Positions 1 to 53,081 of a stretch of 53,081 nt of DNA are shown here, one piece after another. Source of the DNA: Candidatus Hodarchaeota archaeon. GTDB lineage: Archaea > Asgardarchaeota > Heimdallarchaeia > Hodarchaeales > Hodarchaeaceae. The notes below the pieces were generated by a model, which had not been told where the DNA came from, ran no database searches, and saw nothing but the letters and a program-made list of their open reading frames with translations. The stretch spans positions 1 through 53,081 of the forward strand of contig JAEOTM010000198.1 of NCBI GenBank assembly GCA_016839815.1. Reading direction: 5' to 3'. How positions within the stretch are numbered: position 1 is the stretch's first letter; each line of letters opens with the position of its first letter. Position numbers and translations under genes: made by a program.

Positions 1-363
1 AATTTTTGAATAACCTAGTCGGATTGCTTCAATTATAGTGGTTCCTCCACCCATGAATGGATCCAAAATCGTCATATCGGAGAATGAATGGTCTTTTAGA
101 TATATATCCCAGAATAATCTCTTTCTAGATTGTTCCTCATCAGTATATGGCTTAAGACTAGCGAATATCAGAATAGATCTAAATATAGAACCTAATCTTC
201 GGGCAAACCATTTATGAAGTGTCAGGATTGGACGATAGTATCTTTTAGCATTACTCTCGCGAAGAGCTAAATCACTCACTTGAGAGAAAGGAAAATCTAA
301 TTCGATCTGCCTCTCTTGGTTTAACTTTTCGGCTTCAGAGGTACTTGGTGGTGTTTTACACAT
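1..363 (-). CDS. DUF1156-like amino-DNA methyltransferase, N-terminal part (runs off the window start)
   Basis: Not in the ORF track. Hand translation from ATG at 363: MCKTPPSTSEAEKLNQERQIELDFPF...YYRPILTLHKWFARRLGSIFR...ILDPFMGGGTTIIEAIRLG. It has the HKW-ARR motif and SAM-binding DPFxGGG motif, and is paralogous to 996..3080. The exact start is uncertain. Confidence 0.85.
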   Translation of the reverse strand, partial: MCKTPPSTSEAEKLNQERQIELDFPFSQVSDLALRESNAKRYYRPILTLHKWFARRLGSIFRSILIFASLKPYTDEEQSRKRLFWDIYLKDHSFSDMTILDPFMGGGTTIIEAIRLGYSKI

Positions 364-929
364 CGTGGTTCATAAATTTCTGATTGTCCTGAATTCTCAA
401 TTAGGACGAGGGGACTATTATAGGGACTATGAATACCAACTATCAATCGTTGAGTAAGGACAGCCCAATGATTACAGTCTGGATATTCACATATAGCTGT
501 TAATCGGGTAACACGATGTGCTCTCCCAACTAGTGAGGGCATTGGACCAAATGGCTCTCCACGGAAACTCAATAATAATCCACACACAATGACATGGTAT
601 TCTTTTCGAATCAATTCTTCAATAACCTCTACAAGGTTATCCGCAAAGAATTGAGCTTCATCAACTCCCACGAATTTGCATTCCCTAGTCTCTAAATATG
701 TCAAAATATCTTCTGGATGCTTATCATCTACTATAACCGCTTCTAATTGCATATCACTACCTCTTGACGCGATACCGGGCTCTCGGGTATTAACTGCAGG
801 TTTAAATACGATTCCTTTGATATCAGAGTATCTTAACTCATTGAACATTCGTATTAAATATTCACTTTTTCCTGATTTCATCGGTCCGAATATTGCTTCA
901 AGATATCCAGGTTTATAGATTTCTGGCAA
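321..929 (-). CDS. tdk: Thymidine kinase (TK1 type)
   Basis: GPMKSGKS P-loop, FKPAVNTR, VGVDEAQFF, FRGEPFG, and Zn/lasso motifs AICEYPDC ... YEPRCVKHH. Confidence 0.92.
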   Translation of the reverse strand: MPEIYKPGYLEAIFGPMKSGKSEYLIRMFNELRYSDIKGIVFKPAVNTREPGIASRGSDMQLEAVIVDDKHPEDILTYLETRECKFVGVDEAQFFADNLVEVIEELIRKEYHVIVCGLLLSFRGEPFGPMPSLVGRAHRVTRLTAICEYPDCNHWAVLTQRLIVGIHSPYNSPLVLIENSGQSEIYEPRCVKHHQVPLKPKS

Positions 930-995
930 AATGATTACCTTCCATTAGTGCTTGTCTTGAAATCTCAATCTTTTTTTTTAAGGAGAATGTTTTGA

Positions 996-3080
996 CTATT
1001 TTTTCATCTGGAATAGCTCTTCTAAAGTTTTCTTAAGAGCATTGTCAGTTTCATGGAGTGAATGCAATGATAATAATGGTAACATTTGAGAGAGTAATTC
1101 CTCTCTTTTACCCTTTGTTGTTTGACTCGAATTTTGTGAATAATTTTGCATCCACGCTCTAGTATCCTCCTTTAGAGATTTATTTTCCTTCCGTAAAATT
1201 CGAATGTCTTCTTCCTTTAACTTTTTACATACAAGAATGAGATCAATATTACTTCCTGATACTGGTCGTGCGTGGAATTCACTTATTATAGGGAAAGCAA
1301 ATTCAAGAAGAAAATTACTTTCTTTTAAAGCTTTGAGTATTAAAATCCATGCTTTTGCAGTAGAATGATGAAAAGTAAATATGAGTGGGGAATTTTCTTT
1401 TAACACTCGATAACATTCCTTGAATACTTTAATCAATTGAGAAACAAATGATTTGCCGTCTTTTTCTGCTCCAACCTCATCTTCATTCACAACAGTGGCC
1501 GCTTTAAACCAAGGATAGGTCGTACGCAATACCAATCGTAACCACACATAGAAAAAGTTTGCTAACTCACTATACTGAATATAATCGAAATATGGAGGAT
1601 CAGTTAGTACTAAATCAATTGATTGATCTGGAATACCATATTTAACTAAATTTGTTGAGCTACCTGCTATTAACAGGGAATCAGGGGTAGAACTATTGAC
1701 AAGCTGATGAAAACTCTCAACACACTTCGCGTAGATACGATCACCTAGAACAGGTATTCGGGAAATTTGATTCTTTTGAAAAATGATTTCGAAAGGCGAT
1801 TCACAGTAAGTTTTTCCCTTTTTTATTCTATCTAGATATGTACGAAAGGTTCCATTCCCTTTTACTGTTCCCCAAACATTATTCTCTACATACTGTAAAG
1901 GAATTAAAAATGATTGAAAATTGAAAACATTTACGATTTGTTTCATTGTATAATTATATGGACATAGTACAGTATGAAATTCCAAGCAACTAGAAAAGGC
2001 ACTAATAAAAAATTCTTTCAAATTCTGATCAGTAATCGATAATATATAATCTAGAATCAAGCTTAGGCTTAATAATTGCCGGGGATTAAATAAATCTGCG
2101 AAAGTTTTAAAACCATAATTTTTTAGATTTTTAATATTCGACCCGGTAGAGGGTAGGGATTCTCTTGGAAATGTTAGTGTTCCTTTTTTGCTATTGAATA
2201 GAGTCACTAGTTCATTATAATTCTCAATATCCTCTTGTGCTACTGCTTTATATCCACGAAACTTACAGTCATTGCAATAAAATTCAATAGCAATTTGTCT
2301 AGACGAAAAAGATTGAATATCCTTATTTATTATATCCACTAAGCGATATTCTTTCTCACATTTTGTACAGGAAAATTGTTTTTTTCTACAGTTCCCATTT
2401 TTTGGGATAAACTTGGTATTACAGCTAGGACAGCTATTTTGAGAAGCAAGATCTTCTTCAGAATAAAATAATAGATCGCATTCGGGACAGATAATAAGAG
2501 TTTCAGAGCTTTTACGTTGTTTCTTACCTATAATATAGTATTTAAACAGATCCTCTATAGAATGGCAATGTGGACATTGAATAGTACGTACCCAAAAAGT
2601 ATACATGATATCTGCATGATGAGATCCACATTCAGAACATTTCGTCTGATAAAACTTTTTTATTTGTCTTCCAACGCTATCAGTCATCAAAGTCGTCTTT
2701 TGATCGAATTCTTCAATATTTAAGTAGTCTAGTTCTTTTTTTGTTGTAAACCAAGCAACGGGATTCAGATCAATGCCTATTGATTTTACCCCGAGTCTAT
2801 TAAGCTCAACTAAGCTTGTACCTCCTCCACAAAATGGATCTAAAATAATTTTATCCGAAAAATTATGATTTTTATAAAATTCTCCTCCAACATCTTCTGT
2901 AGAATTAAATAAAGCTGCATCAGAGAAATGAGCTAAACCTAATGCGCGAAATGTTGAACCTGGTCTTCGTGCCCATGATTTATGAATCGAATAAATTGGT
3001 CGATAGAATTGTCGTCGTTGAGATTCGACCTTTGCGATTTTTTCAATTGTCCTTATTGGGAAATCTTTTCCAATTGGCAC
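996..3080 (-). CDS. DUF1156-like adenine-specific DNA methyltransferase with Zn-ribbon insert
   Basis: HKSWARRP, DPFCGGG (motif I), several CxxC pairs, TDPPY (motif IV), FTFHH. Confidence 0.88.
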   Translation of the reverse strand: MPIGKDFPIRTIEKIAKVESQRRQFYRPIYSIHKSWARRPGSTFRALGLAHFSDAALFNSTEDVGGEFYKNHNFSDKIILDPFCGGGTSLVELNRLGVKSIGIDLNPVAWFTTKKELDYLNIEEFDQKTTLMTDSVGRQIKKFYQTKCSECGSHHADIMYTFWVRTIQCPHCHSIEDLFKYYIIGKKQRKSSETLIICPECDLLFYSEEDLASQNSCPSCNTKFIPKNGNCRKKQFSCTKCEKEYRLVDIINKDIQSFSSRQIAIEFYCNDCKFRGYKAVAQEDIENYNELVTLFNSKKGTLTFPRESLPSTGSNIKNLKNYGFKTFADLFNPRQLLSLSLILDYILSITDQNLKEFFISAFSSCLEFHTVLCPYNYTMKQIVNVFNFQSFLIPLQYVENNVWGTVKGNGTFRTYLDRIKKGKTYCESPFEIIFQKNQISRIPVLGDRIYAKCVESFHQLVNSSTPDSLLIAGSSTNLVKYGIPDQSIDLVLTDPPYFDYIQYSELANFFYVWLRLVLRTTYPWFKAATVVNEDEVGAEKDGKSFVSQLIKVFKECYRVLKENSPLIFTFHHSTAKAWILILKALKESNFLLEFAFPIISEFHARPVSGSNIDLILVCKKLKEEDIRILRKENKSLKEDTRAWMQNYSQNSSQTTKGKREELLSQMLPLLSLHSLHETDNALKKTLEELFQMKK

Positions 3081-3241
3081 TAGCTTTTCTCCTAAGAAAT
3101 ACTCTAGTTTAGATTTAACTAACCATTAGTTTTAGCTATCGATATTTTGGACTCTAAACGACACCTTAAAATATTTAACGAGTAAATACGGTATTTAGTT
3201 AGTCTTTCCATTCAAGAAAAAATAAATGGTGTATTAACATA

Positions 3242-4114
3242 GTGAAGGCTATAGTTAGATCTGCAAAAAAATCTGATCTATCTTCCCTTGAAGATCTATA
3301 TACTCAATGTATGGGAGAATTCGAATATACCTTTTATAAGACTAATTTTCGTTCATATATTAGCTCACATCGTGATCTAATCAAAGTTTCAGAAGAACCA
3401 TCTGGGATTATTTCAGGATTTGTCTTAGTATACATATCTAACCCTCAAAAAGCTAGGATTCAAGCAATGTTTGTTTCAGCAAACTACCGAAATCGGGGGA
3501 ATGGAACTAAACTGCTTGGAGCAATCGAAAAAGAAATTTTAACAAACTACCCCAAGCTTCGTTATTTGTCTATTCGTATTCCTGAAGAGTATTTCTTATT
3601 TCAATCATTTTTTCTTAATCAAAACTTTGAAATTATAGCTAAGATAAATGGATACGTAAAAAATAATCTTGACTTTCCCTACTCTGTCAATAAGAACTTT
3701 TTCATCCGAAATGCTAGAGAATCTGATCTTGAGGGTATTCTACGGATTGAAAAAGCGTGTTTCTCAACGTATTGGCAGATGAGTAAAGTTAAATTTCAAC
3801 AAATTATGAAAAATCCTTCAGAGGTCCTATTCGTTGCTTTCTGGGAGGGGAAGATTGTCGGGTATAATTTCAATGCTGTATCTCAGATTAACCAGAGTGG
3901 TAATTACATCCGAATTGCTACTCTTCCAGACCTCCAACAAAAACGTATTGCTACCTCCCTGACTGCACACGCTTTTAAGTGGTTTAGAGCACATAAAATC
4001 GATAGAATTGTATTATCAACCTATGCGAATTCACCCGTCCATAATAATATGTATAAAAAATGGGGATTTATCAAAAATGATCAGGAGGTTATCTTAGCTC
4101 GGAAGTATTATTAA
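3242..4114 (+). CDS. Tandem GNAT-domain acetyltransferase
   Basis: Two GNAT repeats with acetyl-CoA motif A (YRNRGNGTKL; LQQKRIATSL) and C-terminal MYKKWGF. Confidence 0.8.
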   Translation: MKAIVRSAKKSDLSSLEDLYTQCMGEFEYTFYKTNFRSYISSHRDLIKVSEEPSGIISGFVLVYISNPQKARIQAMFVSANYRNRGNGTKLLGAIEKEILTNYPKLRYLSIRIPEEYFLFQSFFLNQNFEIIAKINGYVKNNLDFPYSVNKNFFIRNARESDLEGILRIEKACFSTYWQMSKVKFQQIMKNPSEVLFVAFWEGKIVGYNFNAVSQINQSGNYIRIATLPDLQQKRIATSLTAHAFKWFRAHKIDRIVLSTYANSPVHNNMYKKWGFIKNDQEVILARKYY

Positions 4115-4125
4115 TATCATATCCT

Positions 4126-4749
4126 TTATTTTCTTAATGTGCAATAAATTGTTTTTACATATATATTAGAACCTCTCATCTCAACATTAATGAAATCAGT
4201 AGTATCTAAGTAAAAATTCTTGCGGAATCTGAAGCTTAGGTTCGAAAGCAAGTGAGGGAAAGAACTCATGATTACTCCTCCATGAGTGACAACAATATTC
4301 CTTCCTTTTGGAAAATCTTCATAGCTCATTCTCAGGTTCTTTAAAAAATCCTCAATTCGGGTAATTATCTGGGATAGTGATTCTCCTTGGGGAAGGGATG
4401 CGTCCATATTGTTATGGTCAAACCATTCCACCCAAAGATCCATGAATTGGGACCAACTTGTTGAATCCGTTTTGTCTTCTAACTCTCCTACACTAAACTC
4501 TATTAATCTTGAATCAATCTCTGGAATGATCCCAAAATAGGTACTCAATATTTCTGCAGATTGAACAGCCCGTTTTAGTGGACTTGCATATATTTTATCA
4601 AATTCCAAATAGAGATTCTTTAGCCTTTTAGCTAGTGAATGAACCTGTCTTCTTCCCCTATCCGTTAATCCATGTTTAAATCCTGTATTTGAAAATACTT
4701 TCTCAATATTAGCTTGACTTTCTCCATGACGGACGAATATAATTTCCAT
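4126..4749 (-). CDS. Histidine phosphatase family protein
   Basis: RHGES, SPLKRAVQSA, GES and VTHGG motifs. Confidence 0.9.
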   Translation of the reverse strand: MEIIFVRHGESQANIEKVFSNTGFKHGLTDRGRRQVHSLAKRLKNLYLEFDKIYASPLKRAVQSAEILSTYFGIIPEIDSRLIEFSVGELEDKTDSTSWSQFMDLWVEWFDHNNMDASLPQGESLSQIITRIEDFLKNLRMSYEDFPKGRNIVVTHGGVIMSSFPHLLSNLSFRFRKNFYLDTTDFINVEMRGSNIYVKTIYCTLRK

Positions 4750-4811
4750 ATGTTATACTCCTTTTAGTTCAATCACTTTTACTGACGATTTCACTCCGAG
4801 CAACACAGTTA

Positions 4812-6197
4812 CTATTCTTTAGATGAAGCAAATCTTACCATATGATCTAGGACTTTAATAGCAGTATTGATATCGTCATATACAACACCACCTTCTAAAC
4901 GGATTTGAGTCGTCCATTCTTTTTTGATCCTATTATCTCCCACAATGTAAGTTATAATCGGTTTATTGAATTTTTTCATAGTATTTATTAGGGCTGGATC
5001 AAAGGTAATTGCTACTTGCATTGCGGCGATCATCAAAAGGATCATATCTATTTCGTTACTTTCAAATAAAGTAGGGATTATTTGGTGTAAAGCTTTAGCC
5101 AACCCATGTATTTCAAACGCAGGCCAAGAATCTAGCGGATTTTTAGGGGACATCCACTTTGGGAAGAATTCTTGTAATTTTTTGGTTGTAACATCTGACA
5201 ATTGAGGAATCTTGATATTGAAATTCGCTGCAATATCTGCTCCAATGACACCCCCTGCACCTGTAATCGTAACTATTGCCAGGCGATTCCCTGCAGGCAG
5301 TGGTAATTTAGCAAAGGCTTCCATAATATTGAAAAATTCTCCAAATTCGGTCGCTTGAATTATTTTGGATTGTTTTAAGACGTTGGATAATAATTGGGGA
5401 GAACCATGAGCAGTACTCGAGGTGTGACTTAGTGCTGCCTTTCTACCAACCTCAGATTGTCCACCGAGTAAACATATCAATGGTTTTGTCTTTGTAAAAT
5501 CTTTTGCAAGTCTCAAAAATTTCCTAGGTTGTTTTAAGCCCTCTAGATAAAACGCAGCTACTCTAGTTTCGTAATCACTCATGAAATGCTCCAGAAGGTC
5601 ACATTCATCCACATCAATTCGATTTCCGATTGATGCGGCTGTTCGTACTCCCAGATAACGTTCTGTAAACATTTGCAGTATTACTGCACCTGAAAAATAT
5701 CCTGATTGCCCTACTATTGATACTACTCCCTTTTGTCTCATATCTGCAGTAATTGGCTCGAATGTGGTTATCAATTCATCCGTAATTGTTCCCATGCAAT
5801 TTCCTCCCCAGATACGTATGTTAAACTCTTTCCCAAGCCGACTTATTTCATTTTGAACTCTTTTTCCCTCTTCACCTATTTCTGCAAAGCCAGCACTCTC
5901 AATAATTACCCCTTTTACTCCTTTTTCATTACATTCGTGTAATAAAGCGGGAATGACTTTTGGTGTGACAAAACAGATAACCAAATCAATATTTTCTTCA
6001 ATATCTTTAAGCGAATGAAATACTTTTAATCCCAATATTTCTGTTGCCTTAGGGTTTATCGGATATATCCTTTCTGTATTAGAAAATGTCCATAATACGT
6101 TTTTTAATATTCCATATCCTGCTTTGGTCGTATTTCGACTGACACCAACGATTGCTATCGATTCAGGATGAAAAAAGCATGAAAGATCTGACTGCAT
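4812..6197 (-). CDS. Acyl-CoA synthetase (NDP-forming), alpha-subunit-like
   Basis: PESIAIVGVS CoA-binding start, SAGFAE, GGNCMG, GNRIDV, SHT catalytic His, NPLD. No ATP-grasp domain is present. Confidence 0.85.
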   Translation of the reverse strand: MQSDLSCFFHPESIAIVGVSRNTTKAGYGILKNVLWTFSNTERIYPINPKATEILGLKVFHSLKDIEENIDLVICFVTPKVIPALLHECNEKGVKGVIIESAGFAEIGEEGKRVQNEISRLGKEFNIRIWGGNCMGTITDELITTFEPITADMRQKGVVSIVGQSGYFSGAVILQMFTERYLGVRTAASIGNRIDVDECDLLEHFMSDYETRVAAFYLEGLKQPRKFLRLAKDFTKTKPLICLLGGQSEVGRKAALSHTSSTAHGSPQLLSNVLKQSKIIQATEFGEFFNIMEAFAKLPLPAGNRLAIVTITGAGGVIGADIAANFNIKIPQLSDVTTKKLQEFFPKWMSPKNPLDSWPAFEIHGLAKALHQIIPTLFESNEIDMILLMIAAMQVAITFDPALINTMKKFNKPIITYIVGDNRIKKEWTTQIRLEGGVVYDDINTAIKVLDHMVRFASSKE

Positions 6198-6308
6198 ACA
6201 CTTTCCTCTTCAATTTCACATAGAACGCTTTCTATCCTTGGAATTATAAGAGTTTCATAATCTAGCAAAGAGTATTCATAATAGCGATATACCTTGTTGA
6301 GATTACTG

Positions 6309-6893
6309 ATGGCCCAACGTAAAGATCAATCAATTAAGAATGGGGAGTTTTATCCCTCACAAGATAAATTAATTATATATAAATGCGACGTTAGCAACAC
6401 CAGAGGCTTCTTAAGAGATATTCTGCTTTCAACAGTCATTGTGGGTTTGTTTTCCTTCCTTCTCCTTGAATGGTACGCATTACTAGTTGTTCCAACGAGT
6501 TGGCCTTTTCTCATCCAATATTCTCTTCCAAACCATTATCAATCCCTCCAGTTCAACAAATATTCTCTTTTTTTTGCTAAAGGATCTTTAAAAGATCTTA
6601 TACTAACAAGATCATTATACCTTCGTAAAAAGTTTCAATATGGAGAAGTATTTCATATTCGTTTTAATAAATGGGAGAAACGTAAACGAGGAGGGGTAAA
6701 AGATGCATTTGGAAAAATCGAGATTAAGATTAATAAGGACTCGCCTGTTTTCACTTTTCTTATCACAAGTGAAGATTTAACTCGAATGGTTAAGATTTTC
6801 GATTCTTACCGGTTCCACTCTAAAGTAGTAAAAAAGCGCTCACGTGGTGAACTCATGTTAATTTTCCCGCTATCTCCACGTTATAACATGTGA
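6309..6893 (+). CDS. Hypothetical membrane protein (N-terminal hydrophobic hairpin, basic beta-rich C-terminal domain)
   Basis: Open frame in a gene-sized gap with a hydrophobic segment ILLSTVIVGLFSFLLLEWYALLVVP. ATG at 6309 preferred over TTG at 6294. Confidence 0.6.
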   Translation: MAQRKDQSIKNGEFYPSQDKLIIYKCDVSNTRGFLRDILLSTVIVGLFSFLLLEWYALLVVPTSWPFLIQYSLPNHYQSLQFNKYSLFFAKGSLKDLILTRSLYLRKKFQYGEVFHIRFNKWEKRKRGGVKDAFGKIEIKINKDSPVFTFLITSEDLTRMVKIFDSYRFHSKVVKKRSRGELMLIFPLSPRYNM

Positions 6894-6957
6894 ATGTATC
6901 CATTTTTTACCTCTAAAGAGATCAGGTTACTAGCCAAATGTTTATAATTTTGTAAAA

Positions 6958-8145
6958 GTGCATTATCTGTGGATTCTAATGGTTTCAATGAAATCGTTGC
7001 TTTTTGTATTCATATTACTCATGATCGTTCCTAATGACTTAAACCAAGAATATTCACAGATTACTGCAAGATCTTCAACACTTCCTTGGAATCTTCAACA
7101 AATCTACCTTTCTAAAGCATGGGATATAACAACGGGAAGTACTAACGTAACTATCGCTGTAATTGACACAGGTGTTGATTTTTCTCATCCAGCAATATCT
7201 GGTAATAGATGGATCAATACTGGAGAAATTGCCAACAATTCGTTAGATGACGATAAAAACGGTTATACTGATGATTATTTTGGATGGGACTGGGTAAATC
7301 AAGACAGTAATCCAGGTTGGCAAGTTAACGACGAAATTCATCATCATGGTACATTTATTGCAGGAATCCTTGCAGCAAATGATAGTGAAGTCATAGGAAT
7401 TTCTCCCCAATTTAAGGTAATGGCTTTACGGGTTGTTGATAAACAAACTCTTATTCCTAATCCACAGGGAATGAAAGAAGCAGTAGATTATGCGGTTCAG
7501 AAGAATGCTTCAGTTATTCTAATGAGTCTTGATTTACTGATTGGCCCTCCTGGATTTCTTGATAGTATCCGTAATGCAATATCAGCTAATATTCCAGTAG
7601 TTGGAGTAAGTGGTAATTCTGAGTGGGGAAATGAGTCTGTTGTATTACCAGCTAGATTTTCAGAGGTTATCGCTGTAGGTGCATCTAATTCTGATGGAGA
7701 AAAAGCTGAATACAGTAATATTGGTGAAGAGCTTGAGATACTAGCTCCTGGAGGTCAACAGTCTTTAAGTGAAATTAAAAGTACGTCAATAGGAGGTAGC
7801 TATCGTTATGGATCTGGAACATCCTACGCTGCTCCTCATGTTGCTGGAATCATTGGGCTCATAAGATCTATAAGAACAGATCTACAAGTAGAAGATATCA
7901 GATTTATTCTCCGTACTACTGCTCAGGACATCGGTGAAGTTGGTTGGGATGAAGAAACTGGATTTGGGATTATTAACGCCTCAGCAGCTCTTGAACTAGC
8001 ACAAATATTTGAAGGAGTGGATTCAACAACCACATCTCACACCTCAGGCTTTTTCAGAAAAATAAACCTATCCTTACTCGAAGTGGTGGCTTCTTTGATA
8101 ATAACCATAATTATACTCCGAAAGCACAAGAAGATTTCCAGTTAG
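6958..8145 (+). CDS. Secreted, membrane-anchored subtilisin-like (S8) serine protease
   Basis: Catalytic triad motifs VIDTG, HGT and GTSYAAPHVAG; N-terminal signal; Thr/Ser linker followed by a TM helix and basic tail. Confidence 0.92.
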   Translation: MHYLWILMVSMKSLLFVFILLMIVPNDLNQEYSQITARSSTLPWNLQQIYLSKAWDITTGSTNVTIAVIDTGVDFSHPAISGNRWINTGEIANNSLDDDKNGYTDDYFGWDWVNQDSNPGWQVNDEIHHHGTFIAGILAANDSEVIGISPQFKVMALRVVDKQTLIPNPQGMKEAVDYAVQKNASVILMSLDLLIGPPGFLDSIRNAISANIPVVGVSGNSEWGNESVVLPARFSEVIAVGASNSDGEKAEYSNIGEELEILAPGGQQSLSEIKSTSIGGSYRYGSGTSYAAPHVAGIIGLIRSIRTDLQVEDIRFILRTTAQDIGEVGWDEETGFGIINASAALELAQIFEGVDSTTTSHTSGFFRKINLSLLEVVASLIITIIILRKHKKISS

Positions 8146-8146
8146 A

Positions 8147-9796
8147 TTAGCTTCTCGGGATCTTGGTTTCCTTATCTCCACATGAGAGTGAAGTACGAAA
8201 TAAACCAAGTTTATGACGTGTCCCAGAATGAATCTCCACTTCTTCCACATTGATTAGACCACTTTCATAAATAGAAATTACATTAAATGTGTTTAAACGT
8301 CGTGAACGAATTTTTTTGCTTGAAAATGTCCCAGCATTGACAAATACAGTATTCTCAACTTGCATGGTCGTTGCATAATGTTCCAAACCTGAAAGAACAA
8401 GCGGTACGTTATGGGATGTGAGAAACTGGATAACATCACCCGCATCTTTTACAGCTCTCTTGAAGTAACTTCTAGGAATTGGTAACACCGAGTGATGCAT
8501 AGCAACGAAAAAGAACTTATATTTCCCATAACAATCATATTCGTGTTCAATCATTCTCATACGGCTTCTGCCGACATGACCAGCACCATCAGCACCTGTA
8601 TTGATCCCTAAAATACGTACTGCTGGATCCTCATAAATTGGATCCAAAGGACCCACCTGTTGTACCCACAATTCCCGCCCAAAGGGCTGTAAATCGCGAG
8701 TTCCTGGAACAATAAGATAGGGTACCCCTACTTCACTCAATTCTCTAAGTTTTTGTTTAGCTAAAGCGAAATCCTCGGGATAGGAGTCATTGGTTAAGTC
8801 TCCTGTGTGAATAAGGACATTAGGTTTTTCTCGTAACATCATCTTAATGCCTAGGTCATATATCTTGCTTAAGAAGTCATTTCCATTAGTAAAATGTGTG
8901 TCAGAGAAATGACATATTTTTGAAATTAATTTTTCCCCTGGTACCAAAAAACCTGCTTTTACTGCCAATTCTCCTTTCCATATTCGCTGAGTTTCTTGAT
9001 TAGCAGTTAAGAATTTTGAATATGTATCGCTTCCGTGAAATTGAACATTAATATTCTTATCCTTAACAATAATATCGACAAATGTATGACCTGCTGTTCC
9101 CCTCGTTTTGAAACTACTAAACGTACCAGAATTGATCAATAATGCTCTGCGTTCACCATTCGACAAAGAAAAAACATTGGGATAATGTCGATGCGCAGTT
9201 ATTAAAACATCAATACCAGCACTCCATATCACTTGAGAAACATCTCCAGCATCTAATATCATAGATCTCTCTCTTCCTGTACTAGGGATGGGTAAGAGAT
9301 GATGGTGAAAACAGAGGATTTTCAGAACATCGTCAGGTATTGTCTCAAGCTCGGCGATTGCTTCGATTCCACGATCACCTATGCGTCCAGTATTTTCATC
9401 AGGTTCTGAAGAGTCTATTCCTAAGATCACCATGTTTCCTCCCGCTTCTCGGGTGTCGATGTAAAATTGTCGATCACCAAAAAATCGTTTCCATAGCTGA
9501 TCTCCAATATTTCTCATATCATGGTTTCCTGGAATGGTGTACAATTCTCTTACTGTTGGAAAATGAGTTTGTAAGATTTCTTTCGATAATTCAAAATCCT
9601 CGTAAGTACCAGAGTCAGTAATATCTCCTAAATGTAACACTAATGCATTAGGATTCTTTTTTAGTCGTTTATTAATTAAAATTGCTCCCGTTTCAAACGC
9701 ATCTTGATGAAATAAACCAGTAAATTTTGATATATGTGTATCAGAGAATATCAGCAATTCTTCATATCTAGGTCTCTTTTTTGATCGTTTACCCAT
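8147..9796 (-). CDS. Tandem calcineurin-like metallophosphoesterase (Icc/CpdA-like)
   Basis: Domain 1: SDTH, GDITD, GNHD, HHH, AHRH. Domain 2: SDTH, GDLTND, HHS. Confidence 0.85.
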   Translation of the reverse strand: MGKRSKKRPRYEELLIFSDTHISKFTGLFHQDAFETGAILINKRLKKNPNALVLHLGDITDSGTYEDFELSKEILQTHFPTVRELYTIPGNHDMRNIGDQLWKRFFGDRQFYIDTREAGGNMVILGIDSSEPDENTGRIGDRGIEAIAELETIPDDVLKILCFHHHLLPIPSTGRERSMILDAGDVSQVIWSAGIDVLITAHRHYPNVFSLSNGERRALLINSGTFSSFKTRGTAGHTFVDIIVKDKNINVQFHGSDTYSKFLTANQETQRIWKGELAVKAGFLVPGEKLISKICHFSDTHFTNGNDFLSKIYDLGIKMMLREKPNVLIHTGDLTNDSYPEDFALAKQKLRELSEVGVPYLIVPGTRDLQPFGRELWVQQVGPLDPIYEDPAVRILGINTGADGAGHVGRSRMRMIEHEYDCYGKYKFFFVAMHHSVLPIPRSYFKRAVKDAGDVIQFLTSHNVPLVLSGLEHYATTMQVENTVFVNAGTFSSKKIRSRRLNTFNVISIYESGLINVEEVEIHSGTRHKLGLFRTSLSCGDKETKIPRS

Positions 9797-9999
9797 GTGA
9801 TGCGCTTCCTAATAGATTTTTACCCTATTCTCACGGATTTAAGATAAAGAATTTGTAGTGGTTAACTTTTACTAGTGGATGCAAATCCTTTGAATATAAA
9901 TAAATCTGCCTTTATGTTAATAAATACTCCTTTTTCTATGCTATTAAGTGTATTACGAAATAATGGATAGGCTATTGGCGTTACCTTGGAGAAATATTC

Positions 10000-12126
10000 A
10001 TGACATCTAAAACCTGCTCTCGTTGTAAAGGAAGTGGTATTTTAACTACCAAAACAAAGAAAAAATGTCCTCAATGCCGTGGAATGGGATCCACTAAAAT
10101 TACAATTGGAGGAGGAATACCTAATCCCAAAGATATCTGCTCAAAGTGTAAAGGTTCTGGAAAAATCGAAATAAACAAAGATAAACCTTGTCCTACATGT
10201 TCGGGAACAGGAACACTTCAATTTAAATGTGCTATATGCGGAAATCTTCTAAAAAACAACCAAAGTGATGTTTGTCCAAGTTGTCATAAAACTATTACGC
10301 TTTACCAGCTAATTCCTCCAGTAACAAAGCAAGCAGTTGAATTCAAGCGTTTATATATTGGGAAAGTAGTAACAATAACCGATTTCGGTTATTTTGTTCA
10401 ATTAGCCCCAAAAATTGAGGGTCTAGTAAGAGATAAACATTTTTCTGGGAAAATTGCTGATACAGTAATTGTGAAGCTTCTAAATAAAAAAGGAGAAAAA
10501 TTTGAGTTTGAGTATCTCCAAATCAAAAAATTTGACGATTTTCCAGTTAAAAGACTTCACGATCCAATACCTTTGGAGAAAATCCATCAAAAACGAGAAG
10601 TTGGAGCATATCTTTCTTTTATGGCTCGGATAGAAAACATTCGCCAAATTCCTAATGGACCCAAAGTATTCACATTGCTTGATGAAACTGGAAATATTGA
10701 AGCGGCAGCTTTTCGCTTAGATTTTGTAAATGAAATGTCTGTAGGGGATATTGTTGAAGTAGCAGGGCAATTTAATGTTCATCGAGGAGCAGAGCAAATT
10801 GAAATTGTCAATATGTTTATTGTAGAGGAAGCGTATTCAAACGCATTTACAAAAAAATTGGAGCGACACTTAGATTCTATTAGTGAACCTCAGAATATTG
10901 ATTTCTTGGTAAAATCGAATGTTCTTACTCTCCTAAAGCCTAAGTTTATCGCGGTAGCAAAACGTCTCCGAAGAGCATTTTTTGACTCTCAACCAATCAT
11001 AATTCGTCATCACAATGACTGTGATGGGATTTGTGCAGGTATTGCAGTAGAATTATCATTACGTCAATTATGGATGGATACTTACCAACAACTTGATGAG
11101 GATAAACTCCGCCATTTAATTAAACGAACAGTTAACAAACCTCCTTTTTATGATCCTTTGGATGCAGTTCGCGATGTTAACTTTGCATTAGAAGATGAAA
11201 ATCGTTTTGGAGATAAACTCCCAATAGTTCTAATGCTCGATACAGGAAGTAGTGAAGAGAGTCTGTTTTCCTATAAATTGCTGCAAACCTATAATATGGA
11301 AGTAATGGTTGTTGATCATCACTTTCCTTCGGCTTCTGTTCAAGAAGTTGTGAGTAATCACTTAAATAATTACTATGCTGGTGGTGATTATAACATTTGT
11401 ACGGGAATGCTAGGAGTAGAATTAGCTCGCTTCATTAATCCTGCAGTCACAGATGATCTAATCCATATTCCAGCGATTTCTGGTATAGGTGATCGAGTTA
11501 AAGGAGCAGAATTTGAGCAATACTTAGAGTTTGCAAGTGAACGGAATTATACCCAATCTTTCCTGTCAGATATTGCTATCGCTGTTGACTATCAGGCATA
11601 TTTCCTTAAGTTTTCTCCTGGACGGCTATTATTAACGGATCTTCTTGGAATAAAGGGAACAGATGAACGTCAACTAGCTTTTGTTAAACTATTAGCTACA
11701 GAAGCCCGAGACCTTTTAGAAAAACAACTTCATATTTCTCTTGAATATTGTCAAGAGACTGTTTTACCAAATGGAATACGTTTAGCAATTTTAGATGTCG
11801 AACAATTTGCCAGTCGATTTGATTATCCTCCCCCTGGAAAAATAACTGGTAGTTTATTTGACCATCTTGGTGGACTTAATCCAGATGCACCACTCGTGAC
11901 TATTGGTTTAGGCCCTGATTTTGCGATATTTCGATCGCAACATGTTAAGCTTGATTTTCCGAATCTTGTGAGAGCTCTAGCAGAAGATCTGCCTCATGCT
12001 AATATTGAGGGCGGAGGTCATGAAATAGTGGGAAGTTTAAAGTTTATTACTGGTGCAAGATCTGAATTTATCGAATTAATTCAAGAGAAATTAACGATTA
12101 TTAGCGTTTCTGTTTCGGAGGAGTAA
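10000..12126 (+). CDS. Archaeal RecJ-like DHH nuclease with DnaJ-type Zn finger, S1 and OB folds (COG1107, HAN-like)
   Basis: Four CxxCxGxG repeats, S1 (DFGYFVQL...EGLV), OB (FTLLDETG), HHNDCDG, VDHH, GGGH. Confidence 0.9.
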   Translation: MTSKTCSRCKGSGILTTKTKKKCPQCRGMGSTKITIGGGIPNPKDICSKCKGSGKIEINKDKPCPTCSGTGTLQFKCAICGNLLKNNQSDVCPSCHKTITLYQLIPPVTKQAVEFKRLYIGKVVTITDFGYFVQLAPKIEGLVRDKHFSGKIADTVIVKLLNKKGEKFEFEYLQIKKFDDFPVKRLHDPIPLEKIHQKREVGAYLSFMARIENIRQIPNGPKVFTLLDETGNIEAAAFRLDFVNEMSVGDIVEVAGQFNVHRGAEQIEIVNMFIVEEAYSNAFTKKLERHLDSISEPQNIDFLVKSNVLTLLKPKFIAVAKRLRRAFFDSQPIIIRHHNDCDGICAGIAVELSLRQLWMDTYQQLDEDKLRHLIKRTVNKPPFYDPLDAVRDVNFALEDENRFGDKLPIVLMLDTGSSEESLFSYKLLQTYNMEVMVVDHHFPSASVQEVVSNHLNNYYAGGDYNICTGMLGVELARFINPAVTDDLIHIPAISGIGDRVKGAEFEQYLEFASERNYTQSFLSDIAIAVDYQAYFLKFSPGRLLLTDLLGIKGTDERQLAFVKLLATEARDLLEKQLHISLEYCQETVLPNGIRLAILDVEQFASRFDYPPPGKITGSLFDHLGGLNPDAPLVTIGLGPDFAIFRSQHVKLDFPNLVRALAEDLPHANIEGGGHEIVGSLKFITGARSEFIELIQEKLTIISVSVSEE

Positions 12127-12205
12127 TTAAGAGGCGGAACGTGTGATTAATGGGAATTAAAGCATATAAATGATTCATGACCAGTAAAATAACGTGGTGT
12201 AATCA

Positions 12206-12802
12206 ATGAAGTATCAGATTGCGGATTATTCATCTAAGTACGAGCTTCAATGGTTAGAATGTATGAAGGAGACTTTTTATTCCTCATTATATTTTGATAC
12301 AATCTTAAAGATTAAACCACGATATGAGAATTCCCTATTAGAACTAGTAGCTCTTCGCGGGAATAGAATAGTCGGTTTTCTGGATATAGAATCAATTCCA
12401 CCAACAGAACAATTATGCAACGAGAATAATGAAAATTGTGGTCAGATAACCCTTCTTGGAGTACATCCTCTCTATAGACGACAAAAAATTGCTACTCAAC
12501 TCCTTCACTCCGCAATTGTCCGAATAAAAAAGAAAAACGGGATTAAGAGATTGGAAGCTTCATTTAGAGAAGATGAGGGAGTACATAACTGGTTCCTTTC
12601 AATGGAATTTAAACAGTGTGAGAAGTACTATGAGGTAAGTTTTAGTCAAGATTTCTTCATGAAATATGGAATTGATCTTCCTTTTGGTATAAACCCTAGT
12701 ATCTTAACTGGATTTGTTGATCAATCTGGTTTTAGACTTCTTACTACTGATCACCCTCCTGAAAAGACATTTCCATATCTGATAATGGAAAAACTACTGT
12801 AG
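12206..12802 (+). CDS. GNAT family acetyltransferase
   Basis: IVGFLDIE and LGVHPLYRRQKIATQLL (motif A). Confidence 0.8.
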   Translation: MKYQIADYSSKYELQWLECMKETFYSSLYFDTILKIKPRYENSLLELVALRGNRIVGFLDIESIPPTEQLCNENNENCGQITLLGVHPLYRRQKIATQLLHSAIVRIKKKNGIKRLEASFREDEGVHNWFLSMEFKQCEKYYEVSFSQDFFMKYGIDLPFGINPSILTGFVDQSGFRLLTTDHPPEKTFPYLIMEKLL

Positions 12803-12804
12803 CC

Positions 12805-14133
12805 TCATTCTTTTCTAAAAATAAGGCAATATTGATGGCATCTATTGCCTACCCAAGCATTATTGACTCCCAATGCTAGAAGACGTTTATCGTCTTGTAG
12901 CCAAATCTTTTCATCTTTTAAAACCCATCCGATTGAAGATATACTTGTCGCAGTATCATACGCTAAGGGAAAAAGCTTACCAGTGGTAAATACATTATTC
13001 GTTATGACCATTAAATATCCTTTAGGTTTCACGAGATCATAAATTTGAAGAAATATATCTTTTTGAATCTCTAGAAAACGATCATAATTTGTTATGTTTG
13101 CCAGATCACGCTGATTAACTTCACTATACTTCGTATCAAGCCCTTTATCTTTACGCCCTTTTTGACGCATCTCTGTACGATCTAATTGACTCCAATATGG
13201 TGGGGAGGTTATAACGAAATCTATCTTAGTATATTTGCGTTTTGTCCATAATTCAGAGATTTTTGAGCTATCTCCTTGGATTACGTGCCAATACCCCTCC
13301 TTTCGAGTAGTGTACAGTGGACTGTATGGAAGAGATTTGATAGCTAAAAGACGTTCCTTACTTATCTGAACATATTTTTCCGATAGTTCTATCCCAATGG
13401 CGTTTCTATTACTTTGCTTAGCAGCAATTACTGTACTACCACTACCTAAAAAAGGATCTAGTACTAATTCCCCTGGCTTAGTAAAGAATGTGATAAATTT
13501 ACGAACCAAAAGTTCTGGAAATTTTGCAGGATGAAGGATTTCGTTCTTTTTGCGTGGGGGTGGCCTCACGATAGTCCAAGATTTTGTCATACGAAGCCAT
13601 TCCCTTCCTGTGAGAGTGTTTAATTTATTTTTTTCACTTAAAATTCCGAAAGGCTTCTTTTTTCTCCCCTTTTTTAGTACAATAGTCCTTAATTCTTGCT
13701 TTTGCTGTTCTTCAGCTTTAAATACGTGAAATGTGTTATCATCTGATTCCTCGACTATATTAATCAATAATTCTTCTATTTCTTGATTGTAAATTGTCAA
13801 GAGCTGTGATCTTACAGACTTTAAGAAGAGCAGAAATAAGGAGAGTGTCTCTTGTTCAATGAGATTTTCAATTAACGGGATAAATATCAACGGTGTTTCA
13901 AGATCCAAGTAAAAACATGAAAGTTGATGATCCTGAATCTTTAGAACAAGCTGATAGCAACTCAAGTTATTACGCTCAATAAGTTCCCAGAAACCTTTGA
14001 AACTGGAATTTTCAGCATCTATAAGGAGAGAAGGAAAAGAAAAAGTATGTAAAAGGGTATGAGGATAACTAATTAGTTCAAAATATTCTCTTATTTCATG
14101 TGAAACATCTACTAGCTGTTTAGACGAGTTCAT
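12805..14133 (-). CDS. Amino-DNA methyltransferase (SPPY type, probably N4-cytosine) with N-terminal extension
   Basis: NKLNTLTGREW, HPAKFP, VLDPFLGSGST (motif I), TSPPYW (motif IV). Confidence 0.82.
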   Translation of the reverse strand: MNSSKQLVDVSHEIREYFELISYPHTLLHTFSFPSLLIDAENSSFKGFWELIERNNLSCYQLVLKIQDHQLSCFYLDLETPLIFIPLIENLIEQETLSLFLLFLKSVRSQLLTIYNQEIEELLINIVEESDDNTFHVFKAEEQQKQELRTIVLKKGRKKKPFGILSEKNKLNTLTGREWLRMTKSWTIVRPPPRKKNEILHPAKFPELLVRKFITFFTKPGELVLDPFLGSGSTVIAAKQSNRNAIGIELSEKYVQISKERLLAIKSLPYSPLYTTRKEGYWHVIQGDSSKISELWTKRKYTKIDFVITSPPYWSQLDRTEMRQKGRKDKGLDTKYSEVNQRDLANITNYDRFLEIQKDIFLQIYDLVKPKGYLMVITNNVFTTGKLFPLAYDTATSISSIGWVLKDEKIWLQDDKRLLALGVNNAWVGNRCHQYCLIFRKE

Positions 14134-14268
14134 TGATCTATTAGTCTTCCTTTCTTCTCAAAATTATTCTCTGATCCTATAGAGTTGCTAGATAAGAAAC
14201 TTAAAAAGGATATTTTGAAGGATTTAATTGAATTCAATCTACATTCAATTTTTTGGGGTTTTCTCAGT

Positions 14269-14646
14269 ATGGTTGATTATTGCATTAATTGTGGTCAAAA
14301 ACTGAATATTGATGATATTTTTTGTAGTAACTGCGGGAGTGAGGTAGAAAAAGGAAAAATATCAGATAGTACAAATTATCAGCCTAGATCAGTACATTCT
14401 GGTCGAGAACATGTAACCCAACCTAAACTGTACCGAACTCGAGAAGATCGATGGGTAGCAGGTGTCTGTGGAGGTTTAGGGAGGCACTTTAATATTGATC
14501 CGATTCTTATTCGTATTGGGTTTATTCTTTTAGTTATACCATATGCCGCAGGTATTATTCTTTATATCATCTTAGCAATTTTTATTGAAGAAGAACCACT
14601 AAATACAGAATTCGCTCCACCAATGAAACCTGAGTCTTCTTATTAG
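14269..14646 (+). CDS. Zinc-ribbon plus PspC domain protein
   Basis: YCINCG...FCSNCG followed by KLYRTREDRWVAGVCGGLGRHFNIDP and TM segments. ATG at 14269. Confidence 0.88.
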   Translation: MVDYCINCGQKLNIDDIFCSNCGSEVEKGKISDSTNYQPRSVHSGREHVTQPKLYRTREDRWVAGVCGGLGRHFNIDPILIRIGFILLVIPYAAGIILYIILAIFIEEEPLNTEFAPPMKPESSY

Positions 14647-14761
14647 TAAACCCTTACGTCTTTGTGGAATATTTAGTAGTGTTCGTTGAATCTCGTATCG
14701 ACTTTTTTAAAATGTACTCCTATCCTTGCAGAGCTTAATTAATTAAAAGGATTTGACAACA

Positions 14762-14989
14762 ATGAAATATGATATTGAATTACCCGAAGAATTGGTTGAC
14801 TACTTCGATTCTGTTTTTACACTATTCGAATTAGGATTTACTAATAAAGAAAACATGTTGAAGCATATATTACTTGAAGGTCTTGAACACAGATTGGAAC
14901 ACATGGCTGAAAACCAAAGTTTTAGTCAACATAAGAAATATCACAATCTGATCGATGCTGAAAAGACAAAATGTATTATTTCAGAATAA
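14762..14989 (+). CDS. Small protein, possibly ribbon-helix-helix DNA-binding
   Basis: Beta-strand MKYDIELP, then helix - GF - helix, resembling the CopG/RHH pattern. Confidence 0.45.
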   Translation: MKYDIELPEELVDYFDSVFTLFELGFTNKENMLKHILLEGLEHRLEHMAENQSFSQHKKYHNLIDAEKTKCIISE

Positions 14990-15052
14990 TTTTTCTTTAG
15001 GGAATTAATCCCACCGTTTTTTTCCTCATCAAGATATATTTTAGAGGAATAC

Positions 15053-15238
15053 TCATTCTTTTTCTTTATATTCAATTTCTACAAGAATTTTATTAATTTC
15101 CATTCCTTTTACACGTAAGGAATTTACCATTCCAAAAACAGATTGTCCTATAAAGTCTTGTACAAACTGTTTAATACCAATTGACTTGTCATTGACTTTC
15201 AACTTCACACTATTTACTTCTTTCATTCCTGACACCAA
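15053..15238 (-). CDS. Small protein resembling the stand-alone C-terminal domain of archaeal MobB
   Basis: VKLKVNDKSIGIKQFVQDFIGQSVFGMVNSLR resembles the LxVNGKxIxLxxFVxxxxxxTVxGMVxSLK pattern (recalled, not searched). Confidence 0.55.
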   Translation of the reverse strand: MVSGMKEVNSVKLKVNDKSIGIKQFVQDFIGQSVFGMVNSLRVKGMEINKILVEIEYKEKE

Positions 15239-15313
15239 AAGTAATTTTAATTAATATCTGGGAGATAATTTTTAAAATTCTATCCAGCCCGTATCATAGG
15301 TGAGTTCTTTCCG

Positions 15314-16063
15314 GTGTCAGAATTGTCCTTAATTAATCTTGAAAACGTATCCAAAGACTATACAATGGGAGAAGTGGAAGTTAATGCCCTTGCTGACCTT
15401 TCCTTAGAAATTGGCAAAGGGAAATTCGTAATTCTTATTGGCCCATCTGGAACAGGGAAGAGTACGCTATTAAATCTAATAAGTGCTATTGATACCCCAT
15501 CTAAAGGTAGAATTCTGATTGAAGGGGTTGATATCTCCTTTCTAACTCGAAAACAACGCGCTCAATTTCGGAGACATAAAATTGGGTTTATTTTTCAATT
15601 TTTTAATCTAATACCAACCTTGACAGCAGTTGAAAACGTTGAGTTTGGACTTGCGTTAGTAGGTGTACCTGATTCATCAGGAAATCGCTCATATAATACA
15701 AAGGAAATTCATGCTACTGCTTTGGAATGGTTAGAAAAAGTTGGACTAACACATCGAGCCAATCACTTTCCTAGTCAAATGAGTGGGGGTGAACAGCAAA
15801 GAGTTGCCATTGCAAGAGCATTGGCTAAAAATCCTCCGATAATAATCGCTGATGAACCGACTGGTAACTTGGATTTTCGCACAGGTATCAAAGTATTAAA
15901 ATTGATGAAAGAATTAAACAAAGAAACTCAAAAAACTTTTATCATTGCAACTCACAATAGCCAACTGGCAAAAATCGCTGATTATGTAATTTCTCTACAA
16001 ATGGGGGGGATAGAAACTTATGAACAAATTCCACAAGATGATTTGGACAGACTCATATGGTAA
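15314..16063 (+). CDS. ABC transporter ATP-binding protein, LolD/MacB type
   Basis: [44 protein letters not shown]. Confidence 0.95.
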
Positions 16064-16087
16064 GATTCGAAAGGGAAAACACCACTC

Positions 16088-18751
16088 ATGAACTTTCTAT
16101 CTCGTTATTGGCGTAAAAAATTAGTTGGTGACATCAAACGTCAGAAATTATTATTCTCTGCACTTTTCTTCCTTTGTATCTTTGGAGTGGGATCATATGT
16201 TACTCTTACCATGGGATATACTAATCTTTATGCTTCTTTGGACAAGATATATGCAAAAACAAATTTTGCTGATGTAGAGATCAATACACATTCTGATGTT
16301 TGGTATAATATAACAGATGTAGAATTTTTTACAAAAAATTATTCGCATTATAATCCTGGAATAGAGAAGATTGACTATCGTTTATTAGTAGCTTCTGGAT
16401 ATAATTCTTCATTCGAATCAAATGATATTACGCGTTCCCAATTGACTGAAGGTCGAGCTGTTGGAATAAATTGGAGTTTATCCAACAACGAAAGAGTAAA
16501 CAGTTTTATTTATGAAGAGGAACCTAGGAGCGTTAATGATTTTGATAATAATTCAATCTTATTGGAGGCACATTACGCAGGTTCTTACGATCTTCACATC
16601 AATGATTCCCTTTTAACCAGGATTTATGGTCAGCAATTTAATTTTACAATTCAGGGAATTGTTTATAATCCAGAAGCTCTAATCGTAATCCCATCTCGTC
16701 ATGATTTTTTACCGAGTAATAGATATGGTATCATCTATTTACCTCTAAAATTCTTACAGGAATTTACTAACCTCACTGGTCTTGCAAACAATATTATCCT
16801 CAAATATTCTGACCATTTATCTGTTGAAGAACAAGAAATACTAATTTCTGACTTCTATTCAAAACTCAATCAATACACCAATAATTCCTTCACCCTACCT
16901 ATCTTTCAAGAGCATCAAGTATCAAATTGGGCAATAAACATGGATTTAGAAGAAATTCAGAAAATTGCTTTAGTCCTTCCAATCTTAATCTTGGGTGTAG
17001 CAAGTATAGCAATTTTTATTACTTTAAATCGTCAAGTCCAAAGTCAACGACGGATTATTGGTATTGCTTCGAGTCTTGGATACACACCTATGGACATACT
17101 CCTTCATTATGCTTCTTTCTCTCTAATAATCGGAGTCCTTGGTAGTACCATTGGTATAATCCTTGGTACTATCTTATCCGGAGGAATTACTTGGATTTAC
17201 GCCTACTTTATGAATTTTCCTACCATAATTTCAATTGAAGTACAATTTGGAGTAATACTTAATGCCTTTATAATTGGAACGAGTATTACCTTTATTAGTG
17301 GGATCATTCCGGCCATTAAAGCTAACCAACTGTCTCCCCGAGAAGCTCTGCAAGGAAATGTTGTCATTAGTAAGGGGAGATTCTCATTGTTTGAAAGAGT
17401 TCTACATATTCGTTCATTTCGTATACGATTTACGATACCCGTACGCAATTTATTTAGACAGAAATCTCGGACTATTGCTACCATTATAGCCATTTCTGCC
17501 TCTGTGATGATTTTGGTAGTTTCAGGTGCCTTTAATGACTCAATAAATAGTGGAATCTCAAAACAGTTTACTGAAACCTCACAGTACCATATATCCGTCA
17601 GTTTTGAAGGCTTTAAATTTGCAGATCTTGGATTAAGCGATGATATTAACTTTATTGAAAGTCTTCCAGGAGTTGAGTCAGTTGATCCCGTTTTAGAAAT
17701 ACCATCTATCATTGAGGCCAATAATCGGAAGGAAGAAGTTTTAATTATGGCATGGAACTCCTCTTCTCCCAGTACTCATAATTTTCAATGGAGTTCCCAA
17801 GATGATCAATTACTCTCAAAAAATGGCTTTGTACTCACATCAGGGTTAGCAAGAGATTTACGTTCATCAACTGGTAGTAATATTTCATTCGGATATCCAC
17901 GAATTCCATACCTTTCTTATGCCCTAGAAGCAGCAGAATCTATTTGGAGTTTATGGGGAGGAGGTGACCGTGGGCGTAACGAATCTTTAGACTATCTAAA
18001 AACGCTTGTTACTCAAAACAAGGAAACTCTTTCTTTCTCTAGTAACCCTGAAAAAATTAATTATAGGTACAGGAATATTAATGTTTCAGGAGTTTCTAAA
18101 GAAATCTGGGGGAGTATTGTGTATACTACCATTCCAACATTAACCGATGTTATGGGTATTGACATTTTCAAAGAATCTTTTCTTAATATTGATTTATCCC
18201 CCTGTTCAAAATTAATCTTAAAAGTTAAAAATCCGAATGATCTTACAACATTAGAAAATATTAAATCAGAAATTAGTTCTCTTAGTGAAATTCGATCAAT
18301 TACCTTCGGATATGATTTACGAACTTCTATTAATCTAACCTTAACCGCGTTTAACGTAATTATTGTGATTTTCATATTATTTGCATGCTTACTGGCAGGA
18401 GCATCAATATTTACTACAATTCACATAAATTTTCAAGAACGATCACGTGAAAGTGCTACTATGCTAACTCTTGGCTTATCCGACTTGGAATTTTTATTCA
18501 TTATTTCAATCGAGAATTTTTTTCAGACTATTCTTGGTATACTAGGAGGGATCCTCCCAGGCCTTTGGCTTGCAGATTGGATACTTAGCAACGCCTTAAG
18601 AGTATTCTACTTCTCAATAGTCGTATCTAACCAAACTTGGTTGTTATTGTGGGTTAGTGTTTTGCTAATTGTTTTGATTTCGCAAATCCCTGCAATTATT
18701 CAAGGGGTTAAGATGGATCTTGCAGAAGTAACCAAGGATCTATCACAATAA
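16088..18751 (+). CDS. FtsX/MacB-like ABC permease (duplicated architecture)
   Basis: Two repeats of TM + extracytoplasmic domain + 3 TM; QRRIIGIASSLG and ERSRESATMLTLG; adjacent to a LolD-type ATPase. Confidence 0.88.
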   Translation: MNFLSRYWRKKLVGDIKRQKLLFSALFFLCIFGVGSYVTLTMGYTNLYASLDKIYAKTNFADVEINTHSDVWYNITDVEFFTKNYSHYNPGIEKIDYRLLVASGYNSSFESNDITRSQLTEGRAVGINWSLSNNERVNSFIYEEEPRSVNDFDNNSILLEAHYAGSYDLHINDSLLTRIYGQQFNFTIQGIVYNPEALIVIPSRHDFLPSNRYGIIYLPLKFLQEFTNLTGLANNIILKYSDHLSVEEQEILISDFYSKLNQYTNNSFTLPIFQEHQVSNWAINMDLEEIQKIALVLPILILGVASIAIFITLNRQVQSQRRIIGIASSLGYTPMDILLHYASFSLIIGVLGSTIGIILGTILSGGITWIYAYFMNFPTIISIEVQFGVILNAFIIGTSITFISGIIPAIKANQLSPREALQGNVVISKGRFSLFERVLHIRSFRIRFTIPVRNLFRQKSRTIATIIAISASVMILVVSGAFNDSINSGISKQFTETSQYHISVSFEGFKFADLGLSDDINFIESLPGVESVDPVLEIPSIIEANNRKEEVLIMAWNSSSPSTHNFQWSSQDDQLLSKNGFVLTSGLARDLRSSTGSNISFGYPRIPYLSYALEAAESIWSLWGGGDRGRNESLDYLKTLVTQNKETLSFSSNPEKINYRYRNINVSGVSKEIWGSIVYTTIPTLTDVMGIDIFKESFLNIDLSPCSKLILKVKNPNDLTTLENIKSEISSLSEIRSITFGYDLRTSINLTLTAFNVIIVIFILFACLLAGASIFTTIHINFQERSRESATMLTLGLSDLEFLFIISIENFFQTILGILGGILPGLWLADWILSNALRVFYFSIVVSNQTWLLLWVSVLLIVLISQIPAIIQGVKMDLAEVTKDLSQ

Positions 18752-18756
18752 CTTGA

Positions 18757-19242
18757 TTAGAATCTATCATCTGATATGTGAGAGTCTGTAATCTTGTAAT
18801 TGGATTTCGAGATCCACCCAGTAGTTGCGTCACGATGGTCAAAATGTGGTACATATGGTTTGATATCGAGAAGCGGGGTTTTATTCAACATATCCACTCC
18901 TTCAACCCATAGCTTCGCTTTGGAATGATCAATATTTTCTAATTTGACAATCGATATCCCAATGGGATTCGGTCTAATCGGTGCACGTGTAGAAAAAATA
19001 CCACGAGGATTAGAATCTAAATATGGGTGTACTGTTAATTTTTTCTCTTGAGCTTTATGAAAAAAATAAATCAAGTAAACATGGGAAAAATTATCTAGAT
19101 CCTTCAATCCAGCAGAATATTCTGGAAATATTCCTATCCGTCCTTTTTCATTTGAATAACATGATTGAATAGGCATTCCCTCTTTTGTTTCGAAAGGAGT
19201 GTAAATTAATCCAATAATTTCAAATTCTAGTCTTAATTTCAT
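18757..19242 (-). CDS. tsaA: tRNA m6t6A37 methyltransferase TrmO
   Basis: IGLIYTPF, GIFSTRAPIRPNPIG, TPLLDIKPY. ATG at 19242 follows a purine-rich SD-like tract. Confidence 0.9.
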   Translation of the reverse strand: MKLRLEFEIIGLIYTPFETKEGMPIQSCYSNEKGRIGIFPEYSAGLKDLDNFSHVYLIYFFHKAQEKKLTVHPYLDSNPRGIFSTRAPIRPNPIGISIVKLENIDHSKAKLWVEGVDMLNKTPLLDIKPYVPHFDHRDATTGWISKSNYKITDSHISDDRF

Positions 19243-19280
19243 AGTATACTGACCTCTTCTCCTCCTTGGAGTGGTTATAT

Positions 19281-20699
19281 TCACTCTTCAGTTATGGGAA
19301 TATTCGCTACAACTCGTCCATCATGTTTTAGGTCAATAAGATCGCGTTGATGAAGTGGTTTAAGCTGATTTTCTAATACGATTGGATCCATACCGACACT
19401 CTTAGCTAATGCATCTAAACTCATTTCTCCATTCATACGGATTAGAATGGTGATAGGTGCGTAGTTCGATAAGGATAATACTTGTTCAATATAATCATTA
19501 ATGTTCCTAGCTTTATTCAATGCCTGATTTGTTATCTTAGCAAGTTTAATATCTTCTGCACGACCTTTTGTTTGTTCTAGGTCAGATTTAATTTCATCTA
19601 CCTGAATCTTATAATTCGTGATATCTTTAGATAAGCTATCATTTAATTCTAATAGCTCTGTTACTTGTTTATCCATATGACTTGTTTTTTCCTCCAGCAT
19701 GGAGTTTTTTGAGGTTAATTCTGCAATCTGGGCTTGGAGTTCCTTTGACAATTCTGCTTTTTTTGATTGCATTTCTGTTAGTTTTGACTCGAGTCCTTGG
19801 ATTTCACTTTGGAATTGTTGCGATTTTTCTCTTAAACGTGAATTTGCAGCCTCCTCATATTCTTCTTTCACTTTGGCCATTGAAATTTGGAATTGCTCTT
19901 CTTGAAACTTGTATTTCTCTTGTTGTTCATGAACTAACTTCTGATACTCTTCTTGCTGTTCAGAATATGCACTCGCCCATGTTGCCATTGCTTCTGATGC
20001 TTGAGAATCCATTAATGAGGTTAATCTATTTATTTCAGATGTTTTTTCAATGATTTCCATCTCCAACGAGGCATTCTTCTCTTCTAGCGAACTAAAAAGC
20101 TCGTTTTTATCGGAGGCTTTTGTCGATTTCTCACTTAATTCGCTTAATGATTCTTCCAACTGAAATGATAAATTTTCATTAGTAGTTTTTTCTTCAATCA
20201 GAAGATTCTGCATTTCATTTTGGGAACTGGTAAAGCGTGCTTGGAGCTCTGTAAATTCCTTATCTTTGGATTTTAATTGCTCCTTTAATGATTCATTTAG
20301 ATGATTGAGCTTAGATAGCTCATTAGTTTGGCTTTTTAACCGTTCCTGATCTTCTTTACTGAGAATCTCACCTGAATCTACACTCCCACTTAAATCATCT
20401 TGGAGTAGCATATTTTTTATCCAATTAAAAGAGCTCATAGTTATACGAGTCAATTGACTTTCTATTGTCCTGTTTACGTCTTCATCAAAGGATTTGAGTA
20501 ATGCATCAACATGAAGACGATCTTCATGCCTAGTGATAATTTTGGATTGATTCAAGAGATCATTCTTGAAACCACTGATAGACACTCCTAATGTCTGAAT
20601 TGCGATCTTTCTATCCTTTGCTAAATCCTTAATAAATTCTAATCCATATTTTCGCAATTTGGATTCGTTACTTTCATCCATTGTTGCCAAAGGTATCAC
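19281..20699 (-). CDS. Long coiled-coil protein with C-terminal winged helix
   Basis: E/K/Q/L-rich heptad region; C-terminus MSLDALAKSVGMDPIVLENQLKPLHQRDLI...DGRV fits wHTH. No Walker motifs. Confidence 0.7.
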   Translation of the reverse strand: MIPLATMDESNESKLRKYGLEFIKDLAKDRKIAIQTLGVSISGFKNDLLNQSKIITRHEDRLHVDALLKSFDEDVNRTIESQLTRITMSSFNWIKNMLLQDDLSGSVDSGEILSKEDQERLKSQTNELSKLNHLNESLKEQLKSKDKEFTELQARFTSSQNEMQNLLIEEKTTNENLSFQLEESLSELSEKSTKASDKNELFSSLEEKNASLEMEIIEKTSEINRLTSLMDSQASEAMATWASAYSEQQEEYQKLVHEQQEKYKFQEEQFQISMAKVKEEYEEAANSRLREKSQQFQSEIQGLESKLTEMQSKKAELSKELQAQIAELTSKNSMLEEKTSHMDKQVTELLELNDSLSKDITNYKIQVDEIKSDLEQTKGRAEDIKLAKITNQALNKARNINDYIEQVLSLSNYAPITILIRMNGEMSLDALAKSVGMDPIVLENQLKPLHQRDLIDLKHDGRVVANIPITEE

Positions 20700-20786
20700 A
20701 TCTAGAAAAGTCCAGTAGATGAACTCAACGATTTATAGAGTAAAAATGTTTGTATAAAAGTTGATTCTATTTGAGAATCCAAAAGT

Positions 20787-21818
20787 TCATTTCTTCATTA
20801 CATTACTAGTATTGCATGGAACAGGGATATCTTTCATGGTATATAACCCAGGATTACAATAATAGGCATGAGGCACCAAGTTAGCCACCATAGCTGCAGT
20901 TCCAAGGTCACCATGTACACCTCCAACTATTTTTTGACTGATGTTTGGTACTCCTTCAATATCAATACTATCGTACTCCTCATGATCCCCTGCATATGCA
21001 ATAAAGTCCATGATAATAAAATTTCTTCCTGTTTCTACATTCTTTTGTATTGCACTGCTTTTTAACCCACAAACATCCCCCTTGTGCACCTTGACTCCAT
21101 AGGTAGTAAAAAACTCCTTTTTTGCATAAACTGGTTCAGGTGGATACTCCTTAATCTCACCAAAAGGTAGACCTAATGCCCCAATAATCATCTGTATAGA
21201 CTCAGTTAACCCTACATGTCCAGTTATTTCTTTTGTACTAATCTTATTCTGAAAATTGCTGATAGATAATCCTGTACCTATTTTTCTTTGGAAAGGTTCT
21301 CTTCTTCTTGAAGAATTCATCATTCGAGTAATTTTAATCTTGTTTACTTGTTGACACGGAGCTGTTAATACGATCGGTAACAAATCCATTAAGTAACCAG
21401 GATTTATACCTGTTCCGATAATAGAACACTGATTTTCTTTTGCCAGATTGTCCAATTTCCGTGAAAGGTCAGGAAAACGTACATACGGGTAAGAAAGCTC
21501 TTCACAAATTGAAATAACATTTACTCCATCTCTAATAATCTCCTCAATCGTTGGAGTAACAGTTGTTAACGAGGATGAAGTCGCAACAACAGCTACATCA
21601 ATTGGGTCCTTCTTATCAATAGAATTATAACTATTCTTCACTTGGATTTTCTGATCCGCTTTCGTTTCTAGAATATCGCTTAAAAATTTGCCTTCAAATT
21701 TTGGATCAATATCTACGACCCCTAAAAGGTTAATATTATTGCGGGAAATTAATAAGTGGGCAATAAGTTTACCCATCGGCCCTAAACCGATTTGTATTAC
21801 ATTAAATCGAGTACACAT
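20787..21818 (-). CDS. NAD(P)-dependent amine dehydrogenase family (2,4-diaminopentanoate dehydrogenase/DapB-like)
   Basis: GLGPMG Rossmann motif, NVISICEELSYP, GTGINPGY, GHVGL, GGVHGD. Confidence 0.8.
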   Translation of the reverse strand: MCTRFNVIQIGLGPMGKLIAHLLISRNNINLLGVVDIDPKFEGKFLSDILETKADQKIQVKNSYNSIDKKDPIDVAVVATSSSLTTVTPTIEEIIRDGVNVISICEELSYPYVRFPDLSRKLDNLAKENQCSIIGTGINPGYLMDLLPIVLTAPCQQVNKIKITRMMNSSRRREPFQRKIGTGLSISNFQNKISTKEITGHVGLTESIQMIIGALGLPFGEIKEYPPEPVYAKKEFFTTYGVKVHKGDVCGLKSSAIQKNVETGRNFIIMDFIAYAGDHEEYDSIDIEGVPNISQKIVGGVHGDLGTAAMVANLVPHAYYCNPGLYTMKDIPVPCNTSNVMKK

Positions 21819-21828
21819 CGTAAACTAC

Positions 21829-22794
21829 CTATAATGAACCATTTGTTTCAAAAAATTTTTCTGCATTTTTCCAGTAGAAATGATCCAATATTTGCTTAGA
21901 CAAATTCAAACCATTAATATATGTTGGAGGATTAGGATTATCGTCATCTGGAAAAGGAAGTTCTATATTTCGGCATTTACTTTCCCAAAAAATTCTTTGA
22001 GCCCAATAACGAGTAGCTAAATACTTCTCATCACGATCTTCCCAACCCACAGACAGATCAGTTGCAAATAGGATTCTAGTATAATACTGTTCAAAGAATT
22101 GTTGTGTTTTCTCAATATTCTTTCCTAATTCTCTGATCATCCACTTAGTTGAAGCAGTGTCAACATAAAGGTTAGGAAAGTTATCTAAGTCTTTCTTTAC
22201 TTGCTCTAAATTTTCTGGAAAACTATTGAAATGAATACTAATTAATTTTAGGAATTCATGATTCTCAAGGACTCGTCGAAACTCGTTCATTGCTTGTTCT
22301 TTTGATCTATAACGTTTCACATCGTGATACTTTGTGTCATACCATACATCAGGATCAGCAACATGGATATCCATTGGAAGTTTATATTCTTCAATTAAAG
22401 CAAATGTAGGATCGAAAATGGGGTGATCAAGAGAAAAAGGTTTATCGGCCTCAAAAAAGTCTAAAAATCTCGGACCAAACCACATTTTAACCATCGAGTA
22501 TTCCTTTGAGTGTGCTTCATCAATCGCCTTGAGTATTCTCTCTGGTTCATGCTTTGCAAACGCATCAATTGGGAGATAATATGCGAAATTAATAATTTCT
22601 CCGTGTCCATTATCTTCTAAAGTTTTTTTTACGTCAGGAGCAGCAATCCCCATGAATCGATGCACACCATACTTTTTACCAATCTTTAATAAAGGGTTAA
22701 AAGCATCAGCACTCCATATATGGACGTGTGAATCCCAAATCTGTGTGTTTAGCTCTGATAATCCAAGTAAGGGATTAGAAAGATCAAAACGCAT
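21829..22794 (-). CDS. Amidohydrolase-fold protein (Amidohydro_2-like)
   Basis: DSHVH, IHVAD, PNLYVDT, RILFATD, NAEKF. Confidence 0.78.
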   Translation of the reverse strand: MRFDLSNPLLGLSELNTQIWDSHVHIWSADAFNPLLKIGKKYGVHRFMGIAAPDVKKTLEDNGHGEIINFAYYLPIDAFAKHEPERILKAIDEAHSKEYSMVKMWFGPRFLDFFEADKPFSLDHPIFDPTFALIEEYKLPMDIHVADPDVWYDTKYHDVKRYRSKEQAMNEFRRVLENHEFLKLISIHFNSFPENLEQVKKDLDNFPNLYVDTASTKWMIRELGKNIEKTQQFFEQYYTRILFATDLSVGWEDRDEKYLATRYWAQRIFWESKCRNIELPFPDDDNPNPPTYINGLNLSKQILDHFYWKNAEKFFETNGSL

Positions 22795-23024
22795 GTTAAG
22801 CTCAGTTATTGATTAAAGCAATAAACTTACTGTTATCCAAGAGACAAATTGGGATTCATCTTGATTTATCTCTTAATCAAATAAGGGATTCACAAGATAG
22901 ATGAGTTAGACTAACAGATGATTAAGGGAAAGATTACTCTGTTCAGAATCTTATTTAAGTTCCCAACAGAAAATACTTTTCACCCTGATTAAGTTGGTTA
23001 AATAGACTGAGGGATGTAAATTTC

Positions 23025-23741
23025 ATGCCTAAACCAAATTCCGTGATCCTAAAAGCAATCCTGTTTGATTTTGACGGTACTTTGGTTGATACAAAATCCT
23101 ACTATTTTGGTTTGATAGCTGATTACCTTGGTACAGACCCTATAGAAACAATAAAACTAGCAGAAGAAGTAATTGAATTAAAATTAGTACCTGAAGATAA
23201 TAATATAAGATGGAAGATTATAAAGGCTTCTTACATCGTTTCTCGGAAAATGGGCTATAGTAGGATAAAATCTTTAAGAGCCCTCTGGCATTTATCGCGA
23301 ACTCATTCAAAACAATTTGCCTCTGCCGAACCTACAGAAGGGACAATACCAGGATTAATCAAACTTAAGGAGTTAGGAATACAGTTAGGGATAATTAGCT
23401 ATACTTCACGGAGAAAAGTTGATTTATTCTTGTCAAACCACTATCCGAACCAAAAAATCTTTCCAGAAGAAAATATCCTAACTAAGGGAGATCTAGGAAG
23501 CTCAAAAGAAGATGGAATTGAAAAATTTCTTAACATATTTAATCTTAACCAACAAAAAGAATTATGTGCAATAGTTGGTGATCTAGGAGGCGATATTATT
23601 GCAGGAAATAATGTTGGTATCACAACAATTGGATTGACAACTGGTTATGCTCCTTCAAGAATATTGAGTAAATCTTCACCTTCAAGAATATTTCAAACGC
23701 TGACTGAATTGGCAGAAAATGTTGAGGTTCCATCTAATTAG
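23025..23741 (+). CDS. HAD superfamily hydrolase
   Basis: FDFDGTLVDT and VGDLGGDIIAG. Confidence 0.85.
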   Translation: MPKPNSVILKAILFDFDGTLVDTKSYYFGLIADYLGTDPIETIKLAEEVIELKLVPEDNNIRWKIIKASYIVSRKMGYSRIKSLRALWHLSRTHSKQFASAEPTEGTIPGLIKLKELGIQLGIISYTSRRKVDLFLSNHYPNQKIFPEENILTKGDLGSSKEDGIEKFLNIFNLNQQKELCAIVGDLGGDIIAGNNVGITTIGLTTGYAPSRILSKSSPSRIFQTLTELAENVEVPSN

Positions 23742-25248
23742 ATTCAATCCAACCTTTTGCCTTCGTGATTGCTTTGTTCCAATAATGAAGATACTGATTA
23801 CGATCTTTTTCATTCATTCTTGGGTTAAAAACCCGATCAATCACCCACTTTTCTTTTAACTCATGTAAATCGTGCCAAAACCCAACTGCTAATCCTGCGG
23901 CATAAGCTGCTCCTAAAGCTGTTGTTTCCTCAATTTTGGGTCGAACACATTCGATTCCTAATATATCAGCCTGAAATTGCATGAGGAAATTATTCTTTGA
24001 AGCCCCACCATCGACTCTAAGACTAGTAAGTTTAACTTTGCTATCTACTTCCATAGCGTTAAAAACGTCGACTGACTGAAAAGCTATTGACTCTAACACA
24101 GCACGAGTAATATGTGCTTTATCGCTACCTCTTGTTAGACCTACCATCGTACCACGGGCTGTTACATCCCAATGAGGGGAAAATAAGCCTACAAATGCTG
24201 GTACAAAATATACACCTCCATTATCAGTAACTGAAGAGGCTAATTCCTCCGACTCTTCAGCTTTCTCAAAGAAATCCAATTGATCTCTTAACCACTGGAT
24301 TGCTGCTCCACTTACAGCAATGCTTCCCTCTAGTGCATAACAGATTTCTTTCTCAATTCCATAACCAACCGTGGTAATTAGTCCTGATTCCGACTGGACC
24401 AAACTGGACCCAGTATTCAAAAGCAAAAAATTCCCTGTTCCATAGGTATTTTTCGCACTCCCGCTTTCAAAGCAGGTTTGTCCAAACAAGGCGGCTTGCT
24501 GATCTCCCAAGTCTCCACTTACTGGTGGACCTTCACCCTTGGTAGTTTTCATATATCCATAAATATTTGAATCGCTTGAAGGGCGGATTTCAGGTAGTAC
24601 TGACCGAGGAACTTTTAATATTTCAAGTAAATTATCATCCCATTCCAATGTTTTTAAGTTCATTAACATTGTACGAGATGCATTAGAATAATCTGTAACA
24701 TGAACTCCTCCGTCAGTACCTCCTGTTAAATTCCAGATAAGCCAAGTATCTATATTTCCAAATAACAGCTCTTCGTTTGCAGCTCTTGAACGAAATTTAC
24801 GATTTTTATCTAAAATCCACTGCAATTTTGGACCAGAAAAATATGTTGCAGTTACTAGACCAGTTCTAGCTTTAATTTCTTTCTCATAACCTTCTTTCTT
24901 GAGTGATTCACATATTTTGCTTGTTCGTGTGCATTGCCATACGACTGCATTATGAATTGGTATCCCTGAACTTTTGTCCCAAACAACGGTTGTTTCCCTT
25001 TGATTTGTTATACCAATGGCTTTCAAGTCCTTGAGAGATATTTTAACCGCCTTAAGAGCTCGTTGTATAACATAATCCGTGTTATTCCATATTTCTATTG
25101 GATCATGTTCTACCCACCCTGGTTTAGGAAAAATCTGTGCATGTTCTTTATAATGCGAGCTTACTAGATTGCTATAATGATCGAAAATCATAAATCTTGT
25201 ACCTGTGGTACCCTGATCAATTGCACCTATGTATTTCTCACTTGCCAA
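23734..25248 (-). CDS. glpK: Glycerol kinase
   Basis: IDQGTTGTR, PGWVEHDP, TNQRETT, NASRTML, GDQQAALFGQ, KNTYGTG, YALEGS, VDGG. Confidence 0.96.
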   Translation of the reverse strand: MASEKYIGAIDQGTTGTRFMIFDHYSNLVSSHYKEHAQIFPKPGWVEHDPIEIWNNTDYVIQRALKAVKISLKDLKAIGITNQRETTVVWDKSSGIPIHNAVVWQCTRTSKICESLKKEGYEKEIKARTGLVTATYFSGPKLQWILDKNRKFRSRAANEELLFGNIDTWLIWNLTGGTDGGVHVTDYSNASRTMLMNLKTLEWDDNLLEILKVPRSVLPEIRPSSDSNIYGYMKTTKGEGPPVSGDLGDQQAALFGQTCFESGSAKNTYGTGNFLLLNTGSSLVQSESGLITTVGYGIEKEICYALEGSIAVSGAAIQWLRDQLDFFEKAEESEELASSVTDNGGVYFVPAFVGLFSPHWDVTARGTMVGLTRGSDKAHITRAVLESIAFQSVDVFNAMEVDSKVKLTSLRVDGGASKNNFLMQFQADILGIECVRPKIEETTALGAAYAAGLAVGFWHDLHELKEKWVIDRVFNPRMNEKDRNQYLHYWNKAITKAKGWIESN

Positions 25249-25308
25249 TCTGTATATCCTCTCTTTAGGTCGATTTCGGTAAATTAACTCAAGTCTCGAA
25301 ATGTTATT

Positions 25309-25845
25309 TCATTTGTTGATGTATTCCTTATCTATTTTTCTTTTTATCTGCTCTAAATGAGGGAGATTCTTACTAAAGTTGCAACGGAGGATTATGTTAT
25401 CTCGACTATACCCAAATTCGTCTATAAAATTATTGACGATTGACTCTCGAATAACAAATATATTACATCCTGCACGTTTGACAGCCATATCAAGGAAGGG
25501 AAAATATCCCCTTCTGTTCATTTCTAATAAGCCAATTTCATCAATGAAGAGAAAATCTGAATCACATCCATCTTTAATAGATTGGTTTGCACGATTTAGA
25601 TGGTCTTTACTTATTGTGAATTTACCGATTTTGACTGATGGTTCGTCGTTATTTGCTTCGAATCTAACTTTCTGTTCATTCTGAATCAAATAAAACCATC
25701 GTTCCGCATTTTGGAGTGTTATAACTCCACCAGCTGAGAAATTAAGCTTGCGAACATAGTTCAGAATATCCAGACATAACGTAGATTTTCCTGACTTGCG
25801 AGGGCCTGTGATTAGAAATGTAAGATGTTTTTTAGTCATTTTCAT
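25309..25845 (-). CDS. THEP1-like nucleoside triphosphatase
   Basis: ITGPRKSGKST, GGVIT, KIGKF, LFIDEIG. Confidence 0.78.
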   Translation of the reverse strand: MKMTKKHLTFLITGPRKSGKSTLCLDILNYVRKLNFSAGGVITLQNAERWFYLIQNEQKVRFEANNDEPSVKIGKFTISKDHLNRANQSIKDGCDSDFLFIDEIGLLEMNRRGYFPFLDMAVKRAGCNIFVIRESIVNNFIDEFGYSRDNIILRCNFSKNLPHLEQIKRKIDKEYINK

Positions 25846-25994
25846 TTAGACCTAATTATTCTCTTAACTTTACTGAATCATTCTATTCATAGTCAAAAGT
25901 TAAATTGCTGAAAACACTAACTGAGGGTTATTCAGCAAATAGTCAACGCGATTTCGAATTCTACTTGGAATTTAAGAATCTTGAGAGAAAAGGT

Positions 25995-26030
25995 GGTTTT
26001 TAAGGAATGAATCACGTTTCCCTAAAAACC
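25995..26030 (-). terminator. Hairpin just downstream of radA, probable terminator or 3' stabiliser
   Basis: Minus strand GGTTTTTAGGGAA-N10-TTCCTTAAAAACC: 13-bp stem with one G:U, followed by pyrimidines. Confidence 0.5.
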
Positions 26031-26039
26031 TAGAAAAGG

Positions 26040-27125
26040 CTAGTTTACGTCAATTATCCCGTCACTGGTGATGGCAAAGACGGTTTCGTTTTCTGGTAAA
26101 AGAGGGGAGTCGGCAATTCGTGCGATTCGTCGTTCACCCTTGGATTTGCGAAGGTAAACACGCGTCTGACTCGCATGAGCTACGATATGTCCACCAACAG
26201 GGGATGTTGGATCACCAAAGAACATATCTGGCTTAGAATGGACTTGATTAGTAAGAATGACGGCCATATTTCCAACCTCAGCCATTTTGAGCAGAGTGTG
26301 AATATGTTGATTTAATTTCTGTTGTCTACTCGCAAGCGTTCCTCGGCCAATATATTCTGCACGGAAATGAGCAATTAAAGAATCAACTACAACTAATCCA
26401 ATAGGCTCGGATTGACTAGCTTGGGCAGCTTTTTCCGCTAGAACCATTTGATGATCGCTATTGTAAGCACGACCGTGCATGATATTCTTCAAAACTTCCT
26501 TCACGTCTAAATCTCCTTCCCATCTTTTGGTCATATTCAATATTCGTTCGGGACGAAAAGTACCCTCCGTATCAATATAAATTACTTTGATAGGCCCATC
26601 AACGCGTAATCCTCCCAGCTCACGTGGTAATTGAGCTGCAACACATAATTGGTGAGCTAATTGAGTTTTTCCTGTCCGATATTCCCCATAAAGCTCAGTA
26701 ACTGCACCCGTTTCGATTCCACCACCAAAAAGGTCATCAAGTGATGCTGAACCGGTAGTGATCTTTAACATATTACGTCGACGTTCTAGTATTTCATCTG
26801 CAGAAACAAAACCGAAATCAAGTGCATCTCTTGCCGCTTGAATTATTTTACTAGAAGTAGCTTCTCCAAGGTTTCCTACTGCAACTAATTGGCCAATACT
26901 AACTGTTGCAAGAGATTCCAAAGTTCCAAAACCAGATTCTCTCAATTTTTTAGCAGTTGCTGGGCCGATTCCAGGTAAATCACCAATGTTTCCGGATGAT
27001 GTCTCTTTATTCGAACTTACATCAGGAACAGGAGATGGATCTTCTGACATCTTCACTTCCAACTCTCCTCCTTTCTCAACAGTAGTTTTATCATTATTGT
27101 TTGACTTTTTCTTACGAGGTGGCAT
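26040..27125 (-). CDS. radA: DNA repair and recombination protein RadA
   Basis: HhH (DLPGIGPATAKKL), FVSA polymerisation motif, GEYRTGKTQ, YIDTEGTFRPER, RGTLASRQQKL, GGHIVAH. Confidence 0.97.
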   Translation of the reverse strand: MPPRKKKSNNNDKTTVEKGGELEVKMSEDPSPVPDVSSNKETSSGNIGDLPGIGPATAKKLRESGFGTLESLATVSIGQLVAVGNLGEATSSKIIQAARDALDFGFVSADEILERRRNMLKITTGSASLDDLFGGGIETGAVTELYGEYRTGKTQLAHQLCVAAQLPRELGGLRVDGPIKVIYIDTEGTFRPERILNMTKRWEGDLDVKEVLKNIMHGRAYNSDHQMVLAEKAAQASQSEPIGLVVVDSLIAHFRAEYIGRGTLASRQQKLNQHIHTLLKMAEVGNMAVILTNQVHSKPDMFFGDPTSPVGGHIVAHASQTRVYLRKSKGERRIARIADSPLLPENETVFAITSDGIIDVN

Positions 27126-27928
27126 ACTGAATCACACTGTAAATTGATAAGTGAGTTAAGAGAATATGATTCATCCATCGTTTTAACTAAACAGAGCATA
27201 ATTTCCAAATGATTTTTTGTTTAGATGTAGTTCACTAATGTCTATTCCTAAAATTATCCAAAATTGGTCCTCTCTTTAAATGAGAAGCGCAATAAATAAT
27301 TATTATCTATTTATTTCACAATAAAAGTCATAATCAGGAGAATATCTCTAATTCTAGATTAAGTAATCGTTAACTGGTGAGTCTGGATTATCTTTGTCAT
27401 TTTCGATCTCCTCTCTCTTTCATCAGAATGGTTCAGAATTATCGCACAAATTCAGAAAGGATAGTTAAAATATTTCTTAATACCCATTCGAACAAGGAAA
27501 ATGCTAGGATCATTCACCTCTTACAGAAATCTAGAAACATAAATCTGTGTTTTCTTAGACTTAAAGTCATATTCAGTATACTCTCCAACAAGCAAACCAC
27601 TTGAATAAAAAATGTGAAAATGATCATTTTTTACACGTATATTCAATTCTATTCATTATTTCTAAAGATAAAATTCCAAGAATGATATTCCATATTTTTA
27701 CAAATTAAACAAGATGTAAAAAATCTATCTAGTTTTTCTCCTTGTGTTAAACAATACAAAACTAACCGTTGAATAGTGAAATATCATGACTCTTAAGTTA
27801 GATCAATATTGAACTTTGAAAATTGTGTCCTCAAGACTTTTTTACGAAGAGATCATTTGTTCACTTACTAGCGAATTAAAAGGTTACTTTCTATCTAGTC
27901 CCGACTCAAATCTGTTCGAGTTGAAATA

Positions 27929-29203
27929 ATGACAACACCAACAAACAATTATTCATTCTCTGATCTATTTGGTACTCATCAGTCAGTTTTTCGTGAGGAG
28001 GATATAAATCAAGGAGAAAAAGTATTTACATCATCTTATACTCCTCATTCCATCTGGCATAGAGAAGAAGAAATGAAAGCATTAGTTTCATATTTTAAAT
28101 CCATTATTACAAGTCCAACTACTTCTTCTAAGAAAGTTATCCTTTATGGGGCAGTGGGAACGGGAAAAACTGTGATTTCGCATGCATTTGGAAACGAATT
28201 AACTCAATTCTTAGCTAGAGCTCGTAATCATGGGGATCCGCGATTTAGGTACTTTCATATTAACTGTCGCAAGACAAAAACCCCCCATTTAATATTAACC
28301 ACGGTTCTACGGTATTTGGTGTCTGGATTTCCATTGAGGGGATTTAGTGTTGATGAATTGCTCCGGATGTTCACTCTTTTATTATATGAACAAAATTTAA
28401 CTGTTCTACTAACTCTTGATGAGATAGACTACCTTCTACCAGAAGAAAGAACTGACTTTCTATATTCGCTTTCAAGACTAGAAGAATCTCCAATATTGAG
28501 AGAGGAATATGGAGTCAAGGAGAGATTAGAGAGTCGTTTCAACCTCCTAACAATTACTCGAGATAAAAACTTCAGATTTTATTTAGATTCGTCCACTGCT
28601 TCTAGTCTCGGTAGAAATTACATTACATTCTCCCCATACACACGATATCAACTTTTTGATATCTTAGCGTCACGCGCTGAACTTGGTTTAAGAGAAGATT
28701 GTTATAACGATGAAATTTTAGATACAATTGCCAGTCTTGCTGAAGAGAAAGGGGATGCACGGTTTGCAATCGAACTATTATGGAAAAGTGCAAAGTTGAC
28801 AGATCAAGAAGGTGAAAGAAAAATCTCGTTGGAAACCGTAAGAAAAGCTATTGTTGATGTTTTACCAGTGGAAAGGTCTTTGATTGACGATTTAAATACA
28901 CATCAGAAGTTAATTTTGCTAAGTATTGCACGTTTACTTTCTACCTGTGAACAATCATCTATTACAACTCCTCAAGTGAAACAGGAATATCAAACCGTGT
29001 GTGAGGAAGCTTCTATTCGTCCTAGACGTCAAACACAAGTCTGGGCTTACCTGAGAGATTTGAATAGATTAGGATTAATTCAACAGCACGTTGAAAATCG
29101 TCACTTGAACGGAAAATCCATGGGACGGATCTCAACAATCAAAATTCGTGATATTCCAACAGAGGAGATAATATCATCTCTTAAACACTTATTAGTGGAA
29201 TAA
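27929..29203 (+). CDS. cdc6: Cdc6/Orc1 replication initiator
   Basis: SYTP...HREEE, GAVGTGKT, HINC, LDEID, FSPYT, GDAR and a C-terminal winged helix. Confidence 0.92.
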   Translation: MTTPTNNYSFSDLFGTHQSVFREEDINQGEKVFTSSYTPHSIWHREEEMKALVSYFKSIITSPTTSSKKVILYGAVGTGKTVISHAFGNELTQFLARARNHGDPRFRYFHINCRKTKTPHLILTTVLRYLVSGFPLRGFSVDELLRMFTLLLYEQNLTVLLTLDEIDYLLPEERTDFLYSLSRLEESPILREEYGVKERLESRFNLLTITRDKNFRFYLDSSTASSLGRNYITFSPYTRYQLFDILASRAELGLREDCYNDEILDTIASLAEEKGDARFAIELLWKSAKLTDQEGERKISLETVRKAIVDVLPVERSLIDDLNTHQKLILLSIARLLSTCEQSSITTPQVKQEYQTVCEEASIRPRRQTQVWAYLRDLNRLGLIQQHVENRHLNGKSMGRISTIKIRDIPTEEIISSLKHLLVE

Positions 29204-29209
29204 TTTGTC

Positions 29210-30241
29210 TTATATTCCTAAACCTAATGCAACGAATATCCAATCGACACCAAACCAAACAAATGCAGCAAGTAAAGCAGCAATTGGTACTGTAACTATC
29301 CATGATACAACTATCATTTTTACCATCTGTTTCTGAATAGGTGACTTTTCTGCCCAACCAACTGCAATCATTGCTGCAATTAGAACATGAGTTCCACTTA
29401 AGGGGAATCCTAGAACTGTACCTAATGTCATTATCAGAGTGACCGAAATCATTGAAGAAAGTCCAGAAGCTGGATTCATTTCAACAAGTTCTTTTGCTAC
29501 AACCTGAATTACAATTTTTCCTATTATTATTAGGCCTATGGCCATACCAAAACCGCCTAACAGCATCATTAACCATAAATTTGTTGTCGTAGTTTCACCT
29601 TCGAGTAATTTCAAGCCCAAAACTGGTGCAATAGAGTTTGCAACGTCATTTCCAGCTCTTGATGCAGAACTAATAATTAAGAAAAAACCCAAAGCATAAA
29701 TGTACACCTGATCTTTTTTCTGTTTACCTGCGAGTCCTTCGACTGACTCATCAAGACGATTGATCCATAAATGTACCGTAGCTGCAGCTATAAACCCAAT
29801 TACGGGGCTGAGAATCCAGCCCAAAAAAATTGAAAAAAGCACCCAGTAATCAACAGAACTTAATCCCCATTCTGGATTGGAAAAACCTGCTGCGATAGCA
29901 ACCCCTACAATTGCACCAACCACCGTTTGAGTAGTAGATATCGGTAGGGGCATAATTGTTACATGTCCCACAAGTATGATTATCATTACCAGCAAAACGG
30001 TAATCACCATTGCATCCGTCAACCTATTGCCTTTTACTAAATCTTCTCCTATAGTTTCTACAACAGCTTCTCCTAAAAATACCCCTAAAACTGAAAAAAT
30101 CGCCCCTAAGATCACTGCAGTTCGCAAAGTAAACACCCCTGCAGCCACTCCGGGAGCCATCATCTCGTCATTACTACCTGCAGCAAATGCAACTGCAAAA
30201 GCCATTAGGACAGCGAAAAGGAGAATCAATAAATCCGACAC
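29210..30241 (-). CDS. PiT family inorganic phosphate transporter
   Basis: GSNDE and AGNDVANS signatures, PISTTQ, PLSGTH, multi-TM. Confidence 0.9.
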   Translation of the reverse strand: MSDLLILLFAVLMAFAVAFAAGSNDEMMAPGVAAGVFTLRTAVILGAIFSVLGVFLGEAVVETIGEDLVKGNRLTDAMVITVLLVMIIILVGHVTIMPLPISTTQTVVGAIVGVAIAAGFSNPEWGLSSVDYWVLFSIFLGWILSPVIGFIAAATVHLWINRLDESVEGLAGKQKKDQVYIYALGFFLIISSASRAGNDVANSIAPVLGLKLLEGETTTTNLWLMMLLGGFGMAIGLIIIGKIVIQVVAKELVEMNPASGLSSMISVTLIMTLGTVLGFPLSGTHVLIAAMIAVGWAEKSPIQKQMVKMIVVSWIVTVPIAALLAAFVWFGVDWIFVALGLGI

Positions 30242-30264
30242 AATGAAACCTCAATTATAGAAAT

Positions 30265-30933
30265 TTAACCGTATTTTACGGTCATTGTTTGAATATAATC
30301 ACTTGTTTGCTCTGCTGCTTCGCTTACTTTAATAAGACTAACTGAAATCGTATATAAATACGCTGCGTCTTTTGGAGAATAGTCAGGTGAATGAATACGT
30401 CCGAAAATATGGAAATCTAAATCTCGTGCCTCTTCACGCATAGCATCAACTTTACCTGCGAAATTTCGAGCTTTATCATAATCTATATCCAAGTATTTGA
30501 GCGCATCTTGAAGATAATCGGTACAACGGTGTACTTTCTCTGCTAAAATAGGCATTTCATGGGGTATACGGGACGGAAAGTCTTGTTTCGAACATAATCG
30601 TCTAATTACAACTTCAGTTCGATTAACGATTGTGTCCATGTAGCGTACAAGTCGGTGACGATCTTCTGTAGCTTGGGGAAGATAAGCTCCTTTAGAGAAG
30701 ATACTATTAATTAATTCGTCTTTAATATCGTCACATCGTCTTTCAGTTTCAATGATTTCTTCTTGCAATTTAAGGATTTTTAGACGTGCCTCAGGATCTT
30801 GTTCATAATTGCACCATGTTATTACTGCTTTAGCTAGTTTTGCCGACGCTACCTGAAGTTCCTTTGCTAGTTGATCAAATAGTACTTCCCCCCGTTTAAA
30901 CAATTTTTTATCTCTTCTAAATAACAAGAACAC
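30265..30933 (-). CDS. DUF47 / PhoU-like phosphate transport regulator
   Basis: ERRCDDIK...EEARD helical repeat; immediately upstream of PiT, the usual pairing. Confidence 0.85.
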   Translation of the reverse strand: MFLLFRRDKKLFKRGEVLFDQLAKELQVASAKLAKAVITWCNYEQDPEARLKILKLQEEIIETERRCDDIKDELINSIFSKGAYLPQATEDRHRLVRYMDTIVNRTEVVIRRLCSKQDFPSRIPHEMPILAEKVHRCTDYLQDALKYLDIDYDKARNFAGKVDAMREEARDLDFHIFGRIHSPDYSPKDAAYLYTISVSLIKVSEAAEQTSDYIQTMTVKYG

Positions 30934-31044
30934 ACAAACCTGTTAGATCGCCTTTAGAAGCATATCTCAATGAAGTAATATATGCATTGCTCTTCTAATA
31001 TAAATGTGAATCTAAATATCCAATTCTTGTAGTGTTCCATCACT

Positions 31045-31056
31045 GAAAGCTTTATA
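31045..31056 (+). promoter_or_regulatory. Candidate BRE-TATA box for the CBS/RING operon
   Basis: GAAAGC-TTTATA about 60 nt upstream of the start; a GGAGG SD sits at 31101. Confidence 0.35.
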
Positions 31057-31117
31057 TTCTCCTTTTCAACCTTTCTGGAAACGAAACACATCTTATTGTT
31101 GGAGGTTAATTTTCACA

Positions 31118-32083
31118 TTGTCAAAAGAAAAAGAATTCTTAGTTCAAGATTTAACGATTGATGATGAGTACGCTACAATTTCAGCCAATGCTTCAGTTCA
31201 AGAAGCAGCAAAAAAGATGAAAGAAAATGGAATTCCTGATTTAGTTGTCTTAGATGACGATAATATGTATCAGGGTGTCATTGCTGATTTTGATATTGTA
31301 ACTAATATGGTTGCTGAGGGTTTATCCTCTGAATCCAAGGTAACAGAGCTTATGTATACTATTGAGCCCGTAACAAAATCTACAACCGTTTCTGAGGCAT
31401 TTTCACGTATGCGAGATTTAGATGTTTCTATTGTTCCTGTTGTAGAAAATGATGAAGTAGTTGGAGTAGCTACAATAACTGACTGTTGGGGATACTTACC
31501 TGAAAAATATGAAGATTTAAAAGGACTGATTGCAGTATCTAATCCTCGCTTTGCAAACTACAGCTTCACTTTACTTATGTCTGTTCTTTACTTATTTTTC
31601 GGTATCTTTGCTCCTCTTATAGGAATAGTAGGCTATCTTAAAGCCCCAATTGCTAGCCAAGGTGGATTTACTGCTACCTATTACCTGTTTGAAGCTCGTG
31701 GGGCTAGTTTTTGGATGAGATTCATAGACATTCAAGGTCAATACGGAGCATTGTGGCTTCTATTGTCAGTTTATGGTGTCGCATTTATTGTTCTTAGTCT
31801 TGTAAGTGTTTATGCGATTTTCCAATGGGCATATGCTGATTATAAGATGATAAAGATAAATAAAAATTGGCAAGCGATTGGTGTGCTACTAGGTTTATTA
31901 AGTATTATAGTAGAGTGGTTATTGTTTATATCATTCGATTTTATGGACGTATTACGTGTTTCAAATGTTCAAATTGATTTCGGTGGATTTTTATTTTCAG
32001 TAATTGCCGTTATATGTCTTCTTGCAGCAGTTTCTCGCGATTACGTCTTTCGTGAGACAGCTGTCACAACAAAGGAGGAATAA
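31118..32083 (+). CDS. CBS-pair protein fused to a ~4-TM membrane domain
   Basis: Two CBS repeats (SVQEAAKKMKENGIPDLVV; TVSEAFSRMRDLDVSIVPVV) followed by hydrophobic helices. Confidence 0.8.
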   Translation: MSKEKEFLVQDLTIDDEYATISANASVQEAAKKMKENGIPDLVVLDDDNMYQGVIADFDIVTNMVAEGLSSESKVTELMYTIEPVTKSTTVSEAFSRMRDLDVSIVPVVENDEVVGVATITDCWGYLPEKYEDLKGLIAVSNPRFANYSFTLLMSVLYLFFGIFAPLIGIVGYLKAPIASQGGFTATYYLFEARGASFWMRFIDIQGQYGALWLLLSVYGVAFIVLSLVSVYAIFQWAYADYKMIKINKNWQAIGVLLGLLSIIVEWLLFISFDFMDVLRVSNVQIDFGGFLFSVIAVICLLAAVSRDYVFRETAVTTKEE

Positions 32084-32086
32084 AAA

Positions 32087-33775
32087 GTGCCCCGTGGTGG
32101 TGGTGGTGGATTTCGTGGAGGTGGAGGAGGTTTTCGCGGTGGTGGAGGATTTCGTGGAGGCGGCTTCCGAGGAGGAAGTCGAAGTTTCCGAGTAGGTTCA
32201 GTCAGAAGATCTGGACGTCCTTTCGGTAGGACAGGCTCTCGAAGAACGGTTTCTCGTGCTCCTCGATCTCGTCCAGGAAGAAATTACCATCGAAGACGTC
32301 ATCATCGATATTGGGGCGGTTATTATCGGCCTTGGTATCGACGTTGGTGGTATTGGAATTGGTGGTGGGGTTATCCCTACCGTAGATGGTATTATGCCCC
32401 AGTCTACTGGGGTGGTGGTGCAGTCTTAGGAATCATTGCCTTGTTAGTTATTCTCCCGCTGTTGAGTATGGCGTTTATCCCCTACCCATTAGCTAGTAGT
32501 GATGCAAATGGAACAGTCACTTACCAAGACACACAAACTATTTGGTATAATGAATACTGGTATGAACGAGAACCAATGAAACAAGGGCAAACTATAGATT
32601 ATAGAGTTGAAGCCATCCCAGGTCCAGTGACGTTTCTAATTTGGGATGAACCGTTTGAAAATTTACCTGAAAATCAAGTTCTCGAAGGAAGCTACGCTGA
32701 AAGTGACATGATAGTTGGCCCTGATCATGATTATGAGTACATTGGATACTTTCTAAAAATCGGTTCAACTCTTGAATATGAGTTTAACGTCACATCAGAA
32801 GAAGAAATTGAATTTTTCATTGCTGATGCCAATGAACTTGATCGGTGGAACAATTGGGAAACAATTAATTTTAGACAGTTTTATACTGGATCTGGAAGTT
32901 ACTCAAATGAATTTTCGGTCCCACACGCTGAAGATTGGTACCTTGTATGGTATAATCCGTCCTCCGAATCAATCAGCGTAGATTTTCAGATTGACTATAC
33001 ATCTGTAGGCAACATAAATGTAGCAGAAGCCGATGAAGTCAGAGAACATTTTACTGATCCACAATCGGATACTTTTCCAGTTCCACATGATGGGACGTGG
33101 TATTTCTTCATTTATATGAATCCTTTTGTCAATCCTGCAGAGTCTGTTGAAATCACCTTTGAGGTAAGTTACAACACAGAGGTCACCTATGAAGATCATT
33201 GGAGAGATGTAACACCGATATTAGTTGTCATCGGCCTTGTTGTTATCGTAATTCTCGTAATCGCGGTAATTCAACGAAGAAGTGCAAAGAAAAGTGTAAG
33301 TGCAACCCCAACGACATCTGGTACAACCACAACTCAACCGCCTGCAACTACTACCGCACAACCTCCTGCAAAGACTGTATGCCATAGGTGCAAAACGGAA
33401 TATAGACCTAGCGATGTTTTTTGCACCAATTGTGGAGCAAAACTTCATGGACGGGATTACGGTGCACCCAAAGTAAAGACTCCAGCTAATTCTAAATGGT
33501 GTAAGAACTGTAATGACACTTTAAAGGCCGATAGTCGTTTCTGTAAGAACTGTGGGACTCCAGTTGAACAAAAAATCGATACTCACAAGTTTTTCCCTGA
33601 TGAACGAAAAGCTTTCTTCTGTCAACTAGACAATGAACAACATCCTGCATCTGATTCCGCATACCAATGTGATCAATGTTCACGTATGGTTTGCGCAGAT
33701 TGCTATGATGATATTGGAAAAACTGGAATTCGGGTATGTCCCTATTGTAAGGGAAATCTAAGTAAAGTCCAATGA
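32087..33775 (+). CDS. Two-TM protein: RGG tail, GOLD-like beta-sandwiches, double Zn ribbon, RING-like finger
   Basis: (RGnF) repeats, TM1, acidic aromatic beta region, TM2, Thr/Pro linker, four CxxC pairs, and terminal CxxD-x12-CxxC-x4-CxxC-x11-CPxC. Confidence 0.75.
   Translation: MPRGGGGGFRGGGGGFRGGGGFRGGGFRGGSRSFRVGSVRRSGRPFGRTGSRRTVSRAPRSRPGRNYHRRRHHRYWGGYYRPWYRRWWYWNWWWGYPYRRWYYAPVYWGGGAVLGIIALLVILPLLSMAFIPYPLASSDANGTVTYQDTQTIWYNEYWYEREPMKQGQTIDYRVEAIPGPVTFLIWDEPFENLPENQVLEGSYAESDMIVGPDHDYEYIGYFLKIGSTLEYEFNVTSEEEIEFFIADANELDRWNNWETINFRQFYTGSGSYSNEFSVPHAEDWYLVWYNPSSESISVDFQIDYTSVGNINVAEADEVREHFTDPQSDTFPVPHDGTWYFFIYMNPFVNPAESVEITFEVSYNTEVTYEDHWRDVTPILVVIGLVVIVILVIAVIQRRSAKKSVSATPTTSGTTTTQPPATTTAQPPAKTVCHRCKTEYRPSDVFCTNCGAKLHGRDYGAPKVKTPANSKWCKNCNDTLKADSRFCKNCGTPVEQKIDTHKFFPDERKAFFCQLDNEQHPASDSAYQCDQCSRMVCADCYDDIGKTGIRVCPYCKGNLSKVQ
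32093..32176 (+). repeat. G-rich coding repeat encoding an RGG/GAR tract
   Basis: Encodes RG5F-RG5F-RG4F-RG3F-RG2 using mixed GGT/GGA/GGC codons. Confidence 0.85.
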
Positions 33776-33780
33776 TTTCC

Positions 33781-34764
33781 CTACATTCTTTCTTTTTTCA
33801 TTTCTGGTATCAGATTTGGTGGAGTTTTACCTTTTTCTAAAGCTAAAATATTCTCTACTACCATGACTGCCATCGCATCACGAGCTTCTGTTGTCGCTGA
33901 TCCAATATGAGGTGTCAGAACCACATTATTCATTTCACGTAGTTCTTCTGGTACTTTTGGCTCATGATAAAACACATCTAGTCCCGCCCCAGCTATGCTC
34001 TTCTTCTGTAAGGCACTTATTAAAGCTGATTCATCGATTACCTTTCCACGAGCGGTATTAATGAGAAAAGCGGTCTTCTTCATTATATTCAGTTCGTTTT
34101 GACTAATCAGATGATGAGTTTCTTTTGTATATGGAACATGTATACTTATGATATCCGAAGATTGTAGGAATTCACTGAAATTGGGAGTGAATTCTGCATC
34201 AATACTTTCTTGCAGGTTATCCACTTTGGATCGTGAAAAATATTGAACTCTCATTTCAAACCCAATCCCTCTTTTTGCTACAGCTCTTCCAATTCGTCCC
34301 ATACCTACAATACCCAGTGTTTTCCCTGCTAATTCATACCCTAGCATATACTCAGGTGCCCAACCCGGAAATTCAGGATTCCGACACTCCTTGTCAGCTT
34401 CAATAATTCTTCGTGTTACGCTTAAGATTAAACTCCATGTTAAATCTGCAGTAGCATTCGTAAGTACATCTGGAGTATTTGTTACTGGTATGCCCAACCT
34501 ACTAGTTGATTCGATATCAATATTATTGTAGCCTACTGCATAATTAGCGATACCCTTTAACTTAAATCCCCTTTTTATCAATTCATCATCTATTTTTACT
34601 GATAGTAGAGGGACCAGATAATGAGTTGTAGGTAAGATATCAAATAGTTGTTTTTGGATTGATTCCTTAGAATCTAGAATAATAACTTCAAAATCATCCT
34701 GGAGTAGTTCTAGCCCTTTATCTGGAATTTTATGTGTTAATACTATACGTACTTTTTCCTTCAC
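33781..34764 (-). CDS. gyaR: Glyoxylate reductase / D-glycerate dehydrogenase
   Basis: AVGYNNID, TNTPDVLT, GMGRIG, INTARG, AGLDV, TPHIGSAT. Confidence 0.85.
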   Translation of the reverse strand: MKEKVRIVLTHKIPDKGLELLQDDFEVIILDSKESIQKQLFDILPTTHYLVPLLSVKIDDELIKRGFKLKGIANYAVGYNNIDIESTSRLGIPVTNTPDVLTNATADLTWSLILSVTRRIIEADKECRNPEFPGWAPEYMLGYELAGKTLGIVGMGRIGRAVAKRGIGFEMRVQYFSRSKVDNLQESIDAEFTPNFSEFLQSSDIISIHVPYTKETHHLISQNELNIMKKTAFLINTARGKVIDESALISALQKKSIAGAGLDVFYHEPKVPEELREMNNVVLTPHIGSATTEARDAMAVMVVENILALEKGKTPPNLIPEMKKERM

Positions 34765-34808
34765 TGTTCTTCCTCGATCATTTTATTTTAAAGATGCATA
34801 AAATTCTT

Positions 34809-36380
34809 TTACTCTATTTGATTTGATTCTCGAGAATATACACATTGTCCATTAACATATGTTTGCTCAATTACTAAATCCTGAAGTTCTTTAGAATTGA
34901 TTTTTAGAGGAGAATTCTCCACGATGATAAAATCGGCAAATTTGTGCATATCAATATTCCCCATTTCTTTGTCTACAGATAAGGCTAGAGCATTATCTAC
35001 TATGTACGCTTTAAATGCCTCTTCTACAGAAATTTGTATTTCTTTAGAAGGGAAATTCACTGCATGATGTATTCCGTATAATGGTGAAAGTGGCATATTA
35101 TCTGAACCAAAAGATAAATGAGCACCTAGTCTTAAAATTCGATTAAACCTATTTAGTGAATATATTTTTTCTCTTCCAAACCGTTGTTCATATAATTCTC
35201 CAGGATATTGCCATTTCAAAAAATTAGGTTGCATTGAAAGAATAATTCCTAGTTTTTTCGCACGAATTATCTGATCATCAGTTATCATTTCAGCATGTTC
35301 AATTCGATGTCTTTGTGTCGTTTGTTGATTTCCAGCCGTATTAATGCCCTCTTCAAAACAATCCAACAATCCTTCGATAGCCTGATCTCCAATTGCATGA
35401 ATACACAGGGTACATGCATTTCTTTCTGCAAATAATACTTGTGACACTAATTCAGTTTCGTCTAGGAACTTATCCCCCTTGGTCTTCACATCAAGATACT
35501 CAAAGGACGTCAATGCTGTATGAGATCCTATTGCACCGTCAAAGAATCCTTTATATCCAGAATACCGTAACATTTTATCTCCTTGATTTCGATAGATACC
35601 TTCTTTTACATACTCCTCCATTAAATCACGAGTGGGGTTTAAGAAGACCCGTATTTGTAGTAGATCGTTGTTATCTAATTTAAAATACTCATTCAGAATA
35701 TTTATCTGTCCCTCTGGCATGATAGTAAGATTATCAACCACCGCAGTAATTCCCATTGAGGCTGCAATCTTACAGGATGTTTTAATGCTTTCTGGGATAA
35801 GTTCTTGAAAATAAGGGGTGAGATCGAGCCAAACATCTTTTAATACACCCGTTGGTTGCCCATTACCGTCTTTCATTACCCCTTTGTGACTTAATGAAAT
35901 TGATAATTGGTTAAAAGCTACTGAGTTTACAACAACTAGGTGCCCATCCTCTCTTTTCATATAAACAGGATTATTTTCACTTATTCTATCTAAATCATTC
36001 ATGGAAGGAAATTCTTTCCGATCAGTCCAAAATGATTCATCCCACCCCGAAAAAAAGACCCATTCTCCAGGATTTTTTGAACTCACAACATTTTCTACTT
36101 TCTTTAAGGTTTCCTGATAGGTAGAAATCCCCGTTAAGCTAACATCTATGATACTTGCCTCGGTCCAAAGGTGTGTATGTAAATCAATAAACCCTGGAAG
36201 AACTGATCTTCCCTTTAAGTTAATTGAACTAAGTGAATTTTTAATAATTTTTTCGTCGTAGTTTCCGACATAACTGAATTTCCCATTTGTAAATGCTAGC
36301 ATTTCTGCAATGTCACTATTCTCATTAAATGTCAGTATTTGACCATTATAAATAGCTGTATCATGCTGCTTTTGAACCAT
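34809..36380 (-). CDS. Amidohydrolase_3 (YtcJ-like) metal-dependent hydrolase
   Basis: PGFIDLHTH, DGH, FDGAIGS, HAIGD, HRIEHAE, GSD. Start taken at ATG 36380. Confidence 0.88.
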   Translation of the reverse strand: MVQKQHDTAIYNGQILTFNENSDIAEMLAFTNGKFSYVGNYDEKIIKNSLSSINLKGRSVLPGFIDLHTHLWTEASIIDVSLTGISTYQETLKKVENVVSSKNPGEWVFFSGWDESFWTDRKEFPSMNDLDRISENNPVYMKREDGHLVVVNSVAFNQLSISLSHKGVMKDGNGQPTGVLKDVWLDLTPYFQELIPESIKTSCKIAASMGITAVVDNLTIMPEGQINILNEYFKLDNNDLLQIRVFLNPTRDLMEEYVKEGIYRNQGDKMLRYSGYKGFFDGAIGSHTALTSFEYLDVKTKGDKFLDETELVSQVLFAERNACTLCIHAIGDQAIEGLLDCFEEGINTAGNQQTTQRHRIEHAEMITDDQIIRAKKLGIILSMQPNFLKWQYPGELYEQRFGREKIYSLNRFNRILRLGAHLSFGSDNMPLSPLYGIHHAVNFPSKEIQISVEEAFKAYIVDNALALSVDKEMGNIDMHKFADFIIVENSPLKINSKELQDLVIEQTYVNGQCVYSRESNQIE

Positions 36381-36539
36381 TGAAGGGCACCTCATTCTGC
36401 GGAAAACCAAGTATTTGAAATATTACTTGTAGAAAAGCACAGATGAATTCTTAAAGGTATTTTTCCGATATCTCGTTTAGCAGAATGAAGTAATTTACCT
36501 TCAATTGTGATGCAGTACCCCTAAGGAAGGAAAATAACA

Positions 36540-37583
36540 GTGGCTAGCGTCGATTACGATTTTATAGAACTTGATATGGGACAGGGAGGAAAAAAAATGG
36601 ATATTCTCATTGATTTTATAACTAGTCGTATCAAAACTAAAAAAATTTCAGAAAAAGGGATTGGAGTAGAGTCGTTTGACGATGGAGCTATTATTCCCCT
36701 ACAGAACCAATCTATTGATCTGGTTCTTACAACTGATTCATACACAGTTACGCCGCTATTTTTTCGTGGAGGAAATATTGGAGATTTAGCTGCAAATGGA
36801 ACTATAAATGACCTACTTATGATGGGGGCTCGACCCATAGCTATAACACTCGCATTAGTGATAAGAGAGGGATTGAAGTTTGATGAATTAGCAAAAGTTG
36901 TGGAAACAATTGTAGACATTACTGAAAAATATAACATAGGTATAGTGGCTGGGGATACTAAAGTTATGCCGATTGGTTCAATGGATGAGGCAGGATTAAT
37001 AATTAATACAACAGGTTTAGGGGAAATTCCGATAGGAAAACGAATAACAGATAGTTCACTAGAACCAGATGATATTATTATTTCAACTGGAACACTTGGT
37101 GATCATGGTTTTGCAATGCTTGTTACAAGAGAAGGTATCGAATTAGAAACTGAAATTGAATCAGATGTTGCCCCTTTATTATCCTTAATAGAACCAATAT
37201 TAGATTTGCGAGTTCATGCAATGAAAGATCCAACTAGAGGTGGTTTAACAGGAGTACTAACGGATTGGGCTAAGAAATCAAATGTCTCAATATGGCTTGA
37301 TGAGGTGAATATCCCTATTTCAGAAGATGTGCGAATTGTAGCGGATATATTTGGGATTGATCCTTTACATGTTTCCTGTGAAGGTAAAGCGATAATTGGT
37401 GTCCATCCCGAAGATGCGGATCAGGTACTAAATTTATTAAAGGCTAATCCTCTTGGTAAACAAGCAGCTATCATAGGTCATGTGAAAGAATCACGAAAAG
37501 GACAGGTGCTATTAAAGACCGCTATTGGTGGCCATCGAATTTTAGATAAACCAGTTGGTGAACCAATTCCGCGAGTTTGTTAA
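36540..37583 (+). CDS. hypE: Hydrogenase maturation protein HypE
   Basis: TTDSY...PLFF, GTINDL, GDTKVM, MKDPTRGG, C-terminal PRVC. Confidence 0.95.
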   Translation: MASVDYDFIELDMGQGGKKMDILIDFITSRIKTKKISEKGIGVESFDDGAIIPLQNQSIDLVLTTDSYTVTPLFFRGGNIGDLAANGTINDLLMMGARPIAITLALVIREGLKFDELAKVVETIVDITEKYNIGIVAGDTKVMPIGSMDEAGLIINTTGLGEIPIGKRITDSSLEPDDIIISTGTLGDHGFAMLVTREGIELETEIESDVAPLLSLIEPILDLRVHAMKDPTRGGLTGVLTDWAKKSNVSIWLDEVNIPISEDVRIVADIFGIDPLHVSCEGKAIIGVHPEDADQVLNLLKANPLGKQAAIIGHVKESRKGQVLLKTAIGGHRILDKPVGEPIPRVC

Positions 37584-37837
37584 GATTCTTCCAACGAATT
37601 TTCATTCTCTTCCTCTGATTTCCAAAGCTCTTCCCAGAGTGCTAGGGTATCATGAGCTTCCTCTGGAGACATTATAGAGACCGCATACCCAGTGTGAATA
37701 AGAATCCAATCACCCTTGTTTAATTCCTCCCCCAATAAGGCTATACTTACCTCTCTTTTTACTCCACGACCAAAATCAGCAAGAATCATTTGATCCTCCA
37801 AAAATTCTTCAACTTGTGCGGGGATAGCTAAACACAT
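37580..37837 (-). CDS. hypC: Hydrogenase maturation chaperone HypC
   Basis: MCLAIPA start and GDWILIHTGYA. Confidence 0.95.
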   Translation of the reverse strand: MCLAIPAQVEEFLEDQMILADFGRGVKREVSIALLGEELNKGDWILIHTGYAVSIMSPEEAHDTLALWEELWKSEEENENSLEES

Positions 37838-37988
37838 AGGAAATAGTTCCATCCGAATAACTGACTAAGGCCTAGAAAAAAACTGAGAGTAAAAAATATT
37901 ATGGCTTTATCTTCAAAGAAAGATCGTTGAAGACCAAGTTTATTCATCCCGATACCAATAATTATATTCTCAATTTTGAGGTAAGTCT

Positions 37989-40370
37989 GTGTACTGTCAA
38001 ATACTAATCAATGGTGTAGTTCAAGGTATCGGGTTCCGACCATTCGTGTATAATCTAGCTCTAAAGCATAACTTAGTTGGTTTTGTTCTTAATAGAGGAG
38101 ATGCAGGAGTAGAGATTCAGATAAAGGGATCAGAAGCACAAATTCAAGCTTTTATTTATGACTTACAAAATAAAAAACCTACATTAGCTAGATATGAGAA
38201 TTTTCAACCTAATTTCAAGTTCAAGAATGTAAGCGAAACAAAATTTGATAGATTTAGAATTGCACAGAGCTCTTTATTACGAGGAAACGAAGGCTCTTAT
38301 ATACCACCAGATTTACCAATTTGTGAAAAATGCATTAATGAAATGGGATTTGATCCCCGTAGAAGGAATTATGCTTTCACATCATGTGTAGACTGTGGGC
38401 CTAGATATTCTGTAATCACTTCATTGCCTTATGATCGTCCTAGAACAGTGATGGAAGAGTTTCCATTATGTTCCAGGTGTTTAGAAGAATACACCACACC
38501 ATCTGATAGACGCTTCCATGCTCAAACAACATGTTGTTGGGATTGTGGGCCAAAGTATCGATTATATGACAATAAGGGAAATCTTGTACTCTCTCCTGAT
38601 AATTTCAAGGGAAATGAGGATTTACCCTCCAAACTCTTGAATGAAAATTCTATTATTGCAATTAAGGGGATTGGGGGAACACACATTGCATGCAGAACCA
38701 TGATAGATGAACCCATTATTAAAATACGGAATTGGAAAGGAGCGCGAGGTGATAAACCATTTGCTGTGATGGCTAAAAATCAAGAATCTGTGCAAAAATT
38801 CGCTTACTGCTCAGAAATCGAGAATGAATATCTTTCTTCTCATATACGACCAATTCTACTTCTCACAAAACAAGAGAAGTTTCCATTATCAAGATATATC
38901 TCACCTGATTTACATAATATCGGAGTTCTTTTTCCTTATGCAGGTATTCATGTTACATTATTTGAATGGATCACCGACCCTGCATTAGTCATGACTTCTG
39001 GTAATCCTTCTAATATGCCGATACTTATTAAGAATAGCCAGATACGAAGTAATCTATCTGAGATTGTTGATTACTATTTATTGCATGATAGGAAAATTTA
39101 TCAACGAATTGATGATAGTGTATTACGTCTACATGAAATTAACAAGCGTCCGCACCCCCTAATTATACGTAGAAGTAGAGGATATGTTCCTGAACCCATT
39201 TCTCTTCCATGGAAGGATTCAGTCTCAACAGTGATAGCTTTGGGTGCTGAAATGCATTCGGTTGGTGCTATTGGAATTGGTAGTAGAGTTTTCGCTACTC
39301 AGCACATCGGTCATCTCAGTACTCTCGAAAACATAGATTTTCTCAAATCCAGCTTAAAACACATGAAATCTTTACTAGGAATTGATAGGGTTGAGGGATT
39401 CGGAGGAGATTTACACCCGGAATTTTCTTCAACTAAGCTTGGTCAGGAGTGGGCTGATCGTTATAACATTCCATTTTACCAATTCCAGCATCATTTTTCT
39501 CATCTAAGTGCCCTAGCTATTGACGCTAGAGTCAATCCTGAAGAGACAATTCTATGCGCCGCGTTGGATGGAACGGGCTATGGGACAGATGGAACTATAT
39601 GGGGAGGAGAAATTTTGATGGGGAACTTCTCAGGTTATGAGAGAGTTGGCCATTTAGAAGTTTTAGCCATTCCTGGAGGAGATTTGGCAATTAATCAACC
39701 TCACCGCGCCCTTTTAGCATTTCTTCTCTCATTTATGACTCCCGAAGAAGTGACTCAAAGTATTCTGTCATTACCATGGTTAAATTGGATCACTGAATTA
39801 GATAACTATTCTATTTTACTAAAAACAATCGAAAATCAGAGTAGGAATCGGGATCTTACAACTCATAATCTTACATCCAGTTGTGGACGAGTTCTTGATA
39901 TTCTAAGTGTGATGCTAGGGGTAACAAAATTTCGTTCTTATGAAGGTGAACCCGCCATTAAACTCGAATCTTATGCTCTGAGAAAAAAGAATGAATCAAT
40001 ACCTACTATTCAGATTCCTTACAGTGAAAATAACAAAGGGTCCATTGAGATAAAGACAAAAATGCTTATTAGCAAAATATGGGAAGAAATGCAGAGTGGA
40101 GTGAATAGAAATATACTCGCCTTAGCATCGGAGAAGGCACTCGCAAATACGATTGCAGAAGTAACTCTTCTACTCGCTGAAAAGCATGGAATTAGCAAAA
40201 TCGGAATGTCTGGAGGAGTATGCTATAATCAAACCATTTATTCAGAATTCTACCACAAAATAATCAATGCGGGTAAGAATTTTACTCCAATATTTCATAA
40301 ACAGATTCCATGTGGAGACGGTTGTATATCGATCGGACAAGTACCCTTAATCCAAGCAAAATTACGTTGA
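37989..40370 (+). CDS. hypF: Carbamoyltransferase HypF
   Basis: GVVQGIGFRPF, Zn fingers, RRFHAQ, KGIGG, RRSRGY, QHHFSH, DGTGYG, GDGCISIGQ. Confidence 0.96.
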   Translation: MYCQILINGVVQGIGFRPFVYNLALKHNLVGFVLNRGDAGVEIQIKGSEAQIQAFIYDLQNKKPTLARYENFQPNFKFKNVSETKFDRFRIAQSSLLRGNEGSYIPPDLPICEKCINEMGFDPRRRNYAFTSCVDCGPRYSVITSLPYDRPRTVMEEFPLCSRCLEEYTTPSDRRFHAQTTCCWDCGPKYRLYDNKGNLVLSPDNFKGNEDLPSKLLNENSIIAIKGIGGTHIACRTMIDEPIIKIRNWKGARGDKPFAVMAKNQESVQKFAYCSEIENEYLSSHIRPILLLTKQEKFPLSRYISPDLHNIGVLFPYAGIHVTLFEWITDPALVMTSGNPSNMPILIKNSQIRSNLSEIVDYYLLHDRKIYQRIDDSVLRLHEINKRPHPLIIRRSRGYVPEPISLPWKDSVSTVIALGAEMHSVGAIGIGSRVFATQHIGHLSTLENIDFLKSSLKHMKSLLGIDRVEGFGGDLHPEFSSTKLGQEWADRYNIPFYQFQHHFSHLSALAIDARVNPEETILCAALDGTGYGTDGTIWGGEILMGNFSGYERVGHLEVLAIPGGDLAINQPHRALLAFLLSFMTPEEVTQSILSLPWLNWITELDNYSILLKTIENQSRNRDLTTHNLTSSCGRVLDILSVMLGVTKFRSYEGEPAIKLESYALRKKNESIPTIQIPYSENNKGSIEIKTKMLISKIWEEMQSGVNRNILALASEKALANTIAEVTLLLAEKHGISKIGMSGGVCYNQTIYSEFYHKIINAGKNFTPIFHKQIPCGDGCISIGQVPLIQAKLR

Positions 40371-40522
40371 TTTCAGAAATCTAATTATTTTTCTTTCACC
40401 TTCATCTATCTAGGTATTCTAAGTATGAATAGCTTTAAATGTCCAGTGTCCTAGAACATTGTAGAAATGGGCTTTTGTCAGGATTATTTCTCTTTTACTC
40501 ACTGTCAAGACGTGAAACTAAA

Positions 40523-41095
40523 ATGGAACCAGTAGACGATGAACCAAGATCCTATCAAGATTATTTTGAAGAAGTATTTGACTCTCTTTCATTACTTAAA
40601 TTACAAATTGATACTACGATAGAAAAACCTGATGAGTTATACAAACAGTTGGGTACTGTCGAAGATGTATTAGAAACTCTATTAAACTGGATTAAACTAC
40701 AGAAAAACGGTCTACGGAATTTTGAAACCATCGTAGATTGGGTAAAGAAATTAGCAATTGATACAACCTTAAGCAAAGATGAAATTCGGAGTCGTTTAAG
40801 AATCATAATCCTCCCCCAGGTTGAATCTTTTACCCAGAATCTCACTACTAATGAAAAAAGCGCATTAAAAGTCTTAGATGCGGTAAGTAAGAATTTAGAG
40901 GAACTACCTCAATTTTTAAAATCAGTTCAACAAAAAAATTTCAAGTTACTTTCCACAATTGGCTATGATCCCCAAACAGGAACCTCACATCTTGATTTAG
41001 CATTTTTAAATCTCTACCAAGGTCGATTTGAAGATTTTGAAAAGGAATTAGAACACTTAAAGGAGAATATGGTCCCAAAAGAGAGTTCTCCTTAG
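40523..41095 (+). CDS. Hypothetical all-alpha protein
   Basis: Amphipathic helical composition. ATG at 40523 preferred because the upstream residues look non-coding. Confidence 0.6.
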   Translation: MEPVDDEPRSYQDYFEEVFDSLSLLKLQIDTTIEKPDELYKQLGTVEDVLETLLNWIKLQKNGLRNFETIVDWVKKLAIDTTLSKDEIRSRLRIIILPQVESFTQNLTTNEKSALKVLDAVSKNLEELPQFLKSVQQKNFKLLSTIGYDPQTGTSHLDLAFLNLYQGRFEDFEKELEHLKENMVPKESSP

Positions 41096-41235
41096 TAATA
41101 TCACATCATATTCCATAAGGCATTTAACCATTATTTTATAAACTAAAACCATCTATTTAAAGATAAATTCATCTAAAATGTCAAGATAATATATTTATTT
41201 ATCGTGTTTTGTAAGATACAAGAGGGTTCAAAACT

Positions 41236-43185
41236 TTGGCCAGTAACAATCCAAAACTAGCTTTTATTAAGAGTATTGCAGCTTCTTCTCGAAAGATGGA
41301 ACAGGCTATTTCCTCAGAAATGAAAGGTAGTGTCCAAAAACTTCAATCAAGACCAAAATCGTATTATACTATCCAAGATATCGAAGAGATTATCGAATCC
41401 ATTAAAGATAAAATGATTGCGTTCAATAAGGAATCACACACAGAATTTTCTAAACGGGGTCTTAAGGATATTGATAATATCGATCTTTTACAGGAAGATT
41501 CCGATTCAACGCTCATCACAAAGAGAGAACTGAATCAACTAAGGTCAGAAGTAGAGACTTTACGTCAACAATCACCAGACACTTCATCATATGAAAAGAA
41601 GATAGAAGAACTTACTCTATTATTACAGGAAAAAGAAAATGAGATTTCAACGCTCAATTCCAAGACTGGAGCTTCCTCAGAAAAATATCAAGACCAACTA
41701 GAAGAAATAAATCGACTTCAAGAACTGTATGATGAATCACAAAGAGAAACAAAACAATCAAAATTAGAAAGAGACAAGATTGAATCAGAATACGAGGTAA
41801 TTGGTAATACTCTAATGACAACACGTCTGGAGATTGAAGAATTACAGACAGTGATAGGAAATAAGGATATTGAATTAGAGAATTTGAAGTCGGAAGTACA
41901 AGTACTAACTACCCACGCGGAAGAAAATGTAACTTTAAAAGAACAGAATACTAAATTAAATGATGAAATCGCTAATTTAAAGACTGTATTTCAGAAAGAA
42001 GTCGATAAAGTTAAGATGTCATCTTCCAAACAGGCAGATGATTTACTTGGAGAAACTAAGGGTCTGAAATTAGAAATAAACGAACTAAAAATGAAGATAT
42101 CTGACTTGGAAGAAAAAAACAAGATTTTAGAGAAAGAAAATGAAGATCTTGTTATTGATTCGGGAGAAACCAGCGAAGAAGCTCTCAATGTCCAGAAAGA
42201 ATTATCAGAGACTAAATCTCTTCTTGACCAGAAAAATATCGAAGTTAGAGATCTTAACACTCAGGTCGAGGAGCTTGAATCACAGATTACCAATCTTGAG
42301 AAAGAGAAAGTCGAATTCAAAAAACAACTGGCTTCAAGCGAATCTTCAAGAGAACGAGTTGAGGGGAACTTAACACATACACAACAAGAAATGGACGATA
42401 AAGATTCATTTATTGAGAAAATCCAATCTCGACTGAAAGAGGCAAAGAAAGCTGAAGATGAAGCACGAACAGAAAATCGAACCTTGAAAACCCAAGCTGA
42501 AGATCTACAAATCGAAGTTCAAGGTAAAAATGAAAGAATTGATGTAATTGAAAAAGCTCTGAATGAAACAAGAGAAAATCTTGCTAATCTTAAAATTGAA
42601 TATGAAAAACAGAAATCAACGATTCTCGATCATGAAACTCAGCTAAAAACTAAAAACCTTGAAGTAACCGAAACTATGAAGGAACTGAAAACTCTTAGAG
42701 AAAAACATGAAAGCATAAGAGAAGAAATTGATGGTTCCAGAACAAAAAGTGCATCCTTTGAACGGCAAAAAGAAACGTATGAAGTTGAAATTAAAAGTCT
42801 GGGATTACAACTCACAGAAGCGGATGAAGCAAATAAACGCTTAGAGAAGAAAATTAATTCATTTAAAGATGAGATAATAAAATCTAATGGGGAAAACGAA
42901 GCACTAAATCGCCAGTTAACAAGATTAAAGGAAGAATCCGAGCAATATAAACAAGCTGTGGATGTTCTAAAGATAAATTTATCCAAAAATCCAAAATATG
43001 CTATTTTATTTGTATTACAGGATATTAAACAAGCTTCAGTAGAAGAATTAGCGAAAACTGTTGCAATTCAACTCGTTTTTGCTGAACGTCTGATGAATGA
43101 ATTAGAGTCGGAAGGTTGGATTGAATACAATAAAGATCAAGCCCGTGTAACCTTAAAACGTAGTTTTTTAGATATTGAATCATAA
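41236..43185 (+). CDS. Very long coiled-coil protein with C-terminal winged helix
   Basis: Roughly 480 aa of heptad E/K/L sequence, then YAILFVLQDIKQASVEELAKTV...LESEGWIEY. No Walker motifs. Confidence 0.75.
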   Translation: MASNNPKLAFIKSIAASSRKMEQAISSEMKGSVQKLQSRPKSYYTIQDIEEIIESIKDKMIAFNKESHTEFSKRGLKDIDNIDLLQEDSDSTLITKRELNQLRSEVETLRQQSPDTSSYEKKIEELTLLLQEKENEISTLNSKTGASSEKYQDQLEEINRLQELYDESQRETKQSKLERDKIESEYEVIGNTLMTTRLEIEELQTVIGNKDIELENLKSEVQVLTTHAEENVTLKEQNTKLNDEIANLKTVFQKEVDKVKMSSSKQADDLLGETKGLKLEINELKMKISDLEEKNKILEKENEDLVIDSGETSEEALNVQKELSETKSLLDQKNIEVRDLNTQVEELESQITNLEKEKVEFKKQLASSESSRERVEGNLTHTQQEMDDKDSFIEKIQSRLKEAKKAEDEARTENRTLKTQAEDLQIEVQGKNERIDVIEKALNETRENLANLKIEYEKQKSTILDHETQLKTKNLEVTETMKELKTLREKHESIREEIDGSRTKSASFERQKETYEVEIKSLGLQLTEADEANKRLEKKINSFKDEIIKSNGENEALNRQLTRLKEESEQYKQAVDVLKINLSKNPKYAILFVLQDIKQASVEELAKTVAIQLVFAERLMNELESEGWIEYNKDQARVTLKRSFLDIES

Positions 43186-43221
43186 TTATGTAACTTTACT
43201 TCACAAAATCTTGGTGAATTT

Positions 43222-44079
43222 ATGCATGCTCAAAAAATCCTTAACGCTTGCAAGAAAAACTTGATTGATCTAGACGAGGAAATCATTCTAATTTTAAAAG
43301 CAATAGGTCAAAATCTCAGCATTATAATTGAAGGAGAATCGGGTACTGGAAAAACTGAATTAGCAAAGACTGTAGCAGCAGCGTTAAAAAGACCATTCTA
43401 TAGAGTTGATGGTGACGAGAATTTAACAATAACACAGCTTCGTGGTTGGTTTGATCCTGCATTAGTCATTGAATCAGGCTTTGGAGAGGATTCATTCATA
43501 CCAGGCCCTTTGACATTAGCTATGTTGAATGGAGGTCTATTTTTCTTTAATGAAGTAAATCGTGCACCCAGTGAATCGATTAATGGCGCTCTTTCCGCAA
43601 TGGATTCTAGAGAAAGATCAATTGAAATACCACAATACAAAAATATCGAGGCCGAGTATGGATTTTATACAATTTTCACCTTGAATCCCTCAGAATACAT
43701 CGGTACTAATCCATTACCAGAAGCATTCTTTGATAGATGCATTAGGATATATTTGTCACATAAAACAGGAAAAGATGCTGAAAAAATTGTCAAATTAAGG
43801 ACTAGCTGCACAGATAGTGAGTTAATCCAGAAATGTGTTCTTTTCACAGAAAAAACTCGCTTGAACAGTAATTTTGAACGAGGAGCGAGTATTCGAGCTG
43901 CGATTCAATTAACTCAATTACTAATGGATGGTGTGAGTGATGACAACCGAATATTACTTACCATAAATGCAGTGTTCTCTGGTAAGATAAAACTCCAACC
44001 TGATATTTCTCGTTCTGTAGAAGAATGCTTGGAAGAGATTGCCGAAGAAGTTTTTTTTGTAAACCGGCCAAAAAACTAG
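43222..44079 (+). CDS. MoxR-like AAA+ ATPase
   Basis: GESGTGKT, PGPL, FFNEVNRA, TLNP, LPEAFFDRC, SIRAAI. Confidence 0.9.
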   Translation: MHAQKILNACKKNLIDLDEEIILILKAIGQNLSIIIEGESGTGKTELAKTVAAALKRPFYRVDGDENLTITQLRGWFDPALVIESGFGEDSFIPGPLTLAMLNGGLFFFNEVNRAPSESINGALSAMDSRERSIEIPQYKNIEAEYGFYTIFTLNPSEYIGTNPLPEAFFDRCIRIYLSHKTGKDAEKIVKLRTSCTDSELIQKCVLFTEKTRLNSNFERGASIRAAIQLTQLLMDGVSDDNRILLTINAVFSGKIKLQPDISRSVEECLEEIAEEVFFVNRPKN

Positions 44080-45110
44080 GAAAGCGGGACTCTGTTCCCG
44101 CTGATTCAGGTCATACGCTTAAATTATCATCTGGTACTCCACAACGCAATCTTGTGGAAACTATTCTTGAATTTCGACTACAACAGAAACTAGATACTGC
44201 TAAAACCATCGAATTTACTGAAGAAGCACTTAATTCAAGAAATTTGCATGCAGTCGAAATACTCGCTGAATCTTACCCTCACGTAGTAGCAGACGTAATG
44301 CAAATGGATACATTCGATTCCAACCTTGTTTTAGAATCACCTAGCCTAATTTTCCAAATAAAAAACCATTTAGATCCTTTAATTGAAAAAAAACTTATGC
44401 GTATCTTAATTCCAAGGATGATTAAGGATACAGAATCCTTCTTTCATACTATAGATCGTTCACAATACCCGATTCGGACTTCTTACAATCCTGGGAAAAA
44501 GTGGAATACTGAAAAAACCATTGAGAGATTCTTATCTTCTGGGGATAGAACCTTTAACTATTCACATGTAGTCTGTGAAGAAAGAAAGGAGAAGAAATCT
44601 GCGGTATTTTTGTTGATTGATAAAAGCCACTCGGTTATACAATACTTGAACTTTATAATAATTGCATCAATTATCTTCTCTTTAGCGTTAGAAAAGAAAG
44701 ACATAGGAATCATCAGTTTCGATACTCAACCGACTATTATTAAGAGTATGAAGGATAGAGGAACAACAAGTACTCAAATCGTGAAAAAACTGATACACTT
44801 AAGCTCAGGAGGAAAAACCGACATTCATTCTGCTCTAGTTAAAGCTCGAAAAGAGCTATCGAATGTAATTACTAAGAAAAAAACTCTTATTTTAATCTCA
44901 GATTTACTAGCTACATCGGGTAGAGATTTTCTACCAATCTTGAGAACTTTTGATGATGTTCGAATTATCATCACACCAAGACGTCAAACACTTCAGCTTA
45001 CAAAGCCCTTACTCGGTCATTTACGTAAAATGAATAACGTGAAGCTATTTCTCCTACCTGAAAATGAGAGATTAATCCTTAACATGTTAGAAAAAGTTCT
45101 GTACAACTAG
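44025..45110 (+). CDS. VWA domain protein (CoxE-like), probably translated as a frameshift extension of the AAA+ ATPase
   Basis: MIDAS DKSHS, GGKTDI, ISD. The only early start in the track is a TTG inside the AAA gene. Confidence 0.82.
   Translation: MLGRDCRRSFFCKPAKKLGKRDSVPADSGHTLKLSSGTPQRNLVETILEFRLQQKLDTAKTIEFTEEALNSRNLHAVEILAESYPHVVADVMQMDTFDSNLVLESPSLIFQIKNHLDPLIEKKLMRILIPRMIKDTESFFHTIDRSQYPIRTSYNPGKKWNTEKTIERFLSSGDRTFNYSHVVCEERKEKKSAVFLLIDKSHSVIQYLNFIIIASIIFSLALEKKDIGIISFDTQPTIIKSMKDRGTTSTQIVKKLIHLSSGGKTDIHSALVKARKELSNVITKKKTLILISDLLATSGRDFLPILRTFDDVRIIITPRRQTLQLTKPLLGHLRKMNNVKLFLLPENERLILNMLEKVLYN
44070..44102 (+). other. Candidate -1 programmed ribosomal frameshift signal
   Basis: In-frame A_AAA_AAC (44070-76) directly before TAG, spacer TAGGAA, hairpin AGCGGGA-CTCTGT-TCCCGCT (44083-44102). 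The -1 frame is the VWA ORF. Confidence 0.75.
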
Positions 45111-46603
45111 TCCGTATCTGATTCCCTCTGTTCTTCGACAGGAAGGGTACCAGACTGTTGGTTTAGGATTTGATTGACTAACTTTCTATAATTATCGGGA
45201 TGGAATATCCTGTAAATTTGAAGAATTCTTGTCCTAAAATTCGGATGGTCACTATCTTTCTCGGGAGTATGTAGAAGTTCATGCTCAAAAACCATCTTCT
45301 GGGGGTGAGAAAGAAGCGTAATAATGAATTGGTCGAGCTCATTTGCTTCAAGAAATTGACTTTCATCAGAATCAAAAACTCTCCAGTCAATTGTTTTTTC
45401 CTTCAGTTCTGATGGAGTCAGCATTGTCTTACTCTCATTCATGGATGCAAAAAAATTGGACCGTTTTTCAAGCAAAGTAGGGACGGCTTGTGAAATAAGC
45501 TGATCTTTATATTCTTGATCAATGGTTAATCCATAAGCGGTCATTAAACGGTGCAATTTTTCCTCTAGGAATATTCTTGGAGCAATCTCTCTAGCCACAT
45601 CCTCGTTCAATTGAGTTCGAGGAAATCGGTGATTGATACTCCTCATAAAATCAGCTGACGGTTTTTTCTCACCAGCTAGACTATTTAACCATTCAATTTC
45701 TCTTGACAATATCTGCATGGTTTCGCTTCTTTGACCTAAATGGATTAACGAATTTATCAATATACCAGAACCGACTAGCTTAGCAGCAAAGTAATCTGAT
45801 AAGAATTCAGCTTGTCTATTAGCGGAATATAGAAATCTGACGGTTATCTTAGTTAATACTGCAATAATTAAGTAAATCAAGCCCAGAAATAGTGTTCTTT
45901 CAATTGCATAAATCGGATTAAAGGTTTCAAATAGAGCATTTTGGATTCCTGTTAGTACTTGAAGATAAATGAATAAATAGGCTAAGTTTAGAAAAAGCCG
46001 TGGAATTGAAAGAATTAGCCTAAACAGACTATCCCCGTGTTTAACATGAGCTAATTCGTGAGCTACAACAGCCTCTATTTCATTATCATTGAGGATTTCT
46101 AAAACATTAGTATTTAATACAATATAGGGTCTTCGTAAAAATGGGATTGGAATTAAATCTAAACTAAAAGCATTTGGAACAGTTTTTCGATAAACGAATA
46201 TTTTTTTCACCTTAATTTTAGCACGCGTCGAAACTTTTGACACAATATTTATGGTTTTATTTACTAATTGCTCCTCTTCAGGTAGATGAGCTATTCCTTT
46301 CTTAGGTAACGGATAAATTTGTATCATATTTTTATTGGAAAAAACGACGTTTACTAGAAAAGCTAACATTAAGATTTGTAATCCTCCTGTCAGGATTACT
46401 AATACTGCTGTAAATAGTAATTCTGAGAAGGGATTAATTGAGATATAAAAGCCAAGAACCTTCGCAAAGGTAAATTTTGAACCTTCGTCAGGAATTTGAC
46501 TGATGTGTATCCATGATACAATAATCATTTGAAGAAGTGTTAACAAAAAGAATATTGTAGCATTTAAAAAGCGATTTATCCGAATCCTTCTAATTGATAC
46601 CAT
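45107..46603 (-). CDS. M48 (HtpX-like) membrane zinc metalloprotease
   Basis: PNAFS, HELAH, RQAEFLSD, DHPNFRTRI, four TM segments. Confidence 0.88.
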   Translation of the reverse strand: MVSIRRIRINRFLNATIFFLLTLLQMIIVSWIHISQIPDEGSKFTFAKVLGFYISINPFSELLFTAVLVILTGGLQILMLAFLVNVVFSNKNMIQIYPLPKKGIAHLPEEEQLVNKTINIVSKVSTRAKIKVKKIFVYRKTVPNAFSLDLIPIPFLRRPYIVLNTNVLEILNDNEIEAVVAHELAHVKHGDSLFRLILSIPRLFLNLAYLFIYLQVLTGIQNALFETFNPIYAIERTLFLGLIYLIIAVLTKITVRFLYSANRQAEFLSDYFAAKLVGSGILINSLIHLGQRSETMQILSREIEWLNSLAGEKKPSADFMRSINHRFPRTQLNEDVAREIAPRIFLEEKLHRLMTAYGLTIDQEYKDQLISQAVPTLLEKRSNFFASMNESKTMLTPSELKEKTIDWRVFDSDESQFLEANELDQFIITLLSHPQKMVFEHELLHTPEKDSDHPNFRTRILQIYRIFHPDNYRKLVNQILNQQSGTLPVEEQRESDTD

Positions 46604-46717
46604 TTACATCACTTTTAAGAGCCGAAGATGCAACACTTCGATACCATTCATAACTAATAATGTCTATTATATCTCTTTGCTTTGTAAGATACCCGTATTG
46701 AGAAGAGATTTTCTTTT

Positions 46718-49504
46718 TTACCAATAACCAGCTAAGTAACGCAATCTAGGCACTTTCTTCGCGAGAAAAGTTCGTATTTCATCTATTAATACCAAAATAC
46801 TACCAACAAATAGAATTAAGAGCCAATCAACTAAACCTATACTGGTTGTATGGAATATACTCTGAAAAAATGGAACATATACAATCATTATGTGCAGGAA
46901 AATTGAGCTTGAGATTGCCAGTAAGAGGTAAGGATTTCTGAAGAATTCCTTTCCTAAAAGCGAATGTTCTTCTTTCCGAATATTAAGTGCCATAATCATC
47001 TGAAAAATTATAAGCATTGTGAAACCAATCGTTCGTGGCCGATCCAAAGCATCAGTATCAACCAGCAAACTGAGTGAACCACTTGTTAATGTCGACCAAG
47101 AATAAGCTAAAAATATAATTAGTGTTCCAATACCTATCATTAATCCCGAGTATATAATGAAGTACAAGGATTTTTTTGTAAGTATCTGTTCATCTGGATC
47201 ACGAGGTTTTCTAATCATGACATCTGCATCAGGAGGATCTAAACCAAGAGCTAATGCAGGTAATCCATCCGTAACCAGATTCACCCAAAGAATTTGAATA
47301 GCTAATAGGGGTAAAATAGGTACTTGGAACAATATAGACGTGATAATCATTCCAAGCAGCATCACCATTATTTCACCAGCATTACAAGATAATAAATACA
47401 GAACAAACTTTCTCATATTGTCATAAATCGTCCTCCCTTCGAGAATGGCACCTACAATGGTGGAAAAATCATCATCAGCTAATACCATATCCGAAGCTTC
47501 CTTAGAAACATCTGTTCCAGTAATTCCCATTGCTACACCAATATCAGCCCGTTTCAATGCTGGTGCATCATTGACTCCATCCCCAGTCATAGCAACAATA
47601 TGATTATTATTTTTTAAGGCAGTAACGAGTCTCAATTTATGATCAGGTGAAACTCGGGCAAAAACATTGGTATCTCTCACCTTTTCAGAAAGATCCTGAT
47701 CTGACATTTTAGACAGTTCACGTCCTTCTAATGCTACCGCGGAACTAGGATCATCAATAAGCCCGATTTCAGATGCAATTGCAACGGCTGTTTTCAAATG
47801 ATCACCTGTAATCATAATAGGACGAATACCTGCCTGCCTACATGTTGCAATAGCCTCTTTAGCTCCTCTTCTTGGAGGGTCCATTATTGCAACCGTGCCT
47901 ATATAAGTCATTTCTGATTCGATTTCTTCACTGTCATCTGAGAGGATATGTAGTTCTGTTAGATCATTATCAATCTTTTTAGACGCCATTCCAAGCATCC
48001 TATATCCTAGAGTGGCAATTTTTTGTTCCTGTTCCTCTAACATTTCACGTGTTTTTTCATCTAAAGGTTTTCTTTCTCCATTGGTTAGATAATAAGTACA
48101 AATATTAATGAGAACATCAGGAGCTCCTTTCATATAGACAAGATGATTTTTATGGGAATCTTTAACGATTACACTCATCCGTTTTGAATCTGAATCAAAT
48201 GGAATTTCATAGACTCTTTTGTAGGGTAAATTTGGCAGTTTCAGCTTTTGAGCAACTCTCAGTAAGGCTAACTCTGTTGGATCACCAACATCCTTTTTTT
48301 CAGCACCCTCACCTATCTGAGCATTATTACACTCTCTACCAATTGAAAGTAATTCCTTTAAGGCATCATTTAATAGTAAATCGTCTGTGACCGTAAATTC
48401 ATCATCAACGGTTAAAATCTTTCTAACAGTCATCTTATTCATTGTTAAAGTTCCAGTTTTATCTGAACATATTACTGTCGTAGATCCAAGTGTTTCCACA
48501 GAGGGTAGTCGGCGAATAATTGCATTTTTCCTACTCATTTTTTGTACGCCTAGTGCTAATGCTAACGTAACAACTGCCGGTAATCCTTCAGGAACTGCTG
48601 CTACTGCTAATCCTACAGAGACAATAAACATCTCTAGAGCCTCTCGTCCAAGAACAATTCCAATAGCAAATATAATAGCACAGACTGTGAGACTTCCTAT
48701 CCCAATATACTTTCCTAGAGTTGATAATCGTTGCTGTAAAGGTGTTTCTTCTCTCGATTCTTCCATTAAACCCTCCGCTATCTTCCCAAATTCAGTTTTC
48801 ATCCCTGTCTGAGTAATTAGTATCTGACCTCGCCCCCTTGACACATTAGTTCCACTGAAAACAGAATTTATCATGTCTGCAATCGGTGCGTCTTGCGGAA
48901 CAGAAATATTAGCTTTCTTAGCTACAGGAAAGGATTCTCCAGTTAGCATGCTCTCATCGATTCTCAAAGCGAGAGACTGAAGTAACCGTCCATCAGCAGG
49001 CACTTTATCTCCTTCTTCTAGAAATACGATATCTCCAGGGACTATCTTATTTGCTTCAATACGATCTTTTTTCCCATCCCGAACAACAGTTGTAAAAGGA
49101 GCAGCCATGGATTTAAGCGCTTCTATTGATTTCTCGGCCCGATACTCTTGAATAAATCCAAAAAAAGCATTGAATAAGACAATTATTGAAATTGCTGCAG
49201 AATCAATAAAATATTCCATCCTCTCTTCTTCATGTGTTGAGAAAATACCTATAGTAATAGAAATTACCAATGCCACCAAGAGGATAATAACCAAGGGGTC
49301 CATAAATTGTTCCAAAAAGAGTTTAACTGGAGATTTACTTTCACCTTTTTTGAGTTCATTTAATCCATATTTCTCTATTCGACGAGTGGCTTCCATTGAT
49401 GATAAACCTAAATCATCTTCCACTTCTAAATCAGTCATCAGTGTTCGTATATCAATAGAATGCCAGTTATCTACCATTAAAATCCCTGAAAGCCGGTTTT
49501 GCAT
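46718..49504 (-). CDS. P-type IIA (Ca2+-type) ATPase
   Basis: TGES, VPEGLP, DKTGT, KGAPD, TGDGVNDAPALK, WVNLVTDGLPA. Confidence 0.93.
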   Translation of the reverse strand: MQNRLSGILMVDNWHSIDIRTLMTDLEVEDDLGLSSMEATRRIEKYGLNELKKGESKSPVKLFLEQFMDPLVIILLVALVISITIGIFSTHEEERMEYFIDSAAISIIVLFNAFFGFIQEYRAEKSIEALKSMAAPFTTVVRDGKKDRIEANKIVPGDIVFLEEGDKVPADGRLLQSLALRIDESMLTGESFPVAKKANISVPQDAPIADMINSVFSGTNVSRGRGQILITQTGMKTEFGKIAEGLMEESREETPLQQRLSTLGKYIGIGSLTVCAIIFAIGIVLGREALEMFIVSVGLAVAAVPEGLPAVVTLALALGVQKMSRKNAIIRRLPSVETLGSTTVICSDKTGTLTMNKMTVRKILTVDDEFTVTDDLLLNDALKELLSIGRECNNAQIGEGAEKKDVGDPTELALLRVAQKLKLPNLPYKRVYEIPFDSDSKRMSVIVKDSHKNHLVYMKGAPDVLINICTYYLTNGERKPLDEKTREMLEEQEQKIATLGYRMLGMASKKIDNDLTELHILSDDSEEIESEMTYIGTVAIMDPPRRGAKEAIATCRQAGIRPIMITGDHLKTAVAIASEIGLIDDPSSAVALEGRELSKMSDQDLSEKVRDTNVFARVSPDHKLRLVTALKNNNHIVAMTGDGVNDAPALKRADIGVAMGITGTDVSKEASDMVLADDDFSTIVGAILEGRTIYDNMRKFVLYLLSCNAGEIMVMLLGMIITSILFQVPILPLLAIQILWVNLVTDGLPALALGLDPPDADVMIRKPRDPDEQILTKKSLYFIIYSGLMIGIGTLIIFLAYSWSTLTSGSLSLLVDTDALDRPRTIGFTMLIIFQMIMALNIRKEEHSLLGKEFFRNPYLLLAISSSIFLHIMIVYVPFFQSIFHTTSIGLVDWLLILFVGSILVLIDEIRTFLAKKVPRLRYLAGYW

Positions 49505-49910
49505 GATTAAAGGTTCTTACTTGAAGCCTATTCTACATTTTATCCCTATCATTTGTAGGCAAAAAAAGTTAGGGGAATTTTACATTTTTGTGAGATGTTT
49601 TTAGTAATTGCGGAATATTCGCAACTGATACACCTCCCATTTTTTCATATTTTTAACTTATTTATTCCCGAATAGAGCGATGAACTATGACTGAATTTGT
49701 CAAACAACTCGTAGAAAAGAATTCTGGACAGGATGAGTCACACATCCGCTATCCGGTAGGTTAGCCGCATTCCCACCTTTATCTAGAAATATTGGTCTTA
49801 TAAGTGTGTACCAGAGAGAGCGCTGAAAATGCCGAATATGATAAATATTATCGAATTTGACCTCATTCATTGCGGTTTTCTAGCTTCTTCTGTTTGTCGG
49901 ACAAATTGAA

Positions 49911-51104
49911 CTATGCAAATACTTGAATGACATCACCATCTTCCAAGATTCGGTCTAAACCGACTTTTTCTCCGTCAAACTTTGCGGATTTTCCCCATAT
50001 TCGAGCAAATCGAAAAAACTTCAACATTTTCTTAGATAGAACTTCTATAGCATTTTCGATCGTACTTCCTTGTGTAAGTATGATAGGCCGTTCTGCTATA
50101 TCACCTACATTATTACGGGTGTAAACTCTTATCTTTCCAAGCTTGCTAAAGATATTTTCCTCTATTTCATCAAACCCCTCACCATTGGTCGAAGAAACAG
50201 GGATGATTTCCATTGGAATACGGTTCTTTGACACATAATCCTTTAGTATTGAAAAATTAGATTTGGATCCTTTTACATCTCCTTTTGTTGCTAAAATAAT
50301 CGCAGGAAGGTAACTTATTGTGTAATCCAAGGAATCAAAAAACTGGTCTAAAGATGTAGGGCCATAAAATCTTACAATTACATTCATATAGCCTTTTGCT
50401 CTCATAATTTCAATAATTTCATCATGGCTTTTACCGTCATAAAAATGAGAATTAAAAATCTGAATATTTCCAGAACCGACCTTTTCAATTGTTACAGGTG
50501 GTCTATCAGTATTCAATCGGATTTTTCCAATTGAAAGTTCCTTTAAAATAAGCTCAAGCTGTTCGATCGGACTATGTGACAAGTCGATTGTTAGGATTAC
50601 ACAATCTGAATTGCGTATTCCAGCCAAAACTAATTTTCCAGACATTTCTCCACGAACACTCCCTTCAACTACCGCTGGAAGTTCTACTAGCTGTAATCGT
50701 GCCCCTCTAGCCGTTGTTGAACCGACTTCAGGCTTAACTGTAGTAAAAGGATATGCTCCAACTTTAGCAGCTGAATTCGATCCAGCTAATGAATTTAAAA
50801 CTGATGATTTTCCTGAATTTACCATTCCTATTATTGATATCTGAGCATCTTCCCCCTTAGGGACCAACCATCTCTCCCCTGATCCCTTCTTTGCTTGACG
50901 CATTTTTTCCTGTGTTGCTTTTAAGCGCTTTAATTTTTGTTTAGCCATCCGAAGATGGTTTTCTACTCCTTTATGTTTGACAACAACTCCAACAAACCGT
51001 TCTAAATGCATAATTTGCTCTTCTATTGAGGATGCCTCAAGGTATTTATCCCATTCAACTTGTGCTTCATGATTGAGATTTATGGGCATAGAAGTCAATT
51101 CCAA
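49911..51104 (-). CDS. DRG/OBG-family GTPase with TGS domain
   Basis: KHKGVE, GMVNSGKS, YPFTT, ARIWGKSAKF...LEDGDVIQV. Confidence 0.88.
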   Translation of the reverse strand: MELTSMPINLNHEAQVEWDKYLEASSIEEQIMHLERFVGVVVKHKGVENHLRMAKQKLKRLKATQEKMRQAKKGSGERWLVPKGEDAQISIIGMVNSGKSSVLNSLAGSNSAAKVGAYPFTTVKPEVGSTTARGARLQLVELPAVVEGSVRGEMSGKLVLAGIRNSDCVILTIDLSHSPIEQLELILKELSIGKIRLNTDRPPVTIEKVGSGNIQIFNSHFYDGKSHDEIIEIMRAKGYMNVIVRFYGPTSLDQFFDSLDYTISYLPAIILATKGDVKGSKSNFSILKDYVSKNRIPMEIIPVSSTNGEGFDEIEENIFSKLGKIRVYTRNNVGDIAERPIILTQGSTIENAIEVLSKKMLKFFRFARIWGKSAKFDGEKVGLDRILEDGDVIQVFA

Positions 51105-51191
51105 ATTTAATTATTCTCTGAAATTATTGCTAAAAAACTTATGAAAGCTTGAACAGGGTAAGATTCAATATAACTTTGAATTTTATGCTTT

Positions 51192-52127
51192 TTAATTCCT
51201 TCCTTCCTGTAGTTTCAAAAGCAACTCCTGAGTAAAGTCAATAATTTCTTCTTCATCATTCATCGATAATATTTGTTTTCGTGAGTTTGCTGCATAACGA
51301 AAATGTTTCAAGAAATCAGCAGATTGTACCCGTAAATTAAAGAGATTAAAATACTCCGAATTTCTCATATATAAGATTAATCTCTTATATATATCATGCG
51401 ATGTCATCATTGAACTTCTTTGAAAAATCTGAGGTCGTCCACGAGCGGATCGTCCAATTGCAACCCCTTTAACTCCAAATTGGTTGAAAATATCAATTGC
51501 TTGCATATACGAGTTGATATCACCGTTCGCTACTATTGGTATACTCGTAGCTTTAACTGCTTGCTTCCAATATTCCCATTTTGCAGGAACTTGGTAATGA
51601 TCAATAGCTAGACGAGAGTGAAGGGTAATAAAGGAAATATTAGCACTTTCAGCGATTTTAATGATCTCAGGAAAGGTGATATTATCGAATCCCGCACGTA
51701 TCTTGATTGAAAATGGAAGGTTTGTGCAAGAACTGCCGATTTCTAATAATTCTTTAAGTAAAATCCGGTTCTTATGTGTTAATAGGGATGCTCCTAATCC
51801 AGCTTTTGTAATTTTTGGCTTAGGACATCCTAGATTGAGTTCTATGAAATCAGAAAGCTTTTCTCTCTCAATGAGTTCAATCGTCTTTGTTAAATCTTCA
51901 GGATCATTAGTTAATAGTTGAATCCCATAATTTTCTTCAATTTTTGATCGAGTAATTCTTCTCAGAGATTTTGGATTACCGTGTATAATTCCTTTTGCGT
52001 AAGTCATCTCACTAATGGTTATAGCTCCAAATTCTGCACAAATCCTACGAAAAGGAGGGATAGTAATTTCTGCAAGGGGTGATAAAATCAAAGGATTTTT
52101 TAAACCGAGTACGGATACTTTAATCAC
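51192..52127 (-). CDS. dus: tRNA-dihydrouridine synthase family protein
   Basis: LSPLA, SEM, ELNLGCP, KIRAG, LHSR, ANGDI, IGR. Confidence 0.88.
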   Translation of the reverse strand: MIKVSVLGLKNPLILSPLAEITIPPFRRICAEFGAITISEMTYAKGIIHGNPKSLRRITRSKIEENYGIQLLTNDPEDLTKTIELIEREKLSDFIELNLGCPKPKITKAGLGASLLTHKNRILLKELLEIGSSCTNLPFSIKIRAGFDNITFPEIIKIAESANISFITLHSRLAIDHYQVPAKWEYWKQAVKATSIPIVANGDINSYMQAIDIFNQFGVKGVAIGRSARGRPQIFQRSSMMTSHDIYKRLILYMRNSEYFNLFNLRVQSADFLKHFRYAANSRKQILSMNDEEEIIDFTQELLLKLQEGRN

Positions 52128-52203
52128 CTTAGGAACATTTTATTCGCTAGAGAATGACCTCTAAAGAATACTTCTAGATGTCTTATCAACGGTTTGAAAA
52201 TTT

Positions 52204-52893
52204 ATGAAGCCAAGAGCTCTCCTTTTTGACTTAGATGGCACTTTAGTTAATACACTACGCGTGTTCCCACAACTTATCGCTCAGGAATTTCTTTCAAATG
52301 CAACTCCGACAACTATACGTAAATATCTTCATAGAATAGGTGTTATTTATAACTCAGGTACCAAACACTCCTGGTTCAAGCCAGAATTCTTCCTCACAAT
52401 CAAATCGGACTTTAAGCTTTCATGGTTTAAATTAGCTAGGGGATTAACGCGCGCTACATGGTTATTTTTTAAATGGGATAGTTCTCGCCATATCTTTCCT
52501 GGTGTACTCAAAACACTGAATGAACTAAAATCTCAGGGGTATCTCCTAGGTATCGTTTCTAATGGTTCCCCGAGATTATTAAAAAAGCGATTTGGACCTT
52601 ACCTTGATCTTTTTAACGTTTTGATAGAATCTAAAACTCTAGGAGTGTCAAAACCATCTCCTATACCACTGTTCTACGCATGTTTCAAATTGAATATCAA
52701 GAAGACAGAAGCTCTTTTTATAGGGGACACCTTAGTTGACTTACTTGCTGCTAAAAACGCTAAAATGCGAATTATCCTCGTTCGTACGGGTGTTTTTGGA
52801 GATAACTTTCCAGTCGATGATGTTGGATATGAACCGATATCAGTAATTCCTGCTGTTGGAAAGGATCTGATTAAAGTTCTTTCCAGGATGTAA
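52204..52893 (+). CDS. HAD superfamily hydrolase
   Basis: FDLDGTLVNT, VSN, KPSP, IGDTLVD. Confidence 0.88.
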   Translation: MKPRALLFDLDGTLVNTLRVFPQLIAQEFLSNATPTTIRKYLHRIGVIYNSGTKHSWFKPEFFLTIKSDFKLSWFKLARGLTRATWLFFKWDSSRHIFPGVLKTLNELKSQGYLLGIVSNGSPRLLKKRFGPYLDLFNVLIESKTLGVSKPSPIPLFYACFKLNIKKTEALFIGDTLVDLLAAKNAKMRIILVRTGVFGDNFPVDDVGYEPISVIPAVGKDLIKVLSRM

Positions 52894-52924
52894 GATGATG
52901 TAGATAATACATCTACATTATCTT
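52892..52924 (+). terminator. Hairpin at the HAD stop codon
   Basis: AAGATGATGTAGAT-AATAC-ATCTACATTATCTT: 14-bp stem with one G:U. Confidence 0.5.
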
Positions 52925-53081
52925 CTTCTATTCCAGTCCATTCTACAATTATCGCTACAATATAGAGTAAGATGTAATTTGAGAAGCTTGGGTTGCATTA
53001 CCGGTAGCAATTATTTTTTCTATTTCTAAGCTTTGCTTCTATCACTAGAGGATATTAACGCTAAGATGAAGAAGGATATTG

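Follow-up and report, generated by a model that had tools for sequence, protein, structure and literature searches.

The Hodarchaeales protein described here is a two-pass membrane protein whose outer domain, one GOLD domain inside another, is homologous to that of the eukaryotic APD1-4 proteins. This kinship is well supported and adds an apparently unreported membrane protein family common to eukaryotes and Asgard archaea. The literature has described APD proteins as plant-specific (PMC4036515), yet the nested double GOLD that forms their outer domain also occurs in amoebae, a mollusc, a stramenopile and two Asgard subfamilies, and even the Gly-rich N-terminus is shared. The protein ends in a RING-like finger that is, by its distribution, a mobile module of one archaeal family, recently added to the receptor. 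The evidence is about evenly balanced on whether a CBS-coupled two-pass receptor of this old Asgard-eukaryote family has thereby turned membrane RING E3 ligase in one Hodarchaeales lineage.

The gene and its neighborhood

The window is the whole stretch of DNA analyzed, 53,081 nucleotides long. ORF calling gives the main gene a GTG start (Table 1), and the 562-aa gene is confirmed as real. Its source is a Hodarchaeales genome. The genus is represented by 22 genomes, 19 of them with full-length copies, and one genome has a second, finger-less copy (G004:C11:894-2360, 43% identity) beside the finger-bearing one. The product has 227 homologs at E≤0.001, and its nearest named homologs are Hodarchaeales proteins of at most 67% identity. 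From the N-terminus it comprises a basic RGG/Arg-Trp-Tyr tail, a TM helix, the outer domain, a second TM helix, a double zinc ribbon and the RING-like finger. Promoter and terminator scans at the locus were at chance level, and a sequencing-run search listed no RNA run with the gene.

Table 1. Positions in the window of the main gene, its parts and its upstream partner.
Feature	Position	Strand	Size or evidence
CBS domain pair and about 4 TM helices, 321 aa, stop 3 nt before main gene	31118..32083	+	PF00571 E 1.3e-16
Shine-Dalgarno-like GGAGG, within 3' end of CBS gene, 8 nt 5' of GTG	32074..32078	+	sequence
Main gene, two-pass membrane protein, APD-like nested-GOLD family	32087..33775	+	562 aa
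Cytoplasmic N-tail, aa 1-105: MPRGGG start, 5 RGG, then Arg/Trp/Tyr/His-rich	32087..32401	+	sequence
TM1, aa 113-131	32423..32479	+	hydropathy 2.88
Outer GOLD domain, N-terminal half, aa about 141-191	32507..32659	+	structure model; hhalign vs inner domain
Inner GOLD domain, aa about 197-309	32675..33013	+	p24beta1 GOLD Z 12.6; PF16040 E 0.004
Outer GOLD domain, C-terminal half, aa about 315-365	33029..33181	+	model; 1o6u; hhalign
TM2, aa 377-395, then basic residues and Thr/Pro linker	33215..33271	+	hydropathy 3.56
Double zinc ribbon, aa 432-490	33380..33556	+	PF12773 E 1.5e-8, over cut-off
RING-like finger, aa 508-561, Hodarchaeales-restricted mobile module	33608..33769	+	sequence, profile, model

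The CBS gene lies directly upstream in all 36 full-length loci, 19 of them Hodarchaeales and 17 Lokiarchaeia-type, and a stand-alone CBS gene precedes three of the five loci of a second Asgard subfamily. Since the CBS gene is also upstream in the Lokiarchaeia-type loci, which lack the finger, the CBS link is older than the finger. The ancestral unit was most likely a CBS-coupled two-pass receptor, with a GOLD pair that bound outside and with signalling via the zinc ribbons. The conserved CBS partner is a first functional clue to the APD-like family.

Positions 26040-30933 of the window hold a RadA-like gene (26040-27125), Cdc6/Orc1 (27929-29203) and a DUF47-PiT phosphate transporter pair that is divergent from the CBS gene. 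Cdc6 remains nearby in four of five other Hodarchaeales loci. A tie to the PiT/DUF47 genes was rejected as a general feature, as it is seen in two of five other Hodarchaeales loci and in no Lokiarchaeia-type locus; these genes lie once beside a distant paralog. HypE-, HypC- and HypF-like hydrogenase maturation genes, named by sequence only, are at 36540-40370.

Membrane topology and tails

Hydropathy gives two TM helices. The N-terminal tail has 26 K/R and no D/E, residues 132-374 have 8 K/R and 47 D/E, and basic residues directly follow TM2. The basic N-tail, the acidic region between the helices and the basic residues after TM2 place both tails inside, in the cytoplasm, and the charge pattern is the same in 111 homologs. 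The sequon density per Asn is equal inside and outside and carries no information on topology. An earlier, sequence-only reading of this DNA had described two helices with both tails on one side and an acidic β region of about 240 aa on the other, and both descriptions hold.

The C-terminal cytoplasmic tail is 165 aa long and zinc-binding by its predicted domains, and the double zinc ribbon is found in all full-length members of the subfamily. The RGG/Arg-aromatic N-tail is kept across the family, and its Gly-rich start is common to the eukaryotic homologs. Many eukaryotic members open with the same Gly-rich tail ahead of TM1; the tail is often Gly/His-rich, without RGG repeats.

The nested GOLD domains

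The model of the outer domain, built from 89 sequences, has a pLDDT of 95 and is nearly all β. The best solved match of residues 197-309 is the GOLD domain of p24beta1 (Z 12.6, rmsd 1.7 over 89 aa). The flanking halves match the 1o6u GOLD across the insertion (Z 11.9, model residues 9-235). When the two halves are joined, they are homologous to the inner domain (hhalign 96.8%, E 2e-10), and the structure is therefore one GOLD domain nested in another. Birnavirus capsids, the top Foldseek matches of the outer domain, were dismissed at an rmsd of over 15.

The p24 match and the family-wide conservation of the RGG/Arg-aromatic tail would suit a protein whose main job is p24-like cargo sorting, or RNA or ribosome tethering by the RGG tail and zinc ribbons, with the finger nearly neutral. 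This is improbable. The protein has two TM helices and neither the coiled coil nor the short sorting tail of p24 proteins, and the eukaryotic tails often lack RGG repeats. Mean column identity of the finger among orthologs is 77%, and such high conservation argues against neutrality.

Relationship to the APD proteins

Outside the protein's own cluster, the Atlas models closest to it come from two streptophyte APD1-4 clusters (TM 0.53, model residues 13-220). A sequence profile was searched against 1.84 billion proteins. Its eukaryotic matches include a Brassica APD (E 6e-6) and proteins of Pellita, Planopodium, Cochliopodium, Haliotis and Chrysoparadoxa; those scanned have APD1-4_N and/or APD1-4_M over the cut-off. 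In the Pfam scan the query is below the cut-off of APD1-4_N (PF16040; 17.2 bits vs 27, E 0.004), and APD1-4_M (PF16041) is absent from its matches at E≤1. Several Lokiarchaeia-type orthologs pass the APD1-4_N cut-off at 28.4-29.1 bits, so that homology to APD1-4 stands at the family level. The second Asgard subfamily, which includes HeimC2_37210 of LC_2, passes the APD cut-offs, with 27.0 bits vs 25 for APD1-4_M (P0244). It is homologous to the query's subfamily (hhalign 99.1%, E 1e-18), nearer to the eukaryotic proteins, and RING-less, its C-terminus being zinc ribbons only.

In an unrooted tree of 81 outer domains (LG+C20 PMSF), a branch with 100/100 support has the query's subfamily on one side and the eukaryotes with the second Asgard subfamily on the other. 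A number of eukaryotic branches are long, likeness alone is the ground for calling some rows eukaryotic, and the branching order within the eukaryote and second-subfamily group is unresolved. Because the eukaryotes group with the other, RING-less subfamily, the query is an out-paralog of the APD-like line and not its direct ortholog.

The sequence-only reading had likened the whole protein to the plant APD1-4 ligases. The likeness stands for the outer domain, in its GOLD fold and its homology at the family level, and falls for the layout as a whole, whose match to plant APD is not inherited. The like domain order and the homologous outer domain had made plausible a direct archaeal ortholog of plant APD1-4, with the entire TM-GOLD-TM-RING layout from an Asgard ancestor. 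This is now largely refuted and very improbable: besides the 100/100 grouping, the finger is nearly confined to one archaeal family, most orthologs lack it, and the amoeba and mollusc members examined are RING-less. Nor was an APD-type RING-HC found, the query finger having no His at ligand 4; PF13920 (zf-C3HC4_3) is neither among the query's listed matches nor in the 25 most frequent families across 50 finger copies.

Two single-GOLD, two-TM relatives from Ca. Heimdallarchaeota, P0216 and P0236 (L138:5001-6125), have a similar Gly/Arg-rich tail and zinc ribbon pair. Their RING-H2, which has Trp and Arg, was fused independently within the APD-like family. The RING-less eukaryotic members P0254, P0256 and P0284 (L136) have a Pro-rich C-terminal tail containing PPxY, a motif that could recruit NEDD4-type ligases. 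The P0254 gene is intronless and adjoins a tandem paralog.

We found no paper on an archaeal APD-like protein, in a search that most subscription papers lay outside, and none mentioning PF16040 or Asgard together with "GOLD domain". The main text of an Asgard structural-modelling paper has no APD, GOLD or p24.

Ligands and fold of the finger

The finger ligands, C512-x2-D515-x12-C528-x2-C531-x4-C536-x2-C539-x11-C551-x2-C554, are seven Cys and one Asp in RING order, followed by K555; the C4C4 motif quoted earlier is thus present, with its basic residue after CPxC. The motif is not due to chance, since the protein has 227 homologs and six of the eight ligands are invariant Cys in 172 finger copies. 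Variation is limited to ligand 2 (Cys, Asp or His) or ligand 6 (Cys, Ser, Asp or His). The Asp at ligand 2 had been read correctly as a replacement, paralogous fingers carrying Cys or His there. Non-Cys residues at ligands 2 and 6 never occur together (7, 4 and 0 of 23 clusters), an exclusion that would fit a cross-brace and is not significant (p about 0.2).

The spacing had been called Not4-type, which proved wrong. Not4 fingers have C3-x-C4, whereas the query has C3-x2-C4, and zf-RING_4 (PF14570) reaches 20.1 bits against a cut-off of 27. The query equals the cellulose synthase RING over ligands 3-8, and zf-UDP is a weak match (E 0.007, Pfam scan). The C3-x2-C4-x4 register is also found in eight RING-H2-type proteins of the same genome, and the finger aligns with the genome's own RING-H2 proteins over all eight ligands (hhalign 56%, E 1e-4). 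No RING family in Pfam passes its cut-off on the finger.

The candidate E2-contact residues are L514, I543, P552 and Y553, with K555 as the linchpin. The aromatic residue pointed out directly after ligand 6 is present in the motif, but the usual E2-contact position is four residues after that ligand, where the query has Ile (I543) for the usual Trp. In the query's 42-copy finger group, Leu before ligand 2 and Pro after ligand 7 are invariant, and Lys follows ligand 8 in 38 copies. In paralogous fingers the linchpin is mostly Gly, Asp or Ser. In the biochemically tested RING E3 of Caldiarchaeum the C3/H4 register is also shifted, and I30, W58 and R69 are required (PMC5654768); L514, I543 and K555 would be their counterparts by our own mapping.

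Among structural matches of the finger model (pLDDT 89), ribosomal aS34 ranks first (Z 7.5), with ZZ and RING tied at Z 5.0-5.6. RING domains of E3s are matched at Z 5.0-5.4, and the Foldseek rows are mostly RING E3s (best E 0.02, none under 0.001). The RING-type cross-brace proposed earlier has support in the model quality and the RING matches; aS34 ranks higher and ZZ ties, and the fold search does not part RING from either. ZZ domains have an acidic N-degron pocket (Asp) and terminal His ligands; the finger has a CPxC end, no Asp between ligands 4 and 5 and no terminal His ligands. An Atlas feature search of the finger returned unnamed clusters only, under 0.9.

Distribution of the finger

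The finger is present in 33 of the 120 closest homologs, all of Hodarchaeales type, and absent from about 85; the Lokiarchaeia-type orthologs and the LC_3 copy lack it. Its profile has 5-15 matches per genome in all eight genomes of the query's family and one match each in two of 143 other Asgard genomes. In this genome and its relatives the finger occurs as a fusion on PCI/winged-helix, LRR, WD40-TM, PKD-TM-Mrr and dCache-TM-HAMP proteins, and some paralogous fingers occur twice per protein or before an Mrr nuclease. Examples from this genome are a 1892-aa PKD-TM-finger-Mrr nuclease protein (L029:2-5677), a WD40-TM-finger protein (L032:2460-4796) and a finger-LRR protein (L027:3839-5353). P0300 (L020:1501-3138, minus strand) is a dCache_1-TM-HAMP-zinc ribbon protein whose C-terminal finger is 70% identical to the query's. 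Its layout is that of a chemoreceptor, with a RING-like output where a kinase or MCP domain would sit.

The finger could be a non-catalytic dimerization or protein-binding module, like the cellulose synthase RING, TFIIH p44, aS34 or ZZ, and the protein a CBS-coupled receptor or substrate adaptor, tied to ubiquitin/ESCRT or to others, that is not an E3. We hold this to be a serious possibility, short of probable. The cellulose synthase and p44 fingers are mainly interaction modules, and both share the query's spacing. These fingers, the top rank of aS34 and the level standing of ZZ, the lack of a basic linchpin in most paralogous fingers and the doubled or Mrr-linked copies speak for a binding module, and the family functions without the finger in most lineages. 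Most of this also counts against a ligase, as do the failure of every Pfam RING cut-off, the absence of the usual Trp and the many finger-less homologs, although Lokiarchaeia-type genomes encode E2s. On the other side, Lys555 and the hydrophobic E2 positions persist in the query's group, the finger has a CPxC end and neither the Asp pocket nor the terminal His ligands of ZZ, and paralogs are located in ubiquitin loci.

The ubiquitin system of the genome

The ubiquitin, E1 and E2 that the sequence-only reading had wished to see checked are present. Four UQ_con matches of the genome pass the cut-off, namely three full E2s and one UEV-like protein; it also has two ubiquitins, five E1-like genes and six zf-RING_2 matches. 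Neither a lack of E2 and ubiquitin, nor a lack of APD/GOLD similarity, nor a C-terminus folded as zinc ribbons without a cross-brace was found. The ubiquitin-system genes are mostly clustered, on contigs C135, C7, C122 and C189. The C135 E2 keeps the YPF, catalytic Cys and SPA motifs, and one of the RING-H2 proteins sits in a Ub/E1/E2 cluster. No ubiquitin genes were found near the main gene at its locus, which argues against a ligase. A two-finger PCI-like paralog lies within the C122 locus, between E1/ubiquitin-like/E2/JAB and SPFH/EAP30 genes.

The C122 locus (L052, G000:C122:11693-21800) holds two small GTPases, a JAB-like gene, E2, a ubiquitin-like gene and E1, then the two-finger protein, SPFH and EAP30/Vps36; the last three genes are duplicated on contig C181 (L028). 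The C135 locus (L053, G000:C135:24284-37640) has a UEV-like protein, a possible Vps28-like gene, small GTPases, E1, ubiquitin, a 70-aa RING and the conserved E2. In the ubiquitin-E1-E2 cluster of contig C7 lies a 370-aa protein with about six TM helices, a C-terminal RING-H2-like motif and no Pfam match (L054:7010-8119, plus strand; G000:C7:16009-17121), which by gene context is a stronger membrane-E3 candidate. Two small proteins (G000:C134:34728-35288 and 39436-39891) have an N-terminal RING-H2-type domain and a C-terminal TM helix.

Proposed role

The ligase reading is supported by the match of the finger model to E3 RINGs and by the eight-ligand alignment with the genome's RING-H2 proteins. 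It is also supported by paralogous fingers in the Ub-E1-E2-JAB-SPFH-EAP30 locus and at the cytoplasmic ends of receptors, including the dCache-HAMP protein. Repeated ubiquitin ties of the APD-like family add support: RING-HC in plants, RING-H2 on the single-GOLD Heimdallarchaeia relatives, PPxY in some eukaryotic tails, and the query finger.

As a ligase, the protein would work as follows. The GOLD pair, like the GOLD domains of p24 proteins, would bind either a ligand on the outside or a membrane client by its outer part, and a complex with the CBS-4TM protein would let the adenine-nucleotide state tune it. That the finger recruits E2-ubiquitin we judge as plausible as the opposite; it would bind the charged E2 via L514, I543, P552/Y553 and K555, and it may tag partner proteins. 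Ubiquitin would pass to the client, the CBS partner or the protein's own Lys-rich tail, and marked membrane proteins would enter a UEV/ESCRT or proteasome route. Where the finger is missing, in Lokiarchaeia and in the RING-less ancestors, the receptor would have to rely on an E3 in trans or on a different output.

Asgard archaea carry genes for ubiquitin and ESCRT. A broader and rather speculative proposal is that Hodarchaeales receptors use ubiquitin as an output, one mobile RING-like module on GOLD, dCache-HAMP, WD40 and other ectodomains making ligand- or energy-gated membrane E3s that feed ESCRT, and that eukaryotes inherited the APD-like receptor family from Asgard archaea. If true, this would parallel eukaryotic receptor down-regulation. 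A 60-residue finger, E2s and a defined partner, all from one genome, make the question of which membrane ligases and cargo would use the Asgard ubiquitin and ESCRT genes testable in vitro.

Comparison with known systems

Arabidopsis APD1-4 are described as membrane RING-HC E3 ligases with PF16040, PF16041 and PF13920 (Luo et al. 2012, cited in PMC6118397, PMC4036515). Like them, the query has two TM helices flanking a homologous outer domain and a cytoplasmic C-terminal RING-type finger. It differs in its double zinc ribbon and RGG tail, both Pfam APD domains fall below the cut-off, and its finger is an Asp-variant C4C4 of separate, recent origin, not a RING-HC.

The srfp of Ca. Caldiarchaeum subterraneum and the Asgard RING-H2 proteins share with the query the shifted ligand 3/4 register, hydrophobic E2-contact positions, a basic linchpin and cognate E1, E2 and ubiquitin in the genome (PMC5654768). 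Encoded in an operon, srfp is a small soluble protein that has His at ligands 5 and 6 and the Trp (PMC5654768). The query has Cys at both of those ligands, Asp at ligand 2 and Ile in place of Trp, and its finger is fused to a membrane receptor away from ubiquitin genes.

The p24/TMED cargo receptors have a like GOLD fold outside the membrane. Theirs is a type I layout of one GOLD, a coiled coil, one TM helix and a short sorting tail, in contrast to the query's two nested GOLD domains, two TM helices, no coiled coil and a long zinc-binding tail.

The C4C4 fingers of cellulose synthase (zf-UDP), TFIIH p44/Ssl1, Not4 and aS34 (PMC11698992) are likewise eight-ligand binuclear fingers, and zf-UDP shares the C-x2-C-x4-C-x2-C core. 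All of these matches are below cut-offs, being weak in sequence or fold, and in Not4 a single residue separates ligands 3 and 4. The query finger lies behind a GOLD ectodomain, unlike any of these.

Follow-up and report, generated by a model that had tools for sequence, protein, structure and literature searches.

Organization of the locus

The window, i.e., the whole stretch of DNA analyzed here (53,081 nucleotides), belongs to a genome of 4.2 Mb that is 89.5% complete. As listed in Table 1, it contains the ORF of a MoxR-type AAA+ ATPase, whose product matches AAA_5 (E = 2e-18) and AAA_3 (E = 4e-12), followed by an overlapping -1 frame that is open from 44004 to 45110 and whose product matches VWA_CoxE and VWA_2. 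Relatives at 82% identity bear the names Hodarchaeota or Heimdallarchaeota, and one at 63% is Ca. Hodarchaeum mangrovi, which places the window in a Hodarchaeales-type Asgard archaeon. The 3' end of the ATPase ORF reads CCA AAA AAC TAG, and the stem that follows is present in the MFE fold and the centroid fold alike; taken alone, the fold is only modestly unusual in comparison with shuffled sequences (z = -1.8 to -2.45). The -1 frame extends for 344 codons past the slip site, and the predicted fusion is thus 629 aa (285 + 344). An earlier note on this DNA had described the heptamer in its correct phase, the 7-bp hairpin six nucleotides further on, the VWA identity of the -1 frame, and products of 285 and ~629 aa, and all of these are borne out. 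Its statement that the first ATG of the VWA frame lies about 220 nt downstream holds for the downstream side (ATG 44298, +221) and missed an ATG at 44025, which is located 52 nt upstream of the ATPase stop and opens a 361-aa ORF, as well as GTG 44154 and TTG 44244, which precede ATG 44298. Given these codons, an independent start of the VWA protein needed testing.

Table 1. Features of the locus (window coordinates) and homologous loci with other layouts
Feature	Position or locus	Strand	Remark
MoxR-type AAA+ ATPase ORF, 0-frame product	43222..44079	+	285 aa, about 32 kDa
Walker A of the ATPase	43333-43356	+	within 43222..44079
In-frame ATG of the -1 frame, 5' of the slip site	44025..44027	+	usable start not conserved
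T8 run, second in-phase heptamer U_UUU_UUU	44051..44058	+	possible minor entry in the window copy; the conserved site is the A-heptamer
Slippery heptamer A_AAA_AAC, X XXY YYZ phase	44070..44076	+	immediately 5' of the stop
-1 frame portion of the 629-aa fusion	44076..45110	+	flexible linker, helical domain, finger, VWA
Spacer, 6 nt	44077..44082	+	heptamer-to-stem gap; holds ATPase stop TAG (44077)
Hairpin, 7-bp stem, 6-nt loop, core GCGGGA/UCCCGC	44083..44102	+	predicted stimulatory element; arms 44083-44089 and 44096-44102
Conserved helical segment, -1 frame residues 22-74	44139..44297	+	upstream of first downstream ATG 44298
VWA domain, intact MIDAS	44601..45104	+	DxSxS at 44619-44633, T248, D276
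+1-offset loci	L037-L039, L141, L150, L153, L160, L174, L198-L204		TTT TTT CGN
Fusions with retained shift site	L144, L147, L151, L154, L222; L048, L049, L215		short form via frameshift predicted
Short AAA gene and fused AAA-VWA gene with degraded ATPase	L033:1396-4154, L231:5152-7905

Two further elements at the junction were considered and rejected. The T8 run was discarded as the main shift site, because in several orthologs a -1 stop falls between its position and the A-heptamer. The hairpin loop could pair with 44106-44109 in the window, and this pseudoknot was discarded because neither the loop nor the downstream bases are conserved among orthologs. A promoter and terminator scan remained at chance level and did not call the hairpin a terminator, and a search against Rfam returned weak matches only, all under the gathering scores.

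Conservation of the slip site and hairpin

In the genus to which the window belongs, the -1 offset and the in-phase A-heptamer are kept in all 20 orthologs, and the six A columns of the heptamer are invariant. The Lys codon in the heptamer is AAA in 20/20, despite the collapse of amino acid identity around the junction. The stem, whose 6-nt distance lies in the 5-9 nt range for a stimulatory structure, is almost invariant even at synonymous positions, which indicates selection, with the rare codons CGG for Arg in 17/17 and CCC for Pro in 18/18 (genome-wide use, 8% and 16%, respectively), and the spacer, which keeps its length, and the loop vary freely in their bases. The hairpin is intact in 17 of the 20 orthologs; the three in which it is not (L008, L013, and L019) all have A10-A11 runs, and the longer run may substitute for the stimulator or change the mechanism. 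With a stem that hardly varies, the genus offers little covariation, and the seeming double changes at the inner pairs trace to orthologs without the stem. In the genus, the alignment of orthologs that the earlier note had proposed as a check supports the offset, the heptamer, and the hairpin, with only weak covariation of the stem.

The same arrangement recurs with different signals. In family f3, the -1 offset and an in-phase A-heptamer (A_AAA_AAA) are found in 23/23 orthologs, and in the stem, which differs from that of the genus, 5 of 9 pairs have changed in a compensatory way. A paralog in the window genome (contig C153; L072:4916-6864), which adjoins mutS/mutL, has the heptamer U_UUU_UUA and a -1 VWA frame of 355 codons, and its 7-bp stem is unrelated to that of the window locus. 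This arrangement is kept in 21 loci; the stem is nearly invariant, and its covariation is weak.

Start codons in the -1 frame

The ATPase and the VWA protein could be two separate, coupled genes, with VWA synthesis starting at ATG 44025, by near-cognate re-initiation at the ATPase stop, or at GTG 44154, TTG 44244, or ATG 44298. Separate genes are the usual case for MoxR/VWA partners. On contig C12 of the same genome, a CoxD/CoxE-like pair, which is useful as an internal control, has this ordinary layout, with its own ATG for the second gene. The 361-aa ORF of the window copy, the ATGA overlap of the C153 paralog in the window genome, and the ATG located 10-13 nt past the stop, which is mostly kept in family f4, also fit a second gene. 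Among the genus orthologs, however, an upstream start in the open -1 frame is found in only 2/20, no ATG lies within 330 nt in 8/20, and in several of them the -1 frame opens just 3-9 nt 5' of the heptamer; in the orthologs of the C153 paralog, the ATGA is replaced by ATA or no start is present. The protein segment encoded ahead of the first downstream ATG is as conserved as the rest of the ORF (mean identity of ~50% among orthologs) and is predicted to form helices (pLDDT = 77-93), and from residue 60 onward the -1 frame can be aligned with natural in-frame fusions. Moreover, separate genes leave the phase of the heptamer and the hairpin unexplained. A conserved independent start, which the earlier note had named as a refutation, was thus not found in the genus, and we consider two separate genes improbable. 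A separate free VWA protein from ATG 44025 could arise in this genome in addition to the frameshift product.

Distribution of the layout and control counts

A profile search of the phylum gave matches in 212 of 301 genomes at E = 1e-60, some of them via more distant paralogs. The classifiable distinct loci comprise 147 overlaps at -1, 15 at +1, 20 in-frame fusions, and one short-plus-fused pair. The -1 layout spans 18 Asgard families, together with Bathyarchaeia and a bacterium, so that the phenomenon, which the earlier note had discussed for its own lineage, is much wider, with the signal kept across Asgard archaea. A strict heptamer is located in the last nine codons of 125/147 -1 loci, compared with 96/2001 ordinary ORF ends (4.8%) of the window genome; a G_GAU_UUU-type heptamer is found in 18/147, and no heptamer was recognized in 4/147. 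An ATG lies within 30 nt of the stop in 14/147 (133/147 lack one), versus 141/189 ordinary overlapping pairs at -1. At 0-6 nt past the heptamer, the mean folding energy is about -9 kcal/mol, versus about -3 kcal/mol elsewhere, and the mean fold z past the heptamer is -2.0 versus -0.06. These counts are descriptions and not p-values, and they overstate independence because the genomes are related.

Outside the Asgard archaea, the family is present in 9 of 251 genomes of the phylum that contains Bathyarchaeia (six at -1 with a heptamer, one at -1 without, and two fused) and in 7 of 11 genomes of one bacterial class (L068 and L269-L274), where all seven are at -1 with A9-A10 runs. In a phage collection, only distant matches were obtained, none of which covers 80%.

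A further rival reading is an assembly error in a homopolymer, or a pseudogene of an in-frame fused gene; in its favor, the junction contains an A6 run and a T8 run, and in-frame fusions exist in the family. However, the same offset is found in 147 distinct loci, single-contig genomes included, the stop lies just past the heptamer in nearly all loci, the catalytic and MIDAS residues are kept in both halves, and a public contig, possibly from the source sample, matches the junction gap-free. With the same layout in dozens of independent assemblies, the check for a homopolymer error revealed none, and error or decay has almost no chance of being the explanation.

The runs could act at the level of transcription instead, if RNA polymerase added a base in A6 or T8 and two mRNAs resulted. 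Poly-A slippage is used by dnaX in Thermus (PMC3711429), and runs of 9-11 are present in 12 of the 147 -1 loci, among them the genus trio without a hairpin; the bacterial group, as described above, has runs of comparable length. The run that is conserved is nevertheless only A6, which is under the cited lengths (A >7, T >8; PMC3711429), and in 36/147 loci, whose heptamers include G_GAU_UUU, A_AAU_UUU, and G_GGU_UUU, no run exceeds 4, so that slippage offers no explanation for these sites. The codon phase, and the placement of a stem at ribosome distance, belong to translation. Slippage is therefore given only a slim chance as the mechanism of the family, while it may act in the copies with A9-A11.

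As a side observation, the control ORFs of the window genome include five further genes that have a strict in-phase heptamer at their end together with a long overlapping -1 frame, and two of the five have no ATG within 60 nt.

Other gene layouts predicted to give short and long forms

The 15 homologs at +1 offset, from four families, all have an in-frame TTT TTT CGN (UUU_UUU_CGN) near the stop, compared with 1/2039 control ORF ends. This motif resembles the +1 site of influenza PA-X, UCC_UUU_CGU (PMC5009743). Eleven of these loci are ambiguous, because an ATG sits 10-13 nt past the stop; in the other four, none is found within 50 nt.

Eight in-frame fusions retain a shift site with a near stop in the shifted frame. 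Five of them, in family f24, keep TTT TTT CGN at the end of the AAA part, with the +1 stop 2-10 codons on, and in the other three, which belong to a third genus paralog, A_AAA_AAA is kept, with the -1 stop 3 codons on, i.e., in the orientation of dnaX. A Kariarchaeaceae-type lineage has, next to a short AAA gene, an in-frame fused AAA-VWA gene in which Walker A and sensor-1 are both degraded. The -1 shift, the +1 shift, the fusion with a shift site, and the duplication would therefore be several routes to the same two products, and what seems to be conserved is that a short form and a long form are both supplied. This rule is not universal, because some fusions (Hecatella, Methylarchaceae) show no shift site and are not accompanied by a short gene. 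The natural in-frame fusions in the family are about 600-635 aa. In the tree, which is a quick IQ-TREE version with midpoint rooting, the layout states are interleaved with 19 changes; no order of events is claimed, because of the way in which the tree was made.

Structural features of the AAA+ and VWA parts

The predicted long product has an AAA-linker-VWA architecture. The Walker A/B, sensor-1, and arginine-finger columns are invariant in the ATPase alignment, and across 51 homologs the MIDAS residues D182, S184, S186, and D276 are invariant and T248 is conserved in at least 90%. In the model of a natural fused homolog, in which a low-confidence linker joins the AAA and VWA parts, the AAA fold is nearest to NorQ and CbbQ (Foldseek E of about 1e-16). 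The best Foldseek matches of the VWA part are the NorD VWA and Rea1-MIDAS. Named MoxR subfamily models missed the ATPase (GvpN, 68.6 versus a cut-off of 266.8; MadB, 31.7 versus 475), and the CobS model gave no match at E = 1e-4. A complex prediction for the short AAA and the degraded fused AAA of the L231 pair scored 0.39, versus 0.00 for the best control, with a partner pLDDT of at least 81 and with 94% of contacts agreeing between runs. This gives weak support only, since predictions that pass at 0.39 are more often wrong than right and the result may reflect solved AAA rings.

The longest structural alignments of the VWA part are with the MIDAS domains of MDN1 and Rea1 (200 residues, Z = 16.5 and 15.5), and midasin is the top whole-protein PDB sequence match. 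A special kinship with midasin was considered and is not shown, because its best single domain (73 bits) scores below NorQ (85 bits).

Proposed mechanism

We consider it highly probable that the ATPase and the following VWA frame form one recoded gene with two products, made by a programmed -1 ribosomal frameshift; the proposal rests on sequence analysis, with no protein, ribosome, or reporter data. The geometry of the site, its conservation, the absence of a conserved start, the intact domains, and the natural fusions are observed directly at the sequence level, and the ribosomal nature of the slip is inferred. The majority of ribosomes would make the 285-aa AAA+ protein and terminate at TAG 44077, and a fraction, stalled by the hairpin 6 nt on, would slip by -1 on A_AAA_AAC with re-pairing of tRNA-Lys and tRNA-Asn, and would add 344 codons to yield a 629-aa AAA-linker-helical-VWA(MIDAS) protein. 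The short and long products would then assemble together into a six-membered ring, with the VWA on only a minority of its subunits, and the frameshift would set the AAA:VWA ratio from a single mRNA. By analogy with NorQ6-NorD1, the metal of the VWA MIDAS may grip a client, and the ring may pull the VWA finger, so that the client is remodelled or metalated. The ratio, the make-up of the ring, the assembly of the hexamer, and the remodelling of a client are inferences, and a mixed ring with few VWA-bearing subunits and a client held by the MIDAS is likewise inferred from that analogy. The junction peptide that had been proposed for detection of the fusion is poorly suited to trypsin, with which only the 4-mer NLGK results.

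More broadly, we lean, with moderate assurance, toward an unnamed MoxR-VWA family that is widespread in Asgard archaea and whose recoding dates from close to the origin of the phylum. In this view, frameshifting would set the number of MIDAS-adaptor subunits per AAA+ ring, and the family would have switched repeatedly among -1 heptamers, the PA-X-like +1 UUU_CGN, gene duplication, and a dnaX-like layout of inverse orientation. To connect the family with the origin of midasin would go one step further; that step is unsupported, and we regard it as very doubtful.

Comparison with known systems

Frameshifting of chlD gives a short AAA product and a long AAA-VWA product from one gene (PMC3711429, Antonov et al. 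2013; PMC9227772, Kuznetsov et al. 2022; PMC5009743, Atkins et al. 2016). The frameshifted chlD genes share with the window family an A/U-rich slip site with a structure downstream of it, the predominance of -1 over +1, the existence of natural fusions, and the loss of the signal upon AAA duplication, and the chlI and chlD pair is paralleled by the Kariarchaeaceae-type pair with its degraded fused ATPase. On the other hand, the window ATPase differs from ChlD in being of the NorQ/CbbQ/GvpN-like MoxR type (AAA_5), and its family differs in being widespread in Asgard archaea. The ATPase gave no match to the ChlI/ChlD models (TIGR02442, TIGR02031, and TIGR02030) at E = 1e-4, and it is only 25% identical, over 122 aa, to the ChlI-like protein of its own genome; the C153 paralog reached 28 bits against these models, whose cut-offs are 500-780, and the ChlI-like protein reached 399. 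The cobN/chlH gene (PF02514) was not found in the window genome, at its 89.5% completeness, and it is absent also in some carriers of frameshifted chlD (PMC9227772). The gene in the window would operate like a frameshifted chlD, yet it is not ChlD. The ChlI-like gene (contig C100, 18055-19110) and a 986-aa ChlD-like gene (contig C127, 34865-37825) have ends without the frameshift layout.

One NorD binds the NorQ hexamer (PMC9976466), and the finger of the NorD VWA enters the NorQ pore (PMC9976466, PMC13036017). The window system resembles NorQ/NorD, CbbQ/CbbO, CoxD/CoxE, and RavA/ViaA (PMC9976466, PMC13036017) in that its AAA part is nearest to NorQ/CbbQ and its MIDAS is intact, and the likeness of the VWA part to NorD extends to the N-terminal extension that holds the finger. 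The partners in those systems are encoded by separate genes, each with a start of its own and located beside the client genes, whereas the VWA of the window system would be tethered to an AAA subunit through recoding. Midasin (Mdn1/Rea1) has six AAA_5 modules and one MIDAS in a single giant chain, without recoding. In dnaX (tau/gamma), an A-rich heptamer and a stem-loop likewise direct a -1 shift that gives two subunits of one AAA+ ring, but the shift yields the short form there and would yield the long form in the window; some homologs have the dnaX orientation. The Saccharolobus fucA1 site (A_AAA_AAU), which was the sole tested -1 case in an archaeal cellular gene in a 2021 review (PMC8211752), also combines an A-rich heptamer with a stem-loop; its shift is restricted to strains, whereas that of the window family is conserved across the phylum. 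A search that left most subscription literature out of scope turned up no paper that describes frameshifting of MoxR/VWA genes or of Asgard genes, and an overlap with the gene set of Antonov 2020 (MBE) is not excluded.

The use of the chlD device in a second AAA+/VWA family suggests that making short and long subunits from one gene is a recurring way of setting AAA:VWA stoichiometry. If the proposal is correct, no recoded cellular gene reported for archaea would be more widely conserved than this one, and virus-type -1 and +1 signals would work on the ribosomes closest to those of eukaryotes. Well over a hundred natural cassettes with varied heptamers and stems are available in the archaea nearest to eukaryotes, which makes the rules of archaeal frameshifting directly testable. 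Gene callers split such loci, and the VWA protein may receive a false start.

Genomic neighborhood

A comparison of neighbors found no client gene that is conserved across families. The synteny of the neighbors (the 218-aa protein, the 649-aa coiled-coil protein, an M48 protease, and a P-type ATPase) is limited to the genus, and therefore no client can be named. The first two lie upstream of the ATPase in the same orientation (window 40439-43185), separated from it by a 36-nt gap, and are candidate clients. The 218-aa protein belongs to no known family, and the 649-aa coiled-coil protein has a weak HTH match at its C-terminus.
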